Source of the DNA: Candidatus Omnitrophota bacterium
Lineage (GTDB): Bacteria; Omnitrophota; Gorgyraeia; B26-G9
Assembly (NCBI GenBank): GCA_043806135.1
Contig: JAZDHG010000031.1
Location: 1,110 to 65,109 of the forward strand
DNA: 64,000 bases
Direction: 5' to 3'
This document shows positions 1 to 64,000 of this stretch, piece after piece. The notes beneath the pieces are model-generated. The model was not told where the DNA came from, did no database searches, and saw only the letters and a program-made list of their open reading frames with translations. Position 1 is the stretch's first letter, and every line of letters starts with the position of its first letter. The position numbers and the translations under genes are program-made.

Positions 1-942
1 GACGGCAGGACCATGGTTAGAATAGCCGGCAGAATGGTGGATTTGCGGGTATCGACGCTTCCGACAATATTCGGTGAGAGTGTTGTTATCCGAATCCTTG
101 ATAGGGCTAACGTGCAGTTATCACTTAATGAAATAGGATTTGAACCTGATACCAGAGAAAAAATAAGGGAATTGATTAAAAAGCCCTATGGCATAATCTT
201 GAGTACAGGTCCCACAGGTTGCGGAAAGACTACCACGCAATATTCTGCTTTAAGTGAAATCAATTCAATAGAAAAGAAGATCATTACCGTAGAGGATCCG
301 GTTGAATTTGACTTGCCCGGGCTGATCCAAGTTTCTGTACGCCCAAAAATAAACATGACTTTTCCTGTGGCGCTTCGCCATATTTTGCGTCAGGATCCTG
401 ACATTATTATGGTCGGAGAAATCCGTGATACGGAAACAGTACAAATGGCCATACATGCTTCTTTAACCGGACACCTTGTTTTCTCCACTTTGCATACCAA
501 TGATGCGCCCAGTGTTATTACCCGGCTTATTGATATGGGAGTGGAGCCTTTTTTGATCGCTTCTTCCATCGAGGCGATTTTAGCCCAGAGACTTGTTCGG
601 TGTATTTGCCATAAATGTAAACACGAATATACTCCGACGGAAGAATCCTTAAGGGACGCGGGTATAAGTGAAAATGAGCGCAAGGAAAAAAAATTCTACA
701 AGGGCCGAGGTTGTGAACAGTGTAATCATTCAGGATATAAAGGCCGTTCCGGAATATTTGAATTACTTATTCTTGATGAGGAAATAAGATCGCTTATTCT
801 GGATAAAGTGCCTATTGTCCGATTAAGAGAACAGGCGATAAAAAGCGGAATGCGTACTTTAAGAGAGGATGGATTGCTTAAAGTTTTTTCCGGGCTGATA
901 ACCTTAGATGAATTGGTTGCGATAACAACGGCGTATTTATAA
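1..942 (+). CDS. Type II secretion / type IV pilus assembly ATPase (GspE/PilB family), C-terminal part; 5' end lies outside the window
   Basis: The reading frame is open from nucleotide 1. There is a Walker A motif GPTGCGKTTT, and the conserved secretion-ATPase core runs VEDPVEF…GEIRD…FSTLHTN. A C-terminal tetracysteine CHKC…CEQC forms the zinc motif typical of GspE/PilB. Confidence 0.9.
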   Translation, partial: DGRTMVRIAGRMVDLRVSTLPTIFGESVVIRILDRANVQLSLNEIGFEPDTREKIRELIKKPYGIILSTGPTGCGKTTTQYSALSEINSIEKKIITVEDPVEFDLPGLIQVSVRPKINMTFPVALRHILRQDPDIIMVGEIRDTETVQMAIHASLTGHLVFSTLHTNDAPSVITRLIDMGVEPFLIASSIEAILAQRLVRCICHKCKHEYTPTEESLRDAGISENERKEKKFYKGRGCEQCNHSGYKGRSGIFELLILDEEIRSLILDKVPIVRLREQAIKSGMRTLREDGLLKVFSGLITLDELVAITTAYL

Positions 943-1185
943 CAAGTAAAAAGAATATTAGCTCATAGCTGATAGCTCATGTGAAAAGCAAAAGGCAACG
1001 GCAGCGATGCCCGTATCGGTTTAAAAGGCAGCGGTAACGGCTAGAAGCGGATAAGTTTTGTGGAAAATAGTTTTTTAAGCGAACAAAGAGATCGTTCGTC
1101 CCTCGTCTTAATGAGCGGAGCGAATGGTCATCCATCGTCCTTCGTTTTTAGATGCAATACGCAATACTAAAAAAGAGATTAATTT

Positions 1186-2439
1186 ATGAAAAAAGAACTG
1201 TTTAATTATACTGCGGTCGACAGAGAAGGAAAAGATCTAAACGGACAGGTAGAGGCCGTTAATCTTAATGACGCTCTGAGCCAGATACGCCAAATGGGTA
1301 TATTCCCGTCTCATGTTCTTGCCGCAGATGAGAGAGTTGAATCAAGCAATATTTTTTCAGCAGTAATTGGAAAATTAAATATTATAAAACGAGGCGTTGC
1401 TAAGTTTAAACCGGAAGACCGGGTTGTTTTTACCAGGCAGCTTGCGGTGCTTCTAAATGCCGGTTTACCGCTAGTAAGAGGACTTCAGACGATTAATAAG
1501 CAGATGCGGTTTGGAAGAATGAGGGTAATGCTTGATGATATTATTGATATGATTCAATCCGGAAAAACTTTCAGCGGGGCGCTTGCGTATTATCCGGATT
1601 CTTTTTCCCGGGTTTATATAAACGTGGTAAAATCAGGGGAGACCGGCGGTGCTCTGGATGAAGTTCTTAAGAGGCTGGCTGATTACCTTGAAAGAAATCA
1701 CAGGATTTCGCAGCGCATAAAAGCGGCCCTGATCTATCCTTGTCTTGTTTTGGTTGTTTCAATCGTTATACTCGGTTTTATAGTTGCTTTTGTAATACCG
1801 CGCTTTATGGAATTATTTCAGAATACAGGCATTGCCTTGCCTCTTTTGACCAGGTTGCTGCTCGCATTTAGTAATTTTTTAGTGGAACGGTGGTATTTGT
1901 TATTTGGAGCAATTGTTTTAATGTTTATAAGTTATAAGCTGCTTTTGCGCAATTATGTTTTTCGCTATTTTAATGATAAATTAATCCTGAATATTCCTGT
2001 TTTCGGGCTTTTGATCCAGAAAGTAACTGCGTCCAGTTTTGCCAGAACTCTGGCTACTCTCTTAGAAGGCGGAGTCCCGATCCTTAGGGCGCTTGAACTG
2101 ACAAAGCAGGTCAGCGGTAATGAGGTAATAGCTAAGGCGATTAACTCGGTTTATGATAGTGTCCGGGAGGGAGGTTTTATCTCAAAAGTGCTTGAGAGTA
2201 CTGAGGTTTTCCCCCAGTTGATGGTCAATATGATAGCTGTAGGAGAAGAAAGCGGGTCTTTAGATAAAATGCTCTCAAAAGTAGCCGATACATATGAAGA
2301 GGAAATCGAGATTACAGCCGGAACCCTGACATCCTTGCTTGAGCCTTTGCTTGTTATTGTCATGGGAGTTGTGGTTGGAGTTATAGTTCTTTCCATGTTC
2401 CTGCCGCTCATTACTTTAATAAACTCTCTGAGTGTCTGA
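1186..2439 (+). CDS. Type IV pilus / T2SS inner-membrane platform protein (PilC/GspF family)
   Basis: The 417-aa product has two GspF-type repeats and three transmembrane segments. It lies directly downstream of the PilB-like ATPase, and an RBS precedes the ATG. Confidence 0.85.
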   Translation: MKKELFNYTAVDREGKDLNGQVEAVNLNDALSQIRQMGIFPSHVLAADERVESSNIFSAVIGKLNIIKRGVAKFKPEDRVVFTRQLAVLLNAGLPLVRGLQTINKQMRFGRMRVMLDDIIDMIQSGKTFSGALAYYPDSFSRVYINVVKSGETGGALDEVLKRLADYLERNHRISQRIKAALIYPCLVLVVSIVILGFIVAFVIPRFMELFQNTGIALPLLTRLLLAFSNFLVERWYLLFGAIVLMFISYKLLLRNYVFRYFNDKLILNIPVFGLLIQKVTASSFARTLATLLEGGVPILRALELTKQVSGNEVIAKAINSVYDSVREGGFISKVLESTEVFPQLMVNMIAVGEESGSLDKMLSKVADTYEEEIEITAGTLTSLLEPLLVIVMGVVVGVIVLSMFLPLITLINSLSV

Positions 2440-2507
2440 AAAAAGTACAATTGTGTTTTCATGCTTTGAAACCATTTTATTAAATTCTTTGAATAAAATT
2501 AGAAGTA

Positions 2508-2538
2508 TTGACAAAGCTTTATAAATATGTTATATAAT
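2508..2538 (+). promoter_or_regulatory. Sigma70-like promoter upstream of the pilM-N gene (TTGACA, 17-19 nt spacer, TATATAAT)
   Basis: Read directly: ttgacaaagctttataaatatgttatataat. It sits in a 265-nt AT-rich gap before the ORF at 2706. Confidence 0.5.
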
Positions 2539-2705
2539 ATGTACATAAATAAGTTACGGCTTCCAGCAATTCCGAAGGATACAGGAACTTACCTTAAATG
2601 TCACCTTTTCAGGGAGGAAAGGGTGGGGCTAATATTTGGTTAATAATCATATTTAGTAGCTTACCAAAAAAAATCAACAGGGAATGTAATTAATCAGGGT
2701 AAATT

Positions 2706-4304
2706 ATGTCTGCAGTAAATAAAGATCTATTCCTAGGTGTTGATATCGGCGCGGGTGCGCTTAAGATCGTTCTTTTGACTAAAGAAAAGAACGGTACGAT
2801 GCGTTTATTAAAGGCTGTTTGCCAGGAATATGAGGAAAGTGCCTTAGAACTTAATCCGGAAGACCAGCTAGCCAAAGCTGCCTATTTTCTTAAAAAATTC
2901 CTGCGTAATGAAAAAGTATTACGCAATGTTAAAGTAGGTATATCCATCGCCGGACAATCTGCTTTTGTTCGTTTAGTGAAAATCCCTGTTACAGCACCAC
3001 AAAAATTACGCCAAATTGTTCTTTATGAAACCCAGCAGCAGATTCCTTTTCCGATCAAGGATGTTGTTTGGGATTTTCAGATCTACGACCGCGATAAAAA
3101 ACAATTAAGCATTCTGCTGGCTGCAGTAAAAAAGGAATTGATAAATTCAATTCTTAATGTTGCGAGCGAGTGCTCACTTAATGTGGAATTTATAGATGTG
3201 AGTAATCTGGCGCTTTATAACAGCCTGCAGTATTTTTACCGGGATTTAAAGGAAACCCTGATAATTGATTGCGGAGCAAAAACCACAAATGTAATCGTTG
3301 CTAATGCCGGAAAGATCTGGACAAGAAGCCTGCCTTTAGGAGGAGAAGACATAAATGACGCGCTTATGCGCGTTTTTAAAATAGACCGCAGACTGGCCGA
3401 AAAGATAAAAAAGGAAAAGGGCCAGGTTGTGATGCTTTACCATGAAAAAGGAAGTTTGGAAGCAGAACAGGATCATAAGATTGCCGAGGCAATTACCGGT
3501 GTACTCACGGACTTGATAAATGAAATTGTTAAAACGCTTAATTTTTACAAATCACAAAATGTTTCAGAAGTAAAATTTCGCAAGGTTATTTTATGCGGAG
3601 GATTGAGCAAGATCAAAAATATTGATAAGTTTTTTGAGAGCAGCCTTTCTGTGAATGTTGAAAAGATAGACTACTTTAGCTTTTTAAAGTTTGATCCTAA
3701 GATAGACATGCAGGTAAATGAATTTATCGGTCCGGCTATCGGTCTTGCTTTGCGCGGCAACGGTATGGTGCCTTTGAATGTTAATCTTTTGCCTGCCGAA
3801 CACCTGCAATACAAACGGATCAAAAAGAGAATTCCCTATGTGCTGGGATCATTTGGAATAATTTTTCTGATGTTATTCGGTTTCTTTTATGTCTCGCTTA
3901 ATAAGTATTATTTGTTTAAAAGTTATCTGAATAAATTACAGATGAAAACAGACTTGTTCGAAAATAGTGAAAAAACTATTAATGAAGCGGATAATCATAT
4001 CCGAGCATACAGGGAAAAAATACAAATTATGCGTAAAGCGCTGTCGGCTAAGCATGTATTGGTTTTTATGCTTGAAGATATTGCGTTGGCTATGACGGAT
4101 AAAATATGGATAAAGAGCCTTAATTTTGACTTTGAAAATAACTCGATATCTCTGGAGGGAATCAGTACTGATGACCTGGACAGTATCGGAGAATTTCAGC
4201 AAAAATTACAGAAGAATACAATGATTAAAAACGTTAAAATCGAAACAGTCGGTAAAACCGGAAATAATACGATGAGTTTTTCCATAAGCATTTCCCTTAA
4301 TTAG
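2706..4304 (+). CDS. PilM-PilN fusion protein (actin-like ATPase PilM N-terminal, single-TM PilN-like C-terminal region)
   Basis: The N-terminus LGVDIGAGALKIVLL is an ASKHA/PilM-type motif. A transmembrane helix IPYVLGSFGIIFLMLFGFFYV sits around aa 375, followed by a ~140-aa periplasmic tail. The position between pilC and the pilO-like gene fits. Confidence 0.7.
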   Translation: MSAVNKDLFLGVDIGAGALKIVLLTKEKNGTMRLLKAVCQEYEESALELNPEDQLAKAAYFLKKFLRNEKVLRNVKVGISIAGQSAFVRLVKIPVTAPQKLRQIVLYETQQQIPFPIKDVVWDFQIYDRDKKQLSILLAAVKKELINSILNVASECSLNVEFIDVSNLALYNSLQYFYRDLKETLIIDCGAKTTNVIVANAGKIWTRSLPLGGEDINDALMRVFKIDRRLAEKIKKEKGQVVMLYHEKGSLEAEQDHKIAEAITGVLTDLINEIVKTLNFYKSQNVSEVKFRKVILCGGLSKIKNIDKFFESSLSVNVEKIDYFSFLKFDPKIDMQVNEFIGPAIGLALRGNGMVPLNVNLLPAEHLQYKRIKKRIPYVLGSFGIIFLMLFGFFYVSLNKYYLFKSYLNKLQMKTDLFENSEKTINEADNHIRAYREKIQIMRKALSAKHVLVFMLEDIALAMTDKIWIKSLNFDFENNSISLEGISTDDLDSIGEFQQKLQKNTMIKNVKIETVGKTGNNTMSFSISISLN

Positions 4305-4322
4305 TTAAAGGCGGCTTTTAGA

Positions 4323-5078
4323 ATGGATGCAATGCTTGTTAAAAAATTAAAATCAGAAATTGAAATAGTGCTAATAATAACAGTGATATCTTTAGTATTG
4401 TTAGTTTCTCTGGTTTTTCTTTCCCGCCGCATTGCAGATTTCAATGAAAAAACAGCTTTACTCGAGGCCCAGATAAAAAAATATAGAAGAACCATAGGTG
4501 ATGATGTCGATGGCCTTATTAAATTGAAGGAAACTCTTAAAGCTGATCTGGAGCAAAACTATATAAAGCTGGAGCGTTCTTTGAGCAGAGCATATTTAAA
4601 AGATACTGTATCGGCTACGCCTTTATCTTTCAAGAAAATGCTTTTTGAAGTGCATGAGGAGATAATCGATAGGGCAAAACGCAATAATGTCATGTTGCCG
4701 CAGGAGTTAGGCTTTGAGGAATACAGGCTTAAAGTGCCGGATGTTTCTCTTGTCCCGGTCTTGACAAGTGAGTTATTTGTTTTAGAGGAGATCAGCCGCT
4801 TTTTGATAGAGAATAAGATATATGCCATAAGAAACATAAAACTGCCGCATAAAGTTTCATTGCTTAATAATAAGACGCAAAGCGCGGCTGATGTATCTTT
4901 TAAGTCTTTTTCCATGCAATTGTCCGTGGAAACGGATTTTACGCAGCTGAAGCGGTTCTTGCTGGATCTGGCAGGCAGCGATAAGACTTATGTTGTATGG
5001 AAGATAGATATAAAGAGAATAGATGACGCAAGTGATCGGCTGGTGGCAGAGATTAACCTTAAAAGCATAGAATTATAG
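4323..5078 (+). CDS. PilO-like pilus assembly protein (N-terminal TM plus coiled coil)
   Basis: The 251-aa product has one N-terminal transmembrane helix and then a coiled-coil region. It sits between the pilMN and secretin genes. The call rests on architecture and context only. Confidence 0.45.
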   Translation: MDAMLVKKLKSEIEIVLIITVISLVLLVSLVFLSRRIADFNEKTALLEAQIKKYRRTIGDDVDGLIKLKETLKADLEQNYIKLERSLSRAYLKDTVSATPLSFKKMLFEVHEEIIDRAKRNNVMLPQELGFEEYRLKVPDVSLVPVLTSELFVLEEISRFLIENKIYAIRNIKLPHKVSLLNNKTQSAADVSFKSFSMQLSVETDFTQLKRFLLDLAGSDKTYVVWKIDIKRIDDASDRLVAEINLKSIEL

Positions 5079-5085
5079 GATAATA

Positions 5086-5802
5086 ATGAAGGAAAAATAC
5101 GAAAATTTAGAAAAAGTTATATTTTTTGTTTTGCTATGCTTACTATTAGTTGCCATGCCTGTTTTACTTAAAAAAAGAGCCGCAAGCAATGATATCCTTG
5201 AAAAAAAGATTAAAAGTCTCTCGATAAATAATTCTGAGAGCGTCGAAACGGGAAATGAATACACTAATACCGAAAAATATTTAAGAGTCCAGGAGCAAGC
5301 AAACAGGACACTATCATCATTAACTTCAAAAAGAAATATTTTTTCTGAGCCTGTTTATAAGAAGAATGCCGAGATCGTGACTGGTGAGCATCAGGTTTTG
5401 CAGGTAAGTGAAATAGGTTTTAAACCTCTGGAGATTGAATACCGGGGTAAAGTTTTCTTTAAAGATGATAATGATATGGTAGCACAGGTAAATATTCTTA
5501 AGAAAAGCTATCTAGTAAAAAAGGGAACTAAATTTGCTTCTTACCAAGTCGATGAATTAAATGAAAAGTTTATTAAGTTGACGGATAAAAAAGGAGAAGT
5601 CATAAAAATAGAATACAGGCAGAAGGTTTACACAAATGAGCTGGTGGCAAAAATAAAAGAGCTTACCTCTGCCTATTCGGAAACAGTAAGTAAAAACGGC
5701 AGTTTTTTAGAGTATAAGGTGCTTGACATCGACGAAGATTCTGTGTTACTATCACATCAAGGACAGCATCTTAGATTAGAGAAAGGAATGGTATATAAAT
5801 GA
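5086..5802 (+). CDS. PilP-like protein (membrane-anchored, precedes secretin)
   Basis: The 238-aa product has an N-terminal hydrophobic anchor. Its stop overlaps the secretin gene start at 5799-5802, which suggests translational coupling. The call rests on context only. Confidence 0.35.
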   Translation: MKEKYENLEKVIFFVLLCLLLVAMPVLLKKRAASNDILEKKIKSLSINNSESVETGNEYTNTEKYLRVQEQANRTLSSLTSKRNIFSEPVYKKNAEIVTGEHQVLQVSEIGFKPLEIEYRGKVFFKDDNDMVAQVNILKKSYLVKKGTKFASYQVDELNEKFIKLTDKKGEVIKIEYRQKVYTNELVAKIKELTSAYSETVSKNGSFLEYKVLDIDEDSVLLSHQGQHLRLEKGMVYK

Positions 5803-7733
5803 AAAGAATTGTCCTGTGTTTTTCCCTCATATTAACTCTGTTATGTTTCCCAAAAAACGTGATTTCTCAGGAAAATATTACCGGTTCGGATCAGGATCAA
5901 GCTCTTGAGCTAGCGGGGCGTTTAGCAGAACTTAAAAGTTCCTCAAGCTCTCAGATGGATGATACATCTGCAGGGGATATTTCAGGCTTTGTAAACCGGG
6001 CTTATGAGGCATGGGATAATAATAACTTTGATAAGGCGATAGAATACTTTAAAAAAGCACAGATTATCGAACCCGGCAATAAGAAGCTCAATGATCTTGT
6101 TTACGATGTAGAACGTGAAAAAATGAGATACGAGGAGCAGAAAGTTGCGATAGCAAAAGAGATCATAAAGCAAAAAAGAATGCTTGAAATTGATAAAGCA
6201 GGTCTTATCAGTGAGCCGGAAACTACCAGGAGCAGCGCAAAGGTTAAGACAGACCAACGTGTAACTCTAAGAATGAAAGCTGCCAGCAAGAGAGTTAGTG
6301 TTGACTTTAATAACGCAGAGTTAAATAAAATCCTGGAATATCTTTCGCAGGTAAGTGATATTAATATTATTATGGATGAGGATGCTCTAGCCAGGTCCCC
6401 CCAGGTATCTATTATTCTTAAAAATGTAACTTTAATCCAAGCTCTGGAGTCGATTTTGCGAACCAAGGGGTTGAGTTACCGGTTTGAGGATGATTTTATA
6501 TGGGTTAGTTCAAAAGAAAATATTGCCAATGAGGCGTTGACTACGCGTGTTTATCATCTTTCCCAAGGTCTGGCAAGCTTTACCGCATTTACAACTTTTG
6601 ATACAGTGACCATTGAAGGATTAAGGGGGGATAACGAAATCGTTATGAGTGAAAATAAGGCGGAAGACAAAAATGAATCTTCGGGTTCTGGAGTACGTAC
6701 TTATGAGGGAGTAAAGGTAGGAGGGCCTAGCGGTGTTGCCGGAAACATAACGGTTACGATTGAAAATGTGCTAAAACAGTTTGTAGGATGGCCTGAAGGC
6801 AGCAGAATATTCTTAGATAAGCGTACAAGCAAATTGATTGTACGCAATACTCCGAGTAATCTGGCAATTCTTGAAGACGTTATCGAAGCGCTTGATGTAA
6901 ATCCGCCCCAGGTAATGATTGAAGCCAGATTTGTGGAAATCGGAGCAGATGACCTTTATTCGCTGGGGGTTAAAATGTCGGCTGAGGTAAGTGCAGAAGG
7001 AGCGACATCACCTACAACTTTTCCGTTCAATAAAAATCAGAATACAAAATATTCATCCGCGTTTCCTTCTCCGACTACGGACCAATTTGCTTTCGGTACC
7101 CTTAATTTTTCTCAATTTCAGGCTGTGCTCTCGGCGATAGAGCAGAATACAAATACAAATACTTTATCTTCTCCTAAAATAACGACGATCAGCGGACAAG
7201 AGGCGGTTATTAAAATAGTCAAAGAATACCGTTATCCGACTAAATACGAGATCGAAGTGATCCGGGTTGAGAATGCAGCAGGGGAAACAGTTACGCAGTC
7301 TTTCCCGGTTCCGGTTGAATTTAAGACAAGAGATATCGGTATAATTTTACGAGTTACACCTAATGTGGGAGCTGATGATAAAACAATAAATCTAACCCTT
7401 GTCCCTGAGGTCAGCGAATTTGATATAGACAAGGATATGTACAATTACGGAACAGAAGAGAGACCTTTTTTGCAGCCTTTTTTTAATACGCGCAACGCAA
7501 CTGCCAGTATCATAGTTAATAATAAAGACACTGTGGTTATGGGCGGATTAATGCGTGAGGAAGTTACAAAGGGTGTGGACCGGGTGCCTATTTTGGGACA
7601 CCTTCCGATCCTGGGTAATCTTTTCAGCCGAAAAGTTGATAATAAACAAAAAAGAAATCTTTTGATTTTTGTCACGGCTTCTATTATCGCGCCGACCGGT
7701 GAGACAGTAGAGAAAAAAGCGGATGCTTTATGA
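5799..7733 (+). CDS. Secretin (PilQ/GspD family) with N-terminal TPR-like region
   Basis: There is a signal peptide. The C-terminal secretin domain carries the hallmark VVMGGLMREEVTKGVDRVPILGHLPILGNLFS, and an N-domain motif LDVNPPQVMIEARFVEI is also present. Confidence 0.9.
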   Translation: MKRIVLCFSLILTLLCFPKNVISQENITGSDQDQALELAGRLAELKSSSSSQMDDTSAGDISGFVNRAYEAWDNNNFDKAIEYFKKAQIIEPGNKKLNDLVYDVEREKMRYEEQKVAIAKEIIKQKRMLEIDKAGLISEPETTRSSAKVKTDQRVTLRMKAASKRVSVDFNNAELNKILEYLSQVSDINIIMDEDALARSPQVSIILKNVTLIQALESILRTKGLSYRFEDDFIWVSSKENIANEALTTRVYHLSQGLASFTAFTTFDTVTIEGLRGDNEIVMSENKAEDKNESSGSGVRTYEGVKVGGPSGVAGNITVTIENVLKQFVGWPEGSRIFLDKRTSKLIVRNTPSNLAILEDVIEALDVNPPQVMIEARFVEIGADDLYSLGVKMSAEVSAEGATSPTTFPFNKNQNTKYSSAFPSPTTDQFAFGTLNFSQFQAVLSAIEQNTNTNTLSSPKITTISGQEAVIKIVKEYRYPTKYEIEVIRVENAAGETVTQSFPVPVEFKTRDIGIILRVTPNVGADDKTINLTLVPEVSEFDIDKDMYNYGTEERPFLQPFFNTRNATASIIVNNKDTVVMGGLMREEVTKGVDRVPILGHLPILGNLFSRKVDNKQKRNLLIFVTASIIAPTGETVEKKADAL

Positions 7734-7841
7734 TACTTGGGGGGAATAATTAATACAGGATAAATGTTGATTTACAGGTAGCCTAAACCGAACACTTCAG
7801 GGAGAGATCCACGCCAAAACTTAGAATCCTCAGAATCTATT

Positions 7842-10418
7842 ATGCAAAGAAAAAAACTATATCTTATTGACGGTAATTCTTACAGCTATCGGGCCTTTTA
7901 TGCGATCGCTGATTTGACCAATTCAAGCGGAAAGCCGACCGGAGCTGTTTTTGGATTTGTAAATATGCTCAATAAGCTGCGCAATGAAGGCAAGCCCGAT
8001 TATCTGGCGATCTGCTTTGATCTAAAGGGGCCGACATTGCGTCATGAGAAATTTCATGAGTATAAGGCGCACCGCAAGCCTATGCCCGATGATCTGCAGA
8101 TTCAAATGCCTATTATAAAAGAAGTTGTGGGAGCTTACGGTATCCCTGTTTTTCAATTGACCGGGTATGAGGCAGATGATATTATAGGGACACTTGCGGT
8201 TAGTTTTAAAGATAAGGTTGATGTTTTTATTGTCAGCGCTGATAAAGATATGTTGCAACTTGTTGATAAATATGTTAGTATTTATTCTCCGCAAAAAGAG
8301 GATGCAATCACTGATGAGAACAAAGTTTTTGAACGCTATGGTGTTAAGCCCAACCAAATTACTGACCTTTTAGCTTTAGCCGGTGACAGCTCAGATAATA
8401 TTCCAGGAGTTCCGGGCATAGGCCCGAAAACAGCTGCAGAATTAATCGGAGAGTTTGGAAGTTTAGAAAATATCTTAAAAAATACGCATAAGATCGAACA
8501 GAAAAAAAGGAAACAGCTGCTTGAAGAGTTTTCTGAACAGGCTCGAATGAGCAAAGAACTGGCAACCATTGTAAGGGACGTGCCGATAAAGGTAGATTTA
8601 AAAAGGCTTGAGGGCGCGGGAGAAGATAAAGAACTCTTAAAAAGGCTCTTTCGTGAACTTGAATTCAAGAATCTTTACAGAAATCTTCTCAAAGATGATC
8701 CTTCGGAAAATGCCGAATTAAAGGTTGAGATAATTGAAACTGCGAAAAAACTTGAATTATTTTCAAAAAAGCTTTGCAAGGAAAAAGAATTTTCTCTTGT
8801 AATACAAAAATCCGATGATAAAATCTCCAATACGCTAAAAAGCTTAGAAATAAGTTTTCATGAAAAAGATTTCATAAGGATCAATCTTAGTAAAAAATTA
8901 ACCATAGATGACTTAAAGAAATTTCTTAAGCCTGTTTTTAAAAAATCAGATATTTTAAAAATAGGCTATGATTTAAAAACAATATGTGTTCTGCTTGATG
9001 CTTGCGGCATTTATTTAGAAGAGCCGTTCTTTGATATAATGGTCGGGGCATATCTGCTTGAACCCGGCGGCGAAAAGAGTACAATATCTGATATTGCCGG
9101 ATTTTACCTGGGGCGTAATGTTGATCAGCGGCTTCAGGTTTGCGAACAGATATCTTTGCGGGATATTCTGCTTAAGGAGCTTAAAACAAAGAAATTACAG
9201 GAATTATTTTGGCGGGTAGAGATGCCGCTGATCAGGATACTGGCTTCAATGCAGAGAAATGGGATCCGTATCGATGAAAAATATCTTTTGAAGCTGGGAG
9301 AAGAGGTTGATAAGAACTTAAATACGCTTACAAACAAGATCTTTAGTATCAGCGGTTGTGAATTTAATATAAATTCTCCCAAGCAGTTAAGCGAGATCCT
9401 GTTCGAGCGGTTAAAGCTGCCGGTAATAAAAAAAGGAAAAAGCGGACCATCGACAGATGTTGATGTTTTAATGCAGCTTGCCGATAAACATGCACTTCCC
9501 GCGATGATCCTGGAGTATAGAGAACAGGCAAAATTGAAATCAACTTATATTACCGGTTTGCTTGAGCTGGTCAATGCGAAGACGCATAAAATACATACCA
9601 CTTTTAATCAAACGGCTACCGCAACCGGGCGCTTAAGCTCAAGTAATCCTAATCTGCAGAATATACCGATCAGGACCGAGGCCGGACGGCAGATAAGGGC
9701 AGCGTTTATAAGTGAAACTGAATCTTCGCAGCTTCTTTGCGCTGATTACTCGCAAATTGAGCTGCGGGTGCTGGCGCATCTATCTCGGGACAGCATTCTG
9801 ATAAAAGCGTTTAAAGAAAAGCGCGATATCCACACCTTTACCGCTTCCCTGGTTTTCGGCGTAGCGCAGGATAATGTTACTGAAAAGATGCGCAACATGG
9901 CAAAAAGAGTTAATTTCGGTATTATTTATGGAATGGGACCTTATGCTTTGGCCCGGGATATCGGGGTCAGCCACAAGCAGGCAAAAAAATTTATTGATGA
10001 GTATTTCAAACGTTATCCGCAAGTTACTGCTTATCTGAACGGTGAAATTAAAAAAGCACAGGACATGGGATATGTGACGACACTTTTTAACCGTCGGCGT
10101 TATATACCGCAAATTAACGCTAAAGATGCAATGCAGAGGAGTTTTGCCGAGAGAACAGCAATGAATACACCGATTCAGGGCTCGGCTGCGGACTTAATAA
10201 AGGCGGCAATGATCGCTATTTACCGGCAATTAAAAAAAGAGAACTTAAATACTAAAATGCTTTTGCAGGTTCATGATGAACTTGTATTTGATGTGCCGGA
10301 TAAAGAAATGAATGAGGTTAAAAAAATTGTTAAAGATAATATGGAAAATGTATTGGAACTGGATGTTCCGATAGAAGTTAGTTTTAAGGCCGGAAAGAAC
10401 TGGAGAGACATAAAATAA
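7842..10418 (+). CDS. polA: DNA polymerase I
   Basis: The 858-aa product starts with the 5'-nuclease N-terminus LYLIDGNSYSYRAFYA. A 3'-5' exonuclease-like middle domain follows, and the polymerase motifs are DYSQIELR, RRxxKxxNFGxxYG and QVHDELVF. Confidence 0.95.
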   Translation: MQRKKLYLIDGNSYSYRAFYAIADLTNSSGKPTGAVFGFVNMLNKLRNEGKPDYLAICFDLKGPTLRHEKFHEYKAHRKPMPDDLQIQMPIIKEVVGAYGIPVFQLTGYEADDIIGTLAVSFKDKVDVFIVSADKDMLQLVDKYVSIYSPQKEDAITDENKVFERYGVKPNQITDLLALAGDSSDNIPGVPGIGPKTAAELIGEFGSLENILKNTHKIEQKKRKQLLEEFSEQARMSKELATIVRDVPIKVDLKRLEGAGEDKELLKRLFRELEFKNLYRNLLKDDPSENAELKVEIIETAKKLELFSKKLCKEKEFSLVIQKSDDKISNTLKSLEISFHEKDFIRINLSKKLTIDDLKKFLKPVFKKSDILKIGYDLKTICVLLDACGIYLEEPFFDIMVGAYLLEPGGEKSTISDIAGFYLGRNVDQRLQVCEQISLRDILLKELKTKKLQELFWRVEMPLIRILASMQRNGIRIDEKYLLKLGEEVDKNLNTLTNKIFSISGCEFNINSPKQLSEILFERLKLPVIKKGKSGPSTDVDVLMQLADKHALPAMILEYREQAKLKSTYITGLLELVNAKTHKIHTTFNQTATATGRLSSSNPNLQNIPIRTEAGRQIRAAFISETESSQLLCADYSQIELRVLAHLSRDSILIKAFKEKRDIHTFTASLVFGVAQDNVTEKMRNMAKRVNFGIIYGMGPYALARDIGVSHKQAKKFIDEYFKRYPQVTAYLNGEIKKAQDMGYVTTLFNRRRYIPQINAKDAMQRSFAERTAMNTPIQGSAADLIKAAMIAIYRQLKKENLNTKMLLQVHDELVFDVPDKEMNEVKKIVKDNMENVLELDVPIEVSFKAGKNWRDIK

Positions 10419-10566
10419 AGACATCCTATAAAGAGAAAGCAGGAGGATGTCTTGATTACATAGATGAAAAAAGAGATGACAGTGATTAAGGAAAGAGATT
10501 CTTTTTATTTAGGTTGTAAAAATTTTTGTAATACAATACAGCCATCAAGGCAGAAGATTAATGGTT

Positions 10567-10610
10567 TAATCTTCGTAATCTATTGATAATCGTTGTAATC
10601 AGGTGTAATC
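10567..10610 (+). promoter_or_regulatory. Array of five (G)TAATC pentamers at ~10-bp phasing upstream of glgA
   Basis: TAATC starts at 10567, 10576, 10587, 10596 and 10606, giving spacings of 9, 11, 9 and 10 nt. The stretch reads cgtaatctattgataatcgttgtaatcaggtgtaatc. Confidence 0.5.
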
Positions 10611-10646
10611 CAGCTTATGTGTGAGGATTATACCGGGGGGAGAATA

Positions 10647-12050
10647 ATGAAAGTATTGTTTTGTAGTTCGGAGGTTGTGCCGTTTGCAAAAACAGGGGGG
10701 CTTGCGGATGTTGCAGGGACTCTGCCGCCGGCATTGGAAGCTGCCGGTGTGCAGATAAAGATTGTAATGCCGAGATACAAGTGTGTTGATGTTAAGAAAT
10801 TCAAGCTGAAAAAAATTGATGATGATACATTCTCAACTACGATCGGAAAGAATGTAGAGGTTTTGTTCCTTGAGAAAAAACGTTTTTTTGACAGAGACGG
10901 ATTGTATCAGCAAAATGGTCTGGATTATCCTGATAATCTGGACAGGTTTACTTATTACTGCCTGCAGACGCTTAATCTGATAAAGAAAATAAATTTTAAG
11001 CCTGATATTATTCACTGCAATGACTGGCAGACCGGGCTGATCCCGATTTATCTTAAAGAAACATTTAAAAGCGATCCGTTTTATAAAAACATAAAGATAG
11101 TTTTTACTATACATAATCTTGGATATCAGGGACTTTTCGCAAAAGAGGAATTTGCCATAACCGGATTGAGTAAAGAGCTGTTTTCAGTTAACGGGCTTGA
11201 ATTTTACGGTAAAATCAATCTGCTCAAAGGAGGTTTATTGTTTTCAGACCTCATTAGCACGGTAAGTCCGACTTACGCTAAGGAAATTCAAAGTGCTGAA
11301 TTCGGATGCGGGCTTGAAGGAGTTTTGCAGAAAAGAAAAAAGGATATTACCGGAATATTAAACGGTATAAATTATAATGAGTGGGATCCCATGAAAAATA
11401 AAACCCTGGTAAAGAATTATGGGCCTGATTCGATAGAAGGCAAATATGAAAATAAAGAGGACCTGCAAAAACTCGGCAAACTTAAGGTAGATAGGAAAAT
11501 CCCGCTTTTGGGAATAGTCACCAGGCTTGCGGACCAGAAGGGATTGGACATACTCGCAGAAGTAATCGAAGAGGTTGTGCAAATGCCGGTTCAGTTTATT
11601 TTGCTTGGTACGGGAGAGCTCCGTTATCATAAACTATTTGAAGTTATAGGGAATAAGTATAAGAACACATTGATTCATTTGAAATTCGATGCTACCCTTG
11701 CCTATAAGATTTATGCGGGCTCGGACATCTTTCTGATGCCTTCATATTATGAACCCTGCGGTCTCGGTCAGCTTATAAGCCTTAATTTTGGAACAATTCC
11801 TCTGGTGCGCAGGACAGGCGGACTTGCAGATACTGTGGAGGATTTTGATCCTTTTACTAAAAAAGGAAACGGGTTTGTGTTTTCCAATTATCAGGCAGGA
11901 GCCTTACTGGAGACGATCAAACGCTCTCTATGTGTTTATAATGATGCTAAGACTTGGAAGGAATTGATCACAAGAGCGATAAAAAGTGATTTTTCCTGGG
12001 AAAAATCAGCCAAAGATTATGTTAATCTATATAAAAGCCTTAAATCTTAG
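10647..12050 (+). CDS. glgA: Glycogen synthase (ADP-glucose type, GT5)
   Basis: MKVLFCSSEVVPFAKTGGLADV is the GlgA N-terminal KTGGL motif. An RBS GGGGGGAGAATA lies upstream of the ATG at 10647. The ORF-track start at 10617 is probably too early. Confidence 0.9.
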   Translation: MKVLFCSSEVVPFAKTGGLADVAGTLPPALEAAGVQIKIVMPRYKCVDVKKFKLKKIDDDTFSTTIGKNVEVLFLEKKRFFDRDGLYQQNGLDYPDNLDRFTYYCLQTLNLIKKINFKPDIIHCNDWQTGLIPIYLKETFKSDPFYKNIKIVFTIHNLGYQGLFAKEEFAITGLSKELFSVNGLEFYGKINLLKGGLLFSDLISTVSPTYAKEIQSAEFGCGLEGVLQKRKKDITGILNGINYNEWDPMKNKTLVKNYGPDSIEGKYENKEDLQKLGKLKVDRKIPLLGIVTRLADQKGLDILAEVIEEVVQMPVQFILLGTGELRYHKLFEVIGNKYKNTLIHLKFDATLAYKIYAGSDIFLMPSYYEPCGLGQLISLNFGTIPLVRRTGGLADTVEDFDPFTKKGNGFVFSNYQAGALLETIKRSLCVYNDAKTWKELITRAIKSDFSWEKSAKDYVNLYKSLKS

Positions 12051-12060
12051 GTAAAAAGTC

Positions 12061-12669
12061 ATGATTATAATCGGCCTTACAGGAGGACTCGCCAGCGGCA
12101 AGACTAGGATAGCGAGGATGTTTGCTGCTCTTGGAGCACAAGTGTTGGATGCAGACGCAATAGCGCATAGGGCACTTTTTAAAAATACGCATTGTTATAA
12201 GCAGGTTATCAGAAAGTTCGGAAGAAGTATCCTGAATACGGATGGTTCTATAAATAGGAAGAAGCTTGCGCGGCTTGCTTTCGTGAGTAATAAAAAACAA
12301 CAGCATCTATGCTCAATTTTACATCCGTGGGTTTTTACCTACATAAGAGAAAAAATAAAAAAAGCAGAAAAAAATAAAACAGCTAAAGCAATTGTTGTTG
12401 AAGCGGTATTGCTGATAGAATCAGGCCTTTACAAGGAAATGGATAAAATCCTGCTTGTAAGGTCTACGAGGGCACAGCAAATAGCCAGAGCTGCTTTAAA
12501 ACGCAAGATGACTTCAGTACAGGCAAAACAGAGAATGCGTTTTCAGCTGCTTTTTGTTCAAAAGAGTAAGTATGCTGATTATATTGTTGATAATCGAGGT
12601 GTGTTAAAAGATACAGAAAAAAAAGTAAAAAAAATATGGAAAGAAATTTTGTTGAGAAATGATTTGTAA
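12061..12669 (+). CDS. coaE: Dephospho-CoA kinase
   Basis: IIGLTGGLASGKT is the P-loop, and the product is 202 aa. Confidence 0.85.
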   Translation: MIIIGLTGGLASGKTRIARMFAALGAQVLDADAIAHRALFKNTHCYKQVIRKFGRSILNTDGSINRKKLARLAFVSNKKQQHLCSILHPWVFTYIREKIKKAEKNKTAKAIVVEAVLLIESGLYKEMDKILLVRSTRAQQIARAALKRKMTSVQAKQRMRFQLLFVQKSKYADYIVDNRGVLKDTEKKVKKIWKEILLRNDL

Positions 12670-12684
12670 AAGAAGGGGAGGAAT

Positions 12685-14082
12685 ATGAAACCAAAGCAGG
12701 AAAAAGTAAAACAGGTGAAAACCTCAAATAATAATAACAACAAGTTTTCCGCAGGCAGTAATGCCCACACCAGACCGGAGCAGTTTAATGAACGTCCGCC
12801 GCAAAAGCCTGAAGGGCATATGGATATCGGAGAACTGAAGGGGACCAGCGGTGCAAATCTTATTAAAATTGCCAAGGAGTTGAAGATAGCCGGAATAAGC
12901 GGCTCCAGAAAACAGGATTTGATATTTAAGATATTGCAGGCACAGGCGGAGAAAGCCGGAAATATGTTTGGCGAGGGGATATTGGAGGTGCTTCCTGACG
13001 GCTTCGGATTTCTGCGCTCGCCGAATTATAATTATTTGCCTTGTCCGGATGATATATATATTTCGCCATCTCAAATAAGAAAATTTGCTTTGAGGACAGG
13101 AGATACCGTTAGCGGCCAGATTCGGCCTCCGAAAGAGGGAGAGCGGTACTTTGCCCTGCTGAAAGTAGAGGCAGTTGATTTTGAAGCACCGGAGAAGGCA
13201 AAGGAAAAAATTCTTTTTGACAACCTGACGCCTCTTTATCCGGATGACCGTTTTATTCTGGAGACAAATCCGGAAGAGATTTCTACCAGGATCATGGATT
13301 TGCTGACCCCCATAGGCAAGGGGCAGCGCGGACTTATTGTCGCGCCTCCTTACAGCGGCAAAACAGTATTGCTGCAGAAGATCGCTAACAGCATAACTAC
13401 TAATAATGAGGATGTGATCCTTATCGTCCTGTTAATAGATGAGCGGCCTGAGGAAGTTACCGATATGCAGCGCTCAGTAAAAGGCGAGGTCATAAGCAGT
13501 ACTTTTGATGAGCCGCCTGAGCGTCACGTTCAAGTAGCGGAGATGGTTATTGAAAAGGCGAAGAGGCTTGTAGAGTGCGGTAGGGATGTAGTAGTATTGC
13601 TTGACAGTATTACCCGCCTGGCAAGAGCGCATAATACGGTTGTACCTCATTCGGGGAAAATATTATCAGGCGGAGTAGACTCAACAGCTTTGCAGAAGCC
13701 AAAGAGATTTTTCGGAGCGGCAAGGAACATAGAAGAAGGAGGATCGCTGACAATATTGGCGACTGCTCTTGTCGATACGGGTTCGCGAATGGATGAAGTT
13801 ATATTTGAAGAGTTTAAGGGAACCGGCAATATGGAATTACAGCTTGACCGCAATCTGTTCCAGCGCCGTATTTATCCGGCGATAGACATAAAGCGTTCAA
13901 ATACGCGTAAAGAAGAACTGCTGGTTAATCCCGATGAGCTAAAACTTATCTGGATACTGCGCAAGGCATTGAATGAACTGAGCTCTGTAGAGGCGATGGA
14001 GCTTCTTACCGGTAAACTAAAGAAAGTCAGCACGAACGCGGAATTTTTACTCAGCCTTGCTAAAAACGGACAAACCGGATAA
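12685..14082 (+). CDS. rho: Transcription termination factor Rho (with Asn-rich N-terminal insertion)
   Basis: The P-loop is [17 protein letters not shown]. The RNA-binding OB domain carries GFGFLRS, and the Q- and R-loop region is conserved. Confidence 0.95.
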
Positions 14083-14200
14083 AGTAATGGGAAAAGAGTA
14101 AACTTTTAAAAGCATAGTTGACTAATAGTTAATTGTTTGGTAAACTTTGAGGCTCGTAATTATATAGAAAATATTCCGCCAAAAGGCGGTCTCATAAAAT

Positions 14201-14287
14201 GCAGCGGGACAGGCGGGATTTAATTCGGCCATATTATTTACATCATTATATTCTGTAAATAATGGCCTCATTAAAGGAGGAGAAAAC
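14201..14287 (+). ncRNA. Conserved 5'-leader element, copy 1 (upstream of rpmE)
   Basis: The core GCGGGATTTAATTCG is followed by a 13-bp hairpin GGCCAT(AT)TATTTAC…GTAAATAATGGCC, then CTCATTAAAGGAGG and the ATG. The other copies are at 19325-19491 and 31820-31991. Confidence 0.45.
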
Positions 14288-14485
14288 ATGAAAGAGAAGA
14301 TCCATCCGGAGTATAAAAAAACTACAATAACCTGTGCTTGCGGAGAAGTAATGCAGATATCCAGCACAAGAGAAAATATCAGAGTTGAAATTTGTAGTAA
14401 TTGCCATCCTTTTTATACCGGAAAACAGAAACTCGTTGATACGGCCGGCCGTGTAGAACGTTTCAAAAAGAGATATGCAAGATAA
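14288..14485 (+). CDS. rpmE: 50S ribosomal protein L31
   Basis: MKEKIHPEY…CACG…[10 protein letters not shown] is the zinc-ribbon L31. Confidence 0.95.
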
Positions 14486-15563
14486 GCAGATACTCTTTAG
14501 CAAATTCAAGGGTTTTCAAAAACGTTTTCAGTTTTTAGAAAATCAGATGGTTGACCCCCAAGTAATAAAGGATGTTGCCCTTTATCGGAAAATGGCAAAA
14601 GAAAGGGCCGGCCTTTGCGAGCGAATCGAAAAATTCAAGGAGATGGAAAAACTTGAAAAAGAGATTGCTCGTCTTGAAGTCATAGTTCACGAAGCTCGAG
14701 AAGAAAAAGAATTTCTTGAGCTTGTCGACTCTGAACTTGAAGAGCTCAGGCAGAAGCATAAAGATGTATATAGTGAACTTGAGGAATTTCTCATCGAGCA
14801 GGATCCCCGTGACAGTAAGGATGTAATCGTCGAAATACGGGCTGGTACAGGCGGAGAAGAGGCGGCTCTTTTTGTCGCTGATCTTTACCGTATGTATACC
14901 CATTATGCTGATAAATTTGGATTTAATGTCGAGATAATAAATTCAAACCCCACACCTATCGGCGGTTTTAAAGAAATTATATTTTCCGTGGAAGGGATTG
15001 GTGCTTTCAGGCAATTTAAGTTTGAAAGCGGTGTTCACCGTGTGCAAAGAGTCCCCAGTACAGAGTCATCAGGCAGGATTCATACGTCGGCTGTAAGTGT
15101 AGCTGTTTTTCCGGAAGCAGAAGAGATGGAGATCAAGATCAATCCGGCTGATTTAAAAATAGATGTTTACCGTTCTACCGGATCAGGAGGCCAAAGCGTA
15201 AATACCACTGATTCAGCTGTAAGAATAACTCATTTGCCTACGGGTACCGTGGTTACCTGCCAGGACGAAAGGTCTCAGATAAAGAATAAAGTAAAGGCGT
15301 TTAAAGTACTGCGGGCACGGCTGCTTGATAAGGCACAAAGTGAAAAAGAATCAAAAATCAAACAAGAACGCCGTATGCAGATAGGGACAGGTGACAGGAG
15401 TGAAAAAATACGCACATATAACTTCCCTGACCGACGGGTAACAGATCACCGTGTAGGCGTTACACTTTATAAGATAGAGCAGATATTAGAAGGTGAATTA
15501 GGTGAATTGATATCACATCTGGCCGAGGCAGAGAAAAAACTAAAGCTTAGTAAGGCAGAATAA
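14475..15563 (+). CDS. prfA: Peptide chain release factor 1
   Basis: The GGQ motif is present in [25 protein letters not shown]. The protein has RF-1 length, and the RF1 methylase prmC lies downstream. Confidence 0.9.
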
Positions 15564-15596
15564 GCCGTGCAATGTTTATCCCGCATGCTTTGAAAA

Positions 15597-15668
15597 CCCC
15601 AGCTTTTAAGCTGGGGATGAAAGCAACTCTGCGGGATTCCGCTCAGAAACCCCGGGCTTTAGCCCGGG
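15597..15668 (+). terminator. Two tandem GC-rich stem-loops after prfA (CCCCAGC-ttttaa-GCTGGGG and CCCGGGCT-tt-AGCCCGGG), no clear U-tract
   Basis: The inverted repeats are read directly. They may be terminator hairpins or a small REP-like repeat. Confidence 0.35.
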
Positions 15669-15907
15669 TGAGCTTCATTTGTAAAAAGCACCTTATAAAA
15701 CCCAGAAATTACATTAGCTTGTGGTGAATAATATTAATCTTTTTGGTTGAAAGCAGTTATAAAAAGCCTCTATATGCCTCAGAGGGCATGCCTGCATTTT
15801 TTGTAACTGTTTCATCTCGAAAATCTTAACACTCTTCATCCGCAAACTAAGGCAAAATCCGGGTTAGAGGTGCATTTTTTTTAAGAAGGATAAATAGGAT
15901 AATATAT

Positions 15908-15958
15908 GGTTCTTTCTTGTTTAAGATGAACGAAAGAACCTGATTATACTGATTAAAA
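15908..15958 (-). repeat. 52-nt dispersed hairpin repeat, copy C (minus orientation)
   Basis: The reverse complement is ttttaatcagtataatcaggttctttcgttcatcttaaacaagaaagaacc. It matches the copies at 44944 and 54584. Confidence 0.6.
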
Positions 15959-16069
15959 GCCCGATTATATGGGGTATTCTTAATTTGTTTTAATAACTTG
16001 CAAATCATTAAGTTATAGAAAACTATTCAACTTAATTAAGAATGGCCCAAAAAATGCCATTTTCAGGAA

Positions 16070-16297
16070 ATGCCTATGGAAAAGCTGGTAGCAGTGGTTT
16101 TGATCGCGTGTACAATCTCATTGATCTTGGTTAGAGGCATATATGCGCAGCAAAAAGGCGGCAGCCGTGTTATATATGAAGAAAGCACAACTTTAAAAGA
16201 TGCAAAACACCGGTCTAAAATTCTATCTGAAATAGAGGCGCAAAATTCTCAGGGTGCGGATAATCCGGAACAAAAAAAATGCCGACAGATGACTTAA
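16070..16297 (+). CDS. Hypothetical secreted protein, N-terminal part (signal peptide); probably one gene with the following ORF, interrupted at an A8 run
   Basis: The product begins with the signal peptide MPMEKLVAVVLIACTISLILVRGIYAQQ. The ORF ends just after the homopolymer at 16275-16282. Confidence 0.35.
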   Translation: MPMEKLVAVVLIACTISLILVRGIYAQQKGGSRVIYEESTTLKDAKHRSKILSEIEAQNSQGADNPEQKKCRQMT

Positions 16298-16479
16298 TGG
16301 AAAAAATCATGCCTCTTGTAAAGAAGTTTTTAGGCAAAGATGCGGCTGCTTTACTTAATGCGTATAAAAAGGGAAATGGTGATAAACAGAAGCTTGTTCC
16401 TGATGGACAAACGGATGAAGTCAAGTTTAAGGAATTCTTTGATGAGCACCAGTGGAAGGGATTAAGACGTTCAAAATAG
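16279..16479 (+). CDS. Hypothetical protein, C-terminal part of the putative split gene
   Basis: The start ATG is formed by the last A of the A8 run. An A9 would fuse this in frame to the upstream ORF. Confidence 0.3.
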   Translation: MPTDDLMEKIMPLVKKFLGKDAAALLNAYKKGNGDKQKLVPDGQTDEVKFKEFFDEHQWKGLRRSK

Positions 16480-16722
16480 CTTATAGTGAATAGCTTAAAA
16501 TTAAGTAGCTTTTCGACTTTGCTCAGGGTCCCGTGTGGAATCGAGGGACGAAGGCGAAAAATAAGTTACGAATGTGCTATCCTGAAATAGGTTGACAGAA
16601 AATAATGACTAAGATGCTAACTATTTGCCAATGCTAATATATTCATGGGGATGAGGTTGGAAAAAGTGTCAACTATTTTAGGACAAGACAACAGAGGATA
16701 GCATTTAGCGATTAGGAAAAGT

Positions 16723-17622
16723 ATGTTGGATATAAAAACTGGTAAAGGTCATGATATTCGTTATGCGATGAAATTGGCAATCAATGAGCTTGAGCAGGCC
16801 CATATCGCCTGTGCGCGCAAAGAAGCAGAGCTGCTGCTGTCAAATCTTTTAGATTGCGAGTTTGCCGTGCTTTATTTATCGATGGATAAAATATTGGAAC
16901 CTCAGATGCTAAACAAGTTTAAAGATCTTATTCGCAAGAGATGCCGAGATGTGCCTCTGCAATATTTAATGCGGGAAACTTGCTTTTACGGACTGAAACT
17001 TCATGTGGAAGAAGGAGTTTTTATCCCAAGGCCTGAGACAGAGGTTTTGGTTGAAAGAATTATTGAGTTGGTTCAGAAAAATATAAGAAAACCTGTGCGT
17101 ATGCTGGAGTTATGTACCGGTTCAGGAAATATTTCTGTTGCATTGACAAAAAACCTGCAATATTGTAAAATTATGAGTTCAGATATCAGTCCGCAGGCTC
17201 TAGTTATTGCCCGGCAAAATGCCAGAAGACATGGTCTTGATAATAGGATAGAATTCGTACAAGGAGACTTATTCTCGGCGCTATCTGAGCTAAAAGACCT
17301 CAATGACAGGTTTGATATAATTATTGCGAATCCGCCTTATATTGCCCATCAAGAGCTTAAGAATCTACCTCAAGATGTAGGTCATGAGCCGCAGAATGCA
17401 CTTGATGGAGGCAAAGACGGTCTTATGTTTTACAAAAATATAATTTCAGGATGTACCCCTTATTTGAAAAATGGCGGATACATTGCTTTTGAATTTGGAG
17501 ATGAGCAGAGGCAAAGTATTGAGGAAATTATTTGTAACAGTCAGTTTTTTGAAAAGCCGTTTTTTTTCTCTGATTTGAATGGTATAGTAAGATTTGTAAT
17601 CGCGAGGCGCTTTTGTGGATAA
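16723..17622 (+). CDS. prmC: Release factor glutamine N5-methyltransferase (PrmC/HemK)
   Basis: NPPY is the substrate motif, seen in IIIANPPYI. The SAM fold is LELCTGSGNIS, and the gene is adjacent to prfA. Confidence 0.85.
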   Translation: MLDIKTGKGHDIRYAMKLAINELEQAHIACARKEAELLLSNLLDCEFAVLYLSMDKILEPQMLNKFKDLIRKRCRDVPLQYLMRETCFYGLKLHVEEGVFIPRPETEVLVERIIELVQKNIRKPVRMLELCTGSGNISVALTKNLQYCKIMSSDISPQALVIARQNARRHGLDNRIEFVQGDLFSALSELKDLNDRFDIIIANPPYIAHQELKNLPQDVGHEPQNALDGGKDGLMFYKNIISGCTPYLKNGGYIAFEFGDEQRQSIEEIICNSQFFEKPFFFSDLNGIVRFVIARRFCG

Positions 17623-18880
17623 AATTATTATCGAGGGCGGTGTCCCTTTAAGAGGGACGATTGAGATCAGCGGGGCAAAAAATGCCGCATTGCCTATTAT
17701 TGCCGCGACCTTGCTCACGGAAGAAAAATGCGTTATTAAGAATGTCCCGTCCTTGCGTGATGTTTTTACAATGATAAAAATTTTACGATCACTGGGTGTT
17801 AAGGCGCAAATGGACGGCGACAGGATTACGGTCGAGCCGAAAAAATATAAAAGCTATATTGCTGATTATAAGTTTGTAAGTACTATGAGAGCATCAATTT
17901 GTGTACTTGGTCCTCTTTTAGCAAAAAAGAAGCAGGCAAAGGTTTCTATGCCGGGCGGATGTGTTATCGGTCAAAGGCCTGTTGACCTGCATATAAAAGG
18001 TCTGCGCGCTTTAGGCGCCCGCATAAAAATAGAGCATGGTTATATTGTTGCAAGTGTAAAAAAACTGCAGGGCAATAATATATTTTTGGGCGGGGCCTAC
18101 GGCTCATCGGTTTTAGCGACATCGAATGTGTTAATGGCGGCAGTTTTAGCACGCGGCAGAACATTAATTGAAAACGCTGCCTGTGAGCCTGAGATCATTG
18201 ATCTGGCTAATTTTTTAATTAAGATGGGAGCAAAGATCAATGGGCAGGGAACACCCATCGTGGAAATTGAAGGGGTAAAGCGGCTAAATGGTGCAACCCA
18301 CAGCGTGATACCTGACAGGATAGAAACAGGAACGCATATTTTAGCGGCGGCAATTACCGGCGGAGAGTTGACTATAAAAAAAGCAAGGCTGGATCATTTA
18401 TCGGCGCTTATTGATAAGCTTTCTCAGATCGGTGTTAAGGTAACATCCGGTAATAATATGATACATGTTAAAAAGAAGACATCAGTTTTAAAATCCACGG
18501 ATATTACTACTTTGCCGTATCCTGGTTTTCCTACTGATATGCAGGCGCAAATGATGGCTCTTTTGTCAGTCAGTGAAGGTATAAGCGTTTTGACGGAAAA
18601 GATCTTCCCGGACAGGTTTATGCATGTTAGCGAATTGAACCGTATGGGAGCAAATATATTTTTGGAGGGGGCAAGCGCGATAGTTAAAGGGACAAAACGT
18701 CTTAGCGGAGCACCGGTTATGGCGTCAGATCTGCGGGCTTCAGCGGCACTTATCTTGGCAGGTCTTGTCGCTAAAGGAAAAACCGAAATATCGAGGATTT
18801 ATCACCTGGATAGAGGTTATGAAAGAATAGAAGAGAAGTTGATGAAAGTAGGAGCAAAAATAAAAAGAGTCAAAGAGTAG
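17615..18880 (+). CDS. murA: UDP-N-acetylglucosamine 1-carboxyvinyltransferase
   Basis: The 421-aa product has the EPSP/MurA fold. The active-site Cys region is VSMPGGCVIGQRPVDLH. Confidence 0.9.
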   Translation: MDKIIIEGGVPLRGTIEISGAKNAALPIIAATLLTEEKCVIKNVPSLRDVFTMIKILRSLGVKAQMDGDRITVEPKKYKSYIADYKFVSTMRASICVLGPLLAKKKQAKVSMPGGCVIGQRPVDLHIKGLRALGARIKIEHGYIVASVKKLQGNNIFLGGAYGSSVLATSNVLMAAVLARGRTLIENAACEPEIIDLANFLIKMGAKINGQGTPIVEIEGVKRLNGATHSVIPDRIETGTHILAAAITGGELTIKKARLDHLSALIDKLSQIGVKVTSGNNMIHVKKKTSVLKSTDITTLPYPGFPTDMQAQMMALLSVSEGISVLTEKIFPDRFMHVSELNRMGANIFLEGASAIVKGTKRLSGAPVMASDLRASAALILAGLVAKGKTEISRIYHLDRGYERIEEKLMKVGAKIKRVKE

Positions 18881-18989
18881 ACACGAATAAACACGAATTA
18901 CACACTAATTAATATAAATATATCGATGTAAACAAGTAATGTTTTAAATCAGTGGTTTTTGTGTTAGATTTGTGAGAATTTGTGTATTT

Positions 18990-19018
18990 CGCGAAGCGAA
19001 ATTAGAGGAGGTGAGTAC
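18990..19018 (+). promoter_or_regulatory. Phased TTTGTG hexamers (3x, 10-11 bp) upstream of rpsP
   Basis: Read directly: tttgtgttagatttgtgagaatttgtg. A direct repeat ACACGAAT x2 also occurs at 18885-18905. Confidence 0.3.
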
Positions 19019-19303
19019 GTGGCAGTTATTATCCGTTTAGCAAGACTTGGCGCAAAAAGGAAACCGCATCACAAAATTGTGGTAATTGAACAGCATAGAC
19101 CCAGAGATGGAAGGTTTATTGAAGAGATTGGATATTATGATCCTTCAAAAAATCCAGCTTTAGTAGAAGTTAAGGAAGACAGGGCAATGTATTGGATTAG
19201 TGTCGGGGCAAAACCAACACCTACAGTGAAAAGTATCTTTAAGAATAAAAAAATTCCGCTTAAAATAAAGCGAAGACAAGACTTAAAGAGCAAAGAGAAT
19301 TAA
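19019..19303 (+). CDS. rpsP: 30S ribosomal protein S16
   Basis: A GTG start follows the RBS GGAGGTGA, giving (M)AVIIRLARLGAKRKP… which is the S16 N-terminus. The ORF-track start at 18980 is too early. Confidence 0.85.
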   Translation: MAVIIRLARLGAKRKPHHKIVVIEQHRPRDGRFIEEIGYYDPSKNPALVEVKEDRAMYWISVGAKPTPTVKSIFKNKKIPLKIKRRQDLKSKEN

Positions 19304-19324
19304 GTCTGATATTGAGCTTTACCT

Positions 19325-19491
19325 CGCCCTCTGCGCGATGTGTAGAGGTTTAGATGGAGGAGGATGGTATTAATAGTAAAAAGTAGAACCTGGCCAGGGA
19401 ATAGATTAGAGAGCGGGATTCAATTCGCGTGTACAATTTAAAAAAAATATTATTTCATAAATTGTGCGCTCACGGGAAAAGGAGGTAAGTC
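19325..19491 (+). ncRNA. Conserved 5'-leader element, copy 2 (upstream of lipoprotein/trmD operon)
   Basis: It begins with CCCTCTGCGCGATGTGTAGAGG. The core CAGGGAATAGATTAGAGAGCGGGATTCAATTCGCG follows, then a hairpin GCGTGTACAATTT…AAATTGTGCGC, then GGAAAAGGAGG and the ATG. Confidence 0.45.
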
Positions 19492-19821
19492 ATGATCAGG
19501 GGCCTTGTATTTTTATTAGTTTCGGGTGTACTTTTTTCTGTATCAGGCTGTACAATGTCTGAAGTTATGGGGGTTCAAAAGGAAAAACCGGTACGCTATG
19601 AGTCAAAGCCGAATTTAAGTGCAAAGGAAAATCATGATTTAAAGACTTGGTTGAATGCTGCTGAAACGGCAGATGAGGTCGGGGATTATAAAATGGCAAT
19701 TCTTTATTATACAAAGATTATGAATTACTTCCCGGACACAAAAGAAGGCGGACTAGCACAAAAGCGCCTTAAAGAGATAAACGGAAAGCCTAGTTTAGCT
19801 GAAGGAAAAAAATCTTTATAA
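19492..19821 (+). CDS. Small lipoprotein with one TPR-like motif (occupies the usual rimM position)
   Basis: The signal peptide has a lipobox, LFSVSGC. The product is 109 aa. Confidence 0.6.
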   Translation: MIRGLVFLLVSGVLFSVSGCTMSEVMGVQKEKPVRYESKPNLSAKENHDLKTWLNAAETADEVGDYKMAILYYTKIMNYFPDTKEGGLAQKRLKEINGKPSLAEGKKSL

Positions 19822-19845
19822 CGTTTTAAAACAGTAAAAAGAAAT

Positions 19846-20520
19846 GTGCTTATGAGGATTGATGTTTTAACTTTATTTCCTGAGATGTTCAAATGTGTTT
19901 TAGGAGAATCAATCTTAAAGAGGGCCCAGGAAAAAAAGAAGGCACAGATTTTTATCTACAATCTGCGCGACTGGACGCATGATGCAAGGCGTACCGTGGA
20001 TGATAAACCATACGGCGGCGGTCCGGGAATGGTTATTAAACCGGAACCTGTGTTTGAGGCGTGTGATGAGCTTTGTAAAGAAAACACGCATGTTATTTTG
20101 CTTACACCGCAGGGGAAAAAATATAATCAGAAATTAGCCAAAAAAATACTCAAGTATGAACATGTTTTACTTATTTGCGGGCATTATGAAGGTTTTGATG
20201 AGCGCGTCCATTCACTTGCAGACGAGGAGATCTCGATAGGTGATTATGTTTTGACAGGCGGCGAAATACCGGCAATGGTCATTATTGATACTGTTGTGCG
20301 GCTTATTCCGGGAGTGCTCGGTGAAGTTTGTTCTCTCGACGATGAATCTTTCAATGACGGCCTTCTTGAGTATGCGCAGTATACCCGGCCTGCGATTTAT
20401 AGAAAAATGGAAGTTCCGGAGATATTATTATCCGGGGATCACAAAAGAATAGAAAAATGGCGTAAAACGGAATCTTTAAAAAGAACAAAAGCAAAGAGAA
20501 AAGATTTATTAAAAGATTGA
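19846..20520 (+). CDS. trmD: tRNA (guanine37-N1)-methyltransferase
   Basis: MRIDVLTLFPEMF is the TrmD N-terminus. The SPOUT knot region is GGEIPAMVIIDTVVRLIPGVLG. Confidence 0.95.
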   Translation: MLMRIDVLTLFPEMFKCVLGESILKRAQEKKKAQIFIYNLRDWTHDARRTVDDKPYGGGPGMVIKPEPVFEACDELCKENTHVILLTPQGKKYNQKLAKKILKYEHVLLICGHYEGFDERVHSLADEEISIGDYVLTGGEIPAMVIIDTVVRLIPGVLGEVCSLDDESFNDGLLEYAQYTRPAIYRKMEVPEILLSGDHKRIEKWRKTESLKRTKAKRKDLLKD

Positions 20521-20547
20521 TTAATGGTAGATCCCTTGCTTAAACAA

Positions 20548-20616
20548 AGGGGAAATTTTATTTTATAATTTCCCCTTAAGCTGCGGGATAAATTCTCCCG
20601 CCGAAGTGCGGCGGGA
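20548..20616 (+). terminator. Two stem-loops between trmD and rplS (AGGGGAAATT…AATTTCCCCT; TCCCGCCG-aagtg-CGGCGGGA)
   Basis: The inverted repeats are read directly. The second hairpin abuts the rplS RBS and may be an L19-leader-type structure. Confidence 0.4.
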
Positions 20617-20633
20617 TCATTAAGGAGGAAATA

Positions 20634-20990
20634 ATGGTAAAGAAGAAAAGCGATGAAACGAAAATAGCTAAGTTTGCGCCTGGCGATACCGTGAAAGTTC
20701 ATGTAAAGATCCAGGAAGAAGAAGGTAAAGTACGCATTCAGGTCTTTGAGGGAATAGTTATAAAAAAACGCGGCGGCGGAGCAGGCGAGACTTTCACCGT
20801 ACGCAGGTTGTCCTATGGTGAGGGAGTTGAGAGAATATTCCCTTTAAATTCACCGATCATTGATCGCATACAGGTTATACGTAAAGGTAAAGTACGCAGG
20901 GCAAGGCTATATTATTTAAGAGACAGAAAAGGTAAGAAGGCAAAGGTACTTGAGCAACAAGCGGAAGAGAAGCAAGAAGCCGAGGTATAA
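20634..20990 (+). CDS. rplS: 50S ribosomal protein L19
   Basis: [13 protein letters not shown]…[10 protein letters not shown]…[14 protein letters not shown] is the L19 signature. Confidence 0.95.
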
Positions 20991-20995
20991 ATCCT

Positions 20996-21604
20996 GTGTG
21001 GGAGATAGAACAGGGGATTCTTGATAAAGGAATTAATATTATTGCCGGTGTTGATGAAGCCGGCCGCGGACCTTGGGCAGGTCCTGTAGTAGCAGCTGCG
21101 GTAATTATCCCTGCAGGATATGCTTTTAAAGAAAAGATTGCGGATTCTAAGAAACTGTCTTTACTTAAACGAGAAAAAGCTTTTAAGGAAATAACGGAAA
21201 ACTGCGATTATGCAATTGCGGTTGTAAGCGAAAAAGATATCGATAGAGAAAATATTTTAAGAGCCAGCCTTAAGGCCATGGCCATGGCCTTAAGCCGGCT
21301 AAAACAGTGCCCGCAATGGGTATTAGTCGATGGGCCTTATAAACCACCGATTGAAAATAATTGTACCCCAATCATTGATGGTGATGCCAAAAGCCTTTCT
21401 ATAGCCAGTGCGTCAATTGTAGCTAAAGTCACCAGAGATAACCTGATGCTTGAATATGATAAGCAGTACCCTGTGTACGGGTTTGCCAGCCATAAAGGAT
21501 ACGGGACAAAAGCCCACAGACAGGCAATTTTACAGTTTGGACCGTGTCCGATTCACCGTAAATCATTCCAGCCGATTAAAGGAATCCTTCAAAAATCCGC
21601 ATAA
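20996..21604 (+). CDS. rnhB: Ribonuclease HII
   Basis: IAGVDEAGRGPWAGPVV is the active-site DEAGRG. The gene begins with a GTG start. Confidence 0.9.
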   Translation: MWEIEQGILDKGINIIAGVDEAGRGPWAGPVVAAAVIIPAGYAFKEKIADSKKLSLLKREKAFKEITENCDYAIAVVSEKDIDRENILRASLKAMAMALSRLKQCPQWVLVDGPYKPPIENNCTPIIDGDAKSLSIASASIVAKVTRDNLMLEYDKQYPVYGFASHKGYGTKAHRQAILQFGPCPIHRKSFQPIKGILQKSA

Positions 21605-21671
21605 TCTTCTATGAAATCTAAAATATTCACGAATTAGCTTATAACATGTTGTATATAAATATGTTATGAGT

Positions 21672-21700
21672 TTGCATAATATTTAAAAGCATGGTATACT
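21672..21700 (+). promoter_or_regulatory. Sigma70-like promoter (TTGCAT-17-TATACT) upstream of the RSH-like gene
   Basis: Read directly: ttgcataatatttaaaagcatggtatact. Confidence 0.5.
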
Positions 21701-21767
21701 TTAAAACTTTAAATGATTCGAAAATAGGCAATTTTTGTAAATAAAACTGGAAGATTTTTAAAAGAAA

Positions 21768-24650
21768 ATGAAAAAAAAATTTAAAACCGCACATTTTTTT
21801 AAAATTATTGCCCTGGTGATTTTTTGGGGGTGTATTTCAGTGCAGACTTCTCTAGCGCAGGGAAAAATCTTTGATAGCCAAAACCTGTCGCCAACTGTTA
21901 ATTTTGATGCACAGTCTTTTCTGGAGACATATAGACAAACTTATTCCAGTGTTGATATAGATTTGCAATACGCTTCAGTAAGTGCTGAGGCTGTACAAAA
22001 AACAAGGCAGGAATTTCTTGAAAAAGAAATAAGAACTAACCTTGAGAAAAATCCCAAATACTCGCAAAAAGACAAGAATCTCTTTGAGAAAGTCCTGGAA
22101 ATAATTAAAAAAGAATATGCGGACAAGAAGTTTCCTAGCCCCTCTAATGAATTTTATTTACATCATACTTTGGAAGCTGCTTATCACTTAAGTGAGTGGG
22201 GTGCGCCTGTTGAAGCAATTGCCGCCGCAGCAATGCATCGGCTTAATGAACATCAAGTAAGCGAATTGTTTAAGAATGAGCCGAGTAGAAAAGAATTTGC
22301 GGAGATTTCCACTCTTATGCATAAATTTCTTTTTATAACAGATTTTTATTATGCAACCATGCCTTTTGAAGGGGGAGCTCATGATATACAGAATTTTATG
22401 AATGCAATAATCCAGGTTTCTGCCAAAGACAGGGCTAAGGGTGAGGTTGAACCGGATTACCGCATAATGCTGCTTGTCTTTGCCGATAAACTTGCCTCGA
22501 TAAGTTTTGCCTCAGAAATGGACCGTAATGAACTGATAAAAGAAATTGAAGAGATGTATGCTCCGCTGGCGGAACGTTTGGGATATTATGAGATACGAAA
22601 ACAGCTGCTCAATGAATCTTTTCGGCTTTCCCGTAACGCTGAATATAATCATATCAGAAAAATATTTAAAGATTATTTTGGGAAAGAATATGAAGATATG
22701 CAGGATTATTTAAGTGAAATCGAGAGGATGATAAAAAACAAAATAATTGAAAACTACGGAGAGGTGGACAGCGCAACCTTAAAGGTCAGCGCTCGTGTAA
22801 AGGGATTGTATGAAATTGCCGAAAAATTGATAAAAGTCGGATCTATCGAAAATATGTCTGATATTTTAGGGATACGTATTGTCTGTGACTGTAAGCCGGA
22901 AATGCTTTATCAATATTCTGATTTAGTCAGAGAAAATCTGGGGAGATGGTTTGAAAAAGAGTATGATCAGCGTAAAAATGAAATGCCTACAAAACGTCCT
23001 CAGGGTGCGATATATATTGATCTAAAAAAAGAAGAGACGACAGACGCACTTACCTATGAAGTGCAGATTCTGACAAAACAGTTTCATGAAGGGCGAGAAC
23101 GTTCAAGAGCGCATTGGTCTTATAAATTGTCGAAAAAAACAGGCCAGAAATTTGACCAGACCGAGATGTATGCTCCTACAGGAGACCTTGAGAGTGATTT
23201 CAACCGAGTTTTTTACGAACTTTCAGATTGGGTTTTTGTTTTTGTTCAATCAAAAGGAAAAGGCGGTAGAATGTTTCTGCGCACAAAAAGACTTCCAAAA
23301 GGCGCTATAGTTGCAGACATTGCTGCTTTGCCTAACGTAGATTTGCTCAATACCGATTTTAGCGGAGCTAAACTCTATGACTGGCAGAAGAGCGTATTTT
23401 ATGAGCGCAGCTTACCCGGCGGTTCCTTACCATCAATAGATTATGTTTTACAGTCAGGAGATATTTTGGTTATAGAAAACAACGGACAAATTAAAAGCCC
23501 TCATTTACTGCGTCTTCGAGAAAAAGCAAAGACTTTAAGGGCGCAGATGATGATCAATCTAATGGAACTTGAAAAAGAACTTCCATCAAGCAGCCGTGAG
23601 AAATTCGTTTTTTCCGGTGAGACAAGCCTAAAACATAAACTAGAAGAAGCTGGTATTGCCTTTGAAAGGAACAGGGCTGTTCAGGCTTTCCTGGATTCAT
23701 TTGCGCATGCACAGGGGCTGCGTGACAGGGAAGAATTATATGTAGCTTTGACATACTGTTCTTGGAAAATGAGTATTAGTAAAATTATTGAAGAGGCTAA
23801 GCTTCAGGGGGAATCCTTACTTAAGAAAAAATTTCTTGAACAAGAAACGGATCTTGACGATTTTGTCCTCGGACAGATCGCACGAGGATTCGGAATTGAT
23901 TCCCGGGATATTTTTTTCCTGCATGTAGGTACCGGGCAGATTACAGACCGTGATCTAGAGTTGAAAATGTATAAAATCAATTTCAAGCCCGAGGGAATAT
24001 TAGATGTTCGTTTAAGTAAATTATTTCAATTTACAGTAACTATGCCGCGAGAAAAACTGTCTTCGCAGAAAATAAGAAAATTAGTGGATAATATTGAACA
24101 ATTACTTAATGATCAAGGGCTAAAGGACCCCCAAGAGAGAATAAAACTGCCGAAGCTTAAGCGGAAAAACGATGTCATTAAAATTGTGTTTTCAGCAAAA
24201 ACCAGAAATGAGATTAAAGCAGCCGAATTACAGAGAGATTTAATTAAATTGCTACGGGTCAAGGAAAGTGAAGTTGAGTTTGAAGAGTTTTATAACGGAA
24301 GAAAGCAAGCTAGCCAGTGGGCCATGGTACTGCAGTTTGCTCATTATGGACAGGAGACATCAGAACTTACGCAATATATTATGGATGAAATAAAAAGCTG
24401 GAGTCCGCTAAGTAGCCTGCTTAAATTTGATATTGAAGAAGAAATTACTGAAAATGGCATTAAGATAATTGAGGTGAGTGCAGTCATTGCTACTGATCTT
24501 GAGCACAGTTATATTGCCCAGAAGATAGCTGCACTAAAAAATAGTCATTCGATTAAGACAACAAGCGCGGATACCGTTTATTATCAGGCAGATGTTTTAA
24601 ATGCAATACATGCTACTGATCTTGTTTTGGCCATTGAGTCTTCCATTTAA
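21768..24650 (+). CDS. Long RelA/SpoT-homologue (RSH) protein with N-terminal signal/anchor segment and degenerate HD (hydrolase) motif
   Basis: The synthetase-domain motifs are SARVKGLYEI, DILGIRIV and YEVQILTKQFHE…RAHWSYK. A TGS-like segment runs FVFVQSKGKGGRMFLRTKRLPKGAIVADIA…GDILVIE, and a C-terminal regulatory region follows. The N-terminus is hydrophobic, MKKKFKTAHFFKIIALVIFWGCISVQTSLAQG. The HD position reads AAAAMHRLNEH, so no HD dyad is present. Confidence 0.7.
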   Translation: MKKKFKTAHFFKIIALVIFWGCISVQTSLAQGKIFDSQNLSPTVNFDAQSFLETYRQTYSSVDIDLQYASVSAEAVQKTRQEFLEKEIRTNLEKNPKYSQKDKNLFEKVLEIIKKEYADKKFPSPSNEFYLHHTLEAAYHLSEWGAPVEAIAAAAMHRLNEHQVSELFKNEPSRKEFAEISTLMHKFLFITDFYYATMPFEGGAHDIQNFMNAIIQVSAKDRAKGEVEPDYRIMLLVFADKLASISFASEMDRNELIKEIEEMYAPLAERLGYYEIRKQLLNESFRLSRNAEYNHIRKIFKDYFGKEYEDMQDYLSEIERMIKNKIIENYGEVDSATLKVSARVKGLYEIAEKLIKVGSIENMSDILGIRIVCDCKPEMLYQYSDLVRENLGRWFEKEYDQRKNEMPTKRPQGAIYIDLKKEETTDALTYEVQILTKQFHEGRERSRAHWSYKLSKKTGQKFDQTEMYAPTGDLESDFNRVFYELSDWVFVFVQSKGKGGRMFLRTKRLPKGAIVADIAALPNVDLLNTDFSGAKLYDWQKSVFYERSLPGGSLPSIDYVLQSGDILVIENNGQIKSPHLLRLREKAKTLRAQMMINLMELEKELPSSSREKFVFSGETSLKHKLEEAGIAFERNRAVQAFLDSFAHAQGLRDREELYVALTYCSWKMSISKIIEEAKLQGESLLKKKFLEQETDLDDFVLGQIARGFGIDSRDIFFLHVGTGQITDRDLELKMYKINFKPEGILDVRLSKLFQFTVTMPREKLSSQKIRKLVDNIEQLLNDQGLKDPQERIKLPKLKRKNDVIKIVFSAKTRNEIKAAELQRDLIKLLRVKESEVEFEEFYNGRKQASQWAMVLQFAHYGQETSELTQYIMDEIKSWSPLSSLLKFDIEEEITENGIKIIEVSAVIATDLEHSYIAQKIAALKNSHSIKTTSADTVYYQADVLNAIHATDLVLAIESSI

Positions 24651-24704
24651 TCCTGTTTTACTAATTTTTCAATAAAGTTCACTTTTAAAATTCTATATGT
24701 TATA

Positions 24705-25106
24705 ATGTTACATATGGAAAATAAAAATAAACAGTGGCCTAAGGAAAAGGCGGAAAAACACCTTAAAATCAGTGCGGCATTGATCATTGTTGGCGGGATT
24801 GCCGGACTGATCATGGCTATTGATGATTTTGTTACTTTAGGTACACGTGTAAGTACATTTATATTGCCCTACGCCTATAATATTACGGCTATTGCGGTAT
24901 CCTTATTTCAGATATCTCTTGGGATTGCCTGGCTTGAAAAAAAATTATGGAGTAGATACGCTGTTTTTGTTGTTATTGCCCTAAGGTTTATGTTCTCTTT
25001 TTATGATAATGCCGAGGCCTGGCAGGCAATAATTTTGTTAATTTACATATTATATGTGATTCCGTTCTCGAAAATAGGCGGATTATTTAAGAAAAAAGCG
25101 TATTGA
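24705..25106 (+). CDS. Hypothetical small integral membrane protein
   Basis: The 133-aa product has 3-4 predicted transmembrane helices. No recognised motif is present, and the start codon is uncertain. Confidence 0.5.
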   Translation: MLHMENKNKQWPKEKAEKHLKISAALIIVGGIAGLIMAIDDFVTLGTRVSTFILPYAYNITAIAVSLFQISLGIAWLEKKLWSRYAVFVVIALRFMFSFYDNAEAWQAIILLIYILYVIPFSKIGGLFKKKAY

Positions 25107-25158
25107 AGGGCATAAATGCTTTTCTTGACAAATATAAGCGCTTAAGGTACAATTTTAC

Positions 25159-25713
25159 ATGAATAAAGGAAAAATTAGAGACGAAATTCTTAAGCTCTTA
25201 AAAGAGCAAAGAGAGGAGTTAAGACAGAAAAAGAGTTTTCAGATTAAAAAAAAATTATTTTCACAAACTCTGTTTTTACAGTCAGATACAGTAATGTTTT
25301 ATATAGCAAAAAGAGAAGAAGTAGATACAACAGGTATGATTGAGGATGCGCTTAAATTAGGGAAAAAGGTGGTTGTTCCAATGATTTTGGAAAAAGAAAA
25401 AAAGATAATCCCTTCACAGCTTATAAATCCGAAAAAGGAGCTGGAAAAGGGTCTGTATGGGATCTATCAACCCAAAAAGCAGTTTATGAGAAAAGTATTG
25501 CTTAAAACCATTGATCTAGTTATTGTCCCAGGTGTGGCTTTTGACCGAACAGGAAATCGCTTGGGACGCGGGGGGGGACACTTTGATAGATTCCTGTCAA
25601 AATTCACAAGACGTAATGTGCCGATATTCGGCCTTGCGTTTAAAATCCAAATCTTGAACAAACTTCCTGTCTTGAAACACGATATCCCTGTCAATAAGCT
25701 GATCTTCGCCTAA
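25159..25713 (+). CDS. 5-formyltetrahydrofolate cyclo-ligase (MTHFS)
   Basis: VVPGVAFDRTGNRLGRGGGHFDRFL is the 5-FCL family signature. Confidence 0.8.
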   Translation: MNKGKIRDEILKLLKEQREELRQKKSFQIKKKLFSQTLFLQSDTVMFYIAKREEVDTTGMIEDALKLGKKVVVPMILEKEKKIIPSQLINPKKELEKGLYGIYQPKKQFMRKVLLKTIDLVIVPGVAFDRTGNRLGRGGGHFDRFLSKFTRRNVPIFGLAFKIQILNKLPVLKHDIPVNKLIFA

Positions 25714-25798
25714 ATTTTAGGCACAAACTGCTGTCTGCTTCTTACCTTTTGATTAATGTCACGGAGGAAGTGCAACTTAAGGAGGTGGAGATTAGACT

Positions 25799-27358
25799 AT
25801 GAATACTTTAAATATAATAATTGGAGTAACAAGTGCGGTAATCTTTTTTATATTGGGATATTTTTTTAGACTTTTCGGCGCGGCAAAGAAAGTGCAAAGT
25901 GCCGAAGAAAAAGCAAAAATAATCCTGGAGGAAGCAGAACGTCAGGTAATGGCTAAAAAGAAGGAAGCAATCCTGGAAGCCAAAGATCTTCTTTATAAAA
26001 CAAGAATTGAATTTGAAAAAGAATCCCAAGGCAGGCGCCAGGAGTTACTAAACATTGAACGCAGGCTGATCAGCAGAGAGGAAAACCTGGACAGAAAGGT
26101 CGACCTTTTAGAGAAAAAGGAAAGAGAAGTAAGCAATAAGGCAAAGGTTTTAAGCGACAAGGAAAAAGAAAACCAGGAAAGGCAAAATGAGCTTAACCAG
26201 CTGATTTTGGAAGAAAAAGAGCGTCTGCAGAAAGTCTCCGGACTTAGCAGCGAAGAAGCGAAAAAAATACTCCTAAAACATATGGAGGGCGAGATTAGAT
26301 ATGATGCTAATCTCATGATAAAAAGAATTGAGCAGGAAGCAAAGGATGTTGCTGATAAAAAAGCAAAGCAGATCATCAGCTTGGCAATTCAGCGCTGCGC
26401 GGCTGAGCATACCGTAGAATCAACAGTTAGCGTAGTTAGTCTGCCCAGTGATGATATGAAGGGAAGAATTATCGGGCGCGAAGGACGTAATATAAGATCT
26501 CTTGAAGTAGCAACAGGCGTGGATATTATTATTGATGATACTCCTGAGGCAGTAACCCTTTCTGGATTTGATCCGATTAAAAGAGAGATTGCCAGACTCT
26601 CACTGGAGCGTCTTATTGCAAACGGACGGATACACCCGGCCCGTATAGAAGAAGTTGTCGGCAAAATAAAAAAGGAAATGGACCAGAGCATAAAAGAAGA
26701 AGGAGAAAAAGCTTCTTTTGATGTCGGCGTGCAGAGGATACACCCGGCGATAATCAAACTTTTAGGCCGTTTAAAATATAGAACAAGCTATGGCCAGAAT
26801 GTGCTGCAGCACTCTAAAGAAGCGGCATTTATAATGGGATTGCTTGCCGGACAGCTTGAGCTTGATATTACACTGGCAAAAAGAATCGGTTTTTTCCATG
26901 ATCTGGGAAAAGCTGTGGACCATGAGCTGGAGGGAACACATGCGGCGATAGGGGCTGAGCTGGCAAGAAAATACGGCGAGAATCAGACCGTAGTGGATGC
27001 AATTGCGGCGCATCATGATGAAGCTGAGTCTAACTCCATTTATGGAATACTTGTACAAGCAGCTGATGCAATAAGCGCAACAAGACCTGGTGCTCGCCGG
27101 GAAACCCTGGAGATATATATTAAACGCCTTGAAAAACTGGAAGCAATTGCCGATTCATTCAAAGGCGTGGATAAGGCTTTTGCTATACAGGCCGGCCGTG
27201 AGATCAGGGTTATTGTTAATCCGGATAAGGTGGGGGACCAGGAAGCAACGATCCTTGCCAGGGATATTACCAAGAAGATCGAGAATGAACTTGAATACCC
27301 AGGTCAGGTAAAAGTAACAGTGATCCGGGAAAAGCGGATTGTTGAATTCGCAAAATAG
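25799..27358 (+). CDS. rny: Ribonuclease Y
   Basis: The product has an N-terminal transmembrane helix and coiled coil. The KH domain is [25 protein letters not shown], and an HD domain follows. The length is 519 aa. Confidence 0.9.
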
Positions 27359-27411
27359 ATTAGCTGATTTGCTCATGAGCTCATGAGCTGATGAGCTGAG
27401 GTTTTAAGCTT

Positions 27412-28200
27412 ATGAAGATATTAATGATCGGTGACATAGTAGGAGAGCCGGGAAGACGTGCGGTAAGTAAAGGCATTGCTTCTTTAAGGGAGCGCGAGCA
27501 AATAGATTTTGTGATCGCCAATGCGGAAAACTCTGCGGCTGGCTCAGGCATAACCGCTAAAATTTACAATGAACTTATCAGCTGCGGGGTTGATGTGCTT
27601 ACCTCAGGAGATCATGTTTTTAAGAAAAAGGAAATAGTCGAGATATTGAATTTCCACGAAAGATTGATCAGGCCGGCTAATTACCCGGATGAGGTTCCGG
27701 GCAGCGGATACGTTATAGTCCGGGCTTCCAACGGAGAAAAAGTAGGCGTGATCAATGTAAACGGCAGAGTTTTTATGGAGCCGCTGGATTGTCCTTTCCG
27801 TAAAGCGCAAGAGCTTATAAAAAAAATCAAACAGGAAACGCAGATTATAATTGTTGATATCCATGCAGAGGCAACCAGTGAAAAAGTTGCCATGGGATGG
27901 TATCTTAACGGCCAGGTAAGCGCTGTATTGGGAACGCATACCCATGTGCAAACTGCAGATGAGCGCATACTTCCCGAAGCTGACCATACAGCCTACATTA
28001 CGGATGTGGGCATGAGCGGTCCGATTGATTCGGTAATAGGCAGAAAAATTGAGCAGATACTTCCGAGATTCTTAAATCATATTCCAATGAGATTTGAAGT
28101 TGCCGATAAAAATGTGCAGCTGCAGGGAGTCCTTATGGAAGTAGACCCAGTGAGCGGGAAAGCGAAGTCGATTAAAAGAGTTAAGGAGAGCATTACTTAG
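27412..28200 (+). CDS. YmdB-family metallophosphoesterase (2',3'-cAMP phosphodiesterase-like), partner of rny
   Basis: MKILMIGDIVGEPGRRAV matches the N-terminus of the TIGR00282 family. The gene is adjacent to rny. Confidence 0.8.
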   Translation: MKILMIGDIVGEPGRRAVSKGIASLREREQIDFVIANAENSAAGSGITAKIYNELISCGVDVLTSGDHVFKKKEIVEILNFHERLIRPANYPDEVPGSGYVIVRASNGEKVGVINVNGRVFMEPLDCPFRKAQELIKKIKQETQIIIVDIHAEATSEKVAMGWYLNGQVSAVLGTHTHVQTADERILPEADHTAYITDVGMSGPIDSVIGRKIEQILPRFLNHIPMRFEVADKNVQLQGVLMEVDPVSGKAKSIKRVKESIT

Positions 28201-28360
28201 AGGGACACCCCGGCATATCTAAATGCTTTGCTGATTCTCAAAATATCCCACTTTTTCAAAAACTATTGAAAACTTATCTGTGCACTGTATAATAGTTTAT
28301 GCTATCCTTGTTTAAAAATTTCAAATCAAGGGACTGTTGCGAAACACAGTCCTACACAGA

Positions 28361-28450
28361 ATAACACAGATTAAAGACACGAGATTATCACAGATTATCG
28401 ATGAGCATTTTGTGATTATCAATGAAATATCTGCTATTATCTGTGCGTTT
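28361..28450 (+). promoter_or_regulatory. Array of CACAGA(TTA)/GATTATC repeats upstream of the V-ATPase operon
   Basis: The stretch reads cacagaataacacagattaaagacacgagattatcacagattatcgatgag…gtgattatcaatg…ctattatctgtg. Several copies sit at ~10-bp spacing. It contains the complement of the TAATCTGTG motif seen in the 52-nt repeat. Confidence 0.4.
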
Positions 28451-28539
28451 TTATTGTTTTGCAACAGAGCCATAAAATAACGTATGATGTTATAGAATTT
28501 ATTGATTATTAAACCCTGATTTTAAAAAAGAGGTGAAAA

Positions 28540-29166
28540 ATGTCGGATAAACTGGAAAAGCTTACTAAACAGATATATGAAGAGGGCGTAGGAAAGGCTA
28601 AAGAAGAGGCGGAAAATATTATTAAAGCGGCTGAGGCGGAAAAGAGAAAGATCCTGCGCGCAGCAAGAGTTGAGGCACAGGATATAGCCAATGTCGCCAA
28701 GAAAGATGCGGAGGAGCTTAAAAACAGGGTAGCTTCTGAGGTGCGTATGGCGAGCTCGCAGTCACTGGCCTTGCTAAGGCAGAAAATAACCGAACTTATA
28801 TGTGTAAAAGTATCCGAGTCTTCAGTTAATGGCTTATTCGATGATCCGGATTTTTTGAAAAATATGCTTGAAACTGTTATGAAGGAGTGGATGGCTAGCG
28901 GATGTCAAAGAGGCCAGGCCTTTTATATAACACTTCCCAAGAAGATGCAGGGAGAGATCCAGGATTATTTCCTGGAGAAGGGTAAAAAAGAGCTGGATAA
29001 TAAACTGGAGATCGAATTTGACGAAAAGATCAAAAGCGGCTTTGTGATCAGTCCTAAAGACGGCAGCTATAGGATCGGTTTTACAGAAGAAGATTTTAAG
29101 GCTCTTATAGAATATTTTTTGCGTCCGCATATAAAGAAATTTCTTTTTAAGGATGAAACTAAATAA
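28540..29166 (+). CDS. atpE: V/A-type ATPase subunit E
   Basis: The 208-aa product has a coiled-coil N-terminus and a globular C-terminus. It is the first gene of the E-x-A-B-D-I-K cluster. Confidence 0.75.
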   Translation: MSDKLEKLTKQIYEEGVGKAKEEAENIIKAAEAEKRKILRAARVEAQDIANVAKKDAEELKNRVASEVRMASSQSLALLRQKITELICVKVSESSVNGLFDDPDFLKNMLETVMKEWMASGCQRGQAFYITLPKKMQGEIQDYFLEKGKKELDNKLEIEFDEKIKSGFVISPKDGSYRIGFTEEDFKALIEYFLRPHIKKFLFKDETK

Positions 29167-29990
29167 TGAGTAGACAGTATTATTATCTTATTGCATCACT
29201 TGGGCAGTTGCGCCTTGATGATTATAAAGAGCCTTACCGCGTGGATGAGTTTGTTTCGGAACTTCATAAAAACCTTACACCTGTTCATAGCGGGTATGTG
29301 CGGGATATACTGCGTATCTATGATAATGCGCACATCGTCGACTGCATGCTGGAAAACCAGAAACCATGGTTATTATGCAAAGGCAACTGGACATTTGATG
29401 AGCTTAAGAAAAAAATGCCTTTTAATGAATACGATACGGATGCTTATATAGCTTGTTTTATGAAAGAGTTTAATAGGCTTAAACAAAATACCCAGAAAAT
29501 TTCAAGAGCTGATATCGAAAAAGTGATTTGGCATATTTTTTACTCTAAAATGGTAAATCATGATAACGCCTTTATCCGCCGTTACTTCTCTTTTGACCTG
29601 GAACTAAAGAATGTTCTGGCAAGTTTTAATAAGCGGAAATTTAGTCTTTCAGAGGATATCCTGATGCGTGTAAGCGATAGTGGAATAATGGACAAATTAA
29701 GTTCTTCAACGGCTAATGACTTTGGATTGTCCAAAGAGCTGGAGTATATCCCGGGATTACTAGATGCTTTTTTAAAGAAAGACAGCGTTAATATCGAAAA
29801 ATTTACAGACCAGCTGCGTTGGGACATGATCGACCAGATAAACTCGCTTGTGTATTTTCAGATCGATGTTTTGCTGGGATATCTTATTAAACTGATGCTT
29901 GTAGAGCGTTGGATTTCTCTTGATGAGGTTACAGGCAAAGAGAGTTTTCAAAAAATCATGGAGATTAAAACAGAAGAAGTATATCAGTAG
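29166..29990 (+). CDS. Hypothetical protein conserved in V-ATPase operons (position of the Chlamydia-type uncharacterised subunit; possible C/d analogue)
   Basis: The call rests on context only, between atpE and atpA. The 274-aa product is start-stop overlapped with atpE. Confidence 0.4.
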   Translation: MSRQYYYLIASLGQLRLDDYKEPYRVDEFVSELHKNLTPVHSGYVRDILRIYDNAHIVDCMLENQKPWLLCKGNWTFDELKKKMPFNEYDTDAYIACFMKEFNRLKQNTQKISRADIEKVIWHIFYSKMVNHDNAFIRRYFSFDLELKNVLASFNKRKFSLSEDILMRVSDSGIMDKLSSSTANDFGLSKELEYIPGLLDAFLKKDSVNIEKFTDQLRWDMIDQINSLVYFQIDVLLGYLIKLMLVERWISLDEVTGKESFQKIMEIKTEEVYQ

Positions 29991-30008
29991 AATATTTGTG
30001 GAGGAACC

Positions 30009-31766
30009 ATGGCGACAAAAGGAAGGGTTATTGCTGTTGTCTCTAATCTAGTAACAATAGAAGTGGACGGACCAGTCAGTCAAAATGAGATCTGCTATAT
30101 AGATTTAGACGGTATAAAACTTAAGGCAGAGGTAATTAAAATTAACGGAAACCGTGCCTCTGCACAGGTCTTTGAAAGTACGCGGGGACTTCGTTTCGGC
30201 TGTAGTGCAGAATTTACAGAGCATATGCTTGAGGTTGAACTCGGGCCCGGCCTTCTTTCGAAAAAATATGACGGCCTGCAAAATGATCTCGAAGCAATGA
30301 ACGGGGTATTTTTAAAAAGAGGAGAATTAACAGCGAGATTTTCTTATGAACAAAAATGGGATTTTGTTCCGATAGCCAAAGTGAACGATAGGGTTAAAGC
30401 AGGAGATTTCCTCGGCGAGGTCAATGAAAACTGGGTTAAACATAAAATTATGGTGCCTTTTGCTCTGGAAGGTCTATGGCAGATAGAATCAATTGCCAAA
30501 AAAGGCTCATATACGGTAAAAGATACCATTGCCGTGTTAAAGGACAAAGACGGAAAGAAACAGAATGTCAGCATGATGCAGCGCTGGCCGGTAAAAGTAC
30601 CGGTTCGTGCCTATGCGGATAAGCCGATAGCTTATAAATTGCTTCAGACAGGGGTAAGGCTTATTGACACGCTAAACCCTATAGTAGAAGGAGGTACAGG
30701 ATTTATTCCCGGACCTTTTGGTTGCGGCAAAACAGTTTTGCAGCATATTATTGCCGCTAATGCCCAGGTTGATATGGTAATTATCTGCGCTTGCGGAGAA
30801 AGAGCGAATGAGGTAGTGGAGATATTTAAGGAATATCCGGAGCTTGAAGATCCGTTTACCGGACGCAAACTTATTGAACGCACGATTATTATTTGCAATA
30901 CTTCCAATATGCCCGTAGCTGCACGAGAGGCCTCTGTTTATACAGCAATGACAATCGCCGAATATTACCGTCAGATGGGTTTAAAGATATTACTGCTTGC
31001 CGATTCTACATCCCGTTGGGCTCAGGCACTCAGAGAGATGTCCAACCGAATGGAAGAATTGCCGGGCCCGGACGCTTTCCCCATGGATTTGACGGCGATT
31101 GTGGCTAATTTTTATTCAAGAGCAGGCCTGGTTGAGCTCTCTAACGGACAGACAGGGTCGGTAACCTTTATCGGAACGGTTTCTCCTGCGGGAGGGAATT
31201 TTAAAGAGCCGGTGACCGAATCCACCAAGAAAGTAGCCCGTTGTTTTTATGCTCTTTCCCAGAAGCGCGCCGATAGCAAAAGATATCCTTCGATAGATAC
31301 AATAGAAAGTTATTCAAAATACCTTGAATATAAAGAAGTGCAGGAATACATGGCGGAAAATCTGGAACCGCATTGGATAGAAAAGATTTTGTACATACGC
31401 GATGTCTTGCTCAGGGGAAAAGAGTCATATGACCGGATAAATATTTTGGGCGATGACAGCGTGCCTGTTGAATATCACGAGCGTTACTGGAAATCTGAAC
31501 TGATTGACTTTGGATTTCTGCAGCAGGATGCTTTTGACGAGGTTGATAAGGCAACGCCTATGGATAGGCAAAAATACATGATGGATATTATATACAATAT
31601 ATGCAAAGCAGACTTCAAATTTGAAAATTTTGACGGAGTCGCTGATTACTTTAAAAAAATCATAAATTTAATAAAACAGATGAACTATTCTAAATTTCAG
31701 GAAGAAGAATTTAAGAAGTTTGAAGACGAACTGCAAAGTGTCTTGATGGAACGAAAGGTCAATTGA
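30009..31766 (+). CDS. atpA: V/A-type ATPase catalytic subunit A
   Basis: The Walker A motif is GPFGCGKTV. The product is 585 aa and has the non-homologous region typical of A subunits. Confidence 0.95.
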   Translation: MATKGRVIAVVSNLVTIEVDGPVSQNEICYIDLDGIKLKAEVIKINGNRASAQVFESTRGLRFGCSAEFTEHMLEVELGPGLLSKKYDGLQNDLEAMNGVFLKRGELTARFSYEQKWDFVPIAKVNDRVKAGDFLGEVNENWVKHKIMVPFALEGLWQIESIAKKGSYTVKDTIAVLKDKDGKKQNVSMMQRWPVKVPVRAYADKPIAYKLLQTGVRLIDTLNPIVEGGTGFIPGPFGCGKTVLQHIIAANAQVDMVIICACGERANEVVEIFKEYPELEDPFTGRKLIERTIIICNTSNMPVAAREASVYTAMTIAEYYRQMGLKILLLADSTSRWAQALREMSNRMEELPGPDAFPMDLTAIVANFYSRAGLVELSNGQTGSVTFIGTVSPAGGNFKEPVTESTKKVARCFYALSQKRADSKRYPSIDTIESYSKYLEYKEVQEYMAENLEPHWIEKILYIRDVLLRGKESYDRINILGDDSVPVEYHERYWKSELIDFGFLQQDAFDEVDKATPMDRQKYMMDIIYNICKADFKFENFDGVADYFKKIINLIKQMNYSKFQEEEFKKFEDELQSVLMERKVN

Positions 31767-31819
31767 TGACTGAACTTATGGAGCGTAAGAGGACATAAGT
31801 TCACAGTCAGAGAATGACC

Positions 31820-31991
31820 CAGCCCTCTGTGCAGATAGAGGAAAGATATTTAAAAAAGAAAGATAATAGCAATAACTAGCCCTCACAGGGTTGATCAGGG
31901 AATAGCTTAGAGGGCTGGATTTAATTCGCGCATATCATTTAACTTCACAATGTTCGCTAAATAATGCGCTCATTAAAGAAAGGAAAATATC
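31820..31991 (+). ncRNA. Conserved 5'-leader element, copy 3 (in the 225-nt spacer between atpA and atpB)
   Basis: It begins with CCCTCTGTGCAGATAGAGG. The core CAGGGAATAGCTTAGAGGGCTGGATTTAATTCGCG follows, then a hairpin GCGCATATCATTTA…TAAATAATGCGC, then CTCATTAAAGAAAGG and the ATG. Confidence 0.45.
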
Positions 31992-33368
31992 ATGAACCAG
32001 AAAACTCCGGCGTTTACAACTGTATATACAAAGATAGAGCAGATTACTAAAGCAACATGTTCTTTAAGGGCAGGCGGCGCATTTAATGAGGAAATGGCAC
32101 TTATTGACGGGCGGCCGGCTCAGGTTGTGAAAATACAGGGAGATTTGATCACATTACAGGTTTTCTCTGGAACCCAGGGGATCGGTACGGATGTTGATGT
32201 CGTGTTCTTGGGAGAACCGCCAACCCTTAAAGTAGGTCCGGATTTATCGGGAAGATTTTTTAGCGCATACGGTACGCCGATTGACGGAGGCCCTGAGTTG
32301 GAGGGAAAGAAGGTTCCGATCGGAGGTCCCAGTGTAAATCCGGTGCGCCGCAAACAGCCTTCAGAGCTTATTAGTACGGGGATTGCCGGTATTGATCTGA
32401 ACAATACCCTAGTGGGAGGACAGAAAATTCCCTTTTTTGCCAATCCGGATCAGCCCTTTAATCAGGTTATGGCTAATGTTGCTTTGCGTGCCGGAGCGGA
32501 CAGGATTATTTTAGGCGGTATGGGTTTATCCAATGACGATTATCTTTATTACCGGCGTATATTTGAAGACGCAGGTGTTTTGGAAAAGATAACCTGTTTT
32601 ATAAACACAACAGATGATCCGCCAGTCGAGCGTTTGCTGATCCCGGATATGGTCTTAACTGCGGCAGAATATTTTGCAGTTGAGAAAAAAGAAAAAGTTT
32701 TGGTCTTACTTACAGATATGACGCTTTTTTGTGATGCTTTGAGTATTGTCTCTAACCGTATGGATCAAATCCCGAGTAAAGACAGTATGCCTGGTTCTTT
32801 ATACAGTGATTTGGCGAAGATATATGAAAAAGCGGTTCAGTTTGAAGAAGGCTCGATCACTATTGTTGCGGTAACAACGCTGAGCGGAGAGGATATTACA
32901 CATGCAATCCCGGATAATACCGGATATATTACCGAAGGACAGCTTTTTTTGCGGCGCAATACGGATATTTCTAAAGTTATCGTTGATCCTTTCCGTAGTT
33001 TGTCTCGTTTGAAACAGCTGGTGATCGGCAAACGCACAAGAGAAGATCACCCCCAGGTTATGAATGCAGGTATCCGTTTGTATTCTGATGCCGCATACGC
33101 GAAAACAAAACAGGAGAACGGGTTTGACCTTACTGATTATGATGAACGGGCATTGAAATTCGCCTTTGATTACAGCAATGAACTCTTGGCCATTGATATT
33201 AATATTGATATAGATAAGATGATCAATACCGCCTGGAGGTTGCTGGCAAAATATTTTAGCAAAGATGAAATTGGCATTAAACAGGAGATGGTGGACAAAT
33301 ACTGGCCGAAAGAAGACGGAGAACAGGCTAGTAGCGAGAATAAATCGACAGACGGGAGAAAAAACTGA
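31992..33368 (+). CDS. atpB: V/A-type ATPase subunit B
   Basis: The 458-aa product has the F1/V1 alpha/beta fold without a canonical P-loop, which is the regulatory B subunit. Confidence 0.9.
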   Translation: MNQKTPAFTTVYTKIEQITKATCSLRAGGAFNEEMALIDGRPAQVVKIQGDLITLQVFSGTQGIGTDVDVVFLGEPPTLKVGPDLSGRFFSAYGTPIDGGPELEGKKVPIGGPSVNPVRRKQPSELISTGIAGIDLNNTLVGGQKIPFFANPDQPFNQVMANVALRAGADRIILGGMGLSNDDYLYYRRIFEDAGVLEKITCFINTTDDPPVERLLIPDMVLTAAEYFAVEKKEKVLVLLTDMTLFCDALSIVSNRMDQIPSKDSMPGSLYSDLAKIYEKAVQFEEGSITIVAVTTLSGEDITHAIPDNTGYITEGQLFLRRNTDISKVIVDPFRSLSRLKQLVIGKRTREDHPQVMNAGIRLYSDAAYAKTKQENGFDLTDYDERALKFAFDYSNELLAIDINIDIDKMINTAWRLLAKYFSKDEIGIKQEMVDKYWPKEDGEQASSENKSTDGRKN

Positions 33369-33511
33369 AGGACGAGAGACGATCGTTTGAGTTGTTCACT
33401 ATGATGAAAGACGAAAAGACGTAAAGCGAATTAAATTTGCGAGTTGCGCGTCAGCGAGTTTGCGTGTTGGAAAATAGAAAAACTGAGAAAATTTTTATAT
33501 TGATTTTTTGA

Positions 33512-33558
33512 AGTAACTTTTAGTAACCAATAGTAACTGTTTGTAACTGCTGGTAACC
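33512..33558 (+). promoter_or_regulatory. Five GTAAC pentamers at exact 10-bp period upstream of atpD
   Basis: Read directly: agtaacttttagtaaccaatagtaactgtttgtaactgctggtaacc. The 17-mer TAGTAACTGTTTGTAAC is shared with 58275. Confidence 0.5.
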
Positions 33559-33583
33559 GAAGAATAATAACTAGGGATGAAAC

Positions 33584-34177
33584 GTGTCGCAGATGCAATA
33601 TAACAAGACTTTTTTAATGCAGATCAATAAAGATCTGGAGATCAGACAAAACGCTTTGCCGGTCCTGCAAAGCAAGGAAGCTGCTTTGCGTGCGGAAACT
33701 CGTCGTATGCGCATTCAGATCAAAGAAATTGCTAAAAAAGTAGAGGCAAAAATACAGTCTCTAAAATCTGTGCAGCGGCTATGGAGCGAATTTCCGGATA
33801 TTATCCATGTTAAAAAAGTCAACTTTAAGACAAAAAAAATCGCCAGTATAAAAGTGGGTATTGTCGAAAGCATCGAATATGATATTGGTTCATTTGAATT
33901 GTTTGCGCATCCGGCATGGTTTATGAATGGACTGCATAGCATAAAGGAAGTATTAGGTCTAAAAATAGAAGTGTTCAATTTAGAGAAGGTTTTGGAAAGT
34001 GTTGAGTATGCACGCAGGAAGACAACACAAAAGGTAAATCTATATGAAAAAGTACAGATACCTTTTTTTGAAGAGGCAATGCGTAAGATAAAGAGGTTTT
34101 TGGAAGATGAGGAAAATCTGTCTAAATCTTCCCAAAAGGTAATAAAGAGAAGAATGGAAGAGGCTAGTATCGTATGA
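33584..34177 (+). CDS. atpD: V/A-type ATPase subunit D
   Basis: The 197-aa product is a coiled-coil central-stalk protein in the conserved position after B. The gene starts at a GTG, with an alternative ATG 9 nt downstream. Confidence 0.75.
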   Translation: MSQMQYNKTFLMQINKDLEIRQNALPVLQSKEAALRAETRRMRIQIKEIAKKVEAKIQSLKSVQRLWSEFPDIIHVKKVNFKTKKIASIKVGIVESIEYDIGSFELFAHPAWFMNGLHSIKEVLGLKIEVFNLEKVLESVEYARRKTTQKVNLYEKVQIPFFEEAMRKIKRFLEDEENLSKSSQKVIKRRMEEASIV

Positions 34178-35955
34178 TAACCCTGATGGAAAAAATCACA
34201 ATCTTGATATTTCACAAGGCTAAAGAGGATTTTTTGCATTCCTTGCAGGAACTCGGCGTTATACATATTTCTCAGGATATAAAAAAAGATTCGCATGAGG
34301 GATTGAAGGAAATAAGAAACAGAATAGACAGAGCGGATGCTTTCCTGAAGGCAGCAAAAAAATCATCATCTGCAGTCTCTTCTTCTGTCCGGGGTGAAGG
34401 ACAATCAGCCTTATCTGTTATTGGGGAGCATGAGAATATTCAGCAGATTATAAACGTTTCTCAGGATGAATTGGATAAGGTGGACAGGCAGATACGCAAT
34501 CTTGCTCCCTGGGGGGAATTCAGCCGGGAATCTATGGAAAAGGTCAGGCTTTCAGGATTGCGCTTACGTTTTTTTATAACTCCAGTAAAGAATTTCGACT
34601 TTTGCGGTGTTGATGAGAATATTTGTGCGTTCGAGATCTCCCGGGATAAAACATATGTGTATTTTGTCGTGTTTGAAAAGGAAGATGTAGTAAAACTTAA
34701 TTGTGATGAGTTTTTTTATCCGGATTTAGATCTGAAGACGTTGCAGAATAAAGCACAGGCAATAACAGAAACTATTAGGGAAAGCGAGAAAAAATTATCC
34801 GCTTTGTTCTCTCAGGGTTCAGCTATCGAAACTTACCTCAATGAGCAGAAAAGCGGCTTGAATTATGCAACGGTAAACAGTAACCTGACGAGTGCGGCTG
34901 AAGATACTATTTATATAATAAACGGATGGCTGCCTCAAGATTTAAAGTTAAAAGTACAGGCTTGGCTGGATGAAAAGGATATTTACTGCTATTTTTCCAA
35001 GCCAAATGTAGGAGAGGATGTCCCGATTTTACTAAAAAATAATCCCTTTGCAAAGTTGTTTGAACCGATTACAAAGATGTTCTCTTTGCCTAATTATACC
35101 GAATTTGACCTGACGGCTTTTTTTGCCCCGTTTTTTACATTATTTTTCGGTTTTTGCCTTGGAGATGCAGGGTATGGATTGATCATCCTCTTATTATGCG
35201 CAATATTCTGGAAAAAAGTCAGCCAGAATAAAAGACCCTTGTTGATATTAGGAGCGGTCTTTGGTGTTTCCACTTTTCTTTTCGGACTTATTTCAGGAAA
35301 TCTGTTCGGGGTGGAACTTGTAAAAATTGCGTTTATAAAGAATTTAGTATTGTTTAACCAGAACCAGCTCTTTTATCTTTCTCTAAAGATAGGGGTAGTT
35401 CAGATATTTTTCGGACTGTTTCTAAAAGCATTTAGTAAATTAAGACAATTCGGATTTACGGCAAGTCTTTCAAGCTGGGGATGGCTAATAATGCTAACCG
35501 GAGTTTTGCCGCTTGTTCTGGCTTTTCTTTCAGATGCGGCCGCACCTTTATGGGCCCTATGGACATCCTTTACAGGACTTACGCTTATAATGCTGTTTAA
35601 TGACTTAAAGGCTAATATTTTTATCAGGCTGGGCAAAGGATTATGGGAGCTTTATGGAGGGCTTAGCGGATTTTTGGGAGATGTTTTAAGTTATGTGCGG
35701 CTTTTTGCCCTGGGTTTGTCAGGTGCAGTACTAGGTCTTGTTGTCAATGAAATAGGCATGCAGTTTCGGGCTATACCATTCGTAGGATATTTTATAACGT
35801 TTGTTTTTTTGATCGTGGGCCATTCGGCTAATTTACTTCTAAGCGGTTTGTCCAGTTTTGTACATCCGCTGCGTCTTACATTTGTTGAGTTTTATAAAAA
35901 TGTCGGTTTTGAAGGCGGAGGAAAGGCATATAATCCATTTAAAAAAATAAATTGA
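34174..35955 (+). CDS. atpI: V/A-type ATPase subunit I (a-subunit, membrane)
   Basis: The 593-aa product has a cytoplasmic N-terminal half and a C-terminal half of about 7 transmembrane helices with a conserved Arg-containing helix. Confidence 0.85.
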   Translation: MITLMEKITILIFHKAKEDFLHSLQELGVIHISQDIKKDSHEGLKEIRNRIDRADAFLKAAKKSSSAVSSSVRGEGQSALSVIGEHENIQQIINVSQDELDKVDRQIRNLAPWGEFSRESMEKVRLSGLRLRFFITPVKNFDFCGVDENICAFEISRDKTYVYFVVFEKEDVVKLNCDEFFYPDLDLKTLQNKAQAITETIRESEKKLSALFSQGSAIETYLNEQKSGLNYATVNSNLTSAAEDTIYIINGWLPQDLKLKVQAWLDEKDIYCYFSKPNVGEDVPILLKNNPFAKLFEPITKMFSLPNYTEFDLTAFFAPFFTLFFGFCLGDAGYGLIILLLCAIFWKKVSQNKRPLLILGAVFGVSTFLFGLISGNLFGVELVKIAFIKNLVLFNQNQLFYLSLKIGVVQIFFGLFLKAFSKLRQFGFTASLSSWGWLIMLTGVLPLVLAFLSDAAAPLWALWTSFTGLTLIMLFNDLKANIFIRLGKGLWELYGGLSGFLGDVLSYVRLFALGLSGAVLGLVVNEIGMQFRAIPFVGYFITFVFLIVGHSANLLLSGLSSFVHPLRLTFVEFYKNVGFEGGGKAYNPFKKIN

Positions 35956-35998
35956 TATTTTATTACTGTTACAGTGAGTGCAAAGAAGCAAGTTTTAA

Positions 35999-36499
<501 letters not shown>

Positions 36500-36522
36500 T
36501 TTAAAAATATTGCTTTAAAAAA

Positions 36523-36550
36523 GGAGGATGGTTAACCATTCTCCTTTTTC
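36523..36550 (+). terminator. Rho-independent terminator after atpK (GGAGGATGG-ttaa-CCATTCTCC + TTTTTCT)
   Basis: A 9-bp stem with one G.U pair and a 4-nt loop is followed by a U-tract. Confidence 0.7.
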
Positions 36551-36584
36551 TGTACAAAAACATATTTTTTGCTATAATTTAAGC

Positions 36585-37301
36585 ATGTTCGAGCAGGGAA
36601 GAAAAAATACACAATATATCCGCAAGCAAATGAGCAGGGTGATCAAGGATTATTCCATGATCAATGAAGGCGACAGGATACTGATCGCTGTGTCCGGAGG
36701 AAAAGACAGTCTTTGTCTGCTGGAAATGCTTAGGGCCAGACAGAGTTTTTCACCGGTCAAATACGAAATTTCCCCGGTGCATTTTAATGAAGAAACAATA
36801 AATGCTCATATCCTTGAAAAATATCTTAAAAGCAACAATTATTCATACCGCATTGTAGGTCAGATAGAAAAACCAAGAAAAAAGCCGAGAAAAAGCCCCT
36901 GTTTTAACTGCAGCTGGGAACGCAGGAAAAGATTATTTCAAATAGCAGAGGAGCTAAAATGCAATAAGATCGCGCTTGCGCATCATATGGACGATATTAT
37001 TCAAACCACACTGCTGAATCTTTTTTTTATGGGTGAAATCAGCACGATGAGGCCTTATCAGGAGCTTTTCGGTGGGAAATGCCATATAATACGGCCGCTT
37101 GCTTATGTCCCGGAGAAGGCGCTTGCGGCATATTCTAAGGCAAGGAAATTTCCTAAAATGAAGGTTCAATGTCCCCATGGCAAAGACTCTGCGCGCAAGT
37201 TTATCTCGGATGAGATAAAAAGAATAGAAAAAAGATCTCCGGAGGTAAGGAAGAATGTATTCCGGTCATTGAAGAGGATCAGAAGCGATTATCTGCTTTA
37301 A
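36585..37301 (+). CDS. ttcA: tRNA 2-thiocytidine(32) synthetase TtcA-like PP-loop ATPase
   Basis: The PP-loop is LIAVSGGKDS, and there are two Cys pairs, CFNCSW and QCPHG. The ORF-track start at 36528 lies inside the upstream terminator, so 36585 (MFEQGRK…) was taken instead. Confidence 0.75.
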   Translation: MFEQGRKNTQYIRKQMSRVIKDYSMINEGDRILIAVSGGKDSLCLLEMLRARQSFSPVKYEISPVHFNEETINAHILEKYLKSNNYSYRIVGQIEKPRKKPRKSPCFNCSWERRKRLFQIAEELKCNKIALAHHMDDIIQTTLLNLFFMGEISTMRPYQELFGGKCHIIRPLAYVPEKALAAYSKARKFPKMKVQCPHGKDSARKFISDEIKRIEKRSPEVRKNVFRSLKRIRSDYLL

Positions 37302-37329
37302 ATAAGCTATTTATAAGGAAGGGGCAATT

Positions 37330-37812
37330 ATGGAAATTGACAGCGTAAGAATAGAAATTCCAAAAGAGGCTAATGTTATAGTCGGCCAAAGCCATTTTAT
37401 TAAAACAGTGGAGGATATTTATGAGGCAATGGTGGGCTCTGTTCCGGGTATAAAATTCGGGGTCGGGTTTTGCGAGGCCTCAGGCGCATGCCTGGTACGC
37501 TCTGAAGGTAATGACCGGGAATTAAAGGAACATGCTGAAAAGACTGCTCTTGAAATTGCTTGCGGACATTGTTTTGTTCTGTTTATCAGAGATGCCTTTC
37601 CTATAAATGTGATGAGAGCGCTCAAAAATGTTCCGGAAATATGCCGTATTTTCTGTGCTACGGCTAATCCGCTTGAAATACTTACTGCTGAAACCGTCCA
37701 GGGCAGAGGGATTATCGGGGTCATTGACGGCTGCAAGCCCAAGGGGATAGAGAAGACAAGCGATATTAAATGGCGTAAAGATCTGCTGCGGACCATAAAA
37801 TATAAGCTTTGA
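37330..37812 (+). CDS. PF04008-like (so-called adenosine-specific kinase family) protein
   Basis: The 160-aa product carries the motifs HFIKTVEDIYEA…PGIKFG…CEASG…GHCFVLF…NPLE. These match that family from memory. Confidence 0.5.
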   Translation: MEIDSVRIEIPKEANVIVGQSHFIKTVEDIYEAMVGSVPGIKFGVGFCEASGACLVRSEGNDRELKEHAEKTALEIACGHCFVLFIRDAFPINVMRALKNVPEICRIFCATANPLEILTAETVQGRGIIGVIDGCKPKGIEKTSDIKWRKDLLRTIKYKL

Positions 37813-37879
37813 TACTTTTTAATATAATTCATATTTGACAATTTATTTTTTAGGTGTATTCTAATAATTGAGGATATAT

Positions 37880-38217
37880 TATGCATTGTCCAAAGTTTAT
37901 TGATTTTACAAGGGAATGCCAGTATAAAATAGGATTTCTGCCTTTAGACACTCGCCACTTTTGCTCTACCCGCAAATACAAAAAAGTGCCCGTTTTATAT
38001 AGCCATTCATAATGTCGGATATTTTTGCAAATATCTTAAACTCTGTCCAGCCTTTGAGCATTTTAAAACGGAAAATTTCGATAAATTTGTGCAAATAGCA
38101 AACGAATACTGCCTTTCTGAAAAGAACAATGTGCGTTGTTCAAGATTTAAGCTAAGAACTGCAGGGAAAAATCCGCCTGCGAAATTAATGCCGGATGGAA
38201 GTGTTTTGGAAAAATAA
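37880..38217 (+). pseudogene. Cys-rich small ORF(s) with three CP(K/F/A)F-type repeats, split by a frameshift at an A6 run (about 37965); intact length would be ~112 aa
   Basis: Frame 1 reads MHCPKFIDFTRECQY…KKVPVLYSHS*. Removing one A from the A6 run continues it as …KKCPFYIAIHNVGYFCKYLKLCPAFEHF…GSVLEK*. Confidence 0.3.
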
Positions 38218-38244
38218 ACAGTTAGTTAAATATAAAGGAGGGAT

Positions 38245-38358
38245 ATGATGAGTTGGATATTGTTCGGTCAGATCGTCTTGTTGATGGTAATATATTCTTT
38301 TATTAAACAACTGGTTAAGTGTATGCATGATACAAAATGTAAAATCTGTAAAAAATAA
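38245..38358 (+). CDS. Small membrane peptide with C-terminal Cys-rich tail (37 aa)
   Basis: An RBS GGAGGG sits 5 nt before the ATG. The product is MMSWILFGQIVLLMVIYSFIKQLVKCMHDTKCKICKK. Confidence 0.3.
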   Translation: MMSWILFGQIVLLMVIYSFIKQLVKCMHDTKCKICKK

Positions 38359-38389
38359 TTTAAAAGGGAAATCGAACGTCTTTCGCATC

Positions 38390-38600
38390 TTCCGCTAGCC
38401 CTTGTAAAACAGCTCAGAACTAGAACAAGTTCAGTCCAGAGCTGCATAGTACCGATCTATGATTTGGTTCTATGCAGGGCCGTGCTCAGATGTCTCACTC
38501 CCTAAGGGGAAACCCTTATGGCGTGAGCCACGTTGTGGCAACGCCACTCACGTGGTTTTCCCCTTCCCTATCTAAAGACGATAAGCTTTCTGAGTGCTTG
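38390..38600. ncRNA. GC-rich highly structured segment of unknown class (nested inverted repeats), adjacent to tRNA-Glu
   Basis: Three hairpins are visible. The first is CTGCATAG…CTATGCAG. The second is GGGGAAACCC…CGTGAGCCACG. The third is GTGGCAACGCCAC, nested within CACGTGGTTTTCCCC. No long ORF is present, and GC content is much higher than in flanking DNA. Confidence 0.3.
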
Positions 38601-38738
38601 GGATTAATTTGATAACGAATTTATATTCACACTATTCCATAAATTCTATCTCATTATTAATATTCCTCTTTTGGTTCGAACCCCAGGAAGAGCTATCAGA
38701 AAATAAAAAGGCCACTCTATCGAGTGGCTTTTTATAGT

Positions 38739-38816
38739 TGGTACCCCCAAGGGGATTCGAACCCCTGTTTTATGGCTGAGAACCACATGTCCTGGACCGG
38801 GCTAGACGATGAGGGC
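38739..38816 (-). tRNA. tRNA-Glu (anticodon CUC), with encoded CCA
   Basis: The reverse complement is GCCCTCATCGTCTAGCCCGGTCCAGGACATGTGGTTCTCAGCCATAAAACAGGGGTTCGAATCCCCTTGGGGGTACCA. This is collinear with E. coli tRNA-Glu (TCGTCTAG…CAGGAC…GGGGTTCGAATCCCC). The anticodon loop TTCTCAG gives CTC. Confidence 0.85.
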
Positions 38817-38958
38817 AAAAGTTTATGCTTTGGAAATTATATCATAATTTATTTTAAAGTCAATGCTTCTATGTCATTCTATGTAACATTTTGAGCAATG
38901 CTGAATATGTTACTGAATAGGTTACATTGGTTATAAATACTTCCTCCTAAGGCGAATA

Positions 38959-39072
38959 TTAAAAATTCCGCCACTCCCGCGCTGTGATCAATCCCTTGTC
39001 CGGCGTTATTCCAAAGATCGCAAATACAATTGCCAGCAGCAGGTCCATAATTCCGCTGACAATATTGACCAT
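38959..39072 (-). CDS. Possible 37-aa small membrane peptide
   Basis: An AGGA sits 6 nt before the ATG. The product is MVNIVSGIMDLLLAIVFAIFGITPDKGLITAREWRNF. No other support was found. Confidence 0.15.
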   Translation of the reverse strand: MVNIVSGIMDLLLAIVFAIFGITPDKGLITAREWRNF

Positions 39073-39179
39073 GGTGTCCTAACGAAATTACGCAAGAGAA
39101 TGCCTTTGTTTTAAAACAGTAAATAATTTTGGTATAGGCATATTGTTACTTTTATTAAAAAAATGGATTGCTGTTAATG

Positions 39180-39260
39180 CTCAGTAATTAGGTAACGTTT
39201 TTGGGTTATAGTTACGATGCCGTTTCGTTTTTCGGTTACGGTAATTGTAAAAACAAAAAT
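39180..39260 (+). promoter_or_regulatory. GTAA(C/T)/GTTAC-rich array upstream of the DUF2079 gene
   Basis: Read directly: cagtaattaggtaacgtttttgggttatagttacgatgccgtttcgtttttcggttacggtaattgtaaaa. Confidence 0.3.
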
Positions 39261-39475
39261 ATTTAATAAGTCCTCTGTTGACATGCTAAATATTTTTGAA
39301 GAACTTAACCATAGCCGAAAGACGATACGGGGTTCGTTACCTTTGCCGTTATCGAACTATTGAGCTAGTACACCTGGTTTTTTTAATATTTGGCAAAAGT
39401 TTCTTTATATTATAGTTTTAGACTTTTTACTTTTTCCTTCGTAATCTTTATCTTAGATGCTATAATACTGCTCAA

Positions 39476-41410
39476 ATGGTCAAAAATCATATGGAAAAGA
39501 CAGTAAAAAAAATAAACTATACCTATATTGTCTGGGCCTTAATATCTTTTTTTATATTAATTTTAAGTTTCATTAGTTTCCGCCGCTATTATTGTTTTGA
39601 TTATATCGATATGGATCTGGCGGCTTATAACCAGATCATTTGGAATATTGTCCACGGATCATGTTACAGTTCTATGCTTGGGGTGAATTTCCTGGGCCAT
39701 CATGCGCATTTTATCCTTTTTCTATTTGCACCGCTTTATTTTTTCTTTCAAACCCCGCTTTTTTTGCTTTTTATGCAGATTGTATTTCTCGCTATATGCG
39801 CATATCCGATCTTTATGATCGCCTCAAAAGAGCTTGATCAGGGATTGGCCCTATCTCTTGTAATTGCGTATCTGCTTTATCCGGCGATGGGCTATACAGC
39901 TCTTTATGAATTCCATGTGCCGGTTTTTGCAACTGCTTTTTTAACCTTTATGCTTTATTATTTCATAAAGCAGGATTTCAGGTTATTTGCTTTGTTTCTG
40001 AGCCTTAGTCTGCTTACTCAAGAGAATATTCCGCTGGTGATCATTCCTTTCGGCATATTCGCTTTTTTAAAGAAGAGGAGTATGAAATGGTGGCTTTTGC
40101 CTGCACTTGGAGGAAGCATCTGGTTTATAGCGGTTGTCGGTCAGGTAATGCCTTATTTTAATAAGAATACCGTTCAGTTCGTGACTATTTATGGTCATAT
40201 GGGGAATTCTTTACCTGAGATAATAGGTTTTATCATCAGCCGGCCTTTGACGGTGATTAAAATGATGCTGAGCGCTCAGAAAGTAAAATTCCTTTTCCAG
40301 CTGTTTGCACCGCTTTGTTTTTTTCCTTTGTTAGATACCCATATATTGATCAGCGGATTACTCTTTGTCCAGCATTTACTTTCCTCAAGGGCGCCGGAAT
40401 ATATGATTGAGTACCATTATGACGCGGAAATACTGCCGTTTATTTTTGTTTCTACTGTTTACGGCATTAAGAGATTTATGAATTGGCCGCTAATAAAACG
40501 CTATCTTCGTCCTTCTGTCATTTGCGCGCTGATACTTGCTGTGAGCATTACCTGTGCTGTCAGTTTTGGGCCTTTCATTGAAATCGCTGTTAATAAATAT
40601 AAGACAACAAAGGATGTTTGGGATCTGCAAAAAGAGCGTTTTCTTTCCATGATCCCAGATGATGCGAGCATCGTGGCAACATTTGAGTTTTTGCCCATGT
40701 TATCACAAAGAAAACAACTTTATTCCTTTCATCATGTGGTTCACGGATTTTATACGCTTTCCCGGGTGCCTTACCGCCTGCCGCAGGGTGTTGAGTATGC
40801 ATTGCTTGATGTTAATGATCCTATTGGTGTTAATGTTTTTTACAAAAGAGGAAGATCTGAATCCAATATCGCTGATTTTTTAAATTTAAATAATTGGGGC
40901 ATAGTAGAAATGCTGGATAATATTGTATTATTAAAAAATGAATATAAGAGCGATAAGAAATTCTTCCGGATACTGAAAGAGCCGCCGGTTATTGCGCAGG
41001 GATTAAATGCGCTTATAGGGACCGATATATCCTTTCTCGGATATGATATCGATAAAGAAATACAGATCAAAGGCGGCAGGAGCATTGGCGTAAAATTCTT
41101 CTGGAAAACATTAAAAAAAATAGAAACTGATTACAGAATGATCATAGAGATAAATGATGCAAAAGACAAGCTGCGTTATCAGACAATAAGGCCGTTGTGT
41201 TATCGCATATTGCCTTCTTATATGTGGGCGCAAAACGTAGTTATAGAGGAAAATTACAGGTTGTTTATACCTGAGGATTTAGAAAAAGAAAAATTCACGG
41301 TCAGTATGAAAATAATTGACGCAGGCACAGAGGATGTTGTTCCGATATTATTGAAAAATAATAGAGGACAGCCGATCAGCCTGGAAACACTGGTGATTTT
41401 AAAGAAATAA
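39476..41410 (+). CDS. DUF2079-like polytopic membrane protein (putative GT-C type glycosyltransferase)
   Basis: The N-terminal ~350 aa has more than 10 transmembrane helices. The motif YCFDYIDMDLAAYNQIIWNI…FLGHHAHFILFLFAPLYF is typical of the family. The C-terminal half is soluble. Confidence 0.55.
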   Translation: MVKNHMEKTVKKINYTYIVWALISFFILILSFISFRRYYCFDYIDMDLAAYNQIIWNIVHGSCYSSMLGVNFLGHHAHFILFLFAPLYFFFQTPLFLLFMQIVFLAICAYPIFMIASKELDQGLALSLVIAYLLYPAMGYTALYEFHVPVFATAFLTFMLYYFIKQDFRLFALFLSLSLLTQENIPLVIIPFGIFAFLKKRSMKWWLLPALGGSIWFIAVVGQVMPYFNKNTVQFVTIYGHMGNSLPEIIGFIISRPLTVIKMMLSAQKVKFLFQLFAPLCFFPLLDTHILISGLLFVQHLLSSRAPEYMIEYHYDAEILPFIFVSTVYGIKRFMNWPLIKRYLRPSVICALILAVSITCAVSFGPFIEIAVNKYKTTKDVWDLQKERFLSMIPDDASIVATFEFLPMLSQRKQLYSFHHVVHGFYTLSRVPYRLPQGVEYALLDVNDPIGVNVFYKRGRSESNIADFLNLNNWGIVEMLDNIVLLKNEYKSDKKFFRILKEPPVIAQGLNALIGTDISFLGYDIDKEIQIKGGRSIGVKFFWKTLKKIETDYRMIIEINDAKDKLRYQTIRPLCYRILPSYMWAQNVVIEENYRLFIPEDLEKEKFTVSMKIIDAGTEDVVPILLKNNRGQPISLETLVILKK

Positions 41411-41419
41411 AAGAGTAGA

Positions 41420-43108
41420 TTGCTTATGAGAGAAGTAAAATGTAATTTATGCGGTTCAAACCATAATGTTGTTGTTTACCGCTCTGCGCAGAAAACTGGA
41501 ACAGCGGCTCCTGAGGCCTATTTGATAACGGAGAAGGTATTGATCCCGCCTGAGAAAATACTTAAATGTGTGACTTGCGGTCTTGTGTTTGTTCCATCAG
41601 GCGAGAGCTCGCAGATAATAATCAGGCAGTATAGGGAAATGGTTGATGCGGGTTATATAGAAGAGGAGACGGGTAGAAGAAAAACAGCATGCCTGGTTTT
41701 AAAAAAGCTGCAAAGATATCAAAAAAAAGGCAAATTATTACTGGATGTCGGATGCAGTACGGGTTTTTTTCTCGATGAGGCAAAGAAAAAAGGGTGGCAG
41801 GTGCAGGGAGTGGAACTCTCGCAATGGGCGGCCAGTATTGCCCGGGAAAAATTTTCTATAGATGTCATAAATTCTACTTTAAAGCAGGCAAAATTGCCTG
41901 CTAATTCTTACGATCTGATCGTCTTACACGACACTATCGAGCATGTGCTTAATCCCAGGGAAATGCTTATAGAAATAAGAAGGATATTAAAACCGGACGG
42001 CGTAGTTTATATCAATACCCCGGATATCCAGAGTTTGGCAAGCCGGGTTTTGAAAGCCAGGTGGTGGGGTATTAACAGACATCATCTGTTTTATTTTTCC
42101 CGGAAAACATTGAACAGGCTGCTTGAAGCAGCCGGCTTTAAAAGTATCCGCTGGGGACTCTATGCCAGAAGTTTTACTTTAAAGTATTGGCTGGAAAGAG
42201 CAAAACCTTACAGCAGGAGCATATATAATATTTTGCAATTCCTTTGCCGGATCAGCGGTCTTGATAAAAAATTCCTTACGATAAATTTCAGGGACCAGAT
42301 AGAGGTATTTGCGGTTAAACGCCGTGCCCTTGAATACCTCAGCGAACTTGAAACAAAATCTGTCTGTACTTCCGAAAAAGATATGAAAACAATAGTTGTT
42401 CTGCCTGCATATAACGCTTCCAGAACACTTAAGGCAACATATGATGATATACCCAAGGATCTGGTGGATGAGATCATTCTCGTTGATGACGCCAGTGAGG
42501 ATAATACTGTTGAAATAGCCAGGGAATTGGGGATAACCGTCTTTGTTCATAAAACAAATAAAGGCTATGGGGCTAATCAGAAAACCTGTTATGAAAAAGC
42601 CCTGGAACACGGGGCTGATATAATAGTAATGGTGCATCCTGACTATCAATATGACCCTTGCGTGGTTGAGGATATGATCGCTCCGATCAGGAACGGCCGG
42701 GCTGATGCTGTTTTCGGCTCCCGTATGCTTAAAGGCGGTGCTCTGCTGGGCGGGATGCCGTTATGGAAACATAATGTAAATATACTGCTGAGTGCGCTTG
42801 CTAATGTTGTGCTCAGAACTTATCTTAGCGAATATCATTCCGGGTTTCGGGCTTACAGCGCGCAGTTCCTTAAAAGCATTAAATTTAAATGCAACTCGGA
42901 TGACTTTGTCTTTGATTTTGAGATCATTACCCAGGCGGTTGCAAACTATTGTAAAATAGAGGAGATTCCGATCCGTACCCGTTATTTTGATGAGGCATCA
43001 AGCATAAAACTTTTTCCTAGCATTTTTTACGGAATGGGGATTTTAAATACACTGCTTAAATTTATTCTGCATAGAAATTATTTGATAAGGTTCAAGCAGT
43101 TTGAATGA
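41420..43108 (+). CDS. Fusion protein: Zn-ribbon + class I SAM-dependent methyltransferase (N-terminal) and family-2 glycosyltransferase (C-terminal)
   Basis: The zinc ribbon is CNLCGS…CVTCGL. The methyltransferase motif I is LLDVGCSTGFFLDEA. The GT2 domain shows VVLPAYNASRTL…IILVDDASEDNT and a DxD/ED region. Confidence 0.75.
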   Translation: MLMREVKCNLCGSNHNVVVYRSAQKTGTAAPEAYLITEKVLIPPEKILKCVTCGLVFVPSGESSQIIIRQYREMVDAGYIEEETGRRKTACLVLKKLQRYQKKGKLLLDVGCSTGFFLDEAKKKGWQVQGVELSQWAASIAREKFSIDVINSTLKQAKLPANSYDLIVLHDTIEHVLNPREMLIEIRRILKPDGVVYINTPDIQSLASRVLKARWWGINRHHLFYFSRKTLNRLLEAAGFKSIRWGLYARSFTLKYWLERAKPYSRSIYNILQFLCRISGLDKKFLTINFRDQIEVFAVKRRALEYLSELETKSVCTSEKDMKTIVVLPAYNASRTLKATYDDIPKDLVDEIILVDDASEDNTVEIARELGITVFVHKTNKGYGANQKTCYEKALEHGADIIVMVHPDYQYDPCVVEDMIAPIRNGRADAVFGSRMLKGGALLGGMPLWKHNVNILLSALANVVLRTYLSEYHSGFRAYSAQFLKSIKFKCNSDDFVFDFEIITQAVANYCKIEEIPIRTRYFDEASSIKLFPSIFYGMGILNTLLKFILHRNYLIRFKQFE

Positions 43109-43206
43109 ATGTAGGGTTATTTGGTCCATGGACATAAAATTGCGTATTGACTATTATTTATAATTTGTGATATTATTTGTATAAAATCATAGCAAAGGAG
43201 GGTAAT

Positions 43207-43623
43207 ATGTTTTTAGAAGGATTGCTTAAAAGAAAAGGGATTTTAATGTTGATGCTTGCAATTGCAATGCTTTGCGGAATTTCTCCGGCAAATGTGATTG
43301 CTATGCCGGTTGATTCACAAATCGCTGTAAGCTCCAGTCAGCAGGCTATGCATATACAAAAGATCCAAAGCTTTCTGAATAAATCCCTGGTTCAGAACAG
43401 ACTGGCAAAACTGGGCTTAAGCAAAGAATCGGCAATGCAGTATGTATCAACTATGGATGAGGCTCAGCTGGCGAAATTATCAGAAAAGGTCGATAGTATT
43501 GACAAGGCTTCCGATAGCGGCATGGTTTTACTGCTGGTAATCTTGCTTATTGTACTGTTCGTGCTTTACTTTACCGATTATAAGGTCAAACTGGAACCTC
43601 GCCGTAATAAGAAGAGTAAATAG
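43207..43623 (+). CDS. Small secreted protein with C-terminal TM anchor and basic tail
   Basis: An RBS AAAGGAGGG precedes the ATG at 43207. The signal peptide is LMLMLAIAMLCGISPANVIA. The C-terminus is MVLLLVILLIVLFVLYF followed by RRNKKSK. Confidence 0.6.
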   Translation: MFLEGLLKRKGILMLMLAIAMLCGISPANVIAMPVDSQIAVSSSQQAMHIQKIQSFLNKSLVQNRLAKLGLSKESAMQYVSTMDEAQLAKLSEKVDSIDKASDSGMVLLLVILLIVLFVLYFTDYKVKLEPRRNKKSK

Positions 43624-43736
43624 GTTCACGGAAAAATACAGTTTTATCGTCTTTAATCTGTGAAATCTTGGCTCTAATCTCTGGAATCAGGGTCTGATGA
43701 GTTTTTCAGCAGACCCTAAATAACGATAGATTTTAA

Positions 43737-44825
43737 TTGATTGTGATTATAAAAAAATATATAAGAAATTGCTCAATTTTAGCAATGATTGTCTTTTTAA
43801 ACGCTGGTTGTTTATCAACCAGCGTTTCTTTTCTCGAGCTCCAGATAAAGGAAAATCCTGCATCCGGTATTATTCTTGATGTGCCTTTTGTGGAACAAAA
43901 AAAAGAATTCTGCGGTCCGGCTGCGCTCTCCAGTGTATTTGCTTTTTGGAAAAGGCCTGTAACCCAGGATAAAATCGCCGAAGATATTTTTAAGCCGGAA
44001 CTCTGCGGGGTTTTAAATATTGATCTTGAAAAGTATGCAAGAGATTTCGGTTTTTGGGCCAAAGGCTATGAGACGGATTTTGAGGATCTAAAAAGTCAGC
44101 TGCTTAAAGGCATTCCGGTTATTGTAATGGAAAAGCTGCACCCGTTTATTTTAAACCGCAATCATTATACAGTGATTACCGGTTTTTCGGATAAACACAA
44201 GGCTATTATTGAACACACCGGTTCCCGGGAATCGGTGGTCAGGTCTTACCAAGGGTTTAAGCGCAACTGGTATGCCGGTGGCGCCTGGATGCTCAAAGTA
44301 ATGCCTTTTGATAAAGTAGGAGATATCTCAAGCAAGGAAGAAAATATTGAGCTGGGCACTGTGCTTGAAAAACATGGTTTTTTCGATGAGTCTTTGAAAA
44401 GATATAATGCCGCGTTAAAACTGGACACGGAAAGTAATATAGCGTTGTTCAATATAGGCAATATTCGTATGCGCCTTAAGGATTGGAAACAGGCAGAATT
44501 GGCTTACCAGCAATCTATCGCTCTCAATAAAACTTTTTCCGATGCTTATAATAATCTGGCCTATTTATATTTGCAAACAGGCAAATACAGCCTGGCACAT
44601 GAATATATAGATAAAGCCCTGAGCTTTAATTCAACCAGGAAGTTTTATTACCTGGATACTAAAGCACAGATATTTCTAGCCCAAAGAAAGGTTTCAGAGG
44701 CATTGTGTTTCATCAAACAGGCTAAGCTTAATCAGCAAAATGTTCCGGAACAGATTATTGTGGACTTTAATAAATTCTGGATCGAAAAGATTCCCGCAAC
44801 CCGGGACTTTTTGATCGGCGAATAA
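43737..44825 (+). CDS. C39-like cysteine peptidase domain (Peptidase_C39_2-type) fused to TPR repeats; lipoprotein-type signal
   Basis: The lipobox is LNAGC. The catalytic-Cys context is KEFCGPAALSSVFAFW, and a His lies in NHYTVITGF. The C-terminus has 4-5 TPR repeats. Confidence 0.65.
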   Translation: MIVIIKKYIRNCSILAMIVFLNAGCLSTSVSFLELQIKENPASGIILDVPFVEQKKEFCGPAALSSVFAFWKRPVTQDKIAEDIFKPELCGVLNIDLEKYARDFGFWAKGYETDFEDLKSQLLKGIPVIVMEKLHPFILNRNHYTVITGFSDKHKAIIEHTGSRESVVRSYQGFKRNWYAGGAWMLKVMPFDKVGDISSKEENIELGTVLEKHGFFDESLKRYNAALKLDTESNIALFNIGNIRMRLKDWKQAELAYQQSIALNKTFSDAYNNLAYLYLQTGKYSLAHEYIDKALSFNSTRKFYYLDTKAQIFLAQRKVSEALCFIKQAKLNQQNVPEQIIVDFNKFWIEKIPATRDFLIGE

Positions 44826-44943
44826 TCGCTAACCGGCTTTAAAAACGGGCTATTCTTTTTTAGGGTGGAAGAATTTTTGTAAGATAGTAAGAATGAAGAG
44901 GCTAGATAGAAACAATAATGGACAACGAATCTGTGTAATCCTG

Positions 44944-44994
44944 TTTTAATCTGTGAAATCAGGTTCTTGCTGTTATTCTAAACAAGAAAGAACC
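44944..44994 (+). repeat. 52-nt dispersed hairpin repeat, copy A (upstream of purB)
   Basis: Read directly: ttttaatctgtgaaatcaggttcttgctgttattctaaacaagaaagaacc. The stem is GGTTCTT/AAGAACC with a variable loop. The flank cgaatctgtgtaatcctg at 44927-44943 is also shared with copy B. Confidence 0.6.
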
Positions 44995-45090
44995 AAAAAA
45001 CCCGCCCAAAACCGGATTATAAAAGGTTTGACGTAACCTGAATAATTTGATATTATTAAGTATTCCTGAACTATATAGAGAGGTGGAACT

Positions 45091-46383
45091 ATGATTGAAC
45101 GCTATACCCGCCAAAAAATGGGTCAAATCTGGGAAGAACAGGCAAGATGGCAGAAAATGCTTGATGTTGAGATTGCGGTTTGTGAAGCCTGGGCACAATT
45201 AGGCAAGATACCTAAATTATCACTGGAGCGGATAAAAAAGCGCGCTAAGTTTGATCTTAAGCGTATAAAAGAAATTGAGAAAGAAACAAAACATGACATT
45301 ATTTCCTTTCTTACCAGTGTTGCGGAAAATGTAGGGGAGGATTCGCGCTTTATCCATATGGGTCTGACGTCTAATGATATTATTGACACAGGAGCAGCAT
45401 TACAGCTCAAAGACACCTCGGATATCCTTATCGAAGATATGAATTTGCTTCTGAAAGTATTGAAAAAAAAGGCAAAAAAATATAAATATACAGCGATTGC
45501 AGGGCGTTCTCATAATGTGCATGCCGAACCGACTACCTTTGGCCTGAAGATGGCACTCTGGTATGAAGAAACAAGGCGTAATCTTAAAAGACTTTATGAT
45601 GCAAAGGAAAGTGTTTGTGTGGGCAAGCTTTCAGGCGCTGTCGGCACATACTCCAATATTGACCCCAGAGTGGAGAAGGTCGTGCTTAAGAAATTAAAAC
45701 TAGGACTTGAACCGGTAGCCTCTCAGATCGTTCAGCGTGATCGCCATGCGCAATACTTAACGACGCTGGCAATTATCGGATCGAGTCTGGAAAAATTTAC
45801 TACAGAAATCAGAAATCTGCAGCATACAGAAATACTTGAGGTTGAAGAGTTTTTCTCCAAAGGGCAAAAAGGATCATCGGCAATGCCGCATAAACGCAAT
45901 CCCATAACTTGTGAACGCATATCGGGATTAGCCCGTGTCTTGCGCGGAAATTCCCTGGCGGCAATGGAGAATATATCACTTTGGCATGAGAGGGATATCT
46001 CGCATTCTTCTGTTGAGAGGATAATTCTGCCTGATTCCACGATCCTGCTTGATTATATGCTTAGTCTTTCTGTTGAGCTTATAGATAAGCTGATCGTGTA
46101 TCCTGAAAATATGTTAAATAATTTGAATAAAACAAAAGGACTCATATTTTCGCAGAGGGTTTTAATCGCTCTTGTGGAAAAAGGACTTACCCGGGAGCAG
46201 GCCTACGATATTGTTCAGAGGAATGCTCTGAAAGTCTGGAAGGAAAACGCTGATTTCAAGACATTGCTTTTTAATGACAGCAGTCTTGAGAATGTGCTCT
46301 CTTCAAAAGAAATCGAAAGATGTTTTGATCTGAAATATGTATTGAGAAATATTGAGGTTATTTTTAAGCGAGTAAATATCTAA
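45091..46383 (+). CDS. purB: Adenylosuccinate lyase
   Basis: The lyase-1 family signature is GSSAMPHKRNP. The 430-aa length is typical of PurB. Confidence 0.9.
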   Translation: MIERYTRQKMGQIWEEQARWQKMLDVEIAVCEAWAQLGKIPKLSLERIKKRAKFDLKRIKEIEKETKHDIISFLTSVAENVGEDSRFIHMGLTSNDIIDTGAALQLKDTSDILIEDMNLLLKVLKKKAKKYKYTAIAGRSHNVHAEPTTFGLKMALWYEETRRNLKRLYDAKESVCVGKLSGAVGTYSNIDPRVEKVVLKKLKLGLEPVASQIVQRDRHAQYLTTLAIIGSSLEKFTTEIRNLQHTEILEVEEFFSKGQKGSSAMPHKRNPITCERISGLARVLRGNSLAAMENISLWHERDISHSSVERIILPDSTILLDYMLSLSVELIDKLIVYPENMLNNLNKTKGLIFSQRVLIALVEKGLTREQAYDIVQRNALKVWKENADFKTLLFNDSSLENVLSSKEIERCFDLKYVLRNIEVIFKRVNI

Positions 46384-46413
46384 ATCCTGAAATTATGGTA
46401 ATAATTTAAAAAT

Positions 46414-49332
46414 ATGTTTTGGAGAATAGAAGTAAAAAATAAATCTTCCGTAAAAGATCCCGTCGGAGAAGCGATCAAACGTGATATTATCGATCTCGGC
46501 ATCAATAGCGTCCAAGACGTTAAAATGGTGCAGATTTATATCATCGAGGGAAAGTTTTCCAAAGGGCAAATCAAGAAAATCGCTGATGAGCTGCTGGCTG
46601 ACCTTATCATCCAGAGCAGCCGCTGCGGCCGGTTGGAAGATAAAAAATTTTCCAGTGTTTCTAAAAAAGATGAGTATGTTATTGAGATCGCCTATAATCC
46701 GGGAGTTATGGACCCCTGGCAGGAAAGTACCCGTAAAGGGATAATGGATTTAGGCATTAGGGATGTCGCAGATGTTACTACCGGCCGCCAGTACATAATT
46801 TCAGGTAAACTCAGTAAGTCACAAATCAGCCTGATCAGCGAAAAACTGCTGTATAACAAAATTATTCAGCATGTAGTACAGATCAGGAATTTAAAAAAAA
46901 CTCTAGAGGCACATAAAGATATAAATTATGAGTTTAAAAAAGTAGAAGTGGATTTGCTGGGCAGCTCGGATAAACAGCTTATGCAAATAAGCAAACAATG
47001 GTGTCTTTCCTTAACCTTAGAGGAAATGCTGGCCATTAAAAAATATTTTACTCACCTTTTACGAAATCCCACTGATTGCGAACTGGAAACTCTTGCGCAG
47101 ACCTGGTCAGAGCATTGTGTACATAAAACAATGCGTGGTGTTATTGATTATACCGATAATTCAAAGGAGGGAAAAGGTAAATCCCGAAAAATCAAAAATC
47201 TGCTTAAAACCACAATTATGAATGCCACTAAAAAACTGAATAAATCTTGGTGCGTATCGGTTTTTAAGGATAATGCCGGTATTATAAATTTTGATAAGGA
47301 TTATGATATTTGCTTTAAAGTTGAAACGCATAACCATCCTTCCGCGCTTGATCCTTACGGCGGAGCCGGTACCGGAATTGGCGGTGTGATCCGCGATGTT
47401 CTTGGGGTAGGCCTTGGCGCAAAACCGATATTAAATACCGATGTGTTTTGTTTCGGAATGCCTGATATGAAAACTGAAGCTGTTCCTCAGGGAGTACTGC
47501 ACCCGAAAAGAATAATGAAAGGGGTTGTGGCCGGGGTTAGGGACTATGGAAACAGGATGGGGATCCCGACATCGAACGGAGCGGTTATTTTTGATGAAAG
47601 ATATCTTGGCAATCCTCTTGTATATTGCGGCACAGTAGGTATTATGCCCAAGAGATTTGCTTTCAAAAAAACAAATCCGGGAGAATATATTGTTGCTTTT
47701 GGTGGAAGAACCGGCCGTGACGGTATTCACGGGGCGACATTCTCTTCTATAGAACTTACCCACGAATCTGAGGAGATATCAAGCGGAGCAGTTCAGATCG
47801 GCAATCCGATAACGGAAAAGAAAGTTCTGGATACTCTGCTGCAGGCGCGTGACGAAAAACTTTATACAGCTGTTACAGATTGCGGTGCAGGCGGGTTTTC
47901 CAGCGCGGTCGGGGAGATGGGGGCCCAAACAGGAGCGCGGGTTGATCTGGACAAGGCATTATTGAAGTACAAGGGTTTAAGCTATACGGAGATCTGGATA
48001 TCGGAAGCACAGGAGCGCATGGTTGTATCTGTTCCCCGGAAAAAACTGAAGCGCCTGCTTGAACTTTTTGAAAAAGAAAATGTGGAAGCGGCTGTGATCG
48101 GCGAATTTACAGACACGAAAAAACTGGAGATTTTCTCAAACGGAGTTTGTGTCTGCAACCTGGATATGAAATTCCTGCATGAAGGGGTGCCTGATTCTGC
48201 AAGAAAAGCTCTCTGGCAGCCTCCGGTTATTAAGGAAAGTAAACGGGAATGTATAAAAAATCTTAACAAGGAATTATTAAAAGTTCTGGGTGATTTGAAT
48301 ATATGCTCAAAAGAGTGGATTATCCGCCAGTATGACCATGAAGTGCAGGGAATGAGTGTTTTAAAACCATTGTCCGGAGCCGAAAACGACGGGCCTCAGG
48401 ATGCGGCAGTGATAAAACCTCTGGCTGATTCTAATAGAGGGATTGCAATTGCTTGCGGAATCAACTCCCGTTACTCTGATATTGATCCTTACTGGATGGC
48501 TGCTTCGTGCGTTGATGAGGCACTGCGGCAGATAATAAGTGTAGGAGGAGATCTAAAACAGATAGCGGTGCTGGATAATTTTAGCTGGGCAAATACCGCG
48601 AGACCCAAGGTGCTGGGTGAACTAGTGCGTGCATGTCTGGGTGCACAGGACGCTTCTTTGGCTTACGGGGTACCGTTCATCTCAGGTAAAGACAGCTTGA
48701 ATAATGAGTATAATATCGGGAAAAAAACAATTTCTATCCCATCTACACTTTTAATCTCTGCCATGGGGGTAATTGATGATGTGGAAAAAGTAGTATCAAG
48801 CGATTTAAAAGTTTCTGGCAATCTTATCTATTGTATCGGCACGACTGCAAATGAAATGGGCGGAAGCAGTTATTTTGCAATGAATAATTACACCAGCGGT
48901 AATGTGCCTAAGGTTGATTTTAAAAGAAACCGTATGACTTTCGAGCAGTTAAGTGAGTGCGTCAATAAAGGACTTATACGTTCATGCCATGATATATCCG
49001 ATGGAGGCTTAGGGGTAACACTGGCTGAAATGGCTTTCTCAGGGAATGTGGGTATGAATGTGTCTCTCTCAAAGGTTAAGCACAGGATCAGTAAAAATGA
49101 GCTGAGAGACGATATAATTTTATTTTCAGAATCAAACGGCCGTTTCGTCGTGGAGATCGAAAAAAATAAAAAGAAGGAATTTGAAGGGATGATGGAAGGA
49201 GTTCCTTTGTCCTGCATTGGACACACAATACAGGAAGAGAGGCTCACTGTGGCTGGTATTGATGATTCTATAGTAATAAACTGCGACTTGTCTTGCTTGA
49301 AGCAAGCATGGCAGAGTCCTTTGAAATGGTAA
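46414..49332 (+). CDS. purL: FGAM synthase: tandem PurS-PurS domains fused to PurL (synthetase subunit)
   Basis: There are two ~80-aa PurS-like repeats: MFWRIEVKNK…VQIYIIEGKF and EYVIEIAYNPGVMDP…RQYIISGKL. The PurL small-type body follows, with HNHPSALDPYGGAGTGIGGVIRD and a duplicated AIRS fold. Confidence 0.85.
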   Translation: MFWRIEVKNKSSVKDPVGEAIKRDIIDLGINSVQDVKMVQIYIIEGKFSKGQIKKIADELLADLIIQSSRCGRLEDKKFSSVSKKDEYVIEIAYNPGVMDPWQESTRKGIMDLGIRDVADVTTGRQYIISGKLSKSQISLISEKLLYNKIIQHVVQIRNLKKTLEAHKDINYEFKKVEVDLLGSSDKQLMQISKQWCLSLTLEEMLAIKKYFTHLLRNPTDCELETLAQTWSEHCVHKTMRGVIDYTDNSKEGKGKSRKIKNLLKTTIMNATKKLNKSWCVSVFKDNAGIINFDKDYDICFKVETHNHPSALDPYGGAGTGIGGVIRDVLGVGLGAKPILNTDVFCFGMPDMKTEAVPQGVLHPKRIMKGVVAGVRDYGNRMGIPTSNGAVIFDERYLGNPLVYCGTVGIMPKRFAFKKTNPGEYIVAFGGRTGRDGIHGATFSSIELTHESEEISSGAVQIGNPITEKKVLDTLLQARDEKLYTAVTDCGAGGFSSAVGEMGAQTGARVDLDKALLKYKGLSYTEIWISEAQERMVVSVPRKKLKRLLELFEKENVEAAVIGEFTDTKKLEIFSNGVCVCNLDMKFLHEGVPDSARKALWQPPVIKESKRECIKNLNKELLKVLGDLNICSKEWIIRQYDHEVQGMSVLKPLSGAENDGPQDAAVIKPLADSNRGIAIACGINSRYSDIDPYWMAASCVDEALRQIISVGGDLKQIAVLDNFSWANTARPKVLGELVRACLGAQDASLAYGVPFISGKDSLNNEYNIGKKTISIPSTLLISAMGVIDDVEKVVSSDLKVSGNLIYCIGTTANEMGGSSYFAMNNYTSGNVPKVDFKRNRMTFEQLSECVNKGLIRSCHDISDGGLGVTLAEMAFSGNVGMNVSLSKVKHRISKNELRDDIILFSESNGRFVVEIEKNKKKEFEGMMEGVPLSCIGHTIQEERLTVAGIDDSIVINCDLSCLKQAWQSPLKW

Positions 49333-49376
49333 AGTTTTATAGACTATAACCCTAAGAATACAAAATTTAAAAACAA

Positions 49377-51311
49377 GTGAATATTAACGCTTTTATCCCA
49401 TTCATGTTAGGCTTGTTCACCCTGAGTTCAGGGGCCTATATTTTAATTAAAGTCAAAAGATCGTATCTTAGCCGTCCGTATTTCATCTCTTCACTGGTGA
49501 TATCTTTTTATCTCTTTATGCATTTCGGCCTGGTGCAGTTTGCCGGGAATGACAGGGTATTTTTACCGTGGCTGAAGGTGTGTTTGGGCGCTATAAGTTT
49601 TGTTGCTCCTGCTTTAATAAATCTGCTCTTATCTATGCGCAGGTTAAAAACAGGATTGATCAAAGTGATCTTGTTTATCTCTTGCGTGCTTTCGCTTTTG
49701 GTTTTTTATTTTCTGTTGCATGATTATAAATTGGAGGTAAATACATTTGCCTGGGGCAGTACTCTGAGTGTAAGTAATAGCGCTTATTTTCTCTTCTTTA
49801 TAAATATAGTTTTGTTCCTGCCTTTGGCTGTTACTATCTTTTTGGTGCAAAAGTCATCAATGGATACATCTATACTTGCTAAAAGACAGATCAGTTTTAT
49901 TGTTTTGAGTGTTTGCGTCATCTGCTTTGCATTAGGAATAAACTTTTTAGCAGGCTTCGGACTAAATGTCTATCTTTTCGGCTCCCCATTACTTTGTGCC
50001 GCTTTTATTTTCATGTCTTATTCTATTACGCGTTATAGGTCATTAGAGCTGGACTTGATTGTCAATAAAACAATATTGTCATTAATGTTTATCGGTCCCT
50101 TGCTTGTTTGGCATATTCTGATAAGCGCTTTTTTTCTGGAAATGCTCGGCTATTTGTTCGCAACAACTTTTTCACTGCTCCTGGTGGTTTCCATGGTCCT
50201 TTTTACGCCGTATAAGAAATTAGTAGAAAAATCAGTGGAAAGGCTTATATACCGGGGTAAGTATGACTATCAAAAAGTATTAAGCGAGCTCTGTCAAGGG
50301 CTTAATGCGATACTTGATTTTGATCAGCTGTTTGACCGTATTATTCATATTGTTGTTCAGACTCTTGATGTGGAAGAGATGGCGATTTTTTTAAAAGATG
50401 ATACGGCTAATATATTCTGTTTGAAGGCAAGCTACGGCATTGATCAAGATCTGCACAAAGACTTTACCTTGATTCTGGATGAGGCTATAGTCAAAAGGAT
50501 GAAAAAAGAAGCAAAAATACTGCTCAAAGAGGAACTGCGCCAGTTTGAGGATATTGAAACCGTTGAACAGGAATTCAAAACGATATCAATTTTGAGAGCA
50601 GAGTTGGTCTCGCCCTTGTTTTTTAGAGATCATCTTCTTGGTTTTATTGTTCTCAGCCGAAAAAAAACCGGAAATATTTATAACCAGGGAGATATTGATG
50701 TTCTGAATACATTTGCTCTTGAAGCGGCCAAGGCGATTGAACATGTCAGGCTGTACAGTGAAGCAATCGTCGATAATACTACCAAGGTATTTAATCAGAA
50801 CTATTTTCTTATGCGTTTAAGAGAAGAAATAGCCCGCTCAAAGCGGTATGGACACCCGATATCCTTAATGTTCCTTGATGTGGATACTTCCGGTGAACCG
50901 CAGTTTAAAGTTGATCCCCAGATGCAGGAATTATTGCTTAAGGGATTGGGATTGCTTTTAAAAACTAAGGTGAGGAACGTTGATATCCTGGCCCTTTATA
51001 AAAAACAGCAATTTGCGATTATTCTGCCGGAAACGGCCCAGTCTAAAAAAGGTAATGAGAAAGAAAAATTAAATCAGCATTATAAGGATACAATGCTTGT
51101 GGCGGAGCGTTTATGTAAAAGCGTTGAGGATTTTAAAAATGAATATAAAGGGAAGACGATAAACGTGAATTTTAATATGGGTGCGGCTTGTTTTGACGGT
51201 GCTAATAAGCTGCTTACAGAAGAGACGTTTATAAATTACGCTCAAAAGGCGCTGGCAAGTTCGAGAGAAGAAGGAACTAATAGAATAGTTTGTTTTAGTG
51301 AGGAGAAATGA
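49377..51311 (+). CDS. Membrane protein: N-terminal multi-TM domain + GAF domain + degenerate GGDEF domain (KKQQF in place of GGDEF, RxxD I-site retained)
   Basis: About 8 transmembrane helices span aa 1-270. A GAF-like region follows. The GGDEF fold shows …RYGHPISLMFLDVD… and …RNVDILALYKKQQFAIILPET, with RNVD five residues upstream of the degenerate motif. Confidence 0.65.
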   Translation: MNINAFIPFMLGLFTLSSGAYILIKVKRSYLSRPYFISSLVISFYLFMHFGLVQFAGNDRVFLPWLKVCLGAISFVAPALINLLLSMRRLKTGLIKVILFISCVLSLLVFYFLLHDYKLEVNTFAWGSTLSVSNSAYFLFFINIVLFLPLAVTIFLVQKSSMDTSILAKRQISFIVLSVCVICFALGINFLAGFGLNVYLFGSPLLCAAFIFMSYSITRYRSLELDLIVNKTILSLMFIGPLLVWHILISAFFLEMLGYLFATTFSLLLVVSMVLFTPYKKLVEKSVERLIYRGKYDYQKVLSELCQGLNAILDFDQLFDRIIHIVVQTLDVEEMAIFLKDDTANIFCLKASYGIDQDLHKDFTLILDEAIVKRMKKEAKILLKEELRQFEDIETVEQEFKTISILRAELVSPLFFRDHLLGFIVLSRKKTGNIYNQGDIDVLNTFALEAAKAIEHVRLYSEAIVDNTTKVFNQNYFLMRLREEIARSKRYGHPISLMFLDVDTSGEPQFKVDPQMQELLLKGLGLLLKTKVRNVDILALYKKQQFAIILPETAQSKKGNEKEKLNQHYKDTMLVAERLCKSVEDFKNEYKGKTINVNFNMGAACFDGANKLLTEETFINYAQKALASSREEGTNRIVCFSEEK

Positions 51312-52162
51312 GCAATATTAAAGTTTTAATATTAAGGACTGCGGGAACTAACTGTGACCAGGAAACCAAAGTGGCTTTTGAACTGCTTAAGGCGCGAGTG
51401 AAAATGGTCCATGTAAATGAGCTCATTAAAGGCAGAGATAGGATCTGTAATTATCAAATAGTTGCAATTCCTGGCGGGTTTACTTACGGGGATGATATTG
51501 CCGCCGGAAGGATACTTGCCAATGAGCTGAAAATGAAACTGAAGGAAGAACTGGAACTTTTTCTTAATAAGAACGGAATGATGATAGGTATCTGCAACGG
51601 TTTTCAGGTTCTGGTCAAAACGGGAATATTGCCCGGAAACAGAGACTGGCGGCAAAAAGTTACGCTTACCTCTAATGATTCTGGTAAATTTGAAGACAGG
51701 TGGGTGTATCTTAAAAAACCAGTAACCAGACCCCTCGAAAATTTACCTTTGGTAAATATTCGAGCTGGAGTCCCCGCAAGGGGAAGACCAAAAATAAAAG
51801 ATATATGCGTTTGGACAAAAGGAATGGATGAAATTATTTATCTTCCGGTTGCTCACGGTGAAGGTAAATTTGTCCCGGAATCAAAGGAAATTTTAGAACA
51901 GATAAAAAATGAGGGGCAGGTAGTCTTTGAATATTGCAATAAGAAAGGTAAAATGCCGTTCTACCCGGATAATCCTAATGGGTCTGCTGAACATATCGCA
52001 GGCATTTGCGACAAAACAGGCAGGATATTCGGGCTGATGCCTCACCCGGAGCGCTGTGTTTTTAAAACCCAGCATCCGCGCTGGACAAGAGAAAAGTTCA
52101 GCGGAATTCCTGACGGATTAAAGATATTTAAAAACGCCATGGAGTTTTTAGAAAAAGCATGA
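51308..52162 (+). CDS. purQ: FGAM synthase glutamine amidotransferase subunit (long form)
   Basis: The class-I GATase nucleophile is GICNGFQVL, and an HPE triad element is present. The product is 284 aa. Confidence 0.85.
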   Translation: MSNIKVLILRTAGTNCDQETKVAFELLKARVKMVHVNELIKGRDRICNYQIVAIPGGFTYGDDIAAGRILANELKMKLKEELELFLNKNGMMIGICNGFQVLVKTGILPGNRDWRQKVTLTSNDSGKFEDRWVYLKKPVTRPLENLPLVNIRAGVPARGRPKIKDICVWTKGMDEIIYLPVAHGEGKFVPESKEILEQIKNEGQVVFEYCNKKGKMPFYPDNPNGSAEHIAGICDKTGRIFGLMPHPERCVFKTQHPRWTREKFSGIPDGLKIFKNAMEFLEKA

Positions 52163-52260
52163 AAACAGTAATAAGGGTTAAGCTGTAAGGATTCAGATTT
52201 TTATGGTTTTTTTATATTTTTAGCTTAGCACTTATCACTTATAACTATTATGGAGGAAAG

Positions 52261-53277
52261 ATGCCAAGAGGATTAACTTATAAAAAAGCCGGAGTAGATA
52301 TCGAGGAGGCAAACAAGTTTGTTAAGGATATCCAGAGCCTTGTAAAAAAAACAAAAAGACCGGAAGTACTTAATAATATCGGCGGTTTCGGCGGTTGTTT
52401 TGAACTGAAAAAGGCTCAGTATAAAAACCCTGTGCTTGTTTCCAGTACCGACGGAGTTGGGACAAAGATCAAGGTGGCTATGCTTGCAGGCAGGCATGAC
52501 ACCGTGGGTATTGATCTTGTGGCCATGAATGTTAACGATATTCTAGCCATGGGAGCGCAGCCTTTATTTTTCCTCGACTATATTGCTACGGGAAAGTTAA
52601 ATAGAAAAAAAATGGTGGATATTGTGCGTGGTGTTTCCCGGGGATGTTCTGATGCCGGGTGTGCTCTTATCGGGGGAGAAACCGCGGAAATGCCGGCGAT
52701 TTATAAAAAAAATGAATATGATCTGGCTGGATTTTGCGTAGGCGTTGTAGAGAAGAACAAGATTATTACTGGTTCTGGAATTAGATCCCAAGATGTGCTG
52801 CTGGGGCTGGCTTCAAGCGGACTGCATTCAAACGGGTTTTCTCTGGTGCATAAGGTTTTCACGAACAGTGAGATAAAAAGAAAAGCAAAAGAGCTGCTGG
52901 TCCCGACCAAGATTTATGTCAAGGAAGTACTATCGATCTTAAAGCACTTTGATGTACGCGGTATTGCGCATATTACGGGAGGCGCATTTTATGAAAAACT
53001 AATGAAAATTTTCCCTAAAGGCTCATCTGTTGTTATTAAAAAGGGGAGCTGGCCGGTGCCGGCAATATTTAAAACTATCCAAAAAAAAGCAGAAATAAAA
53101 GAAGCGGAAATGTACCGTACTTTCAATATGGGTATCGGGATGGTGCTTGTAACCAGCCAAGACCAGGCCAAGAAGATTCAGATCCATTTGCGCCGTTTTA
53201 AACTTAAGTCCTGGATTATCGGGCAGGTTTCCATATCTCGAGGCCGCTCAGGTATTAAATTTACAGGAGAAGATTAA
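52261..53277 (+). CDS. purM: Phosphoribosylformylglycinamidine cyclo-ligase (AIR synthetase)
   Basis: The PurM N-terminal motif is GGFGGCFEL…VSSTDGVGTK. Confidence 0.9.
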   Translation: MPRGLTYKKAGVDIEEANKFVKDIQSLVKKTKRPEVLNNIGGFGGCFELKKAQYKNPVLVSSTDGVGTKIKVAMLAGRHDTVGIDLVAMNVNDILAMGAQPLFFLDYIATGKLNRKKMVDIVRGVSRGCSDAGCALIGGETAEMPAIYKKNEYDLAGFCVGVVEKNKIITGSGIRSQDVLLGLASSGLHSNGFSLVHKVFTNSEIKRKAKELLVPTKIYVKEVLSILKHFDVRGIAHITGGAFYEKLMKIFPKGSSVVIKKGSWPVPAIFKTIQKKAEIKEAEMYRTFNMGIGMVLVTSQDQAKKIQIHLRRFKLKSWIIGQVSISRGRSGIKFTGED

Positions 53278-53278
53278 T

Positions 53279-54562
53279 ATGAAAGTTCTGGTCATAGGCT
53301 CAGGAGGACGCGAACATGCACTTGTCTGGAAAATCGCACAGTCTCCTTTGGTAGAGAAAATTTATTGTGCCCCGGGTAATGGAGGCATTGAAGATATTGC
53401 CGAGTGCCTTGATATAGCTGCAGATGATATTAACGCTTTGCTTAATTTTGCCATTCGGGGAAAAATTGACATTACTGTTGTCGGTCCGGAAGCCCCGCTT
53501 GCTGCGGGCATTGTTGACCTGTTTGAAAATAAGGGTTTGAAAATATTCGGTCCAAGTAAACTTGCCAGCCGGTTGGAATCAAGTAAGGTATTTGCAAAGA
53601 ATATAATGAAAAAATATAATATTCCTACCGCGGGTTTTGAAGAATTTACAAATTACGAAGATGCTCTTAGCTTTGTAAAAGATGTCAAGAGACCTTTAGT
53701 GATAAAAGCAGACGGCCTATGTGCCGGTAAGGGAGTTTTTGTCTGTGCAACGATAGAGGAACAGGAGCAGGCCATAAACTCTATATTAAAAGATAAGACT
53801 TTTGGCGATTCCGGCGGCAGGATAATTATTGAAGAATGTCTTGTCGGTCAGGAGGCTTCTATCATTGTTATTAGTGACGGCGATAATGTAATAACCATGG
53901 CCTCTTCTCAAGATCATAAGCGCATATTTGACGAAGATTTGGGGCCTAATACCGGAGGTATGGGGGCTTATTCCCCTGCGCCTGTAGTTACGAAAGAAGT
54001 TTTAAAATTCATAAAGGAAAGAATAATAATGCCGACAATAAAGGGGATGAAATCTGAGGGTACTCCTTTCAGCGGGGTTTTATATGCAGGCGTTATGATA
54101 ACCGAAAATGGACCTAAGGTCCTTGAATTTAATGTGCGTTTCGGTGATCCGGAAACACAGGCAATCCTGCCCAGGCTAAAAAGTGATCTGCTGGAATTGA
54201 TCTTAAAATCCGTTGATAAGAAATTAGGAAGACATACTCTGGATTGGGACACAAAAAACTGTGTTTGCGTTGTTGTCGCCTCAAGGGGCTATCCTGGAAA
54301 ATATGAAAAAGGAAAACTTATCAAAGGCTTAAGTGATGTTAATTTCCCTAAGGAGGGAATTGTGTTTCATGCCGGGACAAAAAAGCAGAATGGTAAAATT
54401 TTAACCAGCGGAGGAAGGGTGCTTGGGGTAACCTCAATGGGAAATGATATAAAATCAGCGATTGATAACACCTATGCGGTACTCGATAAGATAAGCTTTG
54501 AGGGCATGTTTTTCCGCAGGGATATCGGACAAAAAGCACTGAAAAAAGTTTTTTCTAACTAA
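53279..54562 (+). CDS. purD: Phosphoribosylamine-glycine ligase
   Basis: MKVLVIGSGGREHALVWK is the GARS N-terminus. The product has an ATP-grasp fold. Confidence 0.9.
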   Translation: MKVLVIGSGGREHALVWKIAQSPLVEKIYCAPGNGGIEDIAECLDIAADDINALLNFAIRGKIDITVVGPEAPLAAGIVDLFENKGLKIFGPSKLASRLESSKVFAKNIMKKYNIPTAGFEEFTNYEDALSFVKDVKRPLVIKADGLCAGKGVFVCATIEEQEQAINSILKDKTFGDSGGRIIIEECLVGQEASIIVISDGDNVITMASSQDHKRIFDEDLGPNTGGMGAYSPAPVVTKEVLKFIKERIIMPTIKGMKSEGTPFSGVLYAGVMITENGPKVLEFNVRFGDPETQAILPRLKSDLLELILKSVDKKLGRHTLDWDTKNCVCVVVASRGYPGKYEKGKLIKGLSDVNFPKEGIVFHAGTKKQNGKILTSGGRVLGVTSMGNDIKSAIDNTYAVLDKISFEGMFFRRDIGQKALKKVFSN

Positions 54563-54583
54563 TAGTATATCAGTGTAAGCTGG

Positions 54584-54635
54584 TTTTTAATCGGTGAAAT
54601 CAGGTTCTTTTATTCCATTTAAACAAGAAAGAACC
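54584..54635 (+). repeat. 52-nt dispersed hairpin repeat, copy B (immediately upstream of purE RBS)
   Basis: Read directly: tttttaatcggtgaaatcaggttcttttattccatttaaacaagaaagaacc. The upstream flank cagtgtaagctgg at 54571 is also shared with copy A. Confidence 0.6.
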
Positions 54636-54662
54636 TTAAAGTTAAGGAGGATATCAGAAATT

Positions 54663-55151
54663 ATGGTAAAGAATATAAAAGTTGCAATAATGATGGGAAG
54701 TAAATTCGATCTGGATACAGTGCAGGAAACAATAAATGTGTTAAAAGAGCTCAATGTGTCTCATGAAGTAAAGGTTCTTTCTGCGCACCGCACGCCGAAG
54801 GATGTTGTTGTCTATGTAGAAGGGCTTTCGAAAAGGGGAACACAGGTTGTAATCGCTGCAGCCGGCATGGCGGCTGCTTTGGCCGGGACTGTTGCTGCAC
54901 ATACTGTTTTGCCGGTTATCGGTATCCCTATAGAAACAAGCACGCTTAAAGGGCTTGACAGCCTGCTTTCCACCGTTCAAATGCCAAAAGGAATTCCTGT
55001 TGCCTGTATGGCTATCGGAAAGCATGGGGCGCAGAATGCGGCGATCCTTGCCTGTCAGATCCTGGCATTGCAGGATGATAAGCTGCGTAAAAAAATGCTT
55101 AAGTTTAAGGAGAAAATGGCAAAGGCCATAAGAAAAATAAAGATCAGTTAA
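54663..55151 (+). CDS. purE: N5-carboxyaminoimidazole ribonucleotide mutase
   Basis: VAIMMGSKFDL is the PurE N-terminal motif, and AAGMAAALAGTVAAHTVLPVIGIP is also present. An RBS AAGGAGGA precedes the ATG at 54663. The ORF-track start at 54594 would read through the repeat. Confidence 0.9.
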   Translation: MVKNIKVAIMMGSKFDLDTVQETINVLKELNVSHEVKVLSAHRTPKDVVVYVEGLSKRGTQVVIAAAGMAAALAGTVAAHTVLPVIGIPIETSTLKGLDSLLSTVQMPKGIPVACMAIGKHGAQNAAILACQILALQDDKLRKKMLKFKEKMAKAIRKIKIS

Positions 55152-55153
55152 AC

Positions 55154-56209
55154 ATGAAAGATACAAAGATATTCAAGATAAACTCTGAAAATCCCGACAT
55201 AGATAAGATAAAAGAGGCGGCATTAATATTAAAAACAGGCGGGCTGGTGGCTTTTCCGACAGAAACAGTTTATGGATTGGCTGCTTTGCCTTATGATATA
55301 GCTGTGGAAAAACTGCGTTATATAAAAAATAGATATGAAGTGAAGCAATTTTCCTTTTGTATCCACAGCATTGAACAGGCCGAACATCTTGCAGGGTATA
55401 TCTCACCCTTTGCCTATAAGCTTATGAATAAATTCTGGCCGGGACCGCTGACATTGGTATTGGATAACCGGCAGGGAGAAACTGTGGGATTGAGAATCCC
55501 GGATCATCCGGTAGCACTGCTATTTTTAAAAGAAATCGGCGAGCCTGTTTTTGCTCCGTCTGCCAATTTTGCCGGGGAAAAAGCCCCGGTTAATGCTCAG
55601 GAGGTATTAAAGGCTTTAGATAAAAAAATTGATGCTTTGATTGATTCAGGAGAGTCAAAGGTTAAGGTCTCTTCTACGGTATGTAAGGTTACTGATGATA
55701 GTTTTGAGATACTCAGGCCGGGGGCGATAACTAAGGCCATGATCGAGCAGGTTTTAAAAATGAAAGAAGTGCTTTTTGTCTGTACGGGAAACAGCTGCCG
55801 CAGCGCAATGGCTGAGGGACTGATGAAAAAAATAGTTAAAGGCTCTGTAAATATCCATATCAGCTCAGCCGGGGTGGCCGCATATGAGGGAATGCCGGCC
55901 TCACAGGAAGCTATTCTTGTTATGCAAAAATTAGGCGTAGATATATCCGAGCATAAAGCAAGGAGAGTAACTGATGAGATGCTGAAGCAGGCGGATTTTA
56001 TCCTGGTTATGGAGCAGGGGCATACACAGTATATCTTGAAGCAACGAAGCGAATTAAGCAAAAGGGTTTTTCTTTTAAAAGAGTTCTCTGTAGATCAGTC
56101 CGGAGGGCTGTCGATCGGGGATCCGATAGGCATGAGTATTGGTTTTTATGAAAAGGTGGCTGATGAATTGCAGAAATCAATAGAAGGGCTGGTGGCAAAA
56201 ATAAAATGA
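55154..56209 (+). CDS. Fusion: threonylcarbamoyl-AMP synthase TsaC/YrdC domain + low-molecular-weight phosphotyrosine/arginine phosphatase (YwlE-like)
   Basis: The N-terminal YrdC fold shows LKTGGLVAFPTETVYGLAA. The C-terminal LMW-PTP P-loop is VLFVCTGNSCRSAMAEG. Confidence 0.8.
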   Translation: MKDTKIFKINSENPDIDKIKEAALILKTGGLVAFPTETVYGLAALPYDIAVEKLRYIKNRYEVKQFSFCIHSIEQAEHLAGYISPFAYKLMNKFWPGPLTLVLDNRQGETVGLRIPDHPVALLFLKEIGEPVFAPSANFAGEKAPVNAQEVLKALDKKIDALIDSGESKVKVSSTVCKVTDDSFEILRPGAITKAMIEQVLKMKEVLFVCTGNSCRSAMAEGLMKKIVKGSVNIHISSAGVAAYEGMPASQEAILVMQKLGVDISEHKARRVTDEMLKQADFILVMEQGHTQYILKQRSELSKRVFLLKEFSVDQSGGLSIGDPIGMSIGFYEKVADELQKSIEGLVAKIK

Positions 56210-56634
56210 AAATAGCTATGGGAAGTGATCATAGAGGGATTGACCTTAAAAAGTCTTTGATTTTATATCTTCAAAAAAACGGACATCAGGTTGAAGATTT
56301 CGGCGCCTATAGCACGGAATCCTGTGACTATCCTCAAATCGCTTTAAAAGTCGCTCGCGCGGTAGCGAAAAAAAAAGTGGAAAGGGGAATACTTATCTGC
56401 GGCAGCGGGCTGGGTATGACCATGGCCGCCGGCACGGTAAGAGGAGTAAGAGCGGCAAACTGCCTTAACCTTTCACTCGCTCGGTTTTCGCGTGAACATA
56501 ATGATGCGAATGTTTTGGTTATCGGGGCAATGTATGTGGGAGGAAATTTGGCTAAAAGGATAGCAGGCAAATGGTTGAAAACCTCTTTTTTAGGCGGCAG
56601 ACATGAACGCCGAGTAAAAATGTTTTCTAAGTGA
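56206..56634 (+). CDS. rpiB: Ribose-5-phosphate isomerase B
   Basis: MKIAMGSDHRGIDLK…ICGSGLGMTMAAG is the RpiB/LacAB family signature. Confidence 0.85.
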   Translation: MKIAMGSDHRGIDLKKSLILYLQKNGHQVEDFGAYSTESCDYPQIALKVARAVAKKKVERGILICGSGLGMTMAAGTVRGVRAANCLNLSLARFSREHNDANVLVIGAMYVGGNLAKRIAGKWLKTSFLGGRHERRVKMFSK

Positions 56635-56638
56635 GATT

Positions 56639-56876
56639 ACAACTTACGGAACGAAGTGAACGTAAGTTGTAAAATCGAACTTATCCCGAACCTGATGAGT
56701 AAAAATTTAGTATAAATTTTTGCGAAAGTTTTAGAGGTTCGGGGAAAGTGAATATAAAGTTATAATACGGAACGAAGTGAACGTAAGTTGTAAAATCGAA
56801 CTTATCCCGAACCTATGAGTAAAAAATAAAAAAATTTTTACGAAAGTATTAAAAGGGCGGGAATAACGGAGCAGGA
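56639..56876 (+). repeat. Tandem direct repeat, 2 x ~119 nt, upstream of glyA; each unit has internal stem-loops and a CUGAUGAG-stem-CGAAA-like core (intact only in unit 1)
   Basis: Unit 1 spans 56639-56757 and unit 2 spans 56758-56876. They share the ~58-nt core tacggaacgaagtgaacgtaagttgtaaaatcgaacttatcccgaacct(g)atgagtaaaaa…cgaaag. Confidence 0.6.
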
Positions 56877-56963
56877 AATCTTGTAATAAATTTGGATATG
56901 GCCTAAAGGCCTATAATTTATGCCGGGCATAAATTATCTACTCATTGAGGAGGAAAATAATAA

Positions 56964-58202
56964 ATGAGTGAGTTAAAAAAAACTGATATTGCAATATATA
57001 ACGCGATTAAAAAAGAATTAAAAAGACAGAGAGAGCATATAGAATTAATTGCCAGTGAGAATTTTACCTCACGCGCGGTTATGGAAGCGCAGAGTTCTGT
57101 TCTTACCAATAAATATGCCGAAGGATATCCGGGAGCCCGCTGGTACGGAGGCTGTGAACATGTTGACGTTGCCGAACAATTGGCGATCGATAGGGCAAAG
57201 GAGATATTTCAGGCCGAGCACGCAAATGTTCAGCCGCATTCAGGAGCTCAGGCGAATATGGCCGTGTTTATGAGCTGTCTTAAAGCAGGGGATAAAGTGC
57301 TTGCCTTGGATCTTGCCTGCGGAGGACATCTGTCGCATGGCCATCCTAAAAATTTTTCCGGTTTATTTTATGACGTAAAATTTTACCAGGTTAATCGCCG
57401 GACTGAACAGCTTGATTATGATGAAATTTCCTCTTTAGCAAAGAAACACAAACCCCGGCTTATTCTTGCCGGCGCTTCTGCGTATCCGAGATTTATCGAT
57501 TTTAAAAAATTCCGTAAAATTTGCGATAGCGTCGGAGCATATCTGATGGTCGATATGGCGCACATTGCCGGGCTTGTTGCCGCAGGCGTGCATCCCTCTC
57601 CTGTGCCTTATGCTGAGTTTGTAACGACCACAACGCACAAAACACTGCGCGGACCAAGAGGAGGCTTGATACTTTGCCGCAAGGAATTTGCCAAGAGTAT
57701 TGATTTAAATGTTTTTCCGGGTACTCAAGGCGGACCGCTTATGCATGTTATTGCTGCTAAGGCGGTGGCTTTGAAAGAAGCTTTAATGCCTGGTTTCAAA
57801 AAGTACCAGATACAAGTAGCTTCGAACGCAAAAGAACTGGCTGGTGCATTAAAGAAAAGAGGATTCCGTATTGTCGCCGGTGGCACGGATACGCATTTAA
57901 TGCTTGTCGACTTAACAAACAGAGATATCACAGGAAAAGAAGCGCAAATAGCTTTAGGTGAAGTGAATGTTACGATCAATAAAAATCTTATTCCTTTTGA
58001 TAAAAAATCGCCGTTTTTGACCAGCGGTATAAGATTGGGAACTCCGGCTGTGACTACAAGAGGAATGAAGGAAAAACAAATGCATGTTATTGCTGACATT
58101 ATTGATCAAATTCTACAAAAAGATCAGACTATTACAAAGGAAAAACAGCGTGAAATGAAAAGCCACGTGCGGCTTTTAACGCAAAAGTTTCCCTTATATT
58201 GA
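56964..58202 (+). CDS. glyA: Serine hydroxymethyltransferase
   Basis: The PLP-Lys region is [15 protein letters not shown]. The product is 412 aa. Confidence 0.95.
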
Positions 58203-58207
58203 AAAAC

Positions 58208-58307
58208 AGTTACTAAGGGTTACTAAAAAGTTAATAAAGGTTATAATGATTAAAGGTTTTTTAGTTTTGGAGTAACTGATAGTAACTGTTTGTAACCAAT
58301 GGTAACA
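58208..58307 (+). promoter_or_regulatory. GTTAC array (4x, 10-bp period) followed by GTAAC array (4x, 10-bp period) upstream of the dCMP deaminase gene
   Basis: The first array reads cagttactaagggttactaaaaagttaataaaggttataa. The second reads agtaactgatagtaactgtttgtaaccaatggtaaca. Confidence 0.5.
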
Positions 58308-58320
58308 GGATTAAAATATT

Positions 58321-58797
58321 ATGAGCGAAAAAATTCTAAATAAAAAAATTAAACGGCCAAGCTGGGATAAATATTTTTTAAGCATAGCTGAATTAGTTGC
58401 GGAACGTTCAACTTGTTTGCGCAGACAGGTAGGGGCGGTAATTGTAAAGGATAAAAGGATTTTGACTACCGGATATAATGGAGCTCCCTCTGGTTTGGAT
58501 CACTGTGATAAAACCGGGTGTCTGCGTGAGAAGATGAATGTCCCTTCAGGACAAAGGCATGAACTTTGCCGGGCACTGCATGCGGAAATGAATGCAATAC
58601 TTCAGGCAGCACAATATGGGATAAGCTTGGGTGGAAGTATAATTTACTGTACTAACCAGCCTTGTATTATCTGCGCAAAAATGATCATAAATGCCGGGAT
58701 AAAGCGGATTGTTGTCCTTTCCAGCTATCCGGATGAATTTGCCAGGCAGTTTTTAAAAGAAGCTGATATAGAGGTAGTTGTAGCCGAAAACAAATGA
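58321..58797 (+). CDS. dCMP / cytidine-deoxycytidylate deaminase family protein
   Basis: The zinc ligands are HAEMNAI and PCIICAKMI, the CDA fold motifs. Confidence 0.85.
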
Positions 58798-58969
58798 TAT
58801 ATTAAGCTTTTGGGTGAATCAAAGAGAAAAGCTGTCAATAAATCAGAAATAATCCTATTTTTAACTAAAATTAATCATTGACATTACACTATATATAGTA
58901 TATTATCATTTTACAGATACAACATAGTGTGCATCTATTGAGTTTAAACTAATCAGGGGTAAAACGTAT

Positions 58970-59431
58970 ATGAAATGTCCTTTTTGTGCTAATATCGAAG
59001 ATAAAGTAGTAGATTCAAGAATTTCCTCAGAAGGAGATACCATCCGCAGACGCCGCGAGTGTTTGAAATGCCAGCGCAGATTTACTACATATGAGTATAT
59101 TGAAAAAACAACGCTGATGATTATTAAAAAAGACGGACGCCGCGAACCGTTTGACCGAAATAAAATTCTATCTGGTTTTTTGCGGGCATGTGAAAAACGT
59201 CCGGTTAGCATGGAGACAATAGAAGAGGTTGTTGATTCTATTGAAAGATCATTGCAGAAAAATTATGACAAGGAGGTGGTAAGTTCAGATATAGGAGAAC
59301 TTGTTATGAATCGCTTGCACGGTATTGATGAGGTTGCTTATGTAAGATTCGCTTCTGTTTACCGGCAATTCAAAGATATAAATCAGTTTTTAGGAGAGTT
59401 AAAGGATTTGTTGAATAAGAGGAGGGAATAG
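58970..59431 (+). CDS. nrdR: Transcriptional repressor NrdR
   Basis: The zinc ribbon is MKCPFCAN…[16 protein letters not shown], and an ATP-cone follows. Confidence 0.95.
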
Positions 59432-59434
59432 GAG

Positions 59435-61864
59435 ATGTTGGCAAAAGAAAAGATTGATTCCAGGGAAGGACAAGGACTTAAAAGTATTCAAAAAAGAGAC
59501 GGCCGGGTTGTTGTTTTCGATAAAACTAAAATAAGCAATGCAATTTTTAAAGCAGCTCAGTCGGTAGGGGGAGAAGATAAACTTCTTGCAGATGAGCTGG
59601 CAAACGCAGTTGTTTTGTTCCTGGAGAAGGAATACAAGGATAATGCTCCTGGTATCGAACAAATTCAGGATATTGTGGAAAAAGTGCTGATCGAAACCGG
59701 ACATGCTAAAACAGCAAAGGCCTATATACTTTATCGCGATAAGAGATCTAAAATCAGAACCAGCCTCAAAGTAAGAAAAAGAGTCAAAAGCCGCTCAAAT
59801 TCCACAGATCTTGCTCTTATGGTCACTCCATCTGCTAAAGATGATGTTTTGACCTGGGATAAAGGGAGGATCGCTCTTGCCTTGCAGAAAGAAGCTGGTA
59901 TCAGTGAAGACATAGCTATGGATGTAGCATCCTCCGTTGAGAAAAAAGTGTTTAACTCCGGGATGACCCAGATCTCAACATCTTTAATCCGCGAGCTGGT
60001 TGATAATGAGCTTTTTGACCGCGGTCTTGATAAAACGCTCTCTAAACAGACCTTGATCGGTATGCCGGCGTATGATTTAGATCAGCTGTTTTTTTCAAAA
60101 AGCTGTGAAAATTCTAATATCTCGGCCAATAATCCGGAAGCGGTTAATCTCTCCATTGCAGAAACGGTATTAAAACAGTATATTCTGCAGAATGTTTTCT
60201 CTGACGATGTGGCTAATGCTCATCTGCATGGAAGAATCCATATTCATGATTTAGGGTATCCAAGGGCATACTGCGGATCGCATTCTCTGGAATATATCAA
60301 AAAATACGGACTTGAATTAGGGAATCTTTTTACTGCCAGCGGTCCGGCAAAATACGCAAGAACACTTACCGGGCACCTTAATACATTTCTAGCCTCTCTT
60401 CAGGCCTATTACGCGGGAGCATTAGGAATAGGCTATGTCAATATTATGTATGCGCCATATCTTGAAGATATGTCTGAAAAAGAGATGAAGCAGGAAGCAC
60501 AATACCTGATTTTCTCTGCCTCACAAAATGCTTTTTCGCGCGGTTCTCAAAGCCTGTTTATTGATTTTAATGTCCATACAGGCGTGCCCGGATACCTGAA
60601 AAACATTCCGGCGATAGGGCCAAATGGTAAATATACGGGAAAGACGTACGGAGATTATGAGGATACGGCTATAAGATTTGCCAAAGCTATGCTTGATGTG
60701 TGGCGCGACGGAGATAGGGACGGTCGTGTGTTTGCGTTCCCGAAATGCGATCTTCATATCGGTGATGATACATTTAATGATCCCAGACAGCTGGAATTGC
60801 TCAAGTATGCATGCCTTATTGCCAGTGAAAACGGCACGACATATTTTGTTTTTGACCGCGGCGATGAAGCGATATTGTCACAATGCTGCCGTTTGCGGCA
60901 GAAGATCGATGATAAATATATGATCGAGCATCCTGAGAGTATGAGATTCTGCGGTTTTCAGAATATAACCATCAACCTGCCGCAGGCTGCGTACCGGGCA
61001 GGTAAAAATAATATGGATGGTTTGTTAAAAGAAATCGAAGGGGCGATGGACATTGCTGTAAAAGCACATCTTCAAAAAAAAGATTTTATTGCTAAGCTCA
61101 TGAGTGAGCCTGGCAAGCCTATGTGGGAAGTAGGAAAGCCGGCCAAGGACGGTCGGCCCTATATAGACCTTGAGAAAGCGACTTATATTATCGGTCTGAT
61201 CGGGCTTAATGAGTGTTTACAGTTTTTGACCGGATATGAGCTTCATGAATCAGAAGAAATATTCAAAACAGGCTTGAAGGTTATATCGTTCATGAACTAC
61301 AAGACAAGAGAATATGCCAAAAAGTATAACCTTAAGTTCTCTCTCGAAGAATCACCGGCAGAATCTGCCTGCCGTCGCCTGCCGAAAGTGGATATGCGGC
61401 AGTTCCCGGAAGCGGCTAATGTAATCAAAGGAGATCTTGATACAGACCAGTATTATTACACAAACAGTATTCACTTTAGAGCTGACGCGCCGATTGATCT
61501 GATTACAAGAATACAGAAGCAAAGCAAATTCCATACCATGATCGAATCAGGCGCTATTATCCATGCTTTTGTGGGAGAACAGAAACCGTCAATGGAATCA
61601 ATCCTCAATCTAGTAGAAAAAACATTTTCTCAGACTCAGACAGCACAGCTTACTATTTCCCCTGAGTTCACCTATTGTAATACCTGCCGTCAAACAGACC
61701 GAGGTATTGAGGAAAAATGCGGATCATGTTCTTCACTTGACGTTTACAGTGTAACAAGAATTGTGGGATACTTTAGCCGGGTTAACAACTGGAATCCATC
61801 AAAACTTGCAGAATTAGCTGACCGGCAGGCCGGCGATTATGCAGTAAAGGAAGAGAATAAATAA
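59435..61864 (+). CDS. nrdD: Anaerobic ribonucleoside-triphosphate reductase (class III)
   Basis: The 809-aa product has an N-terminal ATP-cone. The C-terminal zinc motif is CNTC…CGSC, and the glycyl-radical motif is TRIVGYFS. Confidence 0.9.
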   Translation: MLAKEKIDSREGQGLKSIQKRDGRVVVFDKTKISNAIFKAAQSVGGEDKLLADELANAVVLFLEKEYKDNAPGIEQIQDIVEKVLIETGHAKTAKAYILYRDKRSKIRTSLKVRKRVKSRSNSTDLALMVTPSAKDDVLTWDKGRIALALQKEAGISEDIAMDVASSVEKKVFNSGMTQISTSLIRELVDNELFDRGLDKTLSKQTLIGMPAYDLDQLFFSKSCENSNISANNPEAVNLSIAETVLKQYILQNVFSDDVANAHLHGRIHIHDLGYPRAYCGSHSLEYIKKYGLELGNLFTASGPAKYARTLTGHLNTFLASLQAYYAGALGIGYVNIMYAPYLEDMSEKEMKQEAQYLIFSASQNAFSRGSQSLFIDFNVHTGVPGYLKNIPAIGPNGKYTGKTYGDYEDTAIRFAKAMLDVWRDGDRDGRVFAFPKCDLHIGDDTFNDPRQLELLKYACLIASENGTTYFVFDRGDEAILSQCCRLRQKIDDKYMIEHPESMRFCGFQNITINLPQAAYRAGKNNMDGLLKEIEGAMDIAVKAHLQKKDFIAKLMSEPGKPMWEVGKPAKDGRPYIDLEKATYIIGLIGLNECLQFLTGYELHESEEIFKTGLKVISFMNYKTREYAKKYNLKFSLEESPAESACRRLPKVDMRQFPEAANVIKGDLDTDQYYYTNSIHFRADAPIDLITRIQKQSKFHTMIESGAIIHAFVGEQKPSMESILNLVEKTFSQTQTAQLTISPEFTYCNTCRQTDRGIEEKCGSCSSLDVYSVTRIVGYFSRVNNWNPSKLAELADRQAGDYAVKEENK

Positions 61865-62130
61865 TGAAAATAAAAATTTTCGGCAAAGAAGGCTGTGCCA
61901 AATGCCAGACGACAAAAAATAAATTCAAGCATTTTATCACTAAATTGGAAGTCGATGAGAAAGTAACGCTTGATTACCATGATATGGAGTCTATAGACGG
62001 CAGGGCTGAAGGGGCTTATAACGATGTCCTGCAGATCCCGACGACAATTATCGAAAAGAACGGAGAGGTTATTGCCCGCTGGGAAGGCGAGATCGCCTCA
62101 GATGAAATTAAAGCGCATCTAGTACAATAA
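61864..62130 (+). CDS. Glutaredoxin/NrdH-like small redoxin (CxxC)
   Basis: The 88-aa product has KIFGKEGCAKCQ. It sits between nrdD and nrdG. Confidence 0.6.
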   Translation: MKIKIFGKEGCAKCQTTKNKFKHFITKLEVDEKVTLDYHDMESIDGRAEGAYNDVLQIPTTIIEKNGEVIARWEGEIASDEIKAHLVQ

Positions 62131-62148
62131 GATTTGCAATAAACACCC

Positions 62149-62193
62149 GAGAAGACAGGCCGCAGATTATAATGCCTGTCTTCTTGGTATTTT
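62149..62193 (+). terminator. Stem-loop GAAGACAGGC…GCCTGTCTTC followed by a T-rich stretch, after the redoxin gene
   Basis: A 10-bp perfect stem has a 13-nt loop and is followed by TTGGTATTTTA. Confidence 0.5.
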
Positions 62194-62207
62194 AACCGGG
62201 CTTTCTG

Positions 62208-62927
62208 ATGAACAAAGAAATTATGTATCCGATCAAAGGTTTTAATCCTCATACATTCCTCGACTGGGAGGGCAAGATTGCCAGCGTTATCTATCTTCCC
62301 GGATGCAATTTTAGATGTCCTTTTTGTCACTCGAGCGCTCTTGTAACTGCCCCTGAATCACTTACTACTGTTGATTATGAATATATAAAAAGGTTTTTCC
62401 GTGAAAAACGCGGATGGATGGACGGAGTTATAATCGGAGGGGGAGAACCGACATTATATGAAAATCTTCCCGCGCTCCTGAGGGATATTAAAAATGAAGG
62501 GTTATTAACGAAATTGGATACCAACGGGACCAATACAGCGGTATTAAAAAAACTGATAGATGAAAAACTGCTCGATTACGTTGCCATGGATATAAAAGCT
62601 CCTCTTGATACACAGATGTATTCAAGTATAACTGCCAGTGATGCTGATGTGGTTACGATCAAACAAAGCATTGATTTGCTTATGAGTGCAGATATTGATT
62701 ATGAGTTTCGGACCACCGTAGTGCCAGGTTTTCTTCAGCGAAAAGATATCCTGAGCATTGCTCAAACAATAAAAGGTGCTAAAAGATATGTGCTGCAGCA
62801 ATTTTCTCCCAAGGATACACTGGAAAACAGTATGGCCCAAGTAAAACCGTATTCTGCAGATGTTTTAAAACAATTTGTCCAGCTGGCAAATGAATTTGTA
62901 AAAAACTGTTCTGTACGGGGTATATAG
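62208..62927 (+). CDS. nrdG: Anaerobic ribonucleotide reductase activating protein (radical SAM)
   Basis: The radical-SAM motif is CNFRCPFCHS, which is CxxxCxxC. The product is 239 aa. Confidence 0.85.
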   Translation: MNKEIMYPIKGFNPHTFLDWEGKIASVIYLPGCNFRCPFCHSSALVTAPESLTTVDYEYIKRFFREKRGWMDGVIIGGGEPTLYENLPALLRDIKNEGLLTKLDTNGTNTAVLKKLIDEKLLDYVAMDIKAPLDTQMYSSITASDADVVTIKQSIDLLMSADIDYEFRTTVVPGFLQRKDILSIAQTIKGAKRYVLQQFSPKDTLENSMAQVKPYSADVLKQFVQLANEFVKNCSVRGI

Positions 62928-62937
62928 ATAAACATAG

Positions 62938-62963
62938 GGTGTAGGGATTAGGGTGTAGGGGGT
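62938..62963 (+). other. Canonical G-quadruplex-forming motif GGGtgtaGGGattaGGGtgtaGGGGG, with a partially complementary C-rich tract at 62983-63004
   Basis: Four G3+ tracts are separated by 4-nt loops, read directly. The C-rich partner is cccgtcccccaaaccctatccc. Confidence 0.5.
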
Positions 62964-63004
62964 AAAAAAATAAAAATCAACTCCCGTCCCCCAAACCCTA
63001 TCCC

Positions 63005-63877
63005 TTGAATTTGGGGGATATATTGCAAAAAGAAGCCGCATATTACGAGAAGCAAAAATCAGGCAAGGTGCAATGTTTATTATGCCCTAAGAACTGTATT
63101 ATAGCCTGCGGGAAGCAAGGTTTCTGCCGCGCGCGCAAAAACATAGACGGGACTCTCTATAGTCTTGTTTTTGGCAAAACCACTGGGTTGGCTGTTGACC
63201 CTATCGAAAAAAAACCTTTATATCATTTTCATCCGGAAGAATTCATACTCTCTCTAGGGACGCGGGGCTGTAATTTAGCTTGTGTTTTCTGTCAGAACTG
63301 GAGGATTTCCCAAAATCCCAATGCGTATCTTGAAGATATTACAAAAGAGGAAATTGTTGCAGAGGCTATCCGCCGCAAGACTTTTGGCATTGCCTACACA
63401 TATAATGAGCCGTTTATCTGGTATGAGTTTGTAAGAGAAACAGCTATGCTGGCGAAGGGGAAAGGACTGGAAAACGTGCTGGTTACGAATGGATATGTGA
63501 ACCCTGAACCGCTTGAAGAGCTGTTGCCGTTTATCGGAGCAATGAACATTGATTTAAAGGCCATGGACGATCAATTTTACCGCTCAACATGCAAAGCGAC
63601 TTTGGATCCAGTGCTCAATACCATAAAAAGGGCAAAACAAAGTACGCATGTAGAATTGACTAATCTTATTATCCCGACACTCAACGACTCAAATGTTCAA
63701 ATAGAAAAATTAACAGAATGGGTTTTTAATAACACCGGCGCGGATACACCGCTTCACTTATCACGCTATTTCCCTTGTTACGAACTGAATCTGCCGCCGA
63801 CACCGGTAGAGACATTGCTGCGCGCAAAAGTGATCGCCGAAAAAAAATTAAAATATGTTTATCTGGGAAATGTTTAA
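63005..63877 (+). CDS. Radical SAM protein of the AmmeMemoRadiSam type (AmrS-like)
   Basis: The N-terminal Cys cluster is QCLLCPKNCIIACGKQGFCRARKN. The radical-SAM motif is CNLACVFCQNW. Confidence 0.65.
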   Translation: MNLGDILQKEAAYYEKQKSGKVQCLLCPKNCIIACGKQGFCRARKNIDGTLYSLVFGKTTGLAVDPIEKKPLYHFHPEEFILSLGTRGCNLACVFCQNWRISQNPNAYLEDITKEEIVAEAIRRKTFGIAYTYNEPFIWYEFVRETAMLAKGKGLENVLVTNGYVNPEPLEELLPFIGAMNIDLKAMDDQFYRSTCKATLDPVLNTIKRAKQSTHVELTNLIIPTLNDSNVQIEKLTEWVFNNTGADTPLHLSRYFPCYELNLPPTPVETLLRAKVIAEKKLKYVYLGNV

Positions 63878-63896
63878 TCCAAATTTTTAATAAATA

Positions 63897-64000
63897 TGGA
63901 AAAAAAATCAGGCGTAGTAACTACAGAAGATAAACAGAAAATATATTTTGATCATTACCAGGACGGCCATGATAAAGTTGCGGTTATTGCGCACGGCTTT
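63897..64000 (+). CDS. Alpha/beta hydrolase-fold protein, N-terminal fragment (runs off window)
   Basis: Only 34 aa are visible, MEKKSGVV…IYFDHYQDGHDKVAVIAHGF. The HGF motif before the oxyanion region suggests the fold. Confidence 0.35.

Follow-up and report, generated by a model that had tools for sequence, protein, structure and literature searches.

The window, i.e., the whole stretch of 64,000 nucleotides from a Candidatus Omnitrophota bacterium that was analysed, contains the purD-purE-sua5/ptp-rpiB-glyA-dcd-nrdR operon, which is conserved in 15 Omnitrophota loci. All the open reading frames of at least 90 aa that remain after overlap filtering are on the plus strand, and the ones with an identity have housekeeping functions. 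A transposase of the RAYT, IS200/IS605 or DDE type is not seen among them within the 64-kb window.

The spacer between the stop codon of rpiB and the ATG of glyA has 329 nt, which matches the approximately 330 nt given for the region upstream of glyA in the initial annotation. It contains a tandem array at positions 56645-56888, with a period of 121 and 2.0 copies (81% matches, score 321; Tandem Repeats Finder). A repeat search of the window indicates that 56645-56693 and 56766-56814 are identical in 49 of 49 nt, at an offset of 121 nt; outside this block the two units are ~75% identical in the alignment and contain indels. The direct repeat of two head-to-tail units that had been annotated is real, with a period of 121 nt rather than 119 nt. 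The same repeat interrupts an independent assembly of the strain, whose L007 contig breaks inside it.

Unit 1 opens with the strong hairpin previously noticed, formed by ACAACTTACG (56639-48) and CGTAAGTTGT. Its fold reaches -41.5 kcal/mol (z -7.33) and none of 200 shuffled sequences is as good. A hairpin of this kind had been attributed to the start of each unit, but decay has affected part of unit 2: substitutions and a deletion of 2 nt are found in the 5' arm of its hairpin, and alone it folds no better than its shuffles (z -0.10). The second domain of unit 1 contains CCCGAACC, CUGAUGAG (56692-99), an A/U hairpin (56699-56723), CGAAAG (56723-28) and GGUUCGGG, in this order, and the core-like string is enclosed by a stem-I-like helix as originally described. 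This outer stem, the stem I of the earlier reading, surrounds a short module (u1b). The equivalent domain of unit 2 has CCCGAACC (56806-13), CUAUGAG (56813-19), an A/U hairpin (56819-41) and CGAAAG (56841-46). The one missing G of CUAUGAG is as annotated, whereas the GUUCGGG complement of the pre-core strand, present in unit 1, is replaced in unit 2 by the degenerate 3' strand GGGCGGG (56855-61). The glyA leader as a whole is strongly structured (z -6.8). The parts of the cluster and the related copies are listed in Table 1.

Table 1. Coordinates of the hairpin modules and associated domains in the window (R2, covariance model of the module; MFE, minimum free energy).
Feature	Positions	Strand	Evidence
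Module u1a, ~66-nt hairpin	56626-56691	+	R2, 78.7 bits, E 1e-15
Domain 2 of unit 1, outer stem CCCGAACC (56685-92)/GGUUCGGG (56736-43)	56685-56743	+	MFE fold
Module u2a, second tandem copy	56753-56812	+	R2, 33.4 bits, E 4e-5
Domain 2 of unit 2	56806-56861	+	Alignments; weak fold, z -1.9
u3, putative module remnant adjoining glyA	56890-56953	-	Sequence, by eye only
Full-element reference, atpA-atpB (V-ATPase A-B) spacer	31758-31978	inverted pair	R2, E 6e-5 and 5e-16
Second inverted pair, rpsP-ORF19492 spacer	19265-19478	+ (19265-19328), - (19412-19478)	R2, E 1e-5 and 5.5e-11
Module adjoining the rpmE Shine-Dalgarno sequence	14212-14276	-	R2, 77.5 bits
Short GC-hairpin variant with domain 2, filling the trmD-rplS spacer	20521-20625	-	Sequence and fold
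Module ~80 nt downstream of a minus-strand tRNA gene	38596-38659	-	R2, 53 bits, E 1e-9

Module u1a has a left foot, TAAGTGAG (56628-35), that includes the TGA stop codon of rpiB (56632-34). Its stem is ACAACUUACG/CGUAAGUUGU, with GAACGAAGUGAA as the apical loop, and its right foot is CGAACUUA. Its ortholog in the sister genome L001 carries compensatory changes. The 49-nt block (100% identical) belongs to u2a, in which the left foot and the 5' arm show decay. The outer stem of the second domain reads CCCUGGGC/GUUCAGGG in L001; compared by eye, three of its pairs differ in both strands and one pair in a single strand. The L001 ortholog of the core reads CUAUGAG. The apical loop GAACGAAGUGAA is kept in unit 2 of L001 despite a changed stem.

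Next to glyA, u3 reads on the minus strand as CCTCCTCAATGAG, GTAG, a hairpin (56913-56937) and a GGCC hairpin (56900-11), and on the plus strand gives CTCATTGAGGAGG (56941-53), the Shine-Dalgarno (SD) sequence of glyA. It is homologous to the right flank of the L001 insert and to that of the insert at the corresponding site of the related locus L010. Its layout, hairpin-CTCATTAAAGGAGG-ATG, is the same as that of the copies at 14212-76, 19412-78 and 31913-78. Because u3 gives no R2 match, it is called degenerate. Terminal inverted repeats, CTAAGTGAGAT...ATCTACTCATTGAG, are visible by eye at the glyA site.

A dispersed hairpin module

Searches for further copies, proposed in the initial annotation, were carried out in the window and in relatives. 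The blastn search of the insert against the window gave nothing significant, and the family is too diverged for sequence search, so that a covariance model (R2) was needed. Generic structural scans were unspecific (GA-hairpin-GA, 16 versus ~11 in shuffles; left/right motif plus hairpin, 10 versus ~7) and were therefore dropped in favor of R2. The single motifs GAAYTTATCC and CTCATTAAAGGAGG, with mismatches allowed, are not enriched alone. R2 identifies eight significant modules in the window, to which the short variant is added, and more in other Omnitrophota; all those of the window are intergenic or overlap gene ends. Beyond glyA, the R2 copies are located in three operon spacers and in the region that follows a tRNA gene, i.e., in four more intergenic regions, and the short variant occupies a fifth.

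The module has ~66 nt. At its base there is an outer helix of 5-6 bp, TTAATGAG paired with CGAATTAA, followed by a 2x2 tandem G.A internal loop, a helix of 4-6 bp and a 2-nt 3' bulge. Above the bulge there are a helix of 8-10 bp and another G.A loop, and the tip consists of 2 bp with a triloop. In the MAFFT alignment of nine modules, 91.1% of the cells are paired versus 74% in shuffles (0 of 500 as high), double changes occur in 11 of 21 pairs and the covariation score is 0.48, compared with at most 0.08 for slid partners. A wider alignment of the feet of 17 modules, which takes in u1b, u2b and the L001 u1b, has U-A next to the G.A loop in 17 of 17 and a next pair that covaries between A-U (10) and G-C (4). 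The covariation supports the module fold, and the 2x2 GA/GA loop is formed in five of six copies in MFE folds. Wobble counts (8 G.U and 5 A.C) do not discriminate the strands, hence folding at the RNA level is indistinguishable from folding at the DNA level.

Of the 17 aligned feet, 14 carry the tag (A/G)TGAG and three have TGAT or TGAA instead. A true GTAG is found in three copies only (u3, the right end of the rplS copy and L022). The motif UGAG-stem-CGAA is the signature foot of the ~66-nt hairpin module. A second short module, noticed by eye, may follow the rpmE module in tandem at ~14160-14199; the alignment of the feet does not include it, since it has no 3' foot.

Inverted pairs of modules occupy three spacers of the window (rpsP-orf, atpA-atpB and rpiB-glyA) as well as the rpsP-orf spacer of the related locus L020. 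In two of the three window spacers, the stop codon of the upstream gene marks the start of the plus-strand module; the minus-strand module adjoins the downstream ribosome-binding site. The TGA of the foot is the stop codon of rpiB, of atpA (31764-66, in the plus-strand module 31758-31824) and of L020 rpsP, and 3-6 nt separate the SD of the downstream gene from the foot of the module next to it. At atpA-atpB the minus-strand module (31913-31978) adjoins the atpB SD, and CCAGCCCTCT/AGAGGGCTGG connects the two arms. The short GC type, TCCCGCCG-CACTT-CGGCGGGA, has by eye the terminal inverted repeats TTAATG(GTAG)ATCCC...GGGATCTACCATTAA at rplS. TTAA flanks the rplS copy and TCTA(A) is found at both ends of the glyA copies; both are also part of the conserved ends, and target-site duplications are not clear.

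Comparison with relatives indicates turnover. Among the 15 loci with the same operon, the ~300-nt rpiB-glyA insert is found only in the window and in L001, where the spacer measures 329 and 307 nt, respectively. In L010 it is reduced to 55 nt, and the remaining 12 loci have 11-42 nt. In the window, L020, L021 and L022, in this order, the rpsP-orf spacer has 188, 219, 0 and 5 nt; the trmD-rplS spacer has 113, 10 and 57 nt in the first three, and the two genes overlap in L022. A 34-nt sequence, ATGATCCCGCCGCACTTCGGCGGGAGAATTTATC, is identical between the glyA site of L010 (plus strand) and the rplS site of the window (minus strand). R2 copies are also present in L001, L020, L016 and L022, the last two being distant Omnitrophota, and the stem ACAACTTACG...GTGAACGTAAGTTGT recurs in L016. 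The orientation of the modules follows the gene direction, even between divergent genes in L016.

Outside these loci, two narrow patterns of the glyA-type unit were scanned: CGAACTTATCCC-N5-9-ATGAGTAAA was found 0 times in genome contigs and 0 times in metagenome contigs, collections that evidently lack the genome of the window itself, and a looser three-block pattern gave there one GC-rich chance match only. Phage and plasmid blastn searches gave no matches, and viral contig scans returned only chance matches in coding sequence.

Ribozyme, leader and promoter readings

The initial annotation described a hammerhead-like core in the glyA leader. In this reading unit 1 would be a degenerate or unconventional ribozyme of the hammerhead type, possibly acting in a dimeric transcript as the satellite hammerheads do. 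Unit 1 has indeed CUGAUGAG-hairpin-CGAAA, with a flanking helix of 8 bp where stem I would be, and the units are in tandem, as in satellite transcripts. The resemblance to the hammerheads (Rfam types I/II/III, HH9 and HH10) lies in the tandem G.A hairpin extension U7-G8-A9/G12-A13-A14 (UGA-stem-GAA), to which unit 1 alone adds a full CUGAUGA...GAAA beside the 8-bp helix. On the other hand, the Rfam scan (cmscan of 56400-57100, E≤10) gave seven weak unrelated matches and neither a hammerhead nor any other ribozyme family; at gathering thresholds the whole window matches tRNA only, and the atpA-atpB element has no Rfam match. The earlier difficulty in placing a canonical stem III and a cleavage site is confirmed: between GAAA and the stem-I strand there is only GUUUUAGA (8 nt, 56728-35), with no hairpin in the sequence or in the folds, which leaves no stem III. 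A56735-G56736 precede GUUCGGG, the equivalents of positions 16.1 and 17 being A and G, so that the would-be cleavage nucleotide N17 is G. Hammerheads are not known to cleave at G17. Moreover, the full core CUGAUGAG...GAAA exists in unit 1 only (56692-56727), the conserved G5 is absent from unit 2 and from L001 (CUAUGAG in both), and other copies of the family read UUAAUGAG or UAAGUGAG at this position. In the window CTGATGA-N12-40-GAAA is at chance frequency (2 found versus 1.6 expected). The glyA unit differs from the hammerhead in the lack of a three-way junction, stem III and a covariance match and in a G5 that is not conserved, and a ribozyme is extremely unlikely here. The CUGAUGAG-stem-CGAAA string is the generic UGAG-hairpin-CGAA foot of the family with one extra G, not a catalytic core. 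This removes a false ribozyme or riboswitch lead and shows how such hammerhead-like strings can originate, the UGA-stem-GAA tandem G.A foot being common to many hairpins.

It had also been proposed that the repeat could be a novel structured leader, in a position that can carry known riboregulators in other bacteria. The tandem units would then be a glyA-specific leader, such as a tandem riboswitch or attenuator responding to a one-carbon or folate-related metabolite. Their place directly upstream of glyA, the strong structure of the leader, and the covarying stems and conserved junction nucleotides between the window and L001 speak for it. However, the insert is missing from 12 of the 15 glyA loci with the same operon, and the same module family lies beside unrelated genes (rplS, rpmE, the V-ATPase gene atpB, rpsP and a tRNA). 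No Rfam riboswitch, such as those for ZTP, THF or glycine, matches the region at E≤10 or the window at gathering thresholds, no terminator-like expression platform is found on the plus strand of 56200-57200, and the pairing in unit 2 is gone. The distribution described above largely refutes a glyA-specific leader or riboswitch, which is to be regarded as highly improbable. A weak CUCAUU/AAUGAG pairing around the glyA SD is seen in the MFE fold.

A reading that is only slightly less remote takes the elements as promoter cassettes, in which the conserved GGGATTTAATTCG or TATAAT at 56912-17 would drive the downstream gene and the hairpin would be a protective 5' end. The minus-strand modules are always just upstream of an SD, Correia elements are able to create promoters (PMC2649163) and the TATAAT at 56912-17 is kept in L001. 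Against this, a sigma-70 scan detects no promoter in the insert, the plus-strand u1 and u2 would face away from glyA, and the conserved rpmE promoter TTGACT-N14-TGGTAAACT lies upstream of the modules, which are consequently in the 5' UTR. Altogether, the promoter function is very unlikely. Other candidates were also discarded: inspection of the aligned feet for a K-turn or C/D-box showed no 3-nt bulge, a CsrA site at ACGGA was dropped because L001 has ACCGA, and the core sites of attC do not fit.

Probable intergenic repeats and possible operon punctuation

The rpiB-glyA spacer is probably a cluster of lineage-restricted, dispersed palindromic intergenic repeats, of the REP/REPIN/BIME or MITE kind. 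The satellite-type repeat, the remaining suggestion of the initial annotation, was essentially right in so far as this is a repeat element with many copies; these copies are diverged structured palindromes and not identical satellite units. A complete element would replace the whole intercistronic spacer. It would begin with a plus-strand module at the upstream stop codon, usually supplying it (UGA of the foot), continue with a centre and end with an inverted module whose foot adjoins the downstream SD (hairpin-CTCATTAAAGGAGG-ATG). At glyA, the left arm (u1a and the second stem domain with u1b) would have been duplicated head to tail, and a recent homogenisation of part of this arm would account for the 49 identical nt. 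The right arm (u3) would be degenerate and supply the glyA SD. The element may have spread by transposition or recombination. The copies are presumably co-transcribed with the operon and, if they act at all, would do so as stable RNA hairpins that punctuate the polycistronic mRNA, as processing or stability barriers, with the stop and SD signals preserved.

The fixed stop-side and SD-side placement in the three inverted-pair spacers could reflect a selected host function, and so could the non-canonical features conserved across distant genomes. The modules would then be a host-selected signal of operon punctuation and not selfish DNA, their double-G.A hairpin being recognised by a conserved protein. 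Such a protein, for example one that binds RNA or a double-strand endonuclease, RNase III-like or of another kind, would process or stabilise the cistrons and tune the downstream translation. The glyA array, as an amplified form of the signal, would uncouple glyA-dcd-nrdRD from purD-rpiB. Two tandem G.A loops, the 2-nt bulge and the triloop are conserved through divergence, with covariation, and the placement is fixed, with the stop codon in the upstream foot and the SD 3-6 nt from the downstream foot. The orientation that tracks the gene direction even between the divergent L016 genes, the presence of the module in the distant L016 and L022, and the apical loop retained in L001 unit 2 while its stem changed point in the same direction. 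Nevertheless, the elements are missing from these junctions in close relatives, whose spacers there have 10-25 nt, the minus-strand modules show U.C/C.U loops rather than G.A in the mRNA, the identical 34-mer stands at non-orthologous sites of different genomes in opposite orientation, and no candidate binding protein was identified. Selection by the host as the main explanation is considered rather unlikely. A more general proposal, equally tentative, is that the double-G.A hairpin is a conserved module across Omnitrophota that a protein recognises, either as mRNA punctuation that brings its own stop and SD or as the hairpin of an undescribed single-strand transposition system colonising stop/SD junctions, the glyA array being an amplified instance. 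If true, the array would rewire the glyA-dcd-nrdRD half of the operon.

The dispersed palindromic repeats considered probable here constitute a repeat family in a poorly studied candidate phylum. Neither Rfam nor literature searches on Omnitrophica with REP or hammerhead gave a match for it. The combination of a long covarying hairpin, two G.A loops, a stop-to-SD span and turnover between close relatives is unusual. The elements may serve as strain markers, explain assembly breaks and provide candidates for post-transcriptional operon punctuation.

The known REPs form inverted doublets, spaced by 20-100 bp and with outward tags, which can fold into a larger hairpin, and tandem clusters that include flanking DNA; some families have an unpaired GA in the stem, and REPs are reported in Planctomycetes and Opitutus, which are relatives in the PVC group (PMC3733652, PMC3116915). 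The present family shares with REP/REPIN/BIME the extragenic imperfect palindromes with a short conserved foot tag and compensatory stem changes (subfamilies), as well as the inverted doublets, for which a larger hairpin is possible through the joined arms at atpA-atpB. Head-to-tail reiterations with flanking DNA, a location mostly downstream of coding regions inside operons and a presence that varies among related genomes are also common to both, and the unpaired GA of some REP families has its counterpart here. However, the module has ~66 nt instead of 20-40, with the size of a REP found in the short GC variant only. Its (A/G)TGAG tag takes part in the pairing of a tandem G.A loop, and GTAG is restricted to three copies. 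The module has another G.A loop and, at its apex, a conserved mini-hairpin, its foot falls on the upstream stop codon and the opposite foot adjoins the downstream SD, and no RAYT is seen in the window.

The Correia (CREE), ERIC and BOX elements have 100-150 nt and terminal inverted repeats. They are intergenic or intercistronic, co-transcribed, form long hairpins that RNase III may cut or protect and may alter the expression of their neighbours; BOX elements consist of modular tandem sub-repeats, and such MITEs are polymorphic between strains (PMC2649163, PMC2229807, PMC3049150). The terminal inverted repeats are shared with MITEs, whole modules being inverted at both ends, and so are the location between genes and the long hairpins. 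On the other hand, the module family has neither a clear target-site duplication nor sequence similarity to Correia, ERIC or BOX, and each of its terminal repeats is itself a long structured hairpin.

Tandem repeat between rpiB and glyA

The rpiB stop codon (TGA, 56632-34) and the glyA ATG (56964) are separated by 329 nt, in line with the ~330 nt of the initial annotation, and the tandem repeat that it reported there is real. Tandem Repeats Finder places 2.0 copies at 56645-56888 (81% matches, score 321), with a period of 121 rather than ~119 nt. A repeat search found 49/49 identity between 56645-56693 and 56766-56814; outside this block the units are ~75% identical, with small indels. The first copy (unit 1) has a predicted fold of -41.5 kcal/mol (z -7.3), which includes a 12-bp hairpin and a stem CCCGAACC / GGUUCGGG around CUGAUGAG-A/U hairpin-CGAAAG, exactly the hairpin and enclosing stem described initially. 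The second copy (unit 2) is present and decayed: it lacks part of the 5' arm, the G of CUGAUGAG (the alignment of the units confirms CUAUGAG, one G fewer) and most of the outer stem, and folded alone it is no better than shuffles.

Relatives of GlyA, Sua5/PTP and TrmD were fetched with their flanks. The operon purD-purE-sua5/ptp-rpiB-glyA-dcd-nrdR is kept in 15 loci with different rpiB-glyA spacers (see table). The inserts of the window and of the sister genome L001 are homologous over their full length (83% identity), with compensatory changes in the unit 1 stem (ACAACUUACG/CGUAAGUUGU to ACAACUUACC/GGUAAAUUGU) and second stem (CCCGAACC/GGUUCGGG to CCCUGGGC/GUUCAGGG). L001 keeps a diverged second unit, its apical loop GAACGAAGUGAA intact, and therefore the duplication predates the split of the two; the 49 identical nt of the window indicate later homogenisation of the units. 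The closest relative, L010, has at this site only TAAATGA-TCCCGCCGCACTTCGGCGGGA-GAATTTATC, followed by the right flank ...TCATTGAGGAGG...ATG common to the window. An independent same-strain assembly (L007 1-41, Logan SRR27925880) ends inside unit 2, as would be expected if the repeat interrupts short-read assemblies.

The hairpin module and its copies

Weak matches elsewhere in the window, obtained with an initial covariance model built on the entire unit, led to a common building block. On the G.A-loop strand the block reads (T)TAATGAG-hairpin-CGAAyTwATCCC, and its two feet pair mutually around a 2x2 tandem G.A loop, predicted by RNAfold in 5/6 copies. Most copies measure 64-67 nt and share a single architecture that comprises, from base to tip, an outer helix, the G.A/G.A loop, 4-6 bp, a 2-nt 3' bulge, 8-10 bp, a second G.A(A) loop and 2 bp with a triloop. 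When nine copies from four genomes were aligned with plain MAFFT, 91.1% of cells paired vs 74.1% in shuffles (0/500), changes occurred on both sides in 11 of the 21 pairs, and the covariation score was 0.48 vs <=0.08 with partners slid. Aligning the feet of 17 modules, with a fixed spacer in place of the apical parts, gave a loop-adjacent U-A pair in all 17 and a covarying next pair (A-U in 10, G-C in 4). The wobble pairs (8 G.U vs 5 A.C) are counts that do not settle the folding strand.

The covariance model of the ~66-nt module (R2) was run over the 64-kb window, with filters off, and over related loci totalling about 250 kb; u3, the minus-strand remnant next to glyA, was recognised by eye, as were some of the short modules. 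The repeat, which the initial annotation had proposed to seek elsewhere, recurs as R2 modules in further intergenic regions of the window and in the related loci.

Modules, spacers and other features in the window and in related loci
Feature	Window	Strand	Basis	Related loci
Module u1a	56626-56691	+	R2	
Module u2a	56753-56812	+	R2	
Module	19265-19328	+	R2	
Module	31758-31824	+	R2	
Module	14212-14276	-	R2	
Module	19412-19478	-	R2	
Module	31913-31978	-	R2	
Module	38596-38659	-	R2	
Short GC variant	20581-20625	-	R2	
Module remnant u3	56890-56953	-	by eye	
rpiB-glyA spacer	329 nt			L001 307 nt; L010 55 nt; 12 other loci (Sua5 identity down to 41%) 11-42 nt
trmD-rplS spacer	113 nt			L020 10 nt; L021 57 nt; L022 overlapping
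rpsP-orf spacer	188 nt			L020 219 nt; L021 0 nt; L022 5 nt
rpmE promoter region	14083-14290	+		L020 2492-2889; L021 2917-3054
GTAAC-array regions	58201-58318, 33511-33560			L010 12775-12895

Every large gene in the window lies on the + strand, and the rpsP-orf, atpA-atpB and rpiB-glyA spacers have one common arrangement. The + module begins where the upstream gene ends, and the foot of the - module adjoins the downstream SD, the sense strand reading hairpin-CTCATTAAAGGAGG-ATG. For rpiB, atpA and, in L020 (same genome as L001), rpsP, the UGA in the + foot serves as the stop codon, and the inverted arms are able to pair together, e.g. CCAGCCCTCT/AGAGGGCTGG. At glyA the left arm occurs twice (u1, u2) and the remnant right arm still provides the SD.

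In L020 the rpsP-orf spacer holds an inverted pair as in the window, with a further module upstream of rpsP. Two distant genomes also carry modules: L016 an inverted pair between divergent genes and an SD-adjoining copy with exactly the stem of glyA u1a, ACAACTTACG...GTGAACGTAAGTTGT, and L022 one SD-adjoining copy. The 34-mer ATGATCCCGCCGCACTTCGGCGGGAGAATTTATC recurs without change at two sites, that of glyA in L010 (+) and that of rplS in the window (-). This sharing and the spacer differences show that elements are acquired, lost or swapped between sites that are not orthologous, within the time scale separating these close relatives.

The loops of ACAACTTACG-type hairpins in L016 (5727-5780, 19238-19292) hold extra hairpins, e.g. 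TCCC...GGGA, which suggests nested insertions within modules. Upstream of rpmE, a sigma-70-like promoter with an extended -10 (TTGACT-N14-TGGTAAACT) is kept in three genomes, L022 having TGGTATAAT at this place; the modules lie between promoter and SD, i.e. in the 5' UTR. The 1.66 kb at 37813-39475, without any ORF >=90 aa, holds a minus-strand tRNA (38742-38816; no other Rfam family matches there), one module and strong GC hairpins at ~38500-38570.

Nature of the elements

The hammerhead reading, one of the options of the initial annotation, is very improbable. In 56400-57100, cmscan at E<=10 returned no ribozyme, hammerhead or other, and seven weak, unrelated matches. Just 8 nt lie between GAAA and the stem-I strand, hence no stem III; A56735 and G56736 occupy the place of hammerhead 16.1/17; and CUAUGAG is found in both unit 2 and the orthologous unit of L001, so that the core-completing G is peculiar to unit 1. 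CTGATGA-N12-40-GAAA occurs 2 times in the window vs 1.6 expected. The "CUGAUGAG-stem II-CGAAA" is the foot of a further module (u1b) nested within the second stem, and the resemblance arises because the hammerhead core likewise has UGA-stem-GAA, as its domain-2 part. A glyA riboswitch is also very improbable: at Rfam gathering thresholds one tRNA is the sole match in the whole window, and the modules also occur in other spacers. According to the main rival explanation, the module is a host-selected punctuation signal recognised by a protein, which its fixed placement and conserved non-canonical features favour; against it, the same junctions in close relatives are without elements, and minus-strand copies give the U.C version in the mRNA.

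The repeat belongs to a known kind, the dispersed palindromic intergenic repeats, and is best supported as a previously undescribed family of REP/REPIN- or MITE-like palindromic intercistronic elements. GTAG-tagged REPs/REPINs form inverted doublets with 20-100 bp separation and the tags outside, as well as clusters in which unit and flanking DNA are reiterated in tandem; their subfamilies show compensatory changes in stems, some stems have unpaired GA, and they are present in Planctomycetes and Opitutus (PMC3733652, PMC3116915). Correia elements are co-transcribed hairpins that RNase III can bind or cut, and the expression of neighbours can change (PMC2649163). The present family differs in its hairpin length (~66 nt), in its tag, (A/G)TGAG, which belongs to a G.A loop, in the second G.A loop, and in spanning exactly from stop to SD. 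The way in which it spreads, its transcription together with the neighbouring genes and whatever influence it may have on the processing, stability or translation of mRNAs are inferred.

Other repeats and a gene start

A different 56-nt intergenic repeat, TTTTAATCKGTGAAATCA plus the hairpin GGTTCTT...AAGAACC, has 80% identical copies at 54585-54640 and 44944-44999; one copy widens the purD-purE spacer to 100 nt vs 23 nt in L001 and L002. The mechanical ORF of purE (54594-55151) starts at GTG 54594, and the real start according to the relatives is ATG 54663 (MVKNIK..., 162 aa).

The glyA-dcd spacer measures 118 nt in the window vs 21-42 nt in L001-L004, and is similar in L010 (127 nt). Inverted GTTAC/GTTAA copies precede there a phased GTAAC array with 10-11-nt spacing (four copies, 58271-58309), and a second such array, of five copies, lies at 33511-33560. 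They look like phased protein-binding arrays, one ahead of dcd-nrdR-nrdD and the other ahead of a V-ATPase gene.
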